64,000 nucleotides of DNA from the NCBI RefSeq assembly GCF_009914755.1, contig NC_060937.1, one strand, 5' to 3'. Made by a program: the position numbers and the translations under genes. The notes below the pieces were generated by a model that was not told where the DNA came from, ran no database searches, and was given only the letters and a program-made list of their open reading frames with translations. Origin of the DNA: the human T2T-CHM13v2.0 reference genome, Homo sapiens. Positions 1-64,000 of this stretch are shown one piece after another; the stretch's first letter is position 1, and every line of letters starts with the position of its first letter.

Positions 1-1072
1 GGGCACATGGGCACATGGATGTGCCATTGGCTCAACCACCCTGGGATCTGGAGGATGGTGGCCTTCATCTCATAGTTCTACTAGGCAGTGACCCAGTGAA
101 GACACTGTGTGGGGGCTCCAACCACTCATTTCCACTCCATACTGCCCTAGTAGAGGTTTCCTGTGAAGGCACAACCCCTCTCAGCAGGCTTCTGCCTGGA
201 CACCCAGGCTTTTCAGATATATCCTCTGAAATCTAGGTGGAGGCTCCCATGCCTCATCTCTTGCATTCTGCACACCCACAACATTAACACATAGAAGTCT
301 CCAAGGCTTACAGCTTGCACTCTCTGAAGCAGTGGCTGGAGTTGCAACTGGGCCCTTTAAGCCACAGCTGAGACTGGAGCTGGAGTGTCTGGGATGCAGG
401 GAGAAGTTTCCTGAGGCTGTACAGGGCAGTGGGGCTTCAGGCCTGGCCCAGGACACCATTCTGTCTTCCTAAACTTGTGGGCATGTGGTGGGAGGGGCTG
501 CCTCTTAGATCCCCTAAATTCCTTTGAGGCCATTTCCCATTGTCTTGGCTATCAGACTTGCTTCCTTTTTAGGTATGCAAATTTCAAAGCCTGCTTGAAT
601 TTCTACCCTGAAAATGGACTTTGCTTTTTTACCACGTGGCCAGGCTGCAAATTTTTCAAATGTTTACACCCTACTTCCCTTTAAATATAAGTTCCAACTT
701 ATTTATATGCTCCTGCATCTGTGTATAGGCGGTTAGAAGCAGTCAAGCCACATCTTGGACACTTTGCTGTTTAAAAGTATCTTCCACCAGATACCTTAGG
801 TCATCACTCTAAAGTTCAAACTTTCACAGATCCCTAGGTAATGAACAGAATTCAATCAAGCTGTTTGTTAAGGCATAACATGGGTGGCCTCTGCTCCAGT
901 TCCCAATAAGTTCCTTATTTCAGTCTGAGACCTCCTCAGCCTGGACTTCATTGTCCATATCACTATCAGTATTTTGATTACAACCATTGAATCAGTCTTT
1001 AAGAAGTTTCAAACTTTCCCTCATCTTCCTGTCTTCTTCTGAACCCTCCAAAATCTTCCAACCTCGGCCCAT
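1..1072 (-). mobile_element. MaLR (MST/THE1-family) internal region, truncated
   Basis: Matches recalled MaLR-int sequence (aaatctaggtggagg..., cagcctggacttcattgtccatatcact). Collinear with the MST-int copy at ~24740-25660. Ends abruptly where L1 sequence starts. Confidence 0.85.
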
Positions 1073-1871
1073 GTGCCTACACCACAAGAGCCCTGGGTTT
1101 CAGGAACAAAACTGGGTGACTGTTTGGCAGACACCAAGCTAGCTGCATAAGTTTTTTTTTGTTTTGTTTTGTTTTGTTTTTGTACCTCAGTGGTTCCTGG
1201 AATGCCAGCGAGACAGAACTCTTCACTCCCCTGGAAAGGGGCTGAAGCCAGGGAGTCAAGTGGTCTTGCTCAGTGGATCCCACCCCCACAGAGCTCAGCA
1301 AGATAAGATCCACTGGCTTGAAATTCTCACTGCCAGCACAGCAGTCTAAAGTTGACCTGGGATGCTTGAACTTTGTGGGGGGAGGGGCATCCATCATTAC
1401 TGAGGCTTGAGTAGGTGGTTTTCCTCTCACAGTGTAAACAAAGTTACTGGGAAGTTCAGACTGGGCAGAGCCCACCACAGCACCGCAAAGCCGTGGTAGC
1501 CAGACTACCGCCCTAGATTCCTCCTCTCTGGGCAGGACATTGCTAAAAGAAAGGCAGCAGCCCCAGTCAGGGGCTTATGGATAAAACTCCCATCTTTCTG
1601 GGACAGAGCACCTGGGGGAAGGGGCAGTTGTGGGTGCAGCTTCAACAGACTTAAACTTTCCTGCCTGTCAGCTTTGAAGAGAGCAGTGGATCTCCCAGCA
1701 CAATGCTCAAGCTCTGATAAAGGACAGATGGCCTCCTCAAGTGTGTCCCTGATCCCTGAGCCTCCTGATGGAGAGACACCTCCCAGCAGGGATCGACAGA
1801 CAACTTATACAGGAGAGCTCCAGCTGGCATCTGTTGGGTGCCCCTCTGGGACAAAACTTCCAGAGGAAGGA

Positions 1872-1970
1872 GCAGGCAGCAATCTTTGCTGTTCTGCAGC
1901 CTCTGGTGGTGCTTCCCAAGCAGACAGCAATCTTTGCTGTTCTGCAGCCTCCGATGGTGCTACCCAGGCA
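1872..1970 (+). repeat. 48-bp tandem duplication in the L1 5'UTR
   Basis: cagcaatctttgctgttctgcagcct begins at 1877 and again at 1925. Confidence 0.9.
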
Positions 1971-2151
1971 ACAGGGTCTGGAGTGGACGCCCAGTAAACT
2001 GCAGTAGACCTGCAGAAGAGGGGCCTGTTAGAAGAAAAACTAACAAACAGAAGCAATAGCATCAACATCAAAAAAAAAAGAGTTTGACCAAACAAAAACT
2101 CCATTCAAAGGTCACCAACAGCAAAGACCAAAGGTAGATAAATCCACGAAG

Positions 2152-3168
2152 ATGAGGAAAAACCAGTGCAAAAGGGCTGAAAATTCCAAAAACCAGAATG
2201 CCTCTTCTCCAATGGATCACAGCTCCTCACCAGCAAGGGAACAAAACTGGATGGAGAATGAGTTTGACTAATTGACAGAAGTAGGCTTCAGGAGCTGGGT
2301 AATAACAAACTCCTCTGAGCTAAAGGAGCATGTTCTAACCCAATGCAAGGAAGCTAAGAACGTTGATAAAAGGTTTGAGGAATTGCTAACTAGAATAACC
2401 AGTTTAGAGAAGAACATAAATGACCTGATGGAGCTGAAAAACACAGCACAAGAATGTCATGGAGCATGCACAAGTATCAATAGCTGAATTGATCAAGTAG
2501 AAGAAAGGATATCAGAGATTAAAGATCAATTTAATGAAATAAAGTGTGAAGACAAGATTAGAGAAAAAAGAATGAAAAGGAATGAAAAAAAGCCTCCAAG
2601 AAACATAGGCCTATGTAGAAAGAGCAAACCTACATTTGATTGGTGTACCTGAAAGTGATGGAGAGAATGGAACCAAGTTGGAAAACACACTTCAGGATAG
2701 TATGCAGGAGAACTTCCCCAACCTAGCAAGATAGGCCAACATTCAAATTCAGGAAATACAGAGAACACCACAAAGATACTCCTTGAGAAGAGCAACCCCA
2801 AGTCACATAGTCGTCAGATTCACCAAGGTTGAAATGAGGAAAAAATGTTAAGGGTAGCCAGAGAGAAAGGTTGGATTGCCCACAAACCCATCAGACTAAC
2901 AGCAGATCTCTCTGCATAAATCCTAACAGCCAGAAGAGAGTGGGGGCCAATGTTCAACATTCTTAAAGAAAAGAATTTTCAACCCAGAATTTTATATCCA
3001 GCCAAACTAAGCTTCATAGTGGAAGGATAAATAAAATCGTTTACAGAAAAGCAAATGCTGAGGAATTTTGTCACCACCAAGCCTGCCTTACAAGAGCTCC
3101 TGAAGGAAGCACTACATATGGAAAGGAAAAACTGGTATGAACTACTGCAAAAACAAACCAAAATGTAA
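2152..3168 (+). pseudogene. L1 ORF1p remnant (stops and frameshifts)
   Basis: ATG at 2152 (atgaggaaaaaccag). Peptide TEVGFRSWVITNSSELKEHVLTQCKEAKN. Frame is broken. Confidence 0.9.
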
Positions 3169-3231
3169 AGACCATCAACATTATGAAGATACTGCATCAA
3201 CTAATGGGCAAAATACCCAGCTAGCATCATA

Positions 3232-6200
3232 ATGACAGGATCAAATTCACACATAATGGTATTAACCGTAAATGTAAATGAGCCAAATGCCCCAATTAAA
3301 AGACACAGACTGGCAAATTGGATAAAGAGTCAAGACCCATTGGTGTGCTGTATTTAGGAGACCTATCTCATGTGCAAAGACACACATAGGCTCAAAATAA
3401 AGGGATGGAGGAATATTTATCAAGCAAATGGAAAGCAAAACAAAGCAGGAGTTGCAATCCTAGTCTCTGATAAAACAGATTTTAAACCAACAAAGATAAA
3501 AGGGAAAGAAGCGCATTACATAATGGTAAAGAGATCAATGCAACAAGAAGAGCTATACAGAAGCACCCAGATTCATAAAGCAAGTTCTTAGAGACTTACA
3601 AAGAGACTTAGACTCCAACACAATAATAGTGGGTGTCGTTAACACCTCACTGTAAATATTAGACAGATCAATGAGACAGAAAATTAACAAAGATATTCAG
3701 GACTTGAACTCAGCTCTGGACCAAGCGGACCTAATAGACATCTATGGAACTCTCCACCTCAAATCAACAGAATATACATTCTTCACAGCATCACATCACA
3801 CTTATTCTAAAATTGACCACATAATTGGAAGTAAAACACTACTCAGCAAATGCAAAATAATGGAAATTATAACAATCTTTCAGACCACAGTGCAATCAAG
3901 TTGGAACTCAGGATTAAGAAACTCACTCAAAACCACACAACTATATGGAAACTAAACAACCTGCTCCTGACTGACTACTGAGTAAATAACGAAATTAAGG
4001 CAAAGTAAATAAGTTCTTTGAAACCAGTGAGAACAGAGACACAATGTATCGGAATCTCTGAGACACACCTAAAGCAGTGTTTAGAGTGAAACTTATGGCA
4101 ATAAATGCCCACAGGAGAAAGCAGGAAAGATCTACAATCGACACCCTAACATCACAATTAAAAGAACTAGAGAAGCAAGAGCAAACAAGTTCAAAAGCTA
4201 ACAGAAGACAAGAAATAATCAAGATTACAGCAGAACTGAAGGACATAGACACGAAAAACCCTTCAAAAAATCAATGAATCCCAGAGCTGGTTTTTTGAAA
4301 GAATTAACAAAATACATAGATCGCTAACCAGACTAATAAAGAAGAAAAGAGAGAAGAATCAAATAGACACAAGAAAAATGATAAAGGGGAGATCACTACT
4401 GATCCCCCAGAAATACAAATTACTGTCAGGGAATATTATAAACACCTCTACACAAACAAACTAGAAAATCTAGAAGAAATGGATAAGTTCCTGGACACAT
4501 ACACCCTCCCGAGACTAAATCAGGAAGAAGTTGAATCCCTGAATAGACCAATAATAAGTTCTGAAATTGAGGTAGTAATTAATAGCCCACCATCTAAAGA
4601 AAGCTCAGGACCAGATGGATTCACAGCCAGATTCTTCCAGTGGTACAAGGAAGAGCTGGTACCATTCCTTCTGAAACTGTTCCAAACAGAAAAAGAGGAA
4701 CTCCTCACTAACTCATTTTATGAGGCTAGCATAATTCTTATACCAAACCTGGCAGAGACACAATAAAAAAGAAAATTTCAGGCCAATATCCCTGATGAAC
4801 ATCGATGCAGAAATCCTCAATAAAATATTGGCAAACTCAACCCAGCAGCACATTGAAAAGCTTATCCACCATGATCAAGTTGGCGTCATCCCTGGGAGGC
4901 AAGCCTGGTTCAATGTACGCAAATCAATAGATGTAATCCATGACATAAAGAGAACCAGTGACAAAAACCACGTGATTATCTCAATAGAGGCAGAAAAGGC
5001 CTTTGATAAGATTCAACATCACTTCATGGTAAAAACACTCAATAAACTAGGTACTGATGGAAGATATCTCAAAATAAGAGCTATTTTTATGATAAACCCA
5101 CAGCCAATATCATACTGAATGGGTAAAAGCTGGAAGCACCCCCTTTGAAAACCGGCACAAGACAAGGTTGCCCTCTCTCACCACTCCTAGTCAACATACT
5201 ATTGGAAGTTCTGGCCAGGGAAATCAGGCAAGAGAAAGAAATAAACGGTATTGAAATAAGAAGAGAGGAAGTCAAATTATCTCTGTTTGCAGATGATATG
5301 ATTATATATTTAGAAAACCCCATTGTCTCAGCCCCAAATCTCCTTAAGCTGATAAGCAACTTTAGCATAAAGTCTCATGATACAAAATCAATGTGCAAAA
5401 ATCACAAGCATTCCTGTACACCAATAATAGACAGAGAGTCAAATCATGAGCAAACTCCCATTCACAATTACTACAAAGGGAATAAAATACCTAGGAATAT
5501 AACTTACAAGGGATGTGAAGGACCCCTTCAAGGAGAACTACAACCACTGCTCAAGGAAATAAGAGAGGACACAAACAAATGGAAAAACATTCCATACTCA
5601 TGGACAGGAAGAATCAATATCATGAAAATGGCCATACTGCCCAAAGTAATGTATAGATTCAATGCTATTCCCATCAAACTACCATTGACTTTCTTCACAG
5701 AATTGTAAAAAAAAACTTTAAATTTCATATGGAACCAAAAAAGAGCCCATATAGCCAAGAAAATCCTAAGCAAAATAGAACAAACCTGGAGACATCACAT
5801 TATCTGACTTCAAACTGTACTGAAAGGCTATAGTAACCAAAACAGCATAGTACTGATACCCAAACAGATATATAGACCAATGGAACAGAACAGAGGCCTC
5901 AGAAATAACACCACACATCTACAACCATCTGATCTTTGACAAATCTGACAAAAACAAGAGATGGGGAAAGGATTCCCTATTTAATAAATGTTGTTGGGAA
6001 AACTGGCTAGCCATATGCAGAAAACTGAAACTGGACCCCTTCCTTACACCTTATACAGAAATTAACTCAAGCTGGGTTAAAAATTTAAACGTAAGACCTA
6101 AATCCATAAAAACCCTAGAAGAAAACCAGGCAATACTATGTAGGACATAGGCATGAGCAAAGACTTCATGACTAAAATACCAAAAGCAATGGCAACAAAA

Positions 6201-7000
6201 GCCAAAATTGACAAATGGGATCTAATTAAACTAAAGAGCTTCTGTACAGGAAAAGAAACTATCATCAGAATGAATAGGCATAGAGAACGGGAGAAAATTT
6301 TTGCAATCTATGCATCTGACAAAGGGCTAATATCCAGAATCTACAAGGAACTTAAACAAATTTATGAGAAAAAAACAACTCAATCAAAAAGTGGGTGAAG
6401 GACATGAACAGACACTTCTCAAAGGAAGACATTTAGGCAGCCAACAAACATATGAAAAAGAGCTCATCACTGGTCATTAGAGAAATGCAAATCAAAACCA
6501 CAATGAGATACCATCTCATGCCAGTTATAATAGCAGTCATTAACAAGTCAGGAAATAACAGATGCTGGAGAGGATGTGGAGAAATAGGAACGCTTTTGCA
6601 CTGATGGTGGGAATGTAAATTCATTCAACCATTGTGGAAAATAGTATAGCAATTCCTCAAGAATCTATAATCAGAAATACCATTTGATCCGGCAATCCCA
6701 TTACTGGGTATATACCCAAAGGATTATAAATCATTCTACTATAAAGACACATGCACACGTATGTTTATTCCAGCACTATTCACAATAGCAAAGACTTGGA
6801 ACCAACCCAAATGCCCATCAATATAGACTGGATAAAGAAAATTTGGCACATATACACCATGGAATACTATGAAGCCATAAAAAAATGAGTTCATGTCCTT
6901 TGCAGGGACATGGATGAAGCTGGAAACCATCATTCTCAGCAAACTAACCCAGGAACAGAAAACCAAACACCGCATGTTTTCACTCATAAGTTGGAGTTGT
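3232..7000 (+). pseudogene. L1 ORF2p (APE endonuclease / reverse transcriptase) remnant, disrupted
   Basis: Start atgacaggatcaaattcacac. Fragments [17 protein letters not shown] and LFADDMI lie in many separate ORFs. Confidence 0.92.
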
Positions 7001-9369
7001 ACTATGAGAACATACGGGCACAGGGAGGGGAACATCACACACCAGAGCCTGTCGGTGGGTGGAGGGGCAAGGGAGGGATAGCATTAGGAGAAATACCTAA
7101 TGTAGATGACAGGTTGATGGGTGTAGCATACCACCATGGCACGTGTATACCTATGTAACAAACCTGCACATTCTGCACATGTATCCCAGAACTTAAAGTA
7201 TAATTAAAATAAAAAATAAACCCTGATATGCTACTTTTTGTCAGAATAATGCTAATAATACACAGGAAATACCTTAGTTATTTCTAAGCAGCAGACCCTG
7301 AGGCAAGTATAAAGGTAAGGATTTGATTTATTTAGAGGATGCAATTCAAGAGCAGTTAAGGGAAGCAAGGAAAGATGAAAAAGAATGGAATGCATTGCAT
7401 TACTGTGCTGGTAACTGCTCCTCAATCTACTGCAGAGGCATAGAAAGTCCCTCAACAGACCTGTGGTATGCAGGAATTCACCAAAGTTTATGGAAGAGTA
7501 GTTAACAGAAGGGAAAAATGGGGAGGTATTTATCTGCTTTACTGTCTGTCATAAGAAGTTTCCTATTGTTTCATTCTCACCCCATAGGGACAAACTCCCC
7601 TTCACTTTACAGGCTGCCTAGTCCACTCACATGGAGGCTACTTGTGAAGCCAGATAACGCACACAGATATGCTGAATTCTTGGAGTCTGGCAGCAAAGGA
7701 GGAGTTTGCTATTTCTGAGGAGCTAATCCATGAGGAGAAAGGAGACAGTTAACAGCACCTAAGAGAGTAAGAAAACCCAAAAGGTTTTTATTCTTTATGT
7801 TTGATTGCAGTACATACAAAGAGTTTAGCTTATTAGCTTTTCAATGATTACCTAATATTAGCAAATCACTCATAGTAATTCATTTCAGGAACAAATTAGA
7901 ATAAAGCAATGCATCTATATCTCTTGAAACAACAACAACAAAAAGAATTTGGAAAAACTTGGTAGCCTTTCTGCATTTTAAACAAAAGTCTATATAAAGA
8001 AAAATATAACAAAAGTATATAAACATTATGTTAAAACTACTACAAACCTATAGTAATTAACTTAATAAATATTAATGGTATAAAGCAGGCTGTACAAATT
8101 GAATTGTTTTTGAAGTTATATCTAACAATAATACAAGAAAATGAAGTAATATAAATCAGATATAAGGATTATTTTAAATTTTGTATATTGTTACATACCT
8201 ATAAAAATCTCTTAGAAATATTTTGAAGTTTATATGAAGAAAAGCTATTACTCATATTTAAAATTTATAAGACATTATATATCATAGCAGAATACATAAT
8301 AAATATGTAGAAACCAATAACTTTCCTCAATGGTAGTAATAATCAGTTAGCAATAAAAAAGAAAAAATAAAATTTAGACCACCACATTAAGGGCTAGCAG
8401 TTTATAGAGTAAGATGCTGTTCAGTGTGTTCAAGGCACAGGGACAAAAGTAACTATAATCAAAAGAATAACATTTTTCACCAATCTGCTAAGATGAAAAT
8501 TGTTGCATTTATTTAGATTTTGTTTACAGTGTTGCACCTAAACAACTTCTTCATGAGGGTGAATGTACCTATCGAACCTTTTTGGTTTTTTTTTTTATAG
8601 CATTAAGTGTATTAACATCATTTTAAACAGGTGAACACAAGTATAGTGCTTTTTGTTGACCTATACTAACACATGAATACTGCAGAGCAATCCTAGGGTA
8701 GGATGGGGGAAAGGAAATAGAGAAATGCCTTCACTGCTCTCTGTGAAAAATGAATGTCTTCAACGTGATATGTTTTGCTAATTTTTTAAATTTTATAGGC
8801 CAGAAGAAAAGCTTAGATATTTTCATAATATTTGTTATTGACCAAGTAGGGATTCAAGTAGTTAGGATAGTAGCCATAATACCAATTAATTGATAAAGCC
8901 AATAAATTAATACTGCTAAAATTCTTCTTTTAGAGTTTGTTTAGGCATTCCTAATTTCCACTTCTACCCTCTCAAATATCTGGATGTTTTCACATTCTTA
9001 AATAAGGAGCCAGTAGAAAACCAGAAGCTTGCACCATTGAGTATAGAAAAAAGAGTATTAAGAAATGAAAAAAATTAAAAGCACATATTAAAAGGGTCAC
9101 AGCATAATCCCTAGAAGTGTTTAATTTTGAGCACAACTGTACCCTGAAGACCCCAGGAAATGATACGCTTTTTCCCACCAGCAACACAGTCACTTGAGTA
9201 TTTCTTTCACACCTGCATTAGAAAAAAAGACAGGGCATACCGCTTAATATTGTTGTTATCTAAACCACACGTGGTAGTTTATATTTTGCACAGAAAACCC
9301 AAATAATAAGTCAAATTTATTTTTACAAAAGTAATTTATTTGTTCTACGAATAAAAGTAACTGTTGATC

Positions 9370-9580
9370 ATTTGTGCCAATCACCATGCTAAGCATTTAA
9401 ACAAAATTATCTCATTTTTACTCTCCCAGTGACCCAAGATGTTATTGTCCAATTTTACAGATGAGAATAGTAAATATATGGGGCTTATGGAAGTTGGCTA
9501 AGTGTATACACAGCTAGGAAGTGGTGGAAATACGATTCAATTTAGATTTAACTCCAAAGTTTTAAGTTCTAAACTGCAAT
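9370..9580 (-). mobile_element. MIR SINE remnant
   Basis: MIR core words: ttttacagatgag, cacagctaggaagtgg, ctccaaag. Confidence 0.6.
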
Positions 9581-10656
9581 GCAATACTGCCTTTTCCATA
9601 GAAGACTTTTGATTCTAGAGAATTTAAGTCAACTCATTTGTTTACATAGTCAAAAATTAAAATTCCAGATATACTGAAATTTTTAGTATTGATGGAAATT
9701 CACTGTATAGTAGATTGATCACCCTGCCAGAAATAGTTCAAAAAGCTGACTATTTCTATTAGCTTCTAAAACTGAAGAGAGGTCCATTCTTTGTAAGACC
9801 CTTTTTTTAAAAAAAAGAAAAAAAATCACAATTTTAGGGCCATTCTATTAGTGATGGTTAATTAAGAATAAAACTAAATTCTCAGTTACATAGAAATAGT
9901 AAATCCTGATATTTTCTCTACTGAAAGAGTGCAAAAAACAAAGCAGCCCATTTCTTCAGTGTCATTTAAATTGAATTTCTATGATAACTTTGGAGTGAAA
10001 GTGGAGCTCATATGTTAATATTTGGCCCTATGTAAATTAGACTATAAATTTAGTAAGTAAATTATTCACTTTTCACCATAGTTATATTTGTTATGAAAGA
10101 AAAATAATAGCGGATAACTTTTTTAAAAAACACTTTTCTTGATTTTTATTATCTCTTGGACACTACCATACTCAGGACAGCATTTATCTTCCTGCACGCT
10201 AGAAAACTCATAGCCAAAGGGATGAGAGAAAAGTCACTTATAGCCCTCAAGCTGAAATAGCTTCAGGCTGATATGATGTCATTAATACACCTCAGAATAT
10301 CTGATTTTTAAAGTAATTCTACCATGCCTTGTATATTGTGACTATACTTAAGAAATTGGGACAGCTCCAAAATCAAACTTCTTGATAAGATGTATAAATC
10401 AAGAATAATAGTTATTACTTCTTTGAAAAACTCTTACAATAAAAAAAAGATTATATTTTTGGCACAAATTTAGCTAATAAAGCATCGTTATTCATTTAGT
10501 CAACTCATGGGTTTTTTGCCCCATTGTATATTGCATTGCATTATATTTAATTAGGGGTCAAATCTTGATTTTGTGATTGTTATTTTTCATGAAATAAGTA
10601 GATTATATTAGTTGTTTTTAGTGTAAATAACACATTAATAAAAGATGATGTAATTA

Positions 10657-10674
10657 TAGAGCTATGACATTTTC
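10657..10674. repeat. Target-site duplication, left copy (tagagctatgacattttc)
   Basis: Identical to 20493-20510. Confidence 0.95.
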
Positions 10675-10904
10675 TTTTTTTTCTTTTTTTTATTATTATA
10701 CTTTAAGTTCTAAGGTACATGTGCATAACGTTCAGATTTGTTACATATGTATACATGTGCCATGTTGGTGTGCTGCACACATTAACTTGTCATTTACATT
10801 AGGTATATCTCCTAATGCTATCCCTCCCCCCTCCCCCCTCCCCCCACCCAACAACAGGCCCATTGTGCGATTTTCCCCTTCCTGTGTCCAAGTGTTCTCA
10901 TTGT

Positions 10905-14700
<3,796 letters not shown>

Positions 14701-14763
14701 TATGATGTTAGCTGGTTATTTTGCTCGTCAGTTGATGCAGTTTCTTCCTAGCCTTGACGGTCT

Positions 14764-15779
14764 TTACAATTTGGCATGTTTTTGCAGTGGCTGGTACCGG
14801 TTGTTCCTTTCCATGTTTAGTGCTTCCTTCAGGAGCTCTTGTAGGGCAGGCCTGGTGGTGACAAAATCGCTCAGCATTTGCTTGTCTGTAAAGTATTTTA
14901 TTTCTCCTTCACTTATGAAGCTTAGTTTGGCTGGATATGAAATTCTGGGTTGAAAATTCTTTTTTTAAGAATGTTGAATATTGGCCCCCACTCTCTTCTG
15001 GCTTGTGGAGTTTCTGCTGAGAGATCAGCTGTTAGTCTGATGGTCTTCCCTTTGTGGGTAACCCGACGTTTCTCTCTGGCTGACCTTAATATTTTTTCCT
15101 TCATTTCAACTTTGGTGAATCTGACAATTATGTGTCTTGGAGTTACTCTTCTTGAGGAGTATCTTGGTGGTGGTCTCTGTATTTTCTGAATTTGAATGTT
15201 GGCCTGCCTTGCTAGCTTGGGTAAGTTCTCCTGGATAATATACCACAGAGTGTTTTCCAACGTGGTTCCATTCTCCCCGTTACTATCAGGTGCACCAATC
15301 AGATGTAGATTTGGTCTTTTCACATAGTCCCATATTTCCTGGAATCTCTGTTCATTTCTTTTTATACTTTTTTCTCTGAAACTCTCTTTTCGCTTCAATT
15401 TATTCGTTTGACTTTCCATCCCTGAAACCCTTTCTTTCACTTGATCGAATCAGCTACTGAAGCTTCTGCATGCGTCACGTAGTTCTCATGCCATGGTTTT
15501 CAGCTCTATCAGGTCCTTTAAGGACTTCTTTGCATTGGTTATTCTAGTTAGCCATTCATCTAATCTTTTTTCAAGGTTTTTAACTTCTTTGAGTTGGGTT
15601 CAAACTTCCTCCTTTAGCGCGGAGAAGTTTGATCATCTGTAGCCTTCTTCTCTCAACTCGTCAAAGTCATTGTCCGTCCAGCTTTGTTCCGTTGATGGTG
15701 AGGAGCTGCATTCCTTTGGAGGAGGAGAGGCGCACTGATTTTTAGAATTTTTAGTTTTTCTGCTCTGTTTTTTCCACAT
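14764..15779 (-). pseudogene. L1 ORF1p remnant
   Basis: MWKKQSRK...ELREEGYR* has a premature stop at 15633. Downstream ORF contains EIWDYVKRPNL...RLTADLSAET. Confidence 0.92.
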
Positions 15780-15824
15780 CTTTGTGGTTTTATCTACGGG
15801 GGGGGGTCCCCTGTAGGGGGGGAT

Positions 15825-16230
15825 ACCCATCACAGGGAGTGCAGGCACCCCCCGCGAGGCAGGGATTGAGAGCCAGCCCCTCTTCCCCCCCGGCTCTTAG
15901 GACCCCCCTCGCACTGGGGGTAGGCATCTCCCGCGAGGTGGGGACTGAGAGCCAGCCCCTCTTCCCCCCCTGGCTCTTGGGACCCCCATCGTAGGGTGGG
16001 AGGCACCGCCCGCAAGGCGGGAACTGAGTGCCAGCCGGTCTCCCCACCCCCGGCTCTTGGGACCCCCATCACAGGAGCGGGAGGCACCCCCCGTGAGGGT
16101 GGGGACTGAGAGCCAGCCCCTCCTCTGCCAATGACTGTTAGGAAACCCATCGCAGGGTGGGGAAGCACCCCCTGTGAGGCGGGAACTGAGAGCCCGCCCC
16201 TCTTCCCCCCTAGCGTAGGACCCCCATCGC
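15825..16230. repeat. GC-rich ~79-bp tandem repeat, block A (~5 units), SATR1/SATR2-like
   Basis: Unit is approximately ggacccccatcgcagggggggaggcaccccccgcgaggcggggactgagagccagcccctcttccccccctggctctta. Confidence 0.92.
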
Positions 16231-16852
16231 GGATCCTAAGATCTTTAGGACCCACCTGGAGGACTGTGGGTATTAGGTGTCCAAGAAGAAAGCTCAAATC
16301 TGTCAACGGCAGGTACCTTACTAGGGATTTACTCTCCCACAGGGTTCCGAAGGCAGCCCGGGAACAGAAAGAAAGCAGGTTATTTGCAATCTACCGGAGC
16401 CTAAGGGCATAAGGCAGGTGAGAGAATTCTTAGGAGCTGTGGGGTTTTGTAGACTGTGGATCCCAAACTTTGCAGTGTTAGCCAAGACTTTGTATGAGGT
16501 CACAAAGAGGGCAGGGACCGGGAACCTTTGGAATGGGGATCCCAACAACAGCAAGTCTGTCATGAGTTAAAGGAAAAACTTCTGGCAGCCCCAGCCCTGG
16601 GGCTACCCGATCTGACAAAGCCTTTTCCATTGTATGCGTCAGAGAGAGAAAAGATGGCAGCTGGACTTTTAACCGAAACTGTGGGGCCCTATCTGAGGCC
16701 GGTGGCCTACATCTCTAAACAACTAGACAGGGTTTCTAAAGGATGGCCCCTTTGTTTGAGGGCCGTGGCAGCAACTGCCCTGCTAGTAAAAGAAGCAAAT
16801 AAGCTGATTCTTGGGCAAAACCTGAACATAAAGGCCCCCCCATTTTGTGGTG
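16231..16852 (+). pseudogene. pol: Class I (gammaretroviral, HERV-E-like) pol fragment, copy 1: RT thumb and connection region
   Basis: Peptides REFLGAVGFCRLWIPNF, APALGLPDLTKPF, RPVAYISKQLD and GWPLCLRAVAATALLV. Contains stops and a frameshift, with no YxDD motif and no LTR. Confidence 0.92.
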
Positions 16853-18320
16853 GCTGAGATCCAGCCCCTCTTCCACCCCTGGCTCTTGGGACCCCCATCA
16901 CAGTGTGGGGAGGCACCCCCCACGAGGCGGGGACTGAGAGCCAGCTCCTCTTCCTCCACTGGCACTTGCGACCCCCATCACAGCGTGGGGGAGGCAACCC
17001 CACTAGGCGGGTACTGAGAGCCAGCTCTTCTTGCCCCCTGGCTCTTGGGACCCTCATTGCAAGGGTGGGAGGCAACCCGTGCGAGGTGGGGAGTGCGAGC
17101 CTGCCCCACTTCCCCCCGGCTCTTAGCACCCCCATCGCAGGGGGGGAGGCAATCCCTGCAAGGTGGGGACTGCGAGCCTGCCCCCTTCCCTCCCTGGCTC
17201 TTAGCACCCCTTTCGCAGGGGGGGAGGCACCCCTCGCGAGGCGGGGATGGAGAGCGAGCCCCTCTTCCCCCCCTTGCTCTTAGGACCCGCATCGCTGGGG
17301 GCGGAGGCACCCACTGCGAGGCAGGGACTGAGAGCCAGCCCCTCTTACCCCCCTGGCTCTTGGGACCCCCATCGTGGGGGGGAGGCACCCCCCGTGAGGC
17401 GGGGACTCAGAGCCAACCCCTCTTCCCCCCCGGCTCTCGGGACCCCCATCGCAGTGGGGGGAGGCACCCCCAGCGAGGCGGGGACTAAGAGCCAGCCCCT
17501 CTTCCCCCCCGACTCTTAGGATCCCCATCACACCGGGGGGAGGCACCCCCCATGAGGTAGGGACTGAGAGCCACCCCTCTTCCCCCCCTGGCTCTTAGGA
17601 CCCCCATCGCAGGGGTGGGAGACACCACCCATGAGGCGGGGACTGAGAGCCAGCCCCTCTTCCCCCCCTGGCTCTTGGGACCCCCATCGCAGGTGGGGAG
17701 GCAGCCCCAGCGAGGCGGGGACTCAGAGCCAACCCCTCTTCCCCCCCTGGCTCTTTGGACCCCCATCGCAGGGGGGGGAGGCACCCCCAGCGAGGCGGGC
17801 ACTAAGAGCCAGCCCCTCTTCCCCCCCTGACTCTTAGGACCCCCATCGCACTGGGGGGAGGCACCCCCCACGAGGCAGGGACTGAGAGCCAGCCCCTCTT
17901 CCCCCCCTGGCTCTTAGGACCCCCATTGCAGGGGTGGGAGGCACCCCCCGCGAGGCGGGGACTGACAGCCAGCCCCTCTCCCCCCCCAGGCTCTTGGGAC
18001 CCCCATCGCAGGGGGGGATGCAACCCCCACGACGCGGGGACTGAGAGCCAGTCCCTCTTCCCCCCCTGGCTCTTAGGATCCCCATCGCACCAGGGGGAGC
18101 CACCCCCCGCGAGGCAGGGACTGAGAGCCAGCCACTTTTCCCCCCTTGACTCTTAGGACCCCCATCGCACTGGGGGGAGGCACCCCCGCGAGGCAGGGAC
18201 TCAGCCAGCCCCTCTTCCCCCCCCAGGCTCTTGGGACCCCCATCGCAGTGGGGGAGGCACCCCCGCAAGGTGGGGACTGAGAGCCAGCCCGTCTTCCCCC
18301 CTGGCTTAGGACCCCCATCG
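16853..18320. repeat. GC-rich ~79-bp tandem repeat, block B (~18-19 units)
   Basis: The cccccatc motif recurs at about 17601, 17681, 17760, 17840, 17920, 18000 and 18080 (period 79-80). Confidence 0.95.
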
Positions 18321-18942
18321 TGGATCCTAAGATCCTTAGGACCCACCTGGAGGACTGTGGGTATCAGGTGTCCAAGAAGAAAGCTCAAATCTGCCGATGG
18401 CAGGTACCTTACTTGGGATTTCCTATCCGACAGGGGTCCGAACGCAGCTGGGGAACAGAAAGAAAGCAGGTTATTTGCAATCTACCGGAGCTTAAGGGCA
18501 GAAGGCAGGTGAGAGAATTCTTAGGAGCTGTGGGGTTTTGTAGCCTGTGGATCCCAAACTTTGCATTACTAGCCAAGCCTTTGTATGAGGTCACAAAGGG
18601 GGCAGGGACCGGGAACCTTTGGAATGGGGATCCCAACAACAGCCAGTCTTTCATGAGTTAAAGGAAAAACTTCTGGCCGCCCCAGCCCTGGGGCTACCCG
18701 ATCTGACAAAGTCTTTGCCATTGAATGCGTCAGAGAGAGAAAAGATGGCAGTTGGACTTTTAACCCAAACTGTGGGGCCCTGTCTGAGGCCGGTGGTCTA
18801 CGTCTCTAAACAACTACCCAAGGTTTCTAAAGGATGGCCCCCCTGTTTGAGGGCCGTGGTAGCAACTGCCCCGCTAGTACAAGAAGCAAATAAGCTGACT
18901 CTTGGGCAAAACCTGAACATAAAGTCCACCCATTTTGTGGTA
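18321..18942 (+). pseudogene. pol: HERV-E-like pol fragment, copy 2
   Basis: ORFs 18320-18661 (HLEDCGYQVSKKKAQIC...YLGF) and 18619-19059 (ELKEKLLAAPALGLPD...GWPPCLRA). Same endpoints as copy 1. Confidence 0.92.
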
Positions 18943-19771
18943 GCTGAGAGCCAGCCCCTCTTCCCCCCCTGCCTCTTAGGATCCCCATCGCAGCGTGGTG
19001 AGGCACCCTCCGTGAGGCGGGGACTGAGAGCCAGCCCCTTTTCCCCCCCTGGCTCTTAGGACCCCCATCGCACCGGGCGGAGGCTCCCCCGCGAGGCAGG
19101 GACTGAGAGCCAGCCCCTCTTCCCCCCCAGGCTGTTGGGACCCCCATCGCAGGTGCAGGAGGCACCCCCCGTGAGGTGTGGACTGAGAGCCAGCACCTCT
19201 TCCACCCCTGGCTTTTAGGACCCCCATCGCAGGTGGGGGAGGCACCCTCCACGATGCAGCAATTGAGAACCAGCCACTCTTCCCCCACTGGCTCTTAGGA
19301 CCCCCAATGCCGGGGGGGGAGGCACCCCCTGTGAGGCGGGGACTGAGAGCCAGCCCCTCTTCCCCCCCTGGCTCTTGGGACCCCCATAGCAGAGGGGGGA
19401 GGCACCTCCCGCGAGGCCGGGACTGAGAGGCAGCCACTCTCCCCCCCTGGCTCTTGGGACCCCCATTGAAGGGTGGGGAGGCACCGCCCTCTAGGCGGGA
19501 ACTGAGACCCAGCCCGTCTTTCCACCCTGGCTCTTAGGACCCCCATTGCAGGAACGGGAGGCAACCCCCGCTAGAGTGGGGACTGAAAGCCAGCCCGTCT
19601 TCCGCCCCTGGCTCTTAGGACCCCCATCAGAGTGGGGGGAGGCACCCCCCTCCGAGGCGGGGACTGAGAACCTGCCCCTCTTCCCCCCTGGCTCTTAGGA
19701 CCCCCATTGCAGGGTGGGGATGCACCCCCCGCGAGGCGGGTACTGAGAGCCAGCCCCTCTTCTCCCCTGGC
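18943..19771. repeat. GC-rich ~79-bp tandem repeat, block C (~10-11 units)
   Basis: Same unit as blocks A and B. The last unit ends in cccctggc at the L1 junction. Confidence 0.93.
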
Positions 19772-20080
19772 CTTGTGAGGTGTCATTCTGCCCCTACTGG
19801 GGGGTTCCTCCCAGTTAGCCTACTCGGAGTTCAAGGACCCAGTTGAGGAGGCAGTCTGTTGATGCTCAGATCTCAAGCTGCGTGCTGGGAGAACCACCAC
19901 TCTCTTCCAACTGTCATACAGGGACTTTTAAGTCTGCAGAGGTTTCTGCTGCCTTTTGTTCGGCTATGCCCTACCCCAAGAGGTGGACTCTACAGAGGCA
20001 GGCAGGCCTTCTTGAGCTGCAGTGGGCTTCACCCAGTTCAAGCTTAGCAGCCGCTTTGTTTACCTATTCAAGCCTCAGCA

Positions 20081-20458
20081 ATGGCAGATGCTCCTCCCCC
20101 AGTCTCGCTGCCATGTTTCAGTTTGATCTCAGATTGCTGTGCTAGCAATCAGCAAGGCTCCGTGGGCATAGGACCCTCCGAGCCAGGCACAGGATATAAT
20201 CTCCTGGTCTGCCGTTTGCTAAGACTGTCAGAAAAGCACAGTATTAGGGTGGGAGTGACCCGATTTTCCAGGTGCTGTTTTTCCTCCCTTCCCTTGGCTA
20301 GGAAAGGGAATTCCCTGACCCCTTGCACTTCCCGGGTGAGGCGATGCCTTGCCCTGCTTCGGCTCATGCTCGGTGTGCTGCACCCACTGTCCTGCACCCA
20401 CTGTCCAACAATCCCCAGTGAGATGAACCTGGTACCTCAGTTGGAAAGGGAGCTGTAG
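20081..20458 (+). CDS. ORF0: L1 antisense ORF0 homologue, open and extended to 125 aa (expression unknown)
   Basis: MADAPPPVSLPCFSLISDCCASNQQGSVGIGPSEPG...IRVGVTRFSRC matches the primate ORF0 peptide and lies antisense in the 5'UTR. Confidence 0.7.
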   Translation: MADAPPPVSLPCFSLISDCCASNQQGSVGIGPSEPGTGYNLLVCRLLRLSEKHSIRVGVTRFSRCCFSSLPLARKGNSLTPCTSRVRRCLALLRLMLGVLHPLSCTHCPTIPSEMNLVPQLEREL

Positions 20459-20477
20459 ACTGGAGCTGTTCCTATTC

Positions 20478-20487
20478 GGCCATCTTG
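20478..20487 (-). promoter_or_regulatory. YY1 site of the L1 internal sense promoter
   Basis: Reverse complement CAAGATGGCC at the L1 5' end. Confidence 0.8.
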
Positions 20488-20492
20488 CGCCC

Positions 20493-20510
20493 TAGAGCTA
20501 TGACATTTTC
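20493..20510. repeat. Target-site duplication, right copy (tagagctatgacattttc)
   Basis: Identical to 10657-10674. The following aa gives TT/GAAAA on the - strand, an L1 endonuclease-type site. Confidence 0.95.
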
Positions 20511-20938
20511 AAGCTACTTTTTCAATTCAATATATTTTATTCCTCTCTGAATCTATTACATTTGAAGTCATTTAAATAATTCTATGCTTTTTTCTTGTCT
20601 ATTTCTTCATTGCAGTATCTGACAAATGATAATAACCAAATTAAAACCACTTGTGTTTCCAAGCATAAATTATATGAATGTATAATTATGAAATGAACTT
20701 ATTCTTCAGTTTCATATTCATTGAACTGAAGGCTTCTACACTTTGTAATGCTTTTTTTTTTTTTACAAATCTTATTGTTACCAAATTTCCAGTTTCAAAT
20801 TTATATGTTTAAGTTTTATTACCTAAGGTTTTGTTGCCTTTTCTCTCTGCAGCTGCAGTCTGAATTAATGTGTTAGTTCAGTCTTATAAATCCCAGATGA
20901 AAAGAATGGAATTTTTTTTTTTGTTATTTGCCTTATGC

Positions 20939-21157
20939 CAGTAGTTCTTAACCAGAGGAAATTTTCATGCAGGGGATGTTTGATAATGCCTGGAGACATC
21001 ATTAATTGTTACTAAAGTTGAGGAGGGAGGGAAGAGTTGCTACTGACATGGTATAGGACTGGGAAGCTGCTAAACCTCCTACAATGCACAGAAGAATTTT
21101 CTGCATCAAAAAGTGATCTGATACAAATATCAATAGTTTCACTGTTGAGAAATCTTC
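20939..21157 (+). mobile_element. MER20 (hAT-Charlie DNA transposon) remnant
   Basis: cagtagttcttaacc...tggagacat...gctgctaaacctcctacaatgcacag...ttgagaaatc, about 220 bp. Confidence 0.8.
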
Positions 21158-23657
21158 TATATATAATATCCTTGATTTTTCATTCTAAAATTTAGTAAAA
21201 TGATGAGTTAAATTTAATCATTTTTGTCATTATTAGCATGATGAGGGATGACATGAGCCTCAAAAGTCAAAGGACTCTTGCCTGGGAGTAGAAAATCAAA
21301 AGATGACAATAACACATGTGAAATAGTTTAAATTTCAATAAGTTGGAATTAAAACTTTCAGGTGTTGTTTAGAACAAAATCTTGGTTGTCTCAACACAAC
21401 TGAAAGCTAAGTGCACTTAATTCCAATCGTTTGAATCCCATGGCCTGTGGAAAGATGAGAATGATTAGTGTCCACTTGACAGGCACCTGTGTTAAACAAT
21501 ATCTTAATGCTTTTTTAAAAAAGTGGAGATTTTTATTAAGGCAAGGAGGGAATGTGATTAAAGGGGTCGAGCATACAAATTAAAGGTATTTGAAATGAAA
21601 ATAAGTTTGGGGAGAAAACAGTGAATATTGTTGAGAGAGAGGTCATCCTCTGTAGAAGGATAATAAGAACATATAGCTTATTTGGGGATGGTCTTTCTGT
21701 GCTGCTCATGGTGAGGGGTCAAGGACTAAAGAAGTTTAAATGTTTCATAACTCAATAATGTCATCAAGATACAGAAAATAAATTACTTGGATTGCGATTC
21801 CAGCTTTTAAAAATTAGCTGAATTTTTCTAATTGATTATTTCAGCTCAGAGTGGTGGATGACAGAAAGTGAAGGACATTTTGGCAAGTGGCTCGGCATGA
21901 AAGAGATAATGGGCATAGTTACATTAATTGTGACTGGAAACATGAAAGATTCAATGCAAAAGCAACTTGTTCCATAACATATTTCTCGCACAGGTTGGCT
22001 TCATGATTTTTGTACCTTGAGGCATGCAGAGCAGCTTGAGGGTGCTGGGAAGTTTAAGCTTTTTAGCTATCTTTAAAAAATGGTGACAGCTTTATGAGCT
22101 GGAGGAAAATGTTTATTGGGTAGAATTCTCCCTAAGTGGTTAAAGAGAATTTTAGACATTTATCTCTTCCTGGCATCATTCAAGCTTTTGATAACTGGGA
22201 ATGGGGTAAGGGGAAAAGTCCAATTTTAGGAATTGAATCAGAGACAAGGAAGACAAGGGAACAGGGAGGGTTTCACCATAGGAAAGTTAGATTTGATAGC
22301 CCCACTCTAAGACAGGAAGAAGAAGAGTGCTTACATGTAGGAAAAGCACAGGATTTGTGATCACACATCTAGTCCTACATTCTGAACCAGATTATCCAAT
22401 GAGGTGGATCAGCCCTGAAGCTCTTTCTCATACTGGTAGAATGTGACACTGGAATTAGCCTTCAAGTGGTGCTCCAGGTGTGGACTGAACCTTGAGGGGG
22501 CATAACATGGGATAGGGTGGTTAGAGAGGGACTGATATCTTTTGAATACCAATTAAGTGCTAGACACTATCCTAGGCGCTTTTGGCATGCTATTGGATCA
22601 ATGAGATACATTTTTTTAAGCGATATTTTACTGATGATAAAACTGAGAAGCAGTAAATGGCATTATTTACATGTCTAGCTTTTGGAAAAGACTAAGAAAC
22701 TCATCTCTGGGAAAATAAGGCAAAGACTGACAATGTGTACATTGTTTGAAGGTTTATTCAGCTTTAAAATGCTTCTGATAAGCCTGCTTTGTTTTTTTTT
22801 CCTTACCAGGAGGTTTACTCACATGGATTACTTCTTAGACTACTAATTATCCAGATAGTTGGTTCCTCTTTTTCTCTTTGTGCTTAATTATTAGTATTTC
22901 TCTAGAGCTCACTTGGCTTATGTTCTTTTGTTTCTCTCATAGGCATCACACTAATGTCTCCAAGTGGTCAGGTGATGTGTGGTTTGTGCTATCACCTTTA
23001 GAAAATGAATCTTAGCTCAACATTCTCCAAACTTTTAGATGTTTTTCAGGACAAAAATCTTTATTGTTTCAACACAATTGAAAGTGAAGCACGCTTAATT
23101 TTTCTGTTTAAATATTTATTCCAAAGTGAGTCAATCATATAATAAAAGTGTTTCTGCAGTCATTAAATAGTCATTTAGCAAACAAAAAAAGAAAAAAAGA
23201 AAACACATATTGCAGAGTAAGACATATTAAAGACATCAAATATTAAAAGGTGTGTTGTAAAATATTGCAGTTTCACAGTAAGCATAATATTTGTATATAG
23301 GTAGCCACTACTTAAGTCAGCTCAAGCTAAGGGATACATGGATGATCTTATTACATATAAGTATATTCTTTTGATAAAACACTAAATATGTGATATATGC
23401 TTTATGTAAAATACATAACTATTTATTCAGACCAGAAAGAAACATGCAATAATTTTAATAATGTAAACACAAAATCTCAAAGAGGAGCTAACTATCTGGA
23501 GGAGTTTTAAATAACACTTATTATCTGTCTACCATATTTTGAAAACTGTTAGCATAATTGTTGCAGTAATACAATTGTATTACAAAGTTTACTGATTCAT
23601 TTACTCTTGGGAAAACTATTCTAGGCACAAAGTTCTATATAGAATGGATTAACTTCA

Positions 23658-23990
23658 TGTATTAGTCTTTTCAGGCTTCTATGACAAAAATAACATAGAC
23701 TAGATAGTTAATAAACCGTGTAAATTTATTTCTCAAAGTTCCAGAGGCTGTAAATCTGAAATCAAGATGTTGGCAGATTTGAAGTCTGTTGAGGGCTGGC
23801 TTCAGAGATGGCCGTTGTTCATTATAATCTCACATGGCAGGGGAGAGATCTCTCTGGACTCTCTTTAATAAAGGCACTAGTCCCATTTATGAGGGCTCTG
23901 CCATCCACATCTCAGATACCCCACCTCCTAGTACCATTACCTTGAGATCTGGATTTGAACAAAAGAATGTTGAGGAAACACAAATATCCA
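23658..23990 (-). mobile_element. MLT1-family MaLR solo LTR
   Basis: tgtattagtc...tttatttctcaaagttccagaggctg...aataaaggcactagtcccatttatgagggctctgcc. Confidence 0.75.
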
Positions 23991-24519
23991 GTTTGTGGCT
24001 TGTTAGGATATTGTTTTTACCCGGTAAGGACAAGGCATATAGTATCTGAGATGGGCTGGGTTTTAGAGACTCTGTAGACAGGGCTGGAGACTGTGGTGAA
24101 GTAAAAGCACATGTCTGGCCAATGGTGGCATTAGTTACTCAATTCCTAATGACTCGCCATTTATGAATAGGGAAGCAATGTGACAGATCTCTGCTTTTTT
24201 CAGGCAAGATCATAGCTTGATTTTTTTAAATGTGAAATTTTCTTATTTTTAAAAGTTTGTTCTAATTAAAACTGTATCTATTTCCTATTTTCCTTTTTTA
24301 TGTGAGAAATAAGTATAATATTTCTAAGATGTAAATTTTTATATCATCTTTCTTCTTGACAGAGATTATATGTTGTTTTGCAATTCATGATGTCTACACT
24401 CTTAATTTAAATTTATACTTTCCTGAAATCATAACCAGTATGCAGTTGTAGTGAAAAAATACTTAGATGTTTCTGGGCCAAAAATTATAATGTGTTAATA
24501 CTGAATATAGTATGAAACC

Positions 24520-26075
24520 TATATTAGTCCATTTTCAAACTGCTATAAAGAACTACCTGAAACTGGATAATTTATAAAGAAAGGAAGATTAATTGACTTA
24601 TAGTTCTGCATGGCTCAGGAGGCCTCAAAAAACTTACAGTCATGGCAGAAGGCAAAGAGGAAGGAGTTATGTCTTACGTGGCTGGAGCAGGAGGAAGAGA
24701 GTGAAGGTGGAGGTGCTACACACTTTTAAATAACCAGAGGTTCTCCATGGGGGCTCTGACCCTGCAGCAGACTTCTGCCTGAACATCCAAGCATTTTCAT
24801 GCATCCTCCGAAATCTAGGTGGAGGTTCCCAAACCTCAACTCTTGTCTTCTGCATACCTTCAGGCCCAACACCACATGGAAGCCTCCAAGGCTTGGAGCT
24901 TGCACCCTCTGAAGCAATGGCCCAAGCTGTACCTTGGCCCCTTTTATCCATGGCTAGAGCTGGAGCAGCTGGGATGCAGGGTGCCATGTCCTGAGGCTGC
25001 ACAGAGCAGTAGGCCCCTGAGCCCACTCCATGAAACCATTTTTCCCTTCTAAGCCTCTGGGACTGTGATGGGAGGGGCTGCTGTGAAAATGTCTAAAGTG
25101 CCCTGCAGACATTTTCCCCGTTGTCTTGGGTATTAACATTTTGCTTCTCTTTACTTTTGCAAATTTCTGTATCCAGCGGCTTAAATTTCTCCCCAGAAAA
25201 TGTTTTTTTCTTTTCCACCACATGGTCATGCTGCAAGTTTTCCAAACTTATATACTCTACTTCCTTTTTAACATAAGTTTCCATTTCAGACCCTCTCTTT
25301 GTGAACACATATGACTGTATGCTTTCAGAAAAAGCCGGGTCACATCTTGAATGCTTGCTGCTTAGAAATGTCTTCTGCTAGAGAACTTAAATCATTTCTC
25401 TAAAGGTTAAAGTTCCACAGATCTCTAGTGCAGGGGCAAAATGCCACCAGTCTTTTTGCTAAAGCATAGCAAGAGTCACCTTTATTCCAATTTCCAACAA
25501 ATTTCTCATCTCTATCTGAGACCATCTCAGCCTGGACTTCATTGTCCATATCACTGTCAGCATTTTGGTCAAAACCACACAACAAAACTCTAGAAAGTTC
25601 CAAACTTTTCCACATCTTTCTGTCTTCTTCTAAGCCCCCAAACTATTCCAACCTTTTCCCATTACCCAGTTCCAAAGTCACTTCCACATTTTCAGGTATC
25701 TTTATAGCAATGCCCCATTTCTCTCAGTACCAGTTTTCTGTATTAGTCATTTTCATACTTCTATAAAGAACTACCTGAGACTGGGTAATTTATAATGAAA
25801 AGAGGATTAATCGACTCACAGTTCCACATGGTTATGGAGGCCCCAAGAAACTTACAATCATGGTGGAAGGCAAAGGGATAGCAAGTCATAGTGACAGGAG
25901 AGAAAGAGAGCAAGGGGGTAAGTGCCACACCTTTAAACCATCAGATCTTATGAGACCTCAGTATCACTAGAACAGGATGGGGGAAACTGCCCCCCTGATC
26001 CTATTACCTCCCACTAGGCCCCTCTCCTGACACATGAGAATTACAATTCAAGATGAGATTTGGCTAGTGACAGCC
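24520..26075 (-). mobile_element. MST (MaLR) element: partial LTR, internal region, LTR
   Basis: Direct LTR copies start at ~24520 and ~25739 (tattagtc..ttttca...ctataaagaactacctga), with MST-int between them. Confidence 0.9.
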
Positions 26076-27949
26076 CCATGATTGAACAGCACCCATGATG
26101 GAAAAAGTTGGAATTCACTTAAAATTGTGTCAATAATCATACACTAGAATTTCATTAATTTCTCAAAAGTAGTTCAGTTTATTGAATCAACTACATTGTT
26201 GATTAAAAGTATACCAAAAGGAGTTTTGAAATAGCAAAATGTATCTACCTGCTTCTTTAAAAAATTACCCTTGTAAAAAAGTGAAGAAACACAACAACAA
26301 ATGACATATTTGCTACAATTTGTCAAGATCTATAATCCCCCCAAGTTTAAAATGAAAATGAGATGGAAAAGGTAAATGATACTACAAAGCAAAAGAAGGT
26401 CAAAGGTAAATGCTTACAGAGGGGGATCAAACCAGTAGCTGATTTATTTTAAAATCATAGAAAATTGAATAGTAAGGATAATAAAACATGGAACATAAAG
26501 CTGGGGAGAAGGGCTGGAAACAAGTAGATTATTTGAAATTTTTTATTAGAAGAAGTTAGACCTTCAGATACCTTTACCATATGTGTATAGATTGCTTGCA
26601 TGTATTCCTTCCCTAGGAGAGATTATATATTTTATCTAGAGAAATTTCACTTGGATTACCATAAAATCAGTTTCTCTAGACAGAGAGGAGGGTAGACATA
26701 AATGTCTAAGTAAAAATATGAAGACATATCAATGTCTATATCCTAAACATTAAGACTTATAGCTCCCTTTCCACACCTATGTCACATTTGCTGGTAGCCC
26801 AGCAATACAACAGACTGGTAATTAAAAGGTCTTTCTCTGAAGAAGTTTAATGTTCTGGAGAAAATACCTCCACAATCTGATGTTTGGAAATTTCCAAAAC
26901 ATAGGTTGGACATCAGTTTGTTGCCCATTGGCAACATATTCCATACTCTTAGAACTTGTACTCAGCTTTAATGCCTAATTTATATGTGTAAGTTGACAAT
27001 AAATGGTCACCAGACATATGAAAAAAAAAGGGTCCTATCCCTTCCACTCGATCATATTAGAATAGAATGCAGAGTTCTTTGCTTCCAATGGAGGCCAGAT
27101 AAGTTTCTACTGGACCAATCTCTCATTGATAGAACTATACACTTTGGACAAAATATTTTTAAAACTATCCAAGGGTATTAGAGAGTAGACAAAAGCAAGC
27201 AGATACTACAGAAGACTTCACACTTGGAACAAAGAATGGCACGAAGCAAGTTTTCCATTTTTAAAGATGTCTTTGTGCTAATTTCAGGCTGAAGTCTGCA
27301 GTACAGGGTGATTACTTAAGACTTTTATGTTTTAGAAAGTTTTTTTCTTCTATTTAAATATTTTTATTTTTAAGGAAAGGTAGAGTTGCATTTCAGTGAA
27401 GCCAGGAAGTCCTTTTGGATAAGAATTTGGAAGGAAAAAATAAATATAATGCCCTGTAAAGAAACTGTTGTGTTTGCATAGGTGTATAAATTATAGAGAA
27501 AAGAAGTTAATTTTATGGAAAACTAACTTTATTATTTAATTAAATCAAATAAACCACTATATTATCGTGTGCCATACTCTTCTCTAAATGCTTTACAAAT
27601 ATTAACTCATCTAATTAACCCTATGAGTTCGACACTCTTAAATATACATCTTACACATGAACATATGAAAGTACTGAGAGGTTAAGTAACATCCTCAAGG
27701 TATCAAAACTAGCAAGTGGCAGAGCCCTCTTGGGTTCCGTTATGAATAGATTATCCGATAATCTAGCCAAACATTACTCCCTTCTCAATTTCTTTCATAA
27801 TGTTAATATATTGTGCATCATGGGGCCATGGCAATGTCTCAGTGCAAAGATTATGAGTAGATTCTCCTTTACTCAAAACTTTGATTTGCCTAGACAAGGC
27901 TCTTTTACTTTTGGGCTTCAGAACTACTCAACTTGGGGGCATATGACAT

Positions 27950-28437
27950 TGCTAAAGAAAAATTACCCAATGATACTTGCTAAACTATGGTAAGGGAGAC
28001 TTCATTCAGGACCATGGGGATAGGTATAGGGACCACTGCAATAGGGTCTTGCAGTTGGGGAGTGTGAGTTCAACTCTCAATATAGTGTGGACAAGTGAGA
28101 ATTCATAGACAAGGTGCAGATTCGGGGATCAGTGGATGAACAAATACTAAGAGGAAACTTCAAGGATAAGGGGGATTCTGGTTAAACTGACCTAACAGGA
28201 TTTTTGCTGAAGACAGGCTAGAGTGATCAGACATTATTTGGGGGATGGTGGATGACGAAGAACCTGATTAGACATTGAAGATGATCATATATCAAGGATG
28301 GGGCTCTGGGATTCTTACTAAACTAACTTACCAAGATTCTTTGCTCAAACTGAATTTTACAAGGAAGTACAGAGATGGGCCTAGGAGAAGTTTCCGAAGA
28401 CTGACTAGCGTATGGCCAGGCAAATAATCTTTGTTGA
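27950..28437 (-). mobile_element. ERV1 solo LTR, MER31-like
   Basis: Reverse complement contains ttctcctaggcccatctctgtacttccttgtaaaattcagttt, matching recalled MER31. Length about 490 bp. Confidence 0.65.
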
Positions 28438-31400
28438 TGTTTAATTAAAATGCCAGACTATTTTCTATGATAGGTCTTATCACAAATGTACTCTGCACTC
28501 CTTTTATATATTATCATTTTGCACTCAACTTGGGCCAGTGACCAGCCTTGGCAGGAGAAAAGGGTTGAGTTCCTGGCAGAGGTTCACGTGACCTCTGCTT
28601 TCCTCTGCAGACCCACCAGGCACTTTGCTAGCACATCTACAAATAGAGCCCTCTCCTTCCTCTTTCATCTTAGAGCTCGCCAGCCTTTCATAAGCTTTCC
28701 TTTTCTCAGGCCTTAAGAATCTCCCAGATTTCTTTGATTGCTAGTCCCTTTCTGAGAGTCGCTTCTCCACCTCTTCCTGCCTTTTGTCTTTCCTTTTCTG
28801 TTTTTTTTTCTTTTCATCTCTTTCCTCACTACCCTTCACACAGAGACTCAAAGGTTGCCCCACCACTTGGCCCATTGCCAACTTAGCAGTTCTCAGTAAT
28901 ACACTGTAGCTCTCCAGACTGTTTGCTTCAACTGCTTTATTTACATATATATATTTCACCCCCCGACACCACCTCCCCCCTTGGGAGAGCCCTTTGTGGT
29001 GAGAAAAGTCAAGTTTATTTTTGTAAAGGGTTAATGTTTCACAACCTTCTTGGTAATATAAGATTTGTGTCAAACACTTTAACTCATACAGATTCTGTAT
29101 TTCCTTGGCAGGGAGAAAATGTATAAAATAACAAAGGTATCCTATCCTATTCCTCATAATAAACACAACATAAAAATCATATAGTAAATCACAACAAAAT
29201 TATACAGAGAGAAAGCGAGAAACTTCAGACTAATTTGGTATTAAAATTATAGATTAACCTTAAGGAAAATTAACCTGAATTTCTGAATGCCTATAGTCTA
29301 ATGAGAAAAAGGTCTGACACCTTTTAAATTTTTCCATATAGTCTCACCTTTTATATATTTTTAACACTAAAATACCTCTGGATAAAAATACACATGCATT
29401 CTATTTATATAAAGTATTTTTTCCCTTTAATTAATTCTTGCAATCTACAATGATAGGCAAGTCAGGTATAATTTTTCTCTTTGTTATTGCACTCAGACAC
29501 TCATGCAAAAATAGTAAAATGTTTTATTTTTATTTTTTTTTACTTTACTGAAATTGGTGGCTTACATCATACTGAGGGGCCCACATGAATATTTGTTTTT
29601 AAATTAGGACCATATTCTCAATTCGCTACACAATAAAGGGATTATACATTTAAAAGAACTGTATGCAATCAAGAAGAAATTTTAATTAATCACAAATAGA
29701 ACTGGCCCAATGGAAATAATTTGACCCGACAGTTTGAGGTTTGATCAGCACAACACAGAGATTAAGAAGACTTTTGACCTGAACAGAGTCGGAGTTGGTT
29801 CAAGTCTGGAACTTTAGAAAGGGAACACTAATGGGTTCAAATCACACAATATCATTGTTTCCCATAATGCTACCATCCCATTAGCAACCAGTGAGAAACT
29901 TGCTTAGTTTTCTGTAGAAACCATCCAGTAGCATATATAGCTCTTGTCCACAATGAAGCAACAGAGATTACGCCACAACAAACTATACTCTTTCTCTCAT
30001 GTTCTCTATATGCAAAAACTGAGCCAGCTGCTTTGAAGCACTAATTGACTGTCGGTATCAATTAGGGGCCTGACTGCTTTCTAACTTACATTTATGTCTC
30101 CACAGTAACCACATTGGTATTTGGGGGAGATTGGGGGTACTTACTGAAAAGTCCTTAAATATGTACAACATAAAAGAATAACTGAGGTTTTGGAAAAGCT
30201 AGTTAGAACAGGGCCCAGCAACTCTTATTTTTTTAACAGCATCTTTGTGTTGAAAGCTGAAAGTTTTACTAAAATGGAATTCTTTATTAGAGTAGCAATA
30301 TCAATATATAAATAAATGGATTATACAGCAAAAATACCAGCCCAAGAGAAAGAAAAAACTTAAAAAATAGGAGCACGGAGAGTGAAGAACTCCAATGATG
30401 ACTTCTGTCGTAAGAACAATAGATTAAAAAAAACATGACGTAGAGTAAAAGGCAGAATATGTGGTGGGAAGAATTTGACTCTAATGCTAGAGAAACACAA
30501 GTTTGCTTCTTGCTTGCCACTTGCTAGCTGGTATAACTTTTAGAGACTGAGTCCCAGTTTTCTCGTATGTTAAACTGAGATATTGATGTCACCTTTGCAG
30601 GTATGTTGGGGGAAATTAAATCAACTAAAGCTTATAGAAGACAATGAGTCATTTCTGGTACATAGTAGGTGCTCTGTAAATATCAGGTATTATCATCATC
30701 ATCATGATGTCAGGGCCTGGAAAAGAGAAAATGCAAGTATAATATAAATAATGCCTAACATTGAAAATAAACAAAAAAATCCATCACTTTGAAAAAAAAA
30801 TGGTAGACTTATTCTGTTACCTCGAATACCAAACTAAATCCATTGCATTGAATTATGATGAGAAATTTAATTCCATAAGAGCAAGTACTTTTCTAACAAT
30901 TAGAACAGCATGGAATCTGAAATTAACCTGATTGTGGATAACCACCTATCAGATTGTTAGAGATAGGATGATGCCTATATTGAGATAAAATGGACCTAGA
31001 GTTTTTATTAAGTAAGATATTTTATAATTATAGTATTTCTCACTAAAAAGAAATATATGGATTGGTGGGCTTCCTGAAATTATTACAGGATAAATATTAA
31101 TAATTAGAAAGTTCACGGCTATATTATGATGACAGAAAATATAACACTAATCTATAAGAAATGAAATTGGTATAGAATTACAGTAAACAGGGATTAAAAT
31201 ATCTTGGATACTTACTATTATAGTTTGATATTCTGGAATTGTACATGATATACATCAAGGAATAGTAGCAATTAAACATTGAGCCATCAAAATGATGAAC
31301 AAATAACAATTAAACATAGAGTTTATATAGTTTCCAGATTACTAAAATGAAAGGAGTACTGAAATTTTACTTAAAGCAAATTGTGGCCCTTGAACATTGG

Positions 31401-31589
31401 TCAGTAACAATTTTCATGTTATATTATTAGAGTTTTGGAAAAGATCGTTCTTTAGAAAATCTGTAAATGTTGCAACAATATGTTTATTGTAAACAAGAAA
31501 AATACATAATAATTGCATTCACTCTAAGACTAATTAAAAACTTGTGTGATAAGCCTGTTTAATAAAACTTTACATAATCAGAAACAAGA

Positions 31590-31986
31590 TATTCTGTTCT
31601 TGCACTGCTATGAAGAAATACCTGAGACTGGGTAATTTGTAAAGAAAAGAGATTTAATTGGTGCATGGTTCCACAGGCTATACGGGAAGCATGTCTGGGG
31701 TGGCCTCTGGAAACATACAATCATGGTGGAAGGCAAATGGGAAGCAGGCACATCTTCACATGGCTAAAACAGGAGGAAAAGAGAGAGATGAGATGGCAAA
31801 CGTGCTACACACTTTTAAACAACCAGATCTTGTGAGCACCTACTCACTATCACTAGAGCAGCACCAAGGGGGGAATCCAACCCCCATGATCCTATCACCT
31901 TCCACCAGGCCCTACTTCCAACACTGGGGATTACAATTGACATGAGATTTGGGTGGGAACACAGATCCAAAAACAAACCGTATCAC
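31590..31986 (-). mobile_element. MST solo LTR
   Basis: gaaatacctgagactgggtaattt...catgagatttgggtgggaacacagatccaa...cgtatca. Confidence 0.88.
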
Positions 31987-34900
31987 AAGATGTTTTTGAT
32001 CCTGTTGGTAGGAAACAACCACAAGATATCAGTGCAGATTATTTCTTCACTTCAGAGAGAACACTTCATTTTAGGGTTCTGAAATTAAGCATGCCATTTT
32101 CATATAACAAATGCACAAGTAAAAATGTACCCTGAGCCATCAATGATTCAATCATTAATGATTCAATCAATGAGTCAATCATTTACTGATGATTATGAAA
32201 ACAAGAGGTAGGATGTTTTAATATATGGAGCATAAGACTAAGTGGTAAAAAATAGGTTCTAGTCATGATTCTGACACTCTTTAGGTCTGACATTGGGAAA
32301 ATCACTTAAACTCTTTGATTGCAATTTCTTCATTCATTAAATTATAGCATTGGGCAGTATAATCCCTAAGGTCTTCTCAGATTAGAAATTTTTCTAATCT
32401 CAGATGAATAAATCTTTGATTACAATCCATTATCCTAACTAGGATCAACTGTTATTAATTGTAATATATTTGTACAGAGATACGTAATTTATTAGAACTC
32501 CTACTGAAAATTAATTCCTAACTTCAAAAATGTTATATTGTGTTTCCCTGACAAATCCATGGGTAGGAGATCAGAGCTTGGAAACGATTTCTCTTTTGAA
32601 TCAAAAGCTTTAGGTTTCTATAACTCACGTATTTTAGTTAGAAAATTGGTGAAGCCAAATCTCCACTCTGATTTCCTGGGCTTTGCCAAAAGGATAAAGA
32701 GATTCACTGGGTAAGTTGGTAGTGTCTTTCCCCCAGGACTGCTATAAAGCATCATGGTCTTTGCTATGTAACTTCTCCTGAACCCTTCTTTAAAATACAG
32801 AGTCTACTGACTTCCTTAAGTTTAAGGTCAACATTACTCACTGAAGCAACTCCAGATCTGAAGAGAGTTTCCAAAATGCAAAAGTTTATCTGGGAGAAGA
32901 TAGATATTTTTCAACATAATTTAAACATTACCTCTATGTTGTTCAAGACTGTGATATATTGATTTCCTCATTGTACTTTTTTGTTTATGGATAATAGAGT
33001 CATTGAGAGACAGTATTCCTAAACAAAGAGAAAATAAATGGCAATGCAAAATAGCATAGGAAAACTTATTGGTATTTTACAGTTGAAAGATATCTTTTTT
33101 TTCTCCAACGTTCTGGCTTAAATTTTTCTTAGTATTTTCTAATTTCTTCTGGTTTAGAATTACTTTGAACTATACTTCACTATAGCTTCCTTCTACAAGA
33201 CTCAGACAGTGCATAAGATTAACAAAAATCTGCTTATTATATTTTCACATGTCCAAGGCCAAACTAATTGCAGGTAACAATAAAGAAACATTGGTATTGA
33301 CTTAAAAGAGTCATGGTTTACTCTCTGAGTCTGGGGATATTCTCATTGTGTGTGAAGACCCTGGCTTTGCAAAAGAGGGAGGATAATGAATTAAATTAGA
33401 AGGGAATAAGGTGGGAATAGTTCTTAGGTAACTACCTGATAGATTTGTTTCTCAGTTGTGCAAACCAGAGAAAGAAAACCTGTGGGATAATTGGTATAAG
33501 CAAAGAGCATTATCATCATCCATCTCCCATTCTGAAAACAAGATGTATTTTGAATTGAAAAAACTATCCTCTAGATCTATGCTTCTTAAATTAGTTATGC
33601 AATTACAAAAGAAAGCATGATTCATTGAAGTTTAGATGAAATCTTCTGATTTCATAGGATATTGTGAGCCAATTATGCTATTGCTGTTTATATGTTTATA
33701 ATAGCATAGGATATGCTCTCAGGAACACAATGTATATTATATTTATGTAGTCAATATAATTAGAACCCAGAGAACAATTTAACCCATATTCAATAGGTCT
33801 TGATGCCTAGAATGTGGTTTATTTTACTCCTGCAGAATAAAACATAAAAAATGTAGAGCTTCAAATTTGTTTAACAAAGGGAGGATGTGGTTAATCTTAA
33901 AAAAATATATGTCACATTATTTTCTGAATTTTATGAAGAGTATTAGGCAGTGATTAAATAAAAGATTGACTGACACTACTTTATACAAATCTAATGCAAT
34001 TATTCAAACCATTCAATAATATTAGAAGTAGAATGTCCCGTTTAGAGAGCTTTATAAACCAAGCTCAGGCCAGGTGCTTTAGCTAGCCACATTCAGTTTT
34101 CAATCTCTGGTTGTGCACTTATACAATGCATAAGAATTAGTTGAAAGGATTAATATTTTAGATATTCAATATAGTTTTGTAAATTGATTTAGGTAAAGGA
34201 CTGTATAACTTTGCATTGAGTTTACTTGCATTTTGGTGTTGTGAAAACACGTAAACATCTCAACATATGTTGGTAAAAGAAAAGATAGAAACAATGGTTT
34301 TATACCTGGCACTTAGAAGCCATCACATATCTGAATAAGATATCTGAACCCCATTTTTAATGAAATTTTAGCATGTGCTTTTGATACCTCATGTATTTTC
34401 CTCAGGCCCACCTCTGATGTGAACTGCAGCTGCATTAGAAAAATCCCATGTTTGCTGATAGCATCCCACATCACATGCTCAACACATATTTCTCTAATTT
34501 TCTGCCTCAGGTACTTCTCAGGATTCTGTTCAGCCCACATGGAAATGCAGCCTGAAAGCTTGGAGGGACAATTTTCTGAAATATTCTATGTGGGTCTCGG
34601 CTGACAAGATGTAAAAAGCTCAACCTTGTATTGACTCTTCTCCTGAATCTGTCTTACTAGCCCTGTTGCTTCACTTTTTCTCCCTTAGATTGCTTCCATA
34701 TAAACTACCTGCTTGTTTTAAGCTCCATTTTTTTTTTCATGAATGCAAAGGAATATGAAAACTTTTTGAAACTTATTATATAATATTATTTATTCTTTAA
34801 ACATTTATTGAACACCTATAATGTGCTAGACCCTGTGGTAATTCCTGGAAATGCAAGGAGAAAATGGTCATTTCCTGTGAAATCAGGTAGAATACAGCCC

Positions 34901-36096
34901 AACAGTAAAACATGACACTAACTAAGTGAAATCATAGTTTAGGGCTATGATAGACCCTCCATGGTGGCACACAGGATGAGAGTGCCTTTTTTGTAAAGTA
35001 AGGGGGAGAATTTAGATACGGTGGAGACTACATAAAAGAAATTGAGACTTGAATTAATATAATTCTAGGGCACAGAGCAGGAGAAGGCTAGAAAAAGAAG
35101 TCAGAGAAAAGTTAGAATATAAAATAGTCTTACATGCTTGTCCCAGGAAATTTAAGAAATTTTCTAAGAGTATTACCTAGAAAGGTAATTTGGAAAGAGA
35201 TCATCAAATATCTTATTTCTGGGTTTGTTAGATAAATGAGAATAAATAAATTAATCTATTCTGTGATCCTAAGTTATTTTAACTGAAGACCGACATGTAT
35301 GTTGAATGTATGCATCAAAACCTGTATACTAAGGTTTATTACCTAATGGAATAAAATGAAGAGCTCAAACACAACTTATTTTGCATTCTGGATGGGTTAG
35401 GGTAGCTGAATAAAGGACTTCAGAGCAGGCACTTTAACGACTTTGGTTTCTATGCACTAATATGTCATGTGGACGTAGCTATTAATACAGAAAGAAGACA
35501 AACATATCCTTTATAAAAATGTACAAATGCTCATCTACCTTTTTAGGCAAGAACAATTTCCAAGGCTTGATTGCCTTCTAGAGAAAGACATTTTTACCTT
35601 AATTTGACCATAATGTCTTGGAGAAAAGTTTCTTGAAGATGTATACCTATGTGATGGGCATTTTAGTATGTATGTGTATGTGTGTCTGTGTGTGTCCAGG
35701 ACAAGAATGTGAAAACTGTAGACCATGGGAAATAGGAGATAACATACCTTTACCACACAATGGTGGAGGGACCTCAAAAGGGAATACTCTTGGCAGTCCC
35801 ATCCTCACAAACCTCGATCACCATGTGTTCTCATTTCAGACTCCAATACTCAAAACTGTGGAAGTTGTACTCCTGTGTGTTTCTGAGACAGTTTTATTTT
35901 TCCGGATGAAAAAAGGGTTGTCTGGCCTATGCTAACACCATCTCTGTTGGTAATACATGGAGTATCCTGATGGATTTGGAAGTTTAAATCATGAAAAATT
36001 GAGGGAGGAAGATTAGAGCAGAGTTCAAGACCAGGAACGCTAAGGAAGGGGCACAGCATTGTGGGAAAGGATGTGAGAATCCAGCAGAAGTGCTTA

Positions 36097-36432
<336 letters not shown>

Positions 36433-38081
36433 AAAACAATAAGAAATTTTAAAAAAGTGACAGGCAGGTGCCAAGATATGTGAAGCTCCTTTGGTTTCTG
36501 GTTACAATTATTGCTCTCATGATTATATATCTTTATTATTTGCCATGCCCGCTCCTTATTGGTCAGTTGCTAGCTCTAATAGACAAGAAAGATTAGAGAA
36601 TTATTTACATAAGACCTCACATATAGTTGCTGCTCATTATATATTAGTGGCATCAATATCTAGCTTAGTTATCGATTAAAATAAGTTTGTGATATCTACC
36701 TGCAAAAGATAACCAAAATATTCTTATCCATTTAGCATCTGGGCCTCTACATTCCCTGTGTCACTCTGTGCCCCTGCAGCCACAGTGTCAAGGCCTATAG
36801 CTGCTCATGGAGTGCTGACAGACTCGCATCCAGCAAGTCTTTGTCTTTTCATACTTAACACATAGAAAGATGGTATTAAATGGATAAATCATATGATTTT
36901 AAAATAGCACAAGTCCAGTTTAACTGGGAATGTTTTCCTTGAGGAAGCTTTATTCTTACAAAATTTCAGATAGAGACCATTCTTTGTGGGAACTTACACA
37001 CTTCTTATAGTTATTTTGGGAACAGATAATTTTCTTTTGTCTCTCGAAGTGACTAGGGAATGAAATATTATACTCTATTTAGCATAACTAAATTAAAAGT
37101 GGTGGAATTGTTGGAATGACAGTAAATAATTTCTATATGTATTGTCCATATGTGATATTCATTAAATTCTGCAAGCAAACCACTAAGGCACAGTTGAGTG
37201 AAAACACATTTTAATACTTGCTCAACTCCTTACTGTTGTGAAACTGTGAACTTATACCTTTTCTATTATATCCTAATGTTTTTAACACCTAACTCAGAAG
37301 GATGATTTGATAATATGAGGAAAACAGCTTGAAATAGTCATGGTTTAATAAATGATGTTGTCTTCTAACTTCCATTTTTGTTTAATAATTTATTTAATAA
37401 GATGTCTATTTTTATTATGTATTTGTCAATTTTCTTTTACTATGGTAAGTATAATTTGGATATCAAAATATATAAAATTCCTAACATATTTAATAAGATC
37501 TCTTGTTTTATTAAAATCATTTTCAATTTATATATTTCTTAACTTATCCAACAGACAACACTACAGCGTTGAAATTTATACATAGGTAAAGTAAAGCCAG
37601 AATAATAAAACGAAGGTGAATATTATTAAATGAGCAATGTAGAATCCAAATTTATTCAATATAATTCCAGAAGACTCCTTTTGGAACAAAAGATGGCAAA
37701 TATTCGTGATTTGTGGTTCATGTTATGTCTTAGACTTGCTAATGTAGAAAATTTGAATATATGACTTGTCAAACATTGATCATATTCATTGTTTTAGCAT
37801 CTCATAACTGGAAATTTGATAAAATGGTAGTTGAATATGACTTTGATAATGGATTGATATTTTATATCAAGACTTTATTGACTCTAGCTAATAATTAAAC
37901 ACCTACATGCAAGATACTGCATTAAGCACTGTAGAAGATATTTTTAAAAACCAAACCTAAGACATTAAATAAAATTGAAATCACAAAAATCAAAGTTTAA
38001 GGGAAAGATACCAGATTTGCACAAGTGTGGATAATTGTAATCATATATGTATTTAGTATAAATTTTGCTTTCACTGATCTA

Positions 38082-38692
38082 TTTTTTTTTTTAATTTTAC
38101 TTTAAGTTCTGGGATACATGTGCAGAATGTGCAGGTTTGTTACATAGGTAAATGTGTGCCACGGAGGTTTGGTGCACCTGTCAACCTGTCACCTAGGTAT
38201 TGAGCCCCGCATGCATTACCTATTTGTCCTGATGCTCTCCCTCCCCTCCCCTTCCCCTGACAGGTCCCAGTGTGTGTGTTGTTCCTGTCCCTGTGTCCAT
38301 TTGTTCTCATTGTCCAGTTCCCACTTATGAGTGAGAACATGTGGCGTTTGGTTTTCTGTTCTTGTGTTTGTTGAGGATGATGGCTTCCAGCTTTATCTAT
38401 GTCCCTGCAAAGGATATGATCTCGTTCCTTTTTATGGCTGCATAGTATTCCATGGTATATATGTACCACATTTTCTTTATCCAGTCTATCATCCATAGGC
38501 ATTTGGGTTGGTTCCATGTCTTTGCTATTGTGAATAATGCTGCAATAAACATACATGTGCATGTATCTTTATAATAGAATGATTTATAATCCTTTGGGTA
38601 TATACCCAATAATGGGATTGCTGGGTCAAATGGCATTTCTGGTTCCTTGAGGAATCGCCACACTGTCTTTCACAATAGTTGAACTAATTTGT
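38082..38692 (-). mobile_element. 5'-truncated L1 3' end (older L1PA)
   Basis: T tail, 3'UTR, and ORF2 C-terminus FDPAIPLLGIYPK...YTMEYYAAIK. Confidence 0.9.
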
Positions 38693-41600
38693 GTTCCTAT
38701 GGGTAGGATCTGTTAAAGCCAATATATAAACTCATTTCAAATAGGGAAATTCAAGGCTCCAGTTTTCTAAGCAGGAAAGCCACACTTTTTCAGATAAAAA
38801 ATTACTTTTTCAGAAATCCCACAGGAGTTGGAGACAGTGATGCTATTTTGGAAGGTATAACAATTACTGTCACAGAGAATGGTTTTAATTCCCAATAGAT
38901 GTGGCATTAACACCTTCCATGAAACATAGCAACTGTTTACACCAGTGCATAGCAACAAAACACAACAGAAAGCAAGGACTTGCTTCAAGGTCCAGATCTT
39001 TTAAACTTCTATTTTAAGCAAGTTGGATTCATGGAAGTCATTTGCTTGGAACAGTTCTGTAAATGGCAAATAAAACACTCAGTACACATTTGAGTTGCTT
39101 AATCTCAGTGTTTGTAGTCTGAACTATGGATTTTAAAAAGTAGTTTGATATTCCCCATCCTACCCAGATTCATTATATATTTACAGCCAGATATAAATTA
39201 TTTTTTTTCTTTTATTTTTGAAGTCATAATTTTTAACTAGTTTATAAATTTACATTTGAAAAGAAAATAAACATAAAAAATAAGAAAAAAACATGACTAA
39301 CTCTCCCCCTTGTTACCAAGTCCCATGTCTCATGATCTGATGGAATTAATGACTGTTCATGCTACACACTCCAACCCATTTACAGCTTATAGGAGGCCCT
39401 ATGGCTAAAGGTGTCCTGAGACCTGCTTGACAAGGAAAACACAAGGTATCTAGGCTGAGGCAGAAAGTTGCATGACCTTTGATTGTTTATTCTTGGGCCA
39501 TCTCTCTCCTTTCCTCTCTGCTCTGTGTCTTGAACACACCCAAAATTAGGTCTTCAAATTGGCTCTGTGAAGACATTATTGCCACCACCAGTGGACACAA
39601 ATCCTGCAGTTTTCACTGTGAACCCACTGTCATTAGATGGACTGTGGGCATTGCTTCCAGAACCACTTGACAATTATGTCAAAACCAGGACATGACTGTG
39701 ACTGCTGACACTGGCTTACCAGACTGAGGTCTGTAAACCCTTGCTTTCCTTGCCTCACTTGTTTCTATTTTAAAATCCGTGAAGGGTGAATATCTGGCTG
39801 CTGATTTCATGCATTCTTGCCTTTCCTGCCTAGAAAGTTACAAAATTTCTTGCATTTTCAATTTCAGTTGTGGGAGGTGTTCTTGGTCTCTTAAGGTTAG
39901 GGATTTCCTAGGCACAGAAAAATGTAGCCCAAGATAATACCTCTTTTATGATAGAATGGAAAAGAATACCAGACTGGAAGTCAAAAGACAGACTTTACCC
40001 CTAGCTTTGGTCACTTCATTAGTGGTTTAACTATGACTAGTTAGTGTTATTATTTGAGATCTTGTTTTTATTATTATAAAATGAGATTGAAGCACATAAC
40101 TTTCTAGCTCCTGTGTGATACGCTTCTATTATTGATTCTACCTTATATTAATCTGATGTGCTTGTGTACTCCTCCTATCAGTTTCTGTGATCTTTAAGAA
40201 TGACCATACATTAAGAATTTATCACTAGTGACTTGGTAAGTGAAAGAGTGAAATTAATACTAAAATTAATATACTTACCTCATTTCCATCCATTTTTACT
40301 ATGGAAATAAATTTTCAGAGTACTCAAGTTGAGAAATATAATAGACTGTTTTTTATTTTACATATTTACCTAAAGTGTTTTGTTTCATAGATATGAACAA
40401 TACCCAAGAAAAACACACCATTGTCTGGAATGAGCCATCAGAATTTAGAAAGAAACAGAATGAATTGTTTTGTACATAAATTTCCATTTTTTTTCTGTAA
40501 TTTATCTATGTAACACTTATGTGTTTGTCAGTGTGATGGGGAAGATTGGGGCTTACACTTATATGTCTATCAGTGTGATGGGGAAGATCGGGCTGAATCT
40601 AAAAAAAAAAAAAAAAATGACCTTACCTCTTCTCTCTATAATCTTGCTAGGGCTCAAGGATGGAAAATGCATAGAATTTAAGGCAATAATAGTACAGATC
40701 ACTTTGTGCTGCTCACATGTAGGTTTCAAAACTAATAATTATAGCATGATTTTCCTGGACTATCTACTCTGCTTTTCACACATGAATCATTAGGAGATGT
40801 GGAGAACCTCCAGGATTTTTATCCTGCCCATCCATCTCTACCTTTGGTTTGCTTTGACAAGATTTGTGAAAGGGACTTCAGAATCTTAAGCCAATATCTT
40901 ACTTTTGCAAAGGTAAACCCTTCTGTTGGAAATAGATTAAAACCAAAATATCCAATTAATGAGAATCTAAATTTGGTGGTGATAGGAGGTTTTTTTCTTA
41001 GGATCAAGATGACTTCCCATTAAAAGATGCATATGTTTTTAGATTTTAGATTTTACATTGGCAGTGAGTGTCAGACAGATCTGAGTGTTACAGGACTGGC
41101 TGCCCAGATTCTATTTCTTTTCCCTTTCCTTCCTTTCCTCTAATCTTCCTTCCTTTCTTTTTCTCTTCTTCATTTCTATCTTCACCAACTTACAGGAGCA
41201 AAAAAAGGCAGCTTTGGCAGGATAAACATTAAGAAGGGCTTAATGTTGTACCACCCTGAGAACCATTCTATAAATTACTCCCAAATAAACTCTTGTTTTG
41301 TGTGTGTTTGTTTGTCGGGGGTGGGGTGGGGGTGAAGGGCAGTGAGGAAGGGATGAGAAAGGGGATAAATGGAAAAGAATGAAAACTCTAACCATAGTAA
41401 TCTGTTTGCCTTGTCTCCAGAGCATCCAGAGATGCTTCTGTGGTTGTCTGTCCTGGCTAAAGACTCCCAAATAATATTAGGTAAGTCTGATTTCAGATTT
41501 TAGCCACAGGGCATGAATTAACCCACAGGAAGTGGAGTAGAGTTAGTTAACAAACAAAGATAAATGGAAACTCATGCCTGTATCACATGAAGAATTTTCT

Positions 41601-43171
41601 ACCTTAATAATATCAGGTAGAGGAAAAACTCAACCAAGTTAATACAAACCCCAAAACTCATCCTTCATGGAACCACCCAAATTGGAGTCAAGTTTAATAA
41701 GAGACAGAGGGAAAACTACCAGAAATAAACATGGCAACTTTGTAAGTGAAACAAAAACTATGGTTGAGATTTTTGGAAAGTGGAAAAAAAAAACTTAGTG
41801 AGGCACCGGATCATTGTTTTACACAAAGTCAAACATTTGATATTGCACTCAAATAACAGTCCATCTGGAAGGGAAAAGAAAGAGAAGATCAATGGCAACG
41901 TGTTTGTCCTTTAAATAAAGGAGAAAGAGGGCCAATTTTAAAAGCATGCTGAAGTTTACAAATACTATCAAGACATCCATTTAAAGAGGTTAGCAGTAAA
42001 ATTTTCCTAATACAAGGATACTATTTGCACAGAAGAATATTTGCCCTTAAAGTTATAACAGTTAACTTACTACACAAAATATTCAAATTTGAGGAAATGA
42101 GAGATTTATAGGAAGAAGCACAGTTGAAGTTTATATCGATCCACAGAACAACTTGGGCAACAAATACAGGTAACACTCAAATTTGGACAGGAAAAATTTC
42201 TACTTCAAGTATCTGTTGTAGAGGGCTTACCAGCTGAGCAGATGTGCAAAAAGGTGTTTAATTCAAAGAGAAAAGTTAAAAAAAAAGGCACTATGGAGAT
42301 TCCAAGTTATAATATTCTTGCTTGTCAGAACAAAATCACTGGTACCAAGCACTGGAATTTACTGTATCGTTCTGAAATTTACCTTAGAAGCTCAAGTGTT
42401 GGTTTTAATGATTCAAGGTTAAATCTCTTATAACTCGTTTGCCCTATCTTGCTGGTTACTTTCCGTCATGAGCCAAAGAAAGTAACTGAAGATGAATGAA
42501 GCACCAGAGGAAATTGAAAGGGTCTCAAAAGTTCAAAGAAGAGCTGACGTAATTCTCCTCCTTTCCAATTGTCATAATGCCAAGTTCAGGTTAAGGGTGA
42601 AAAGAAGGGCAGAATAACACAAAAACTTGGTTTTAATTTACCTTGTCAGAAATACAAATAACTTATTAATAAGGTAATAGTGGGGCATAGGTGAGGAGAG
42701 AACCATGCCATTTAGGTGTTGGTAAGAAGAAATAAGAAAATACAGTATTTCCTAATAATTCATTATACTGGGGTAAAATTTTAATTAAGCAGAATTATTA
42801 GAAACTTTTACTGGATTTACATTTTTATTAACTGTGGCTTAGGTAATGTGTATGAATATTTTGCATATATCGGCATAGGTTTTTTTTGGTAGAATTTCAA
42901 TGTTACTGTATGGGGATTTTCATTAGTAAAATCTTTTAGCATTTCAATTTATAGTTGAAAACACAGGAATATTTAAAGGAATTGTTGACTTTTAAAAGTG
43001 ATACTTTGATAAAATGGAATTCTATACTCTAGAAAAATTGTGTGAAATAAAGACAAGGTGAACATATCTGACTGAGAGATTTAAACAAGTGAAGTGGAAT
43101 CTAATGACTTTTGGCATAATGTTGAGAAAATTTGTGATATTACTTTCAAAAGCTCCACCTTATTTCATTCG

Positions 43172-44895
43172 CATTTTATTTTTAACTTTTAGGTTCATGG
43201 ATACAAATCAGGTTTGTTACGTAGATAAACTTGTATTATGGGGGTTTGTTGCACATATTATTTGACCATCTAGGTATTAAGCCTAGTAACCGTTAGTTAT
43301 TTTTTCTGATCTTCTCCCTCCCCTCACTCTCCACCCTCTGAAAGGCCCCAGTGTGTGTTGTTCCCCTCTGTTTATTTGTTCTCCTCATTTAGCTCCCACT
43401 TGTAAATGAGAACATGTGGCATTTAATTTTCTGTTCCTGTGTTAGTTTGCTAAAGATAATGGCCTCCAGCTCCATCCATGTCCCTGAAAAGACATGACCT
43501 CATTCTTTTTCATGGCAGCATCCTATTCTGTGGTGCATATATACTACATTTTGTTTATTCAGACTATCATTGATGGGCATTTAGGTTGATTCCATGTATT
43601 GGCTATTGTGAATAGTGCTTCAATGAACATACACATGCGTGTGTTTTTATAATAGAATGATTTATATTCCTTTGGGTATATACTCAGCAATAGAATTGCT
43701 GGGTTGTATGGTATTTCTGTCTTTAGGTCTTTGAGGAATTGACACACTGACTTCCACAATGGTTGAACTAATTTACACTCCCACCAACAGTGTATATATG
43801 TTCCTTTTTCTCCACAACCTTGCCAGTATTTGTTATTTTTTTACTTTTTATCAATAGCCATTATGACTAGTGTGAGATGGTATCTCATTGTGGTGTTGAT
43901 TTGTGTTTCTCTAATGACCAGTGATATTAAGCTGTTTTTTCGTATGATTGTTGGCAGCATGTATGTCTTCTTTTGAGAAGTGCCTGTTCATGTGCTTTGC
44001 CCACTTTTTAATAGGGTTTTTATTTTTTTTTTTGGTTTTTGTTTTTAAATTTATTTATTTATTATTATTATACTTTAAGTTTTAGGGTATACGTGCACAA
44101 TGTGCAGGTTAGTTACATATGTATACATGTGCCATGCTGGTGCGCTGCACCCACCAATTCGTCATCTAGCATTAGGTATATCTCCCAATGCTATCCCTCC
44201 CCCCTCCCCCCAACCCACAACAGTCCCCAGAGTGTGATGTTCCTCTTCCTGTGTCCATGTGTTCTCATTGTTCAATTCCCACCTATGAGTGAGAATATGA
44301 GGTGTTTGGTTTTTTATTCTTGCGATAGTTTACTGAGAATGATGATTTCCAATTTCATCCATGTCCCTACAAAGGACATGAACTCATCATTTTTTATGGC
44401 TGCATAGTATTCCATGGTGTATATGTGCCACATTTTCTTAATCCAGTCTATCATTGTTGGACATTTGGGTTACTTCCAAGTCTTTGCTATTGTGAATAAT
44501 GCCACAATAAACATAAGTGTGCCTGTGTCTTTATAGCAGCATGATTTATAGTCCTTTGGGTATATACCCAGTAATGGGATGGCTGGGTCAAATAGTTTTC
44601 TTGTAGATTTGTTTAAGTTCCTTACAGATGTTGGATATTAGACCTTTGTCAGATGCATAGATTGTAAAAAATGTTCACACATTCTGTAGGTTGTCTGCTT
44701 ATTCTGTCGATAGTTTCTTTTGCTGTGCAGCTTTTTAGTTTAATTTGATTCCATTTGTCAATTTTTACTTTTGTTGCAAATTGCTTTTGGCATCTTGGTC
44801 ATAAAACCTTTGCCTATACCCATGTCCTGAATGGTATTGCCTAGGTTGGTGTCTAGGGTGTTTTGTAATTTGGGGTTTTACATTTAAGTCTTTAT
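43172..44895 (-). mobile_element. 5'-truncated older L1PA (about L1PA13-16), interrupted by a younger L1
   Basis: 3'UTR and ORF2 tail at 43172-44016, resuming collinearly at ~44594 (ttcttgtagatttgtttaagttcc). Confidence 0.88.
44017..44593 (-). mobile_element. Nested young 5'-truncated L1 (L1PA2/3-like)
   Basis: Has its own T-rich tail and 3' end (tattattatactttaagttttagggta) and is close to the young L1 consensus. Confidence 0.9.
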
Positions 44896-45849
44896 TAAAC
44901 ACTCTCATGTCTTAATCTTCTCATTATCATAAATAATAAACATTCTACCTGCATAAAGTCCAGACTTTGCTCAAATACACCCTTTAGTCTTCACAGTTCC
45001 TGAAGCCCCTTTCAGTCTTACTCCCCAACAAATCCCCTATCAAGTAGCTTTATTTTATCCAACATACCAATATTTGGTGATTTCTTCAGGCCAGGCAATA
45101 TCCCAGAGACTGAATAATTTGCTGGAGAAACTTGTGAAGCACAGAGGTAGATTCCCATGAAATAAAGGCTTGCTAATTGAAACTGGTGAATTATTATTTC
45201 ACCAACAAAATAAAACTGATAACTTACTGTGAGATGGATGGTAGGATTAAACTCTGTTTTAAAAAGTAAATTAGATGCAGACAAGTTTGGAAGTAAAGAA
45301 TGTCATAGGAATGAATGGGTCCTATTTGAAGACTCGACGGACTCTTTTTCATTTCTCGTCTTCCTCCCCTACTCTGCAGGATTCTATTTATGTGCTCAGC
45401 CCTTCTGTGACATACTCTTTCCCCTTGGTTTCCATGAAGGAACACTCTTCAAGTTCTGCTTTGACAAACTGCATTAAAAAAAAATTTTTACCTTTTATTT
45501 CCTAACTCCTTAAACACATGCATTTCCCCAAGTCTTCTCCTTGCCCATAATCTCATTCAATATGAAGAATATAGCTAAAACTCTATCAACTCAATTTACT
45601 ACAATCTTAAATTAAGTACCTAAGTTTCCCAGGCAACCCATCTCTTTTTATTTTCATCCTCTTATCTATCCAAATTCAACTTGAAAGCCTTATAATGTCT
45701 TATTCTGTTTGGCTCTCCAACATGATTTAGTGGAGTTTAGCATCAGAATTAGTCAAGTCTGCAAAAAGTTTCTTAAATATTTCTCCTTATCTTAAAAATC
45801 CAATGCTGCACATAGTCTTGTTTGGCCTATATTATTTAGTAATATTTTA

Positions 45850-46236
45850 GGGCATGTCACCCAGCATCAGTTTCTCTCAATAACCACCCGATCCTTTGCG
45901 TTTCATTTTACTTGTGGTTTTAAAACACTTTTCCTAAAGTTTGAGTCAGATACTGTCATTTCACTGCCCCTCAACTAATGCAGAATAGACTGTATAAAGA
46001 GATTGGTAAAGGCCAATCTCTTTGGCCCAGCATGTAAGACCCTCCATTGCTCTGCTAAAGTTCATGGCATGATATTTTATATCATAGTATTTGTGCACAT
46101 GTCTTTCATATCCCCAAACTGTACTAGTTTCCTGGAAGACATGTTCCATATTTAATTCATCCTTGTTTTTTCCGAGTAACATAATGCCTGCTTTGGGTTG
46201 TTACCTAAGGTGCTTGTATATGTTTGTTGAATAAAC
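45850..46236 (+). mobile_element. L2 3' remnant
   Basis: Ends in tgtttgttgaataaa; degraded L2 3'-end wording. Confidence 0.5.
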
Positions 46237-47907
46237 AATTGTGTTTGAAAGTCTGAGCCAAAAGACCCCCCCACCCAATCTTCCCTTTCTTCTCCCCTTC
46301 TTCATGTCAGTAAAAGAGTACATATCTTAAAGTAGTTCCTTTCTTTTTTTAAAGGGTAAATTTAGTGATTGTCTTTAATTAAATATATTTCTTCTGGGGG
46401 GAGGTGAATGGCAGTTCTTTTGTGAGATAGAAAGGTCTTTCTAGCCTTCTAAATTAGAATTTGGAATTAATTTTCAAGTTAGGAAAAATGTATATGTTGG
46501 TTAGGTGTAGTTAAAGTAAGGCAATTAACACAATATTTCAGAGGTGGGGAAAGAAAACATTGAGGACTATTTTGAGAACCAAACTACAATTACTGCAATC
46601 TCTATAGAGAAATGTTCCCCAAACTTCAAAAAATGATTAATGGTAAGCTTTTTAATACAACATATACATAACTTGGATTGCTAATATGCAGCTGAAATAG
46701 ATATAAGGAGATTTATTTTATTACAGTGGATATTTGGTTTATAAACAAAAATATTAAAAACCTGCCTTTGGAGAAAAAAGTTGCTTAAAATGCTAAATAT
46801 TTTATGAATTCAAAACCATTTCTGTCAAATTTTCCAATATGAGTTATATTAAGTCCAATATCCTTACCTCACTTTCAATTTTCTAAGGTTATTATATCTA
46901 GCTTAAATATAATATTTTGAATTTCTATGACTTAGCCCATATTTAGAAATAGCTCTTTGCCTACAAAAATAGACTAAAAAGGTAATTGTACCCTTTAAAC
47001 TTTAAAACAACTTTATCCTGGCTTTTGTTTAAAATTGTGGAAAAAGTCAGAATTAGTTCTTTTTTGGTACAAAGCTCACATCTCTTACCCATTTGCTAGT
47101 TTTAATTTTGTTTTGTTTTGTTTTGTTTTCTTTGAGAATATCAGAAATACTTGGCATCAGTTTTGTGAATAACTTTCCAGATGTTGCACCACTGGTTATC
47201 GGTATAAATGTGCTTGCAGTATTTAATTGGTGCTGTTAATTCAACTCAGGATCCTGTTTATTTTCCTAATTGCTGCCAGACATTGAACGGGTGGTTAATA
47301 TATTAGAAATCTCCTGTTTTCCTGAACCTTTGCCTTACCCACTGGCAATTTTGTTAGGGAGAAAAATGTGCTTTTCATTTACTTTTCCTACCTTGAAAGC
47401 ACTTGCATAAGCTCTGGCAATATCTTATTCTGAAGACAGTACTTGAAAAATGTTTTCCACTTGCATCTTTCTGCATGACAGTACCACCTCATTTCATTTA
47501 TTGTAAATATGTGACAAACTATTATTATATGCATATTATATAATAGTATTATTCTCATGACAAAAAAGGCACTTTTAATAATTTAACATTGTCAGATACT
47601 GACTATGAGCTATGCTCAACAATAACAAAGATTTGGAAAATAAGGGTCCTGTAAGTGGTAGCACACGAAATATGTGAAGTGATCAATAAAAACACAATAA
47701 GATAGGTACTGTAGTAGACATGGCCACAGGACGCTATAGAGCACAAAAGAGATGAGGCAGAGTGGCTATCAGAACCTTCCATCTTGTAAAATTTAACGAG
47801 ATTTTTGTTTCATGTTTCACCATATAAATAACTGAGAAATGATGTAAGAAGGGATCATTTTGATATCTTATTTTGAGCACACTACTTATTTCTGTTTACT
47901 TCAATGT

Positions 47908-48150
47908 TTTCTTTTTTTTTCTTTTCTCTTTCTTTCTTTTTTTTTCAAGACAGGGTCTTACTCTGTTGTCCAGGCTGGAGTGTGGTGGCTCCATCATGAT
48001 CACATCATCATTGTGATCTCAAGCTCCTGGGCTTAAGTGATACTTATGTGTCAGCCTCCTATGTAAGTAGGATTATAAGCATGCATCACCATGTCCAGCT
48101 AATTCTATTTATTTTTTAATTTCTGTAGAGACCAGGTCTCGCTATGTTGC
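47908..48150 (-). mobile_element. Diverged partial Alu (AluJ-like)
   Basis: T tail followed by agacagggtcttactctgttgtccaggctggagtg...gtagagaccaggtctcgctatgttgc. Confidence 0.85.
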
Positions 48151-48523
48151 AACATAAAATATTTTCTAAAGTAAAATGATTACTAAAATAAAGCGTTTTC
48201 TAATTTTGAAGTAGAACCTCCAAATTTTTTTTATTTTCTTTCTTCTCCCTTCCACTCTTTAGCCTCTGCCAGGTAAATATTTTCCTCAGATACTAAAAAA
48301 TGATAGACCAAAAATGCTTTATTTCATATACTGTATTTAATATCTTTTATTTTGGTCCTTTTTCATTCAGGAAAATGGGTAAAACTGTAATTACGTACTT
48401 GGCTGTACACTTTGTGCATGCCCAAGCTGTAAAAATGGGTTCAGTGCTTCCTCAAGACTTTAGAAAAACTTGCCTTTTATTAGAAAAATTTTAATAAATT
48501 ATTAACCAACTTATCACATTTGC

Positions 48524-48812
48524 TTTTTTTTTGAGACAGAATCTTGCTCTGTCACTGGACTGGAGTGCAGCAGCCATGATCTTGGCTCACTGCAACCTTC
48601 GCCTCCTGGGTTCAAGTGATTATCCTGCCTCAGCCTCCTGAGTAGCTGGGACTACAGGTGTGTGCCACCACGCCTGGCTAATTTTTGTATTTTTAGTAGA
48701 GACGGGGTTTCACCATGTTGGCCAGGATGGTCTCAATCTCTTGACCTCGTGATCCGTCTGCCTCGGCCTTCCAAAGTGCTGGGATTACAGGTGTGAGCCA
48801 CTGCACCCCGCC
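48524..48812 (-). mobile_element. Alu (AluSc-like)
   Basis: ggccaggatggtctcaatctcttgacctcgtgatcc. cacatttg is repeated on both flanks (TSD). Confidence 0.92.
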
Positions 48813-49212
48813 CACATTTGATTTCTTAATAATTTATTGTAATTATTTTCACTGGCTCTTTCTGACTTTCTGTGATCTAATATATTCTCCATTCTTTTAT
48901 TGTAAGTAAAATGTTTTTGCCACCCCCTGATCTCACACCTAATTCTTCACCCAGTTCCCCTTCTTTCCAGGACAGTGATACTGTTGCACCCCTCCCACAT
49001 TACCATTTACCATTTCTTATTGCAACCTGAAAGACAGTCTCCATTTACTATTGCTAGAAATCTCCCAAACCTATCTTTTCCCTGATCATTTAATTCTATG
49101 ATCTAAGTCCTGTCATCTTTCTGGAATTTTCACTTTTTATTTGTAAGAATGGGGTTGGAACTGTTTGACTCCTGGAGTTCATTCTGTGTCTAAATTAATC
49201 TTTGGGAAAAAA

Positions 49213-51530
49213 AGTTCAGCAAGATGGCAGAAAAGGACTTCTGGTACACATCTGCCCACAGAAACATCAATTTAAACAAGTATCCATGCAAGAAAATACC
49301 TTCACAAGAGCCAGGGAGACAAGGTGAGAGATTACAGCAACTGGGTGTAGAATAAAAATCAGAAAAGACACATTGAAGAGGGTATGAAGGACAGTTTTAC
49401 ATTATCCATGTCTCTCCTCTCCCAAACCCTGGCACAACATTGTGGAGAGACATACCTTCCTATTTAGAGAAAGAAGTGAACAGTGGGCTACCTATATTTT
49501 AATACTGAACTATTCCAATAAAACCCAGCAGTAGGCAGGCCCTCAGAACCCCAGACTCCAGGCTGATATCAGTGAACTGAGCCTTCAGGTCAGCCCTGGC
49601 ACCAGGCCCAGCCCGTCTCTAGGTCTGCCTAGCAGACATGATGAAAACTTGAAGAGTTTTTCTTGATATTCTGGTACAGGACAAAGATACCCACTCTCAC
49701 CACTGCTATTTAACATGTACTGGAAGTCCTAGCTGGAGCTGTTAGGCAAGAGGAAGACATTAAATGCATCCAAACTGGAAAGAAAGAAGTTAAATAGTCC
49801 CTGTTGGCAAAAAACATGATTTTATATATAGAAAAGCCTAAAGACTCCATGAAAAAACAAACAAACTAGTAGAACAAATAAATGAATTCAGCAAAGTTGC
49901 AGGACACAAAATAAACATACAAAAATCAGTAGCATATCTATAAACTAATTATGAACTATCCAGAAAAGAAAACAATCCCATTTCCTATAGCTAAAATAAA
50001 ATAAAATAAAATGCTTAGGAATAAATTTAATTAAGAAAGTGAAAGACTTATACAATGAAAACTATAAAACATTGATACAATAAATTGAAGAAGACACAAA
50101 TAAATGGAAATAAATTCATGCTCATGGATTTGAAGAATTAATATTAAAATGTCCACATTGGCCAAAACAATCTACAGATTCAACACAAGTCTAATCAAAA
50201 TTCAAATGACCTTTTTCATTGAAACAGAAATAGCAATTCTAAAATTTGTAAGGAAGCAAAAAACACCCTTGAATAGCCAAAGCAATCTTTATGAACAATA
50301 GCAAAGCTTCACATTGTCTGACTTTAAAATATACTACAAAGCTATAGTAATAAAAACAATATGGTGCTGACATAAACACAGATACATAGACCAATAGAAC
50401 AGATTAGAGAGCGCAAAAATAAATCCATGCATTTGCAGTGAATTGATTTTTGGCCAAGATGCCAAGAACACACAATAAGGAAAGGACAATCTCTTCAATA
50501 AATATTTTTGAAACAGTTGGATAGCCACATGCAGAAAAATGAAATTAGATCCTAATTTCACACCACACACAAAACTAAACTCAAGATGGATTAAAGACTT
50601 AAAACCACAAACTGTAAAACTACTAGAAGAAAAACTAAGGAAAAAACTTCATGATATTGATATAGACAATGATTTTTTGGATAAGACCCCAAAAGTACAA
50701 GCAACAAAAGCAAAAGTAAACAAAAATGAGATTGCATCAAACTTAAAAGCTCTGTGCAACATATATCAAAAGAAATTGAAATTCATATGTCAAAGAGGTA
50801 TCTGCGCTCCCATGTTCACAGCAACATTATTCACAATAACTGAGATATAAAATCAATCTAAAGGTCCATCAACAGATGCATAAGTAAAGAAAGTGTGATA
50901 TATATAAACAGTGGAATACTATTCACCCTTTAAAAGGGAGGAGAGGAAATCCTGTCCTTTGTGTCAACATGGATACACCTGGAGGACATTATGTTAAGTG
51001 AAATAAGCCTGGCATAGAAAGGTATATACCATGTGATTTCACTTTCATGTGGAATCTAAAAAAGTTGAACTCATAGAAGTAGAGAGTAGAATAATGGTTA
51101 CCAGGGCTGGGGGTGGGGTGTTTGGAGTGATGTCGGTAAAATGATAGGAGCTTTTAGTAACACAAGAGGAGTAAGTTTAAGAGATCTATTGTACACATGG
51201 TGACTACAATTAATAACAATGTATTGTATCCTTGAAAATTGCTGAAAGAGTACGTTTGAAGTGTTCTCAACACAAAATATAATAAGTATGTGATCTAATG
51301 TACGTTAAGTAGCTCAATTTAGCCATTCCACAATATTTAAGGTTTGAAAAATGAGAAAATGTCTTAATAGAAATAGAGATGTTTAAAAGAAAAAGTGGAG
51401 GAAAGCAAAAACCAGACTTAAACTTTCTATCACTAGGGAGGGAGCATCCTATGTGTGTGGAAATACACATATTTCAAAACATCATGTTGTATACAAATAT
51501 AGTCTTTTATCAATTTAAATAATAAATTAA
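49213..51530 (+). mobile_element. Old L1 (L1MA-like): 5'UTR fragment joined to ORF2 3' half and 3'UTR
   Basis: caagatggcaga 5' end, ORF2 peptide [21 protein letters not shown], and an L1MA-type 3'UTR (aaagttgaactcatagaagtagagagtagaa). Confidence 0.85.
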
Positions 51531-52984
51531 AGATTATTCTTTATGCTATGTTACCTTTCATTTCCTACTGTCCATAAAGTCATTCTATGGAGCTAATATA
51601 ATTGATACTTACTTCTGTTAGAAATGCTGTCATTTTCAGTAATCTCAATAGTTGAATATAATATTGCCTAATTTAATGAGTGGTTTATTAATATACTAAT
51701 AATTTATAATTAACATTCTTTTAAATATTTTTTTATTATTTCTTAGTAAATATCAATCCTTTCACATAAAATATTTCTACTTGATGAAAATAAATAATTT
51801 TATCTATTTTTCTTAGGTTATCCTCCCTTCTGTCTTATTTCTAAACTTTTAGTAGAATCCTACCCTTATTTCAGAAAATAATTTGTTATAGGCCTTCTGT
51901 TTTTATTCATTGTGCTAATTAGATTTTCAGAGCCCTGTATTTTTGTATTATGATTTAATAAAAATATACAATCTTTCTCTTAAACACACACATATTATAC
52001 AAGTCTTACAGAGGCATATTCACGTTGTGCTTTTAGTTTTGCAACAGTAATAATCTTTAATATAAAATAAATCACTTCCTTTCCCCTGCATATGTCAGTG
52101 CTTACCACTTGTGTCATTTTCTTCACACCCTTTCACTGTAGAAACAGATGTTATGTGCCAACTGGAAGAAATAGTGCTAGCAGGCATATGTAGACCACCT
52201 GGCTACCTGGACAGAGTTTTGCATTCCCATGGCTGGATTTTTTTCCCTTTTGTGATTCACTTAGCCTTGCTTCGTGTTCAGCCCTTTAATAATTCCCAAC
52301 AGCCAAAATCAATTGACTTCATGCAGAGGAATTACAGAGAGAATGGGATGGATTATATCACAGGACAATGAGCCATGCTGATCCTTCCCATTGAACATTT
52401 AGCCTGAAGGATGTTAAATACCTTTTATGTCAGCAAAGTTCCTTCAGATTGAATATCTATTTATAGATTCAATTGTAAAATTTTCCAGAGGAATAGCTAT
52501 CTCTGATAATGTCTTGTGAAAGTTGTTTTTAATGTATATATGCCCAACCTCCTCAATAATAGAATCTATTTGTGTTTTGTATACACAATATGAGCCTCAT
52601 CCAGAACTCCCTCCCTAGTGATAGAAAGTTTAAGTCTGGTTTTCTCTTTCCTCCACTCTTTCTTTTAAACATCTCTATTTCTACTAAGACATCTCATTTT
52701 TCAAAGCTCAAATTCTTAGTGATATTTCAGTTATTTCTCCTATGTTCTCCATATCCAATTAGTCACCAAATTTTTAAAAATTGTTTTCATATTATTTCTT
52801 AACATGTATTGTTGGTTTTTTTCCTGGCATAGACCTGTAGTTCTCTAATTAGTAGTCTTCTGTCCAGTTTTGTGCCTGTTCAGATATAGACTACACATTG
52901 ATGCCATGATCACAAAGTTCAGCTCTGATATTTTATTGTTTGAGATGGAGATGTACATTGTTTGAGATGTATGGTAATGCAGTT

Positions 52985-53200
52985 AAGAGGCTCCACGGTG
53001 TTTGAATTCTGACTCCATTATGTGTACCTTTAGGGGAGTTACTTAAACTCTCTGTACTTCTGCATTCCAAGTATAATACAGGAATAATAATAGTGTCTCT
53101 CATAGAGTTTTTTAGGGTTAAACAGGTTGACATATTTTGAGTTTTTAGAATAGTGCCTAGCACATACTAAGCCCTAGGTAAGTCTTATCTAGTATTATTT
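52985..53200 (+). mobile_element. MIR SINE remnant
   Basis: agttacttaaactctctgtacttctg...tagaatagtgcctagcacata. Confidence 0.7.
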
Positions 53201-55553
53201 AAATGCTATAAATAAAGTCTCATTGGCTCCAGCACATCTTCATGGTATAGCCAATATTCTTTGAGATTTGTGCAGATATTTTACTCCAACACATAGCATT
53301 GAGTGTCTGGATTAGAGGAGACACTGACTAAAAATGAATTGAGTTTTAGGATACCAAGTGGCCATTTATACAATTGATAGAAAAATATAATGCCAAAAAA
53401 TACTTCTTTGGACTCTAGACAAAAATGTTTCTTGCTAGAATGTGGAAACTGCTCATTGTATTTATAGTGGTTTTTCACTATTGATTTTGGTAAAATAAGG
53501 CAGCGCTGATCACAGTTTTATTGAATCATATTTAATATGTTTACATAACAGTGTATTTCAAGTGTGTATGTATTTGCCTCTCCTACTACATTGTGGAATC
53601 TTAAAGATCCTGGCCATATAGTGGTCCAGGCCATTTAATAATAGATCCTGGCCATATAATGAAAGAATGTATGGTTAAAAATCATAACAACAAGAGTACG
53701 CTTAAGTAAATATGCAATTCAATGGTTATGAAAATGTTAACCAAATTTTCATTCTTTTTTTCTTTTAGTTAGAAGAAAATTTAAAGCATAATGCATAATG
53801 TACAGTATAGAGTACCCATATTGATAATGCCTCTATCAAACATTTGAGGAAGTAGTCATTTCTGTCTTACCTTGCTAATTAGCTTTTACTTACTCTTTTA
53901 TAAAGCATCTTGATGTACACTTATTCTCAAGGTGCAATGGAACTGATAGTGAAGGGTACTGAACTGAGGCTTTTTTTTTTCTTAGTGGGGATTAAAGCAA
54001 GATTTGGGAGCAAGGATAGCATAATGACTATAATTTAAGCTACTGCATTGGTCCTTATGAAGTGTCTGTACATTTAACACTCCATATGGTAATTACAACT
54101 TCCCTAGAATGAGTCAGGGTTGTTTATGCTTTCATAAATCAGGCAGCTGCAGCAGAGCAGACAGATTCCATATTAGCACTTCCTCCTAAGACCACGAATA
54201 TGCTTAAAAGATTTTAGCAAATTTCTCTTGAATTGAAGTTGTTTGTTAAAAGTGATAGTTTTATGAGACTGCCACATGGAAAATGTCCTCCACTCTCAGA
54301 TTTTCCATTTGTGATATAAATCTACCTTTAGTACCATTTTTAGAGGCATTAAAACTGATATAATAACCCCCAGCTGAGTTTGATAAAAGGAAAGCTTAAT
54401 TTATAGGTAAGGTATGGTTATATGAAATGACAGCTAGGTAGGTTATGAGTAAGAGCTGAAAAAAATACACATTAATTAGTTGATAATTTATTTCCTGCAC
54501 TCAATCTTCTGACTTTACCATGTGGAGAAAATTCTCATTGTAACAAATGCTAGCTTTCCAAATATTTTCTTTAATATAATGTTTTCAAATTACGTACAAA
54601 TACATGGAACATTATCTGTGTTTGAACTATATTTTATTAAAAATAATACATCTTGAGGTGAGTGTTTATAATAATTGAAGCAAAGAGTATATAAATATAC
54701 ATATATGTATTATCATTGTGTGACATTTAATCATGTCACCTTTGGGAATTATTTTACATCTCAAGACTTAGTAACATAAGCCATAAGAAGAGAGTTTCCA
54801 ACTATATTATATTTTTTTAGGTAAAAAAACTTAAAAAGTTGGCAAGAGAGGTAACAGTGTATATCAGAAAACAAAGATCCCCACTGAAAGAAAAAAAAAA
54901 TATGGTTAAAAGTTAAAACACTTAGAGTATACTTAAATGAATAAGCAATTAAGTGATTTTGAAAATGTTAACCAAGTTATTTTCTTTCTTTTTTAACCTA
55001 GAAAAGAATCTGAAACATCAACCATTTGATTTCCCTTCATTTTATATGTGAAAAACTGAAAAGCATAGAGGTTAGGTGAATTTTCTGAGGTCATTTATTG
55101 ACAAATGTTAAAGCTAGACTTTGAAAGCAGCTCTCCTGACTTCAAGGTGATCGCTCTTTCCATTACTTCATTTCAAGACGTTGGGTCTGTATTATAGTAG
55201 ATTTGAGATAGGATAAATGACTTCTCTGAGAAATTAGTGAAGTAGTGGTCAAAAAAAAATAAATAATGTGTGCAAAATGTCAAACTGAGTAATACACATT
55301 ATTACTTTCTTTCCCAGAAAAATAATATTCTGTTTCTAACATATATTAACTAGCTTTTAATTTGGACCATTCTTATAAGCTTTATTTTCAAGTACCATTA
55401 AAATTATCCAAATGTTTCTACCAAGTGCTGTAGTTAAGTATGATACATTCTGATTGAGTCAGGCACAACATGTGCCATTCTTAGGATGCATATCCTCCTC
55501 TGTATTGTCCTGGTCTTACTGAATGTTGATTAAAACTCTAAATGGAATGATTA

Positions 55554-55957
<404 letters not shown>

Positions 55958-56689
55958 TTAAGGCAAGACAGAAACTTCTAGAATGCTTTCTAGTTATTGA
56001 AAGAACAGTTTGATCCTGTGTTGGTGTGGCTTGTCATCACTTCTTTTCTCTCTTTCTTTCCCCTCAGTCCTATCCACTTACTGTAGATTCTAAATGTTCA
56101 TGTCAGGCTGTCCATGGGGATACATGCATCCTTACCAGGGAGCATATAAAAACTCTCTGACTAAAGCAAGGGTTGTTTACCAACAAAGATTTTTTTTGTT
56201 ATTATCACTTTGAGTCTATTCTCGTGCTTGCTTTACCTTTCCTTTTTCAACTTGTTCAAAGCTCTCTTTCCCAGTGGACACTGAAACTACCTTCTTACCC
56301 TACCTTGTGGTATCTATTGACATCTATCTCTTGACAGCCTCCCTGGCTCTGAAGCTTTCCCTGACCTTCATGCTGTATGTATTTCTCTATGTCTAGCTTT
56401 GACTAGAATTTATTCTGGGTAACTCTTCTTGTCTCCCTTGACTAAGCTTCTGTAATACTTGCCCTAAATTCACAACTGGCTGCATTCCATGATTCAACAA
56501 AGCATTATTGAGTATTTTTTTCTTAAGGGAGTTGAGAAAATAATTGTAATGACCTATATGACCATAATGACATATATACATATATAACATAAATATGACA
56601 AATATTTATATGTTGTAATCATAATAATATGTTGCAATAGTTTTACAACTACCTAAGTATTTAGCAGCTTATTTTTAAAAATGACAGTC

Positions 56690-56900
56690 ATTTATTAAGC
56701 ACTTATGTGCCAAGCACAGTACAATTATTTTATGTGTATTTCTTTTTTTTACATGTGTCATAATAATATTACTTATAGATATCATGATCTTGATATCTCA
56801 AATTAGAATAATGAAGCTTGGAAGGGTTAAATCATTTAGCTTAAGTTTACATCTATCAAGTAACAGAGCTAGGATTTAAATCCAGGTATGCTGAACTCAG
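56690..56900 (-). mobile_element. MIR SINE remnant
   Basis: catttattaagcacttatgtgccaagcac...aagtaacagagctaggatttaaatccagg. Confidence 0.65.
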
Positions 56901-57169
56901 CTACATTGGGCTATTGTAAAATATTGTGGTACCACTGATGGAAGTTTCAGTCATAGTACCAATTTACATCTAGATAGTCTGCCTAGTTTGAGAATAGTGA
57001 TTATTAGTGACCTCTGGTAGCTACAGCAGATCCCTGTATCTTTTTGCATCATTTTTAGGTGGCTGTTATGACACTGTTAACAATATTTATTAATGACTGG
57101 AAGTATTCGTTATTCTGTGTTTCAAATATTTACATGGGTCCATGGATATTCAAATATGTAAAAACTGAG

Positions 57170-57557
57170 AGATATGATTTGGATTCGAGTCCCTGCCCAA
57201 ATCTTGTGTCAAACTGTAATCCCCAGTGTTGGAGGTGGGGCCTCGTTGGGAGGTCATTAGATCAGGGGGTGGATTTCCCCTTTTGGTGATGTTCTCATGC
57301 TAATGAGTGAGTTCTCACAATATCTGGTTGTTTAAAACTGTGGGGCAGCTTCCCACTCTCTCTTTTCCTCCTGCTCCAGCCATGTAGGACATGACAGCTT
57401 CTCCTTTGTCTTCTGTCATGATTATAAGTTTCCTGAGGGCTCCCCAGCCATGCTTCCTGTACAGCCTGCAGAACTATGAGGCAATTAAACCTCTTTCCTT
57501 TATACATTACTCATTCTCAAGTAGTTCTTCATAGCAATATGGGAACGGACCAATACA
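57170..57557 (+). mobile_element. MST (MSTA-like) solo LTR
   Basis: tgtaatccccagtgttggaggtggggcct...aattaaacctctttcctttata...ggaccaataca. Confidence 0.88.
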
Positions 57558-58451
57558 CTGGATTCAGACTATTTTCTCTATAGCATATACTATGAAAGGG
57601 TAGATTATTCTCATTTTTCAATTGTTCTTTGATCAAGGATATTAGGTGGGGTTTATGAGCCCTCATGAGTTTCAGCTGTTATTTGCATCAACCCCCATTC
57701 CCATATGTGTGTGTATGTATTCTGTGTAACTTTCCAATAGATGTATTTATCTATAGATATGTTCATTTATCTATATGAATATGTGCTCATATTAGTATAT
57801 TCTTTTTGTTGATGTACTTATCAGAATTTCAAAGTGGTCTGAGTTCTCAAATATGCTTAGACCCAATAGCCTAGTCTCCAAAAATCTACAATTAGGTAGG
57901 GAGAAATAGATTCCATCATAATGCTTTTTAGGAAAAATCAATAGTCAATTAATTTAGTAAAACATAGTATCATTTAGCCCCATCTGTCTTTTTTATGTGC
58001 AATCATAGAGTAAGAAATTGCAATAATTGACTTTTGAGATCTTTCTGTGGACATCCTTGTTCAAAAATCCAGAAATCTTGCTTAGAGAGGAAATGAGATT
58101 GTGAAACTGGAAGAAAGAAACCATTTTCTGCTTCCTATACTGCTATACCTCTGTTGTGTTCTGTCTGTAAATTTAATCAGGCCCTTGCAAGTATTTATAT
58201 TATTCTTAGCCTCAGTTAAATCTTAGACTGAGCAACAGAAATTTCAGAATTTGATTTATCAGATATTGAAGAAAATGAAATTGCTCTACACACAATTTTG
58301 TTTCTTTTTGCTCCTTCTAGCACACAGTAGTGAAAGGGGAGAGTAGATTTACAGTCGGTACAGAGAAAAAAGAGAAAAGATGATCCAGTATTGCTGACAG
58401 GCCAAAGGACTTCTATGAATAGAGATTAGAGTTTGTTTGCTTTCTTAACTA

Positions 58452-58681
<230 letters not shown>

Positions 58682-60799
58682 ATTGGGCTCTTTCCTTGTG
58701 TCCAGTTATTGTGATAATTCAATATATGTTACTAACTCCCTAAAACAGCTATTTGAGATGGTGCTATCATTTTACAAGTAGTGTAAGCAAGATTACACAA
58801 GCAGTAAGTGGCACAACCAAAGTCTGATGGGTATTCTTAACCAATTCTCTTCTTCATATTCTTCTGCACATCTCTTGACCTGACCTGCTTACAGTGTCTG
58901 CTCTATACATAAACAACTAATAGTTGTGTGTGTTTTGCAGGTTTTTTAAAATGCTTGCTAGCTTATTTTGGTTGAAATTAAGAAAAAGCTTGAGTTTGCT
59001 ATTTACCTGGATTCCAGTAAAGATATAAATAATTGCTTTGTGAAGTAAAGAAGTGAAAATCATCCTAAGCAGGCAAAATGTGGAGTAAAAAATGCAGAAC
59101 TAGAGGTGACCGTGATAGTCCAGAGAGGTTTCAGTATCGTGGTCAGTTCATCAGTCTCACCTTCCAGTTTTCTCCACAATGATGCTATTCAATTAGACGA
59201 AATATATGAACTTGTTACTTATTGTAATTTCTCAGGAATATTGCTGTCATATATCTATGATTGACTATAAGGAAGATGTAAGAAAATTAATTTTATTTAT
59301 TTTTTTTTACTAAAGAAAACAGTATAGCCTAATTAATAAAGTGTGAGTGTTGAAAAGGATGATGCCTGGGTTCAAATCTCTGTTTGACAATCATTAATTG
59401 TGAGAATTTCAGAACTTACTTTTAAGCCCCTATTCTTTTAACCCTCTATTTCTTTGTCCTTAACATGGAAATGCTTTAGCTAAATAAACGTAATAGAATT
59501 GTTGTAAAGGTTAAATTGGGTGCTATATAAGATGACTAAGATTATTCAGGGCACGAAGTAGGAATAGGCTTTGATAAACAGTCATTTTGTTGCTCTTATT
59601 ATTATCTTCTATCAAGAAATGCCATTGATATAAATTAGGTAATTAGTGAGTTACATTTGGTTCCAGCAAAAAAATGAACTTCTGGATTTAAATAAACCAG
59701 GCAATCTTATTTACAGTTTTTGAGATATAAAGAACATTACTTTCTTAATCTAAAACTATAAGCTCTATCATTGATATAAATAATGAGAAGCAACACATTT
59801 GAATATTTGAGACAGAAGCAAACACTTTATATCTATTTAAAAATGAATAATTTAGTTTCCCTGTATAGTTCGATATTTGTTTAAAAGCATTTTTTTAAAG
59901 CTAATCAGAACTTAATCTGATTATAAAATTTTGAAAGCCTTTCTCTGCTTTGAAAGACATTTTCTAAATTTTGAAACATTATTCTCATTTTGGATATAAA
60001 ATCTCTCATTTGAGTCTCAAATTTTCAGAGAAATTGAGCTTTCTTTCTCTTATTTTTAAATAAGCAATTATACAGAAATTTTTTCTTATTCTAAGGCCAC
60101 CCTGAATCCGGAGCAGCATTAGAAAGAGAGGATATGACTCCCTTCCACCAAAAACAAACAAATAAAAAACATGGATTGATGTGAGGGCAATTTCACATGT
60201 ACATTGGATGGCAGAAGAGAGTGTGGAAGTGCTTCTGTACAGGGAGGTCAGGATGACACCACCCACTTGGAACTCAAAAGAGACCCACATTCACTTAGTA
60301 GCATAAATCTGAAAACCTTCCATGAAAGTGCATGCCTCAGTGGTTCTGGAAGTCTCACTCTTGTCTCACAATGTTTTTCATATAACATACTATGATTTGT
60401 GAAATACTAAATTCATCAAGCCTATAAAATATCATTAAATCTCTATAGCCTGCTTTGATTCCACTGTATGCAACTCTGCCCGCTTTTTTCTTAAATGTAA
60501 TTGGGGATAAAATGGGAAAAGAAATACTCTCTCCTTTTGGAAGCAAAAAACTTGAATCCTTTAACCTTTCAGCATCTCAGTTTGTCTCTCCGTCAAAGGG
60601 TTGATAATATATCCCACATTTACTTTGTTCTTTTTTCGATGTGTGTGCTCTTCAAATGTGAAAAGCTTTTGCAACCTGGAATGTTGCTAATTATCATAAT
60701 CTCTCAACTGGACAAGTGCTAAAAGCTTCCTAACTTGTTCTCTGCCTCTGTTCTTTCTTAATTAAAACTACTCTGTACACACAAACCCAGGGTTTTTTT

Positions 60800-61125
60800 T
60801 TTTTAAAACCATGAGTCATAATTAGAACTTTGAAATGCCTTCCCATTGAGAATAAAATCCAAATTTATTTTCCAAGTATTAGGGCCACATATAATCTGAG
60901 GTGTACCCACATTCCAAACTTACTGTGTTAAGCTTTGCTCATATGTGCCAGCTACACTATCTTTTATATTCCTCAAAAAACCTCTTGGTCACCTTTTATT
61001 TTCATATTCACTAAAATATAAAATTCCCAAGAACAGAAAACGTGTGTGTCTTATTCCCTGCTCTACTCCAAGCACCTAAGACAGTGCCTGGCACGTAATA
61101 GATGCCAAGTATGTGTTAAATGAAC
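60800..61125 (+). mobile_element. L2 3' remnant
   Basis: agcacctaagacagtgcctggcacgtaatagatgc...tgttaaatgaa. Confidence 0.6.
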
Positions 61126-62939
61126 TTGCTTTCTACATACATTAGCTCCTTTTAGAAACTAAATAAAAAATGAATGAAGAACAAGCTCAAGTATTTAAAA
61201 AAATTTGTACATACATTTTATTTCAATTTATTTCGAAAAGCTTCAATTTTGTTTAATGGGTGTCATCTTGGTATTGTACTATGGTTAATGGCCTTCATTT
61301 TATTCATTTGTATTACACAATATGATACGTTGATTTGGTGTGCTGCTCCTATTTACTCATATATAAATTGTAACCCTAAAATATCAACAGAATACACAGA
61401 AGAAAAGTTATAGCAGAGAGCTAGCCCATAAATATAAGTAGAAATATCACTGCCCAAGAGTTCAAGGAGAAGGTTCTGAACTTTTGGATGAAGAAAATAA
61501 ACAGCATGAGCAGAACTAGAGTGGACGTTTTATTTGTGTATGCCTGGAGTTCATTCAACTGTATACAATTATTATTTTCTATTAATATTTATTTTCTTTT
61601 AAGTTTTAATACTTTTAAGCTTCTTAGCAACTTAGAACTTTAATTATATCATAAGCTTAGACAATTCTCTTTCCTTTTTCCTAAGAAAAATCATGACATA
61701 TCTCCAGTCAGGTATTACTCCTGTTTTACATTCAGTTTTCAACAAGCTGGGATAGAGATGATAGAGAGAAAGAGGGCAGTTGCAATGAGAAAATAGGTGC
61801 ATTTTGTTCTTACGATTATCTTTGATTCTCTCTAAAGACAAGATATTAAATGACCTTTGGTTCATATTCTAAAAATCAGTAAGCTTATTCAAATTCACAA
61901 ATAATTGCTCACTTCAGTAAACAGTATAGTTAAAAGTATTCAAAATCATAGCTCAATCAGTAAAAGTAAATAATAATATAACAAAATAATATTATCAAAC
62001 ACTTATTTAATACTATTTTTAGGACATTCTATAAAGTCCTTTAATTCTTCTATTTAATTAATGAATTTAAATTCACAACAACTCTATGAGAAGTACTATG
62101 TTTATTCCCATGATTTAGTTGAAAAATAAATGGAGCCTCAGAGAGGTTAAATAAAGTTTCTATGCTAGTAGATGAAAGATGGGGTTGCAAATCAGGGAAG
62201 TCTTTCTTTCTGAGCCTATAAAAATGAATTTCCTCAGGCCTTGATTTTTCCTGCCTTCTCTCTCTATCCTTATTTTAAGACTAATCAGCATGTGGTTTAC
62301 ACCTACTGTGATGGATTGCCATGGTTACCTAATTTAACAATACAGTGAACTTAAAAAGAACATTTCTGTAGCCATTCATTTCTAGGTGGTTTTGACTGAA
62401 CATTTTAAAATACAGGTCACAGAATAATACTTATCACTGATATATCATTTTTACAAAATGGATCTTTCAGATTTAACATGCATTTATGTAAGTAATTGTA
62501 GGTACTTATAAAAGGCAATTTATAAATATTAAGTCACTTAATTCTTACTACAACATTATGAATGGATACTAATTATTATTCTTATTTAACTAATGATTCC
62601 AGCTGATGTTATATAGATGTGTATGAGAAAGCTAATGCTTTGGCTTGACTCTAGTCTGAGAATTCTCATCATATTCAACTAGAATTATTCCTCTTGAGGA
62701 TTTTACTGAGGTATTATCTATGCTACAGTTAATTATTAGATTTTATTCTGATCTGTGCAATTTAAGTCCGGTCAATAATATTCATGCATCTTTGGGTAGA
62801 ATTCACACACTGGAATATAATTCTAGAACATTTCTACAGTGGAAGCCTTTGGATGTTGAGTAACAGAGACCTCAACAAAAGCAGTTGAAGTAATTAACCA
62901 TTGCCAAGAGTAAAGGTGTGTTCTTATGGTACAAACACA

Positions 62940-63260
62940 GGTTGGGTGCCGTGTGGCTTACGCCTGTAATCTCAGCATGTTGGGAGGCTGACGCAAGCAG
63001 ATTGCTTGACATCAGGAGTTCAGGACCAGCCCGGGGAACATGGTAAAACCCTGCTTCTACAAAAAGGACAAAACTTAGTTGGGTGTGGTGGTGTCTGCCT
63101 GTAGTCCCAGCTACTCGGGAGGCTGAGATGGGAGGATCACTTGAGCTTGGGAGGTTGAGGCTGCAGTGAACCATGACTGTACTACTGTACTGCAGCCTGG
63201 GTGACAGAGTAAGACCTTGTCTCAAAAAAAAAAAAAAAAACAACAAAAGATACAAAAAAG
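62940..63260 (+). mobile_element. Alu (AluJ-like)
   Basis: Dimeric Alu with poly(A). Flanks tacaaacacag / tacaaatacag are a probable TSD. Confidence 0.9.
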
Positions 63261-63464
63261 ATACGAATACAAATACAGCTGATCATACTTGCCTTGGATT
63301 CACATTCCAAGTTACCCAAATTGTGTGCCTTTTTTGCCTTATTTATTTTACGCTACATGAGATCACCAAAATCATCTTTCTTTATTTCAGTGTATGTAGA
63401 TGTGTGCATGCATATGTGCATGCACATACATACAAGAAGGATACATTTCTGAGCATCTCTTCTA

Positions 63465-63765
63465 ATCATTTGGGGCCTTATGACTACTCCTGGCCAATGG
63501 GCAGAAGTGGAATTTGACATGTATCATTTCTAGATTAAGCAAAATACGGCAGATTGGAATTACCCATTCATTCTCTTCCCTTATTGCAGTGATTCAAAAG
63601 CCAAATGCTCCAAATACATAGGTAAAAGTGTAAGCCACCTGGATCCCTAAACCACTGCTTGGATGGGAGCTGCCTTGCAACAGCACTGTGTACAAAACAT
63701 GCATTTATGTGTTAAACTACTGAGATTTGAGAGCACATTGATTATTACAGCATAATTTTATCTGC
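63465..63765 (+). mobile_element. Old MLT1-family LTR remnant
   Basis: tggccaatgggcagaagtgg...ttatgtgttaaactactgagatttg...ttattacagcataa. Confidence 0.6.
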
Positions 63766-64000
63766 CAAGGACTCACCACAAAGCAGTTTAGATTGTTTGA
63801 ACTGAGTGAATTTAAGGTAGGAAACTGGTTACACAGACTAGACAAAGGAAGGAAATTGGATACACAGACTAGACAAAGCAAACAAGACAGTAAGGCAACC
63901 CAGAGATTAGCCACAAGAAGCTGCTACCCTTGAAAGAGAAGGACAATGGGAGAAGACGGTATTAACTCAGAAGCCAAACCCATACAATGAGAGCTGGAAC

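What the first reader, a model, noticed from the sequence alone, without database searches (positions are those of the whole stretch)
16231..19771. A retroviral RT fragment built into a higher-order satellite unit
Seen: the two ~620-bp pol pieces have the same start (cccccatcgYggatcctaagatcYttaggacccacctgg) and end (cattttgtggtRgctgaga, running into the unit's ctgagagccagcccc). They share the same frameshift near ggcagggaccgggaacc and the same shortened repeat unit just upstream (tagcgtagga / tggcttagga). The spacing is 2090 bp, with variable monomer numbers (~5, ~18, ~10). A manual count gives about 45 differences in about 620 bp (~7%). Inference: one capture of an LTR-less pol piece by the satellite was followed by amplification of the (pol + VNTR) unit, probably in a larger donor array elsewhere.
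Basis: partly seen in the sequence, partly recalled or inferred. Interest (0 to 1): 0.75.

Follow-up and report, generated by a model that had tools for sequence, protein, structure and literature searches.

The report
Wandering satellite carrying a retroviral scrap
A 4-kb block of GC-rich tandem repeat holding two broken scraps of an old retroviral gene sits inside a LINE-1 element on human chromosome 13; it is one of at least 13 related arrays on five chromosomes, likely born once inside an ape-specific duplicated element and likely spread by DNA-break repair.

Summary
In detail: two ~600-bp pol pieces, same ends, 44 differences in 621 bases, 2091 bp apart, between 5.5, 18.5 and 10.5 GC-rich 79/80-mers. 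The same satellite-to-pol junction occurs 55 times at 13 loci on chr3, 7, 9, 12 and 13, so one capture followed by amplification is well supported. The satellite did not pick up a free fragment. At chr3:8.67 Mb the unit sits inside an LTR-less HERV-E of a Xiao element with both parental junctions kept, the likely birthplace structure. The 80-mer is a GC-rich relative of the AT-rich 76-mer flanking that HERV-E (19 A/T-versus-G/C differences, 0 the other way). The shared frameshift predates capture. The two copies are not resolved as sisters. Pol pieces in the dispersed arrays look about twice as diverged and richer in transversions. The parts are known; I did not find this composite described, but key papers were unreadable.

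The parts
10657..10674 (.). left copy of the 18-bp target-site duplication of the host L1
   Evidence: 16-letter motif at 10658 and 20494; the printed context extends it by one base each side
10675..15797 (-). host L1PA body (poly(A), ORF2, ORF1, last bases of the 5' UTR), frames broken
   Evidence: best kin 94% over 11000-12100
15798..16230 (+). GC-rich 79/80-mer array A (5.5 units); its first ~30 bases are scrambled junction sequence
16231..16252 (+). 22-base linker A, absent from parental HERV-E copies, largely an inverted copy of satellite sequence
16253..16853 (+). pol piece A: RT thumb/connection region, starts after the catalytic DD codons, frameshifted, with stops
16256..16336 (-). first exon of the predicted lncRNA LOC124907021; its splice donor spans the linker-pol junction
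   Evidence: hub annotation; donor context
16854..18321 (+). GC-rich array B (18.5 units, ~70% GC); carries the RefSeq 'collagen-like' pseudogene model, likely an artefact
18322..18343 (+). linker B
18344..18943 (+). pol piece B, 7.1% different from A, same ends and same frame break
18944..19765 (+). GC-rich array C (10.5 units)
19766..19772 (.). about 7 bases of microhomology shared by the monomer and the L1 5' UTR at the right junction
19766..20492 (-). first 727 bases of the host L1 5' UTR; about 240 L1 bases are missing where the block sits
20493..20510 (.). right copy of the L1 target-site duplication

Best explanation
The block is a 3,968-base non-coding piece of a dispersed satellite-HERV-E composite family, likely born once inside a Xiao-type SATR-HERV-E-SATR element and likely copied into this L1 during repair of a DNA break. 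SHOWN: the anatomy; the family of 13 loci; the chr3:8.66-8.68 Mb structure satellite / HERV-E upstream / pol-[insert-pol]x3 / HERV-E downstream / satellite; the loss of ~240 L1 bases with no target duplication and ~7 bases of microhomology at one end. INFERRED steps: (1) an AT-rich 76-mer became a 76%-GC 79/80-mer by GC-biased conversion in a homogenising array; (2) a template switch in an LTR-less HERV-E duplicated 600 bp of pol around a satellite insert and left a 22-base inverted linker; (3) unequal exchange multiplied the unit; (4) a chr13/chr7 branch lost the AT-rich part; (5) slices cut at arbitrary points were copied to new sites by microhomology-guided, template-switching repair, helped by the hairpin- and G4-prone monomer. 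The pol piece is a passenger: no catalytic site, frame already broken. The insertion is younger than the host L1 and the Xiao family, so likely under ~25 million years.
For: 55 junctions at 13 loci, control 0. 11 of 11 parental copies lack the linker and run on into HERV-E; the first chr3 copy has the parental start and a satellite end, the last has the linker and runs 1.5 kb into parental sequence at 93%. Parent positions match Xiao/DA loci of PMC2700803 (whole text read). 76-mer versus 80-mer: 54 of 80 columns identical, 19 versus 0 directional differences, score 69 against a best of 34 in 60 shuffles; an intermediate 78-mer lies at chr13:45.685 Mb. Linker matches the reverse complement of the monomer/AT-satellite junction at up to 18 of 20 bases. 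3 of 3 intact L1 kin have 240-251 bases where the window has the block. 0 of 7 junction pairs show a target duplication; 2 of 7 end in a clear inverted monomer piece. Array ends differ at every site, and the chr7 pair starts and ends inside pol. The flank is single-copy; no second L1 with this junction among 40 scored of 1188 candidates. 27 chr13/chr7 copies form one side of a branch, 100/94.
Against: No donor was identified: best collinear matches of the window's arrays elsewhere are only 82-87.5%. The first chr3 copy groups with the parents, not with the other three chr3 copies, so chr3 may be a recombinant or converted copy rather than the literal birthplace. Single origin of all linker copies has weak tree support (98/75). 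The empty site could be inferred only for this window; the other six junction pairs include duplicated pairs and possibly secondary truncations. The scrambled left-junction bases do not align clearly to the monomer (scores 19 reverse, 17 forward). The monomer hairpin is modest (z -1.9, 8 of 200 shuffles as good). The pol pieces show no GC bias, so GC-biased conversion did not reach them or is not the cause. No ape genome was available for dating.
Confidence: 0.72

Rival explanations
1. The composite moved as RNA, SVA/LAVA-like by L1 machinery, or inside the host L1's own transcript.
For: The host is a full-length L1 with intact TSD; a predicted antisense transcript starts in pol A (hub annotation); the 240 missing L1 bases are bounded by GT and AG on the L1 sense strand if the edge is shifted one base within the microhomology (read); a run of 12 A lies at one end of the chr13:63.06 Mb array.
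Against: No TSD or tail at the block's own ends here or in the other 6 junction pairs; ends are not conserved between loci; no second L1 with the junction among 40 scored; the spliced-L1 donors named in the passages of PMC5860796 that I saw are at position 97, not ~730-760.
Confidence: 0.08
2. One (array-pol-array) unit was inserted here and duplicated locally soon after; the 7% difference is age plus a raised mutation rate, with no two-unit donor.
For: Sisterhood is not rejected (AU p 0.33); neither copy has a close partner in another array (nearest 6.0% and 6.8%); both sit on long branches at the base of the chr13/chr7 radiation.
Against: The best tree does not join them; their 7.1% distance is no smaller than distances to other loci; multi-unit arrays are the rule in the family.
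Confidence: 0.3
3. One reading: a free-standing GC satellite captured a loose pol fragment and the unit later invaded Xiao elements.
For: Several arrays lie outside Xiao elements (chr7, chr12, chr13:44.6 Mb, this window); a GC-rich SATR1 variant is reported as abundant in macaque (10.1101/2025.08.04.668424, section 7 part 1), so a GC monomer may be older than the capture.
Against: chr3 keeps both parental junctions in order, as expected from duplication in place; the chr3/chr12 unit carries AT-rich satellite related to that flanking the HERV-E (74% to the chr3 upstream array).
Confidence: 0.12
4. Two independent retroviral insertions, or an assembly artefact.
For: The copies differ by 7% and are not resolved as sisters.
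Against: Identical cut points and a shared non-viral linker in 55 places; no LTR or TSD; a false duplication would give near-identical copies.
Confidence: 0.02

Closest known systems
Xiao / DA core duplicons and their SATR-HERVE-SATR ('SES') flank (PMC2700803, whole text; PMC5088589, passages and supplement hits)
   Same: The pol piece is 91-94% identical to the LTR-less HERV copies at Xiao/DA positions; the chr3, chr13:45.7 and chr13:63 Mb arrays lie in or next to such satellite/OR7E context.
   Different: The window block is 4 kb, has no AT-rich satellite, no OR7E core and no TSD, and holds only 600 bp of pol in tandem. The texts I read do not describe a GC-rich pol-bearing sub-unit.
SATR1v, the GC-rich variant of SATR1 (variant reported in Hoyt et al., bioRxiv 2021.07.12.451456, passages; described in macaque, bioRxiv 2025.08.04.668424, section 7 part 1)
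   Same: GC-rich (76% here, 81% in macaque), mixed with AT-rich SATR1-type arrays, in one form next to a ~600-bp AT-rich array (589 bp in macaque).
   Different: Identity of this monomer with the SATR1v consensus could not be tested; the macaque core unit as described holds no HERV-E pol piece.
T2T composite repeats such as ajax-teucer / TELO_Comp, D4Z4-LSAU (Hoyt et al. preprint, passages)
   Same: A variable short-monomer array alternating with a fixed-length spacer, in tandem, at several chromosomes, spread without retrotransposition.
   Different: The spacer is a retroviral pol piece; loci are small interstitial insertions; the unit here has two components, not three or more.
SVA and LAVA composite retrotransposons (recalled; named in passages)
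   Same: GC-rich VNTR joined to an endogenous-retrovirus fragment, hominoid age.
   Different: No TSD, no poly(A), no fixed ends, tandem units: not retrotransposed.
Truncated '51-1' HERV-E class bounded by 72-76-bp repeats (Steele, Martin and colleagues, 1980s; recalled only, search did not find it)
   Same: Would correspond to the parental LTR-less gag-pol flanked by 76-mers.
   Different: As recalled it concerns the parent, not the pol + GC-array derivative.

Membership tests
Xiao/DA element | SATR-HERV-E-SATR flanks around an OR7E core, ~30 kb or more | tested here: not met
   window block is 3,968 bases of GC monomer and pol only; the chr3 source locus does show satellite-HERV-satellite
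Xiao/DA element | 4-9-bp target-site duplication | tested here: not met
   240-base target loss, no duplication
Xiao/DA element | pol sequence descends from the SES HERV-E | tested here: met
   91-94% identity to 11 parental copies at Xiao/DA positions, shared frame break; the name HERV-E comes from PMC2700803 by position, no Dfam scan was available
SATR1v satellite | GC-rich, in-phase relative of the AT-rich SATR-type monomer | tested here: met
   54 of 80 columns, GC 0.76 versus 0.50
SATR1v satellite | match to the deposited SATR1v consensus | not testable with these tools
   no Dfam library; supplements not readable
composite repeat (Hoyt et al.) | tandem units spread without retrotransposition | tested here: met
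composite repeat (Hoyt et al.) | unit of three or more repeat types | tested here: inconclusive
   chr3/chr12 unit has three (pol, AT satellite, GC satellite); the window unit has two
composite repeat (Hoyt et al.) | listed among the 19 annotated composites | not testable with these tools
   supplementary tables not readable; not named in the 12 of 44 passages shown
SVA/LAVA-type composite retrotransposon | TSD, poly(A) tail, conserved termini | tested here: not met
   0 of 7 junction pairs with TSD; ends differ
higher-order repeat (alpha-satellite sense) | fixed number and order of monomers per unit | tested here: not met
   monomer stretches between pol pieces from under 1 to about 18 units
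provirus | LTRs, gag-pol-env, catalytic RT motif | tested here: not met
   600-bp pieces only, starting about 65 bases after the DD codons seen in the parents

The most novel reading that the evidence does not exclude
This is an undescribed, enzyme-free 'mobile satellite' of apes: a GC-converted, hairpin/G4-forming SATR derivative that seeds arbitrary slices of itself into DNA breaks across chromosomes and mutates what it carries. Its pol passengers, aligned base for base with parental copies outside the arrays, record about twice the substitutions and a transversion-rich spectrum (kappa 1.9 versus 2.8-3.9), which would make them a built-in, datable reporter of error-prone repair synthesis in satellite arrays and a clue to why SATR arrays mark Xiao/DA rearrangement breakpoints.
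Probability: 0.3. Interest if true: 0.65.

Novelty: new variant of a known kind. Interest (0 to 1): 0.42.

Why it matters
The origin and spread of Xiao/DA core duplicons is open (PMC2700803 proposes HERV-E-assisted retrotransposition without evidence; PMC5088589 maps breakpoints to SATR arrays). Here a 4-kb derivative sits in a target whose empty state can be read from L1 kin, and it shows deletion plus microhomology, not retrotransposition. The family also gives a clean natural comparison: the same 600 bp inside and outside a GC-rich array, for measuring local mutation rate and spectrum, and a monomer series (50%, 67%, 76% GC) for one-way GC conversion. For annotation: the block is unmasked in NCBI's file and likely produces a false 'collagen-like' pseudogene model. 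No coding or viral function is indicated.

Tried and rejected
Shared frameshift as proof of capture: rejected, parents have it. Low transition/transversion ratio as unique to the arrays: singleton counts did not separate chr13 copies from parents (Fisher p 1.0); only the tree-based kappa did, so that result is not secure. GC bias in the pol pieces: none. chr9 arrays as pol-free donors older than the capture: rejected, 2 of 2 checked carry linker and pol. Locus as part of a large segmental duplication: flank is single-copy. L1 retrotransposed with the block: no second copy among 40 scored. Splicing of the L1 RNA as cause of the 240-base loss: GT/AG edges are likely chance. PRDM9-like 13-mer (motif recalled): 0 matches on either strand. 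CpG island: observed/expected 0.33, not met. Naming a donor array: best matches 82-87.5%, not diagnostic. Row dropped: chr13:62,959,330 copy is truncated and its extract ran into flank; it is in the tree and counts, and left out (rates).

Full report
Observation. The window (human T2T-CHM13 chr13:79.92-79.98 Mb by the hub's annotation) holds at 15798-19765 three arrays of a 79/80-bp monomer (5.5, 18.5, 10.5 units; about 70% GC) separated by two pol pieces. These align over 622 columns with 577 identities, 44 mismatches and one gap, start 2091 bases apart and share both ends, the shortened monomer before them and a frame break. The 3' open piece of copy B matches Pfam RT_RNaseH_2 and residues 316-421 of a solved retroviral RT chain; the 5' piece matched no Pfam family. 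The parents show the catalytic DD codons about 65 bases before the cut point, so the piece is thumb/connection region only.

The host. The block lies inside a minus-strand, full-length L1PA with an 18-base target duplication (10657 and 20493). Three intact L1 kin have 240, 247 and 251 bases of 5' UTR where the window has the block. The block has no duplication or tail of its own; the right junction shares about 7 bases between monomer and L1, the left has about 30 scrambled bases. The DNA beyond the L1 is single-copy apart from weak old-repeat matches, and none of 40 scored candidates (of 1188) carries the L1-satellite junction. The L1's best kin are 94% identical near its 3' end and have the long 5' UTR. 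PMC5860796 (passages) places the 129-bp ZNF93-binding stretch of L1PA3/PA4 after an ACCTCAC branch point, which lies at 19775, so the lost 240 bases likely include it. I infer an L1PA4-6 age (that paper gives about 27 million years for L1PA6); the subfamily was not formally assigned.

The family. A search with piece A gave 55 matches from 40 scored of 286 candidates. They split in two: copies matching from base 1, in arrays, and copies matching from base 22, in continuous retroviral sequence. The second group lies at chr2:71.0 and 159.3, chr3:128.4 and 132.8, chr4:8.9, chr8:12.4, chr9:102.4 and 102.9, chr11:67.7 and chr13:40.6 Mb, positions that match the Xiao/DA loci of PMC2700803 (whole text read), whose flank is 'SATR-HERVE-SATR' and whose origin is put at 25-18 million years. 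The junction pattern occurs 55 times (control 0) at 13 loci: chr3 (3), chr7 (12, 8), chr9 (1, 1, 1), chr12 (3, 6), chr13 (5, 4, 4, 5 and the 2 here). The chr7 pair and the chr12 pair share flanks at 96-98% and are duplicates of one insertion each.

Origin. chr3:8.662-8.679 Mb reads 63-mer and 76-mer AT-rich satellite, HERV upstream sequence (93% to a parent over 1.5 kb), pol, three times [insert, linker, pol], HERV downstream sequence (93% over 1.5 kb), then 76-mer and 63-mer satellite. The first pol has the parental start, the last the parental end. This is what a 600-bp duplication around an insert, later multiplied, would leave. The insert is one part-monomer, about 600 bases of AT-rich 76-mer and a GC array; chr12 has the same unit, chr9:77.05 Mb a related AT stretch (87%), while chr13 and chr7 units lack it and share a changed end motif. 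The linker matches the reverse complement of the monomer/AT-satellite junction at 18 of 20 bases in two of four inserts, a template-switch signature. Against a literal birthplace: the first chr3 copy groups with the parents and the other three do not. The frame break is in 4 of 4 parents translated.

The monomer. The window's 79-mer aligns in phase with the chr3 76-mer at 54 of 80 columns (score 69; best of 60 shuffles 34). Of 21 substitutions, 19 have A/T in the 76-mer and G/C in the 79-mer, none the reverse; a 78-mer of 67% GC at chr13:45.685 Mb is intermediate. Direction (AT to GC) and cause (GC-biased conversion) are inferred; PMC10172114 (abstract) reports such bias in segmental duplications. 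A GC-rich SATR1 variant, SATR1v, is known and is likely this monomer or a parallel product; untested. The names SATR1/SATR2 for the AT-rich units rest on those papers and on recall, not on a library scan. Each monomer folds to one hairpin (z -1.9) and the minus strand has 18 G4-like runs.

Spread. Of 7 junction pairs examined none shows a target duplication; two end in an inverted monomer piece (25 of 26 bases at chr12:31.0 Mb; 13 bases at chr13:63.07 Mb); the chr7 insertion begins and ends inside pol. Arbitrary ends, deletion, microhomology and fold-backs fit templated insertion during break repair; this is inference, and only in this window is the empty site known. In trees of 46 and 47 copies the 27 chr13/chr7 copies stand apart (100/94); the two window copies sit on long branches in an unresolved fan, not joined, and forcing them together is not rejected (AU p 0.33). 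No donor array stands out. Import of two already different units and early local duplication both remain.

An extra signal. With 11 parents as outgroup, all 30 chr7/12/13 copies carry more own changes than each of three chr3 copies (90 of 90 non-independent comparisons; chr13/chr7 20-40 versus 10-17). Kappa is 1.92 for 27 chr13/chr7 copies, 2.81 for the parents, 3.6-3.9 for flanking HERV sequence and for the host L1 with kin; fixing 2.81 on the array copies costs p 7e-5, the reverse test p 0.017. Singleton counts showed no difference, and conversion between chr3 and parents could shorten the comparison branch, so this is suggestive only.

Function. No coding role is plausible. The predicted lncRNA LOC124907021 starts in pol A on the minus strand and uses a CAG/GTGGGT donor that exists only because of the linker (parents read GTGCCG or similar). 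The 'collagen-like' pseudogene model covers array B, whose minus frames are 22-25% Gly and 12-15% Pro with 3-7 stops: likely an artefact.

Known versus new. Parent elements, satellites and the class of composite repeats are described. Verdict: real, well-resolved anatomy, a new variant of a known kind, interest 0.42.

Noticed in passing
window 16256-16336 (-): The splice donor of the predicted lncRNA LOC124907021 is formed across the linker-pol junction; the same junction exists at 55 places, so other arrays may donate antisense first exons to neighbouring DNA.
   Followed up: partly
window 15797/19766: The 240 lost L1 bases likely include the 129-bp ZNF93 repressor-binding stretch, so this L1 promoter may have lost that repression; a RefSeq enhancer covers 15530-16530.
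   Followed up: partly
window 17485-18354 (-): RefSeq 'collagen alpha-1(III) chain-like' pseudogene model lies on the GC satellite; likely a Gly/Pro-rich translation artefact.
   Followed up: partly
L019 330-900 and L039 600-1160 (chr13:63.06 and 62.96 Mb): The array is joined to an olfactory-receptor-like pseudogene piece (OR7E by recall and by the Xiao papers) after a run of 12 A; the two loci are inverted copies 99.6% identical in that flank while their pol pieces differ by several percent.
   Followed up: partly
L037 2091-2287 (chr13:45.686 Mb): One pol piece has an internal 97-base tandem duplication; chr7 arrays hold many 98-base and chr12 arrays 170-base truncated pol pieces, i.e. secondary shorter units.
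   Followed up: no
L035 about 1240-1340 and L037 1175-1465: A short stretch of intermediate 78-mers (67% GC) sits in the upstream satellite of the Xiao-type flank at both chr3 and chr13:45.685 Mb, a possible seed of the GC monomer.
   Followed up: partly
chr9:140.35, chr11:71.53, chr4:9.76 Mb: GC-monomer arrays with no linker match; not examined.
   Followed up: no
window about 20450-20470: The host L1 lacks about 35 bases near its 5' end relative to all three kin.
   Followed up: no
window about 1870-7220 (+), 38082-38690 and 43209-44604 (-): Further, older L1 pieces in the window.
   Followed up: no
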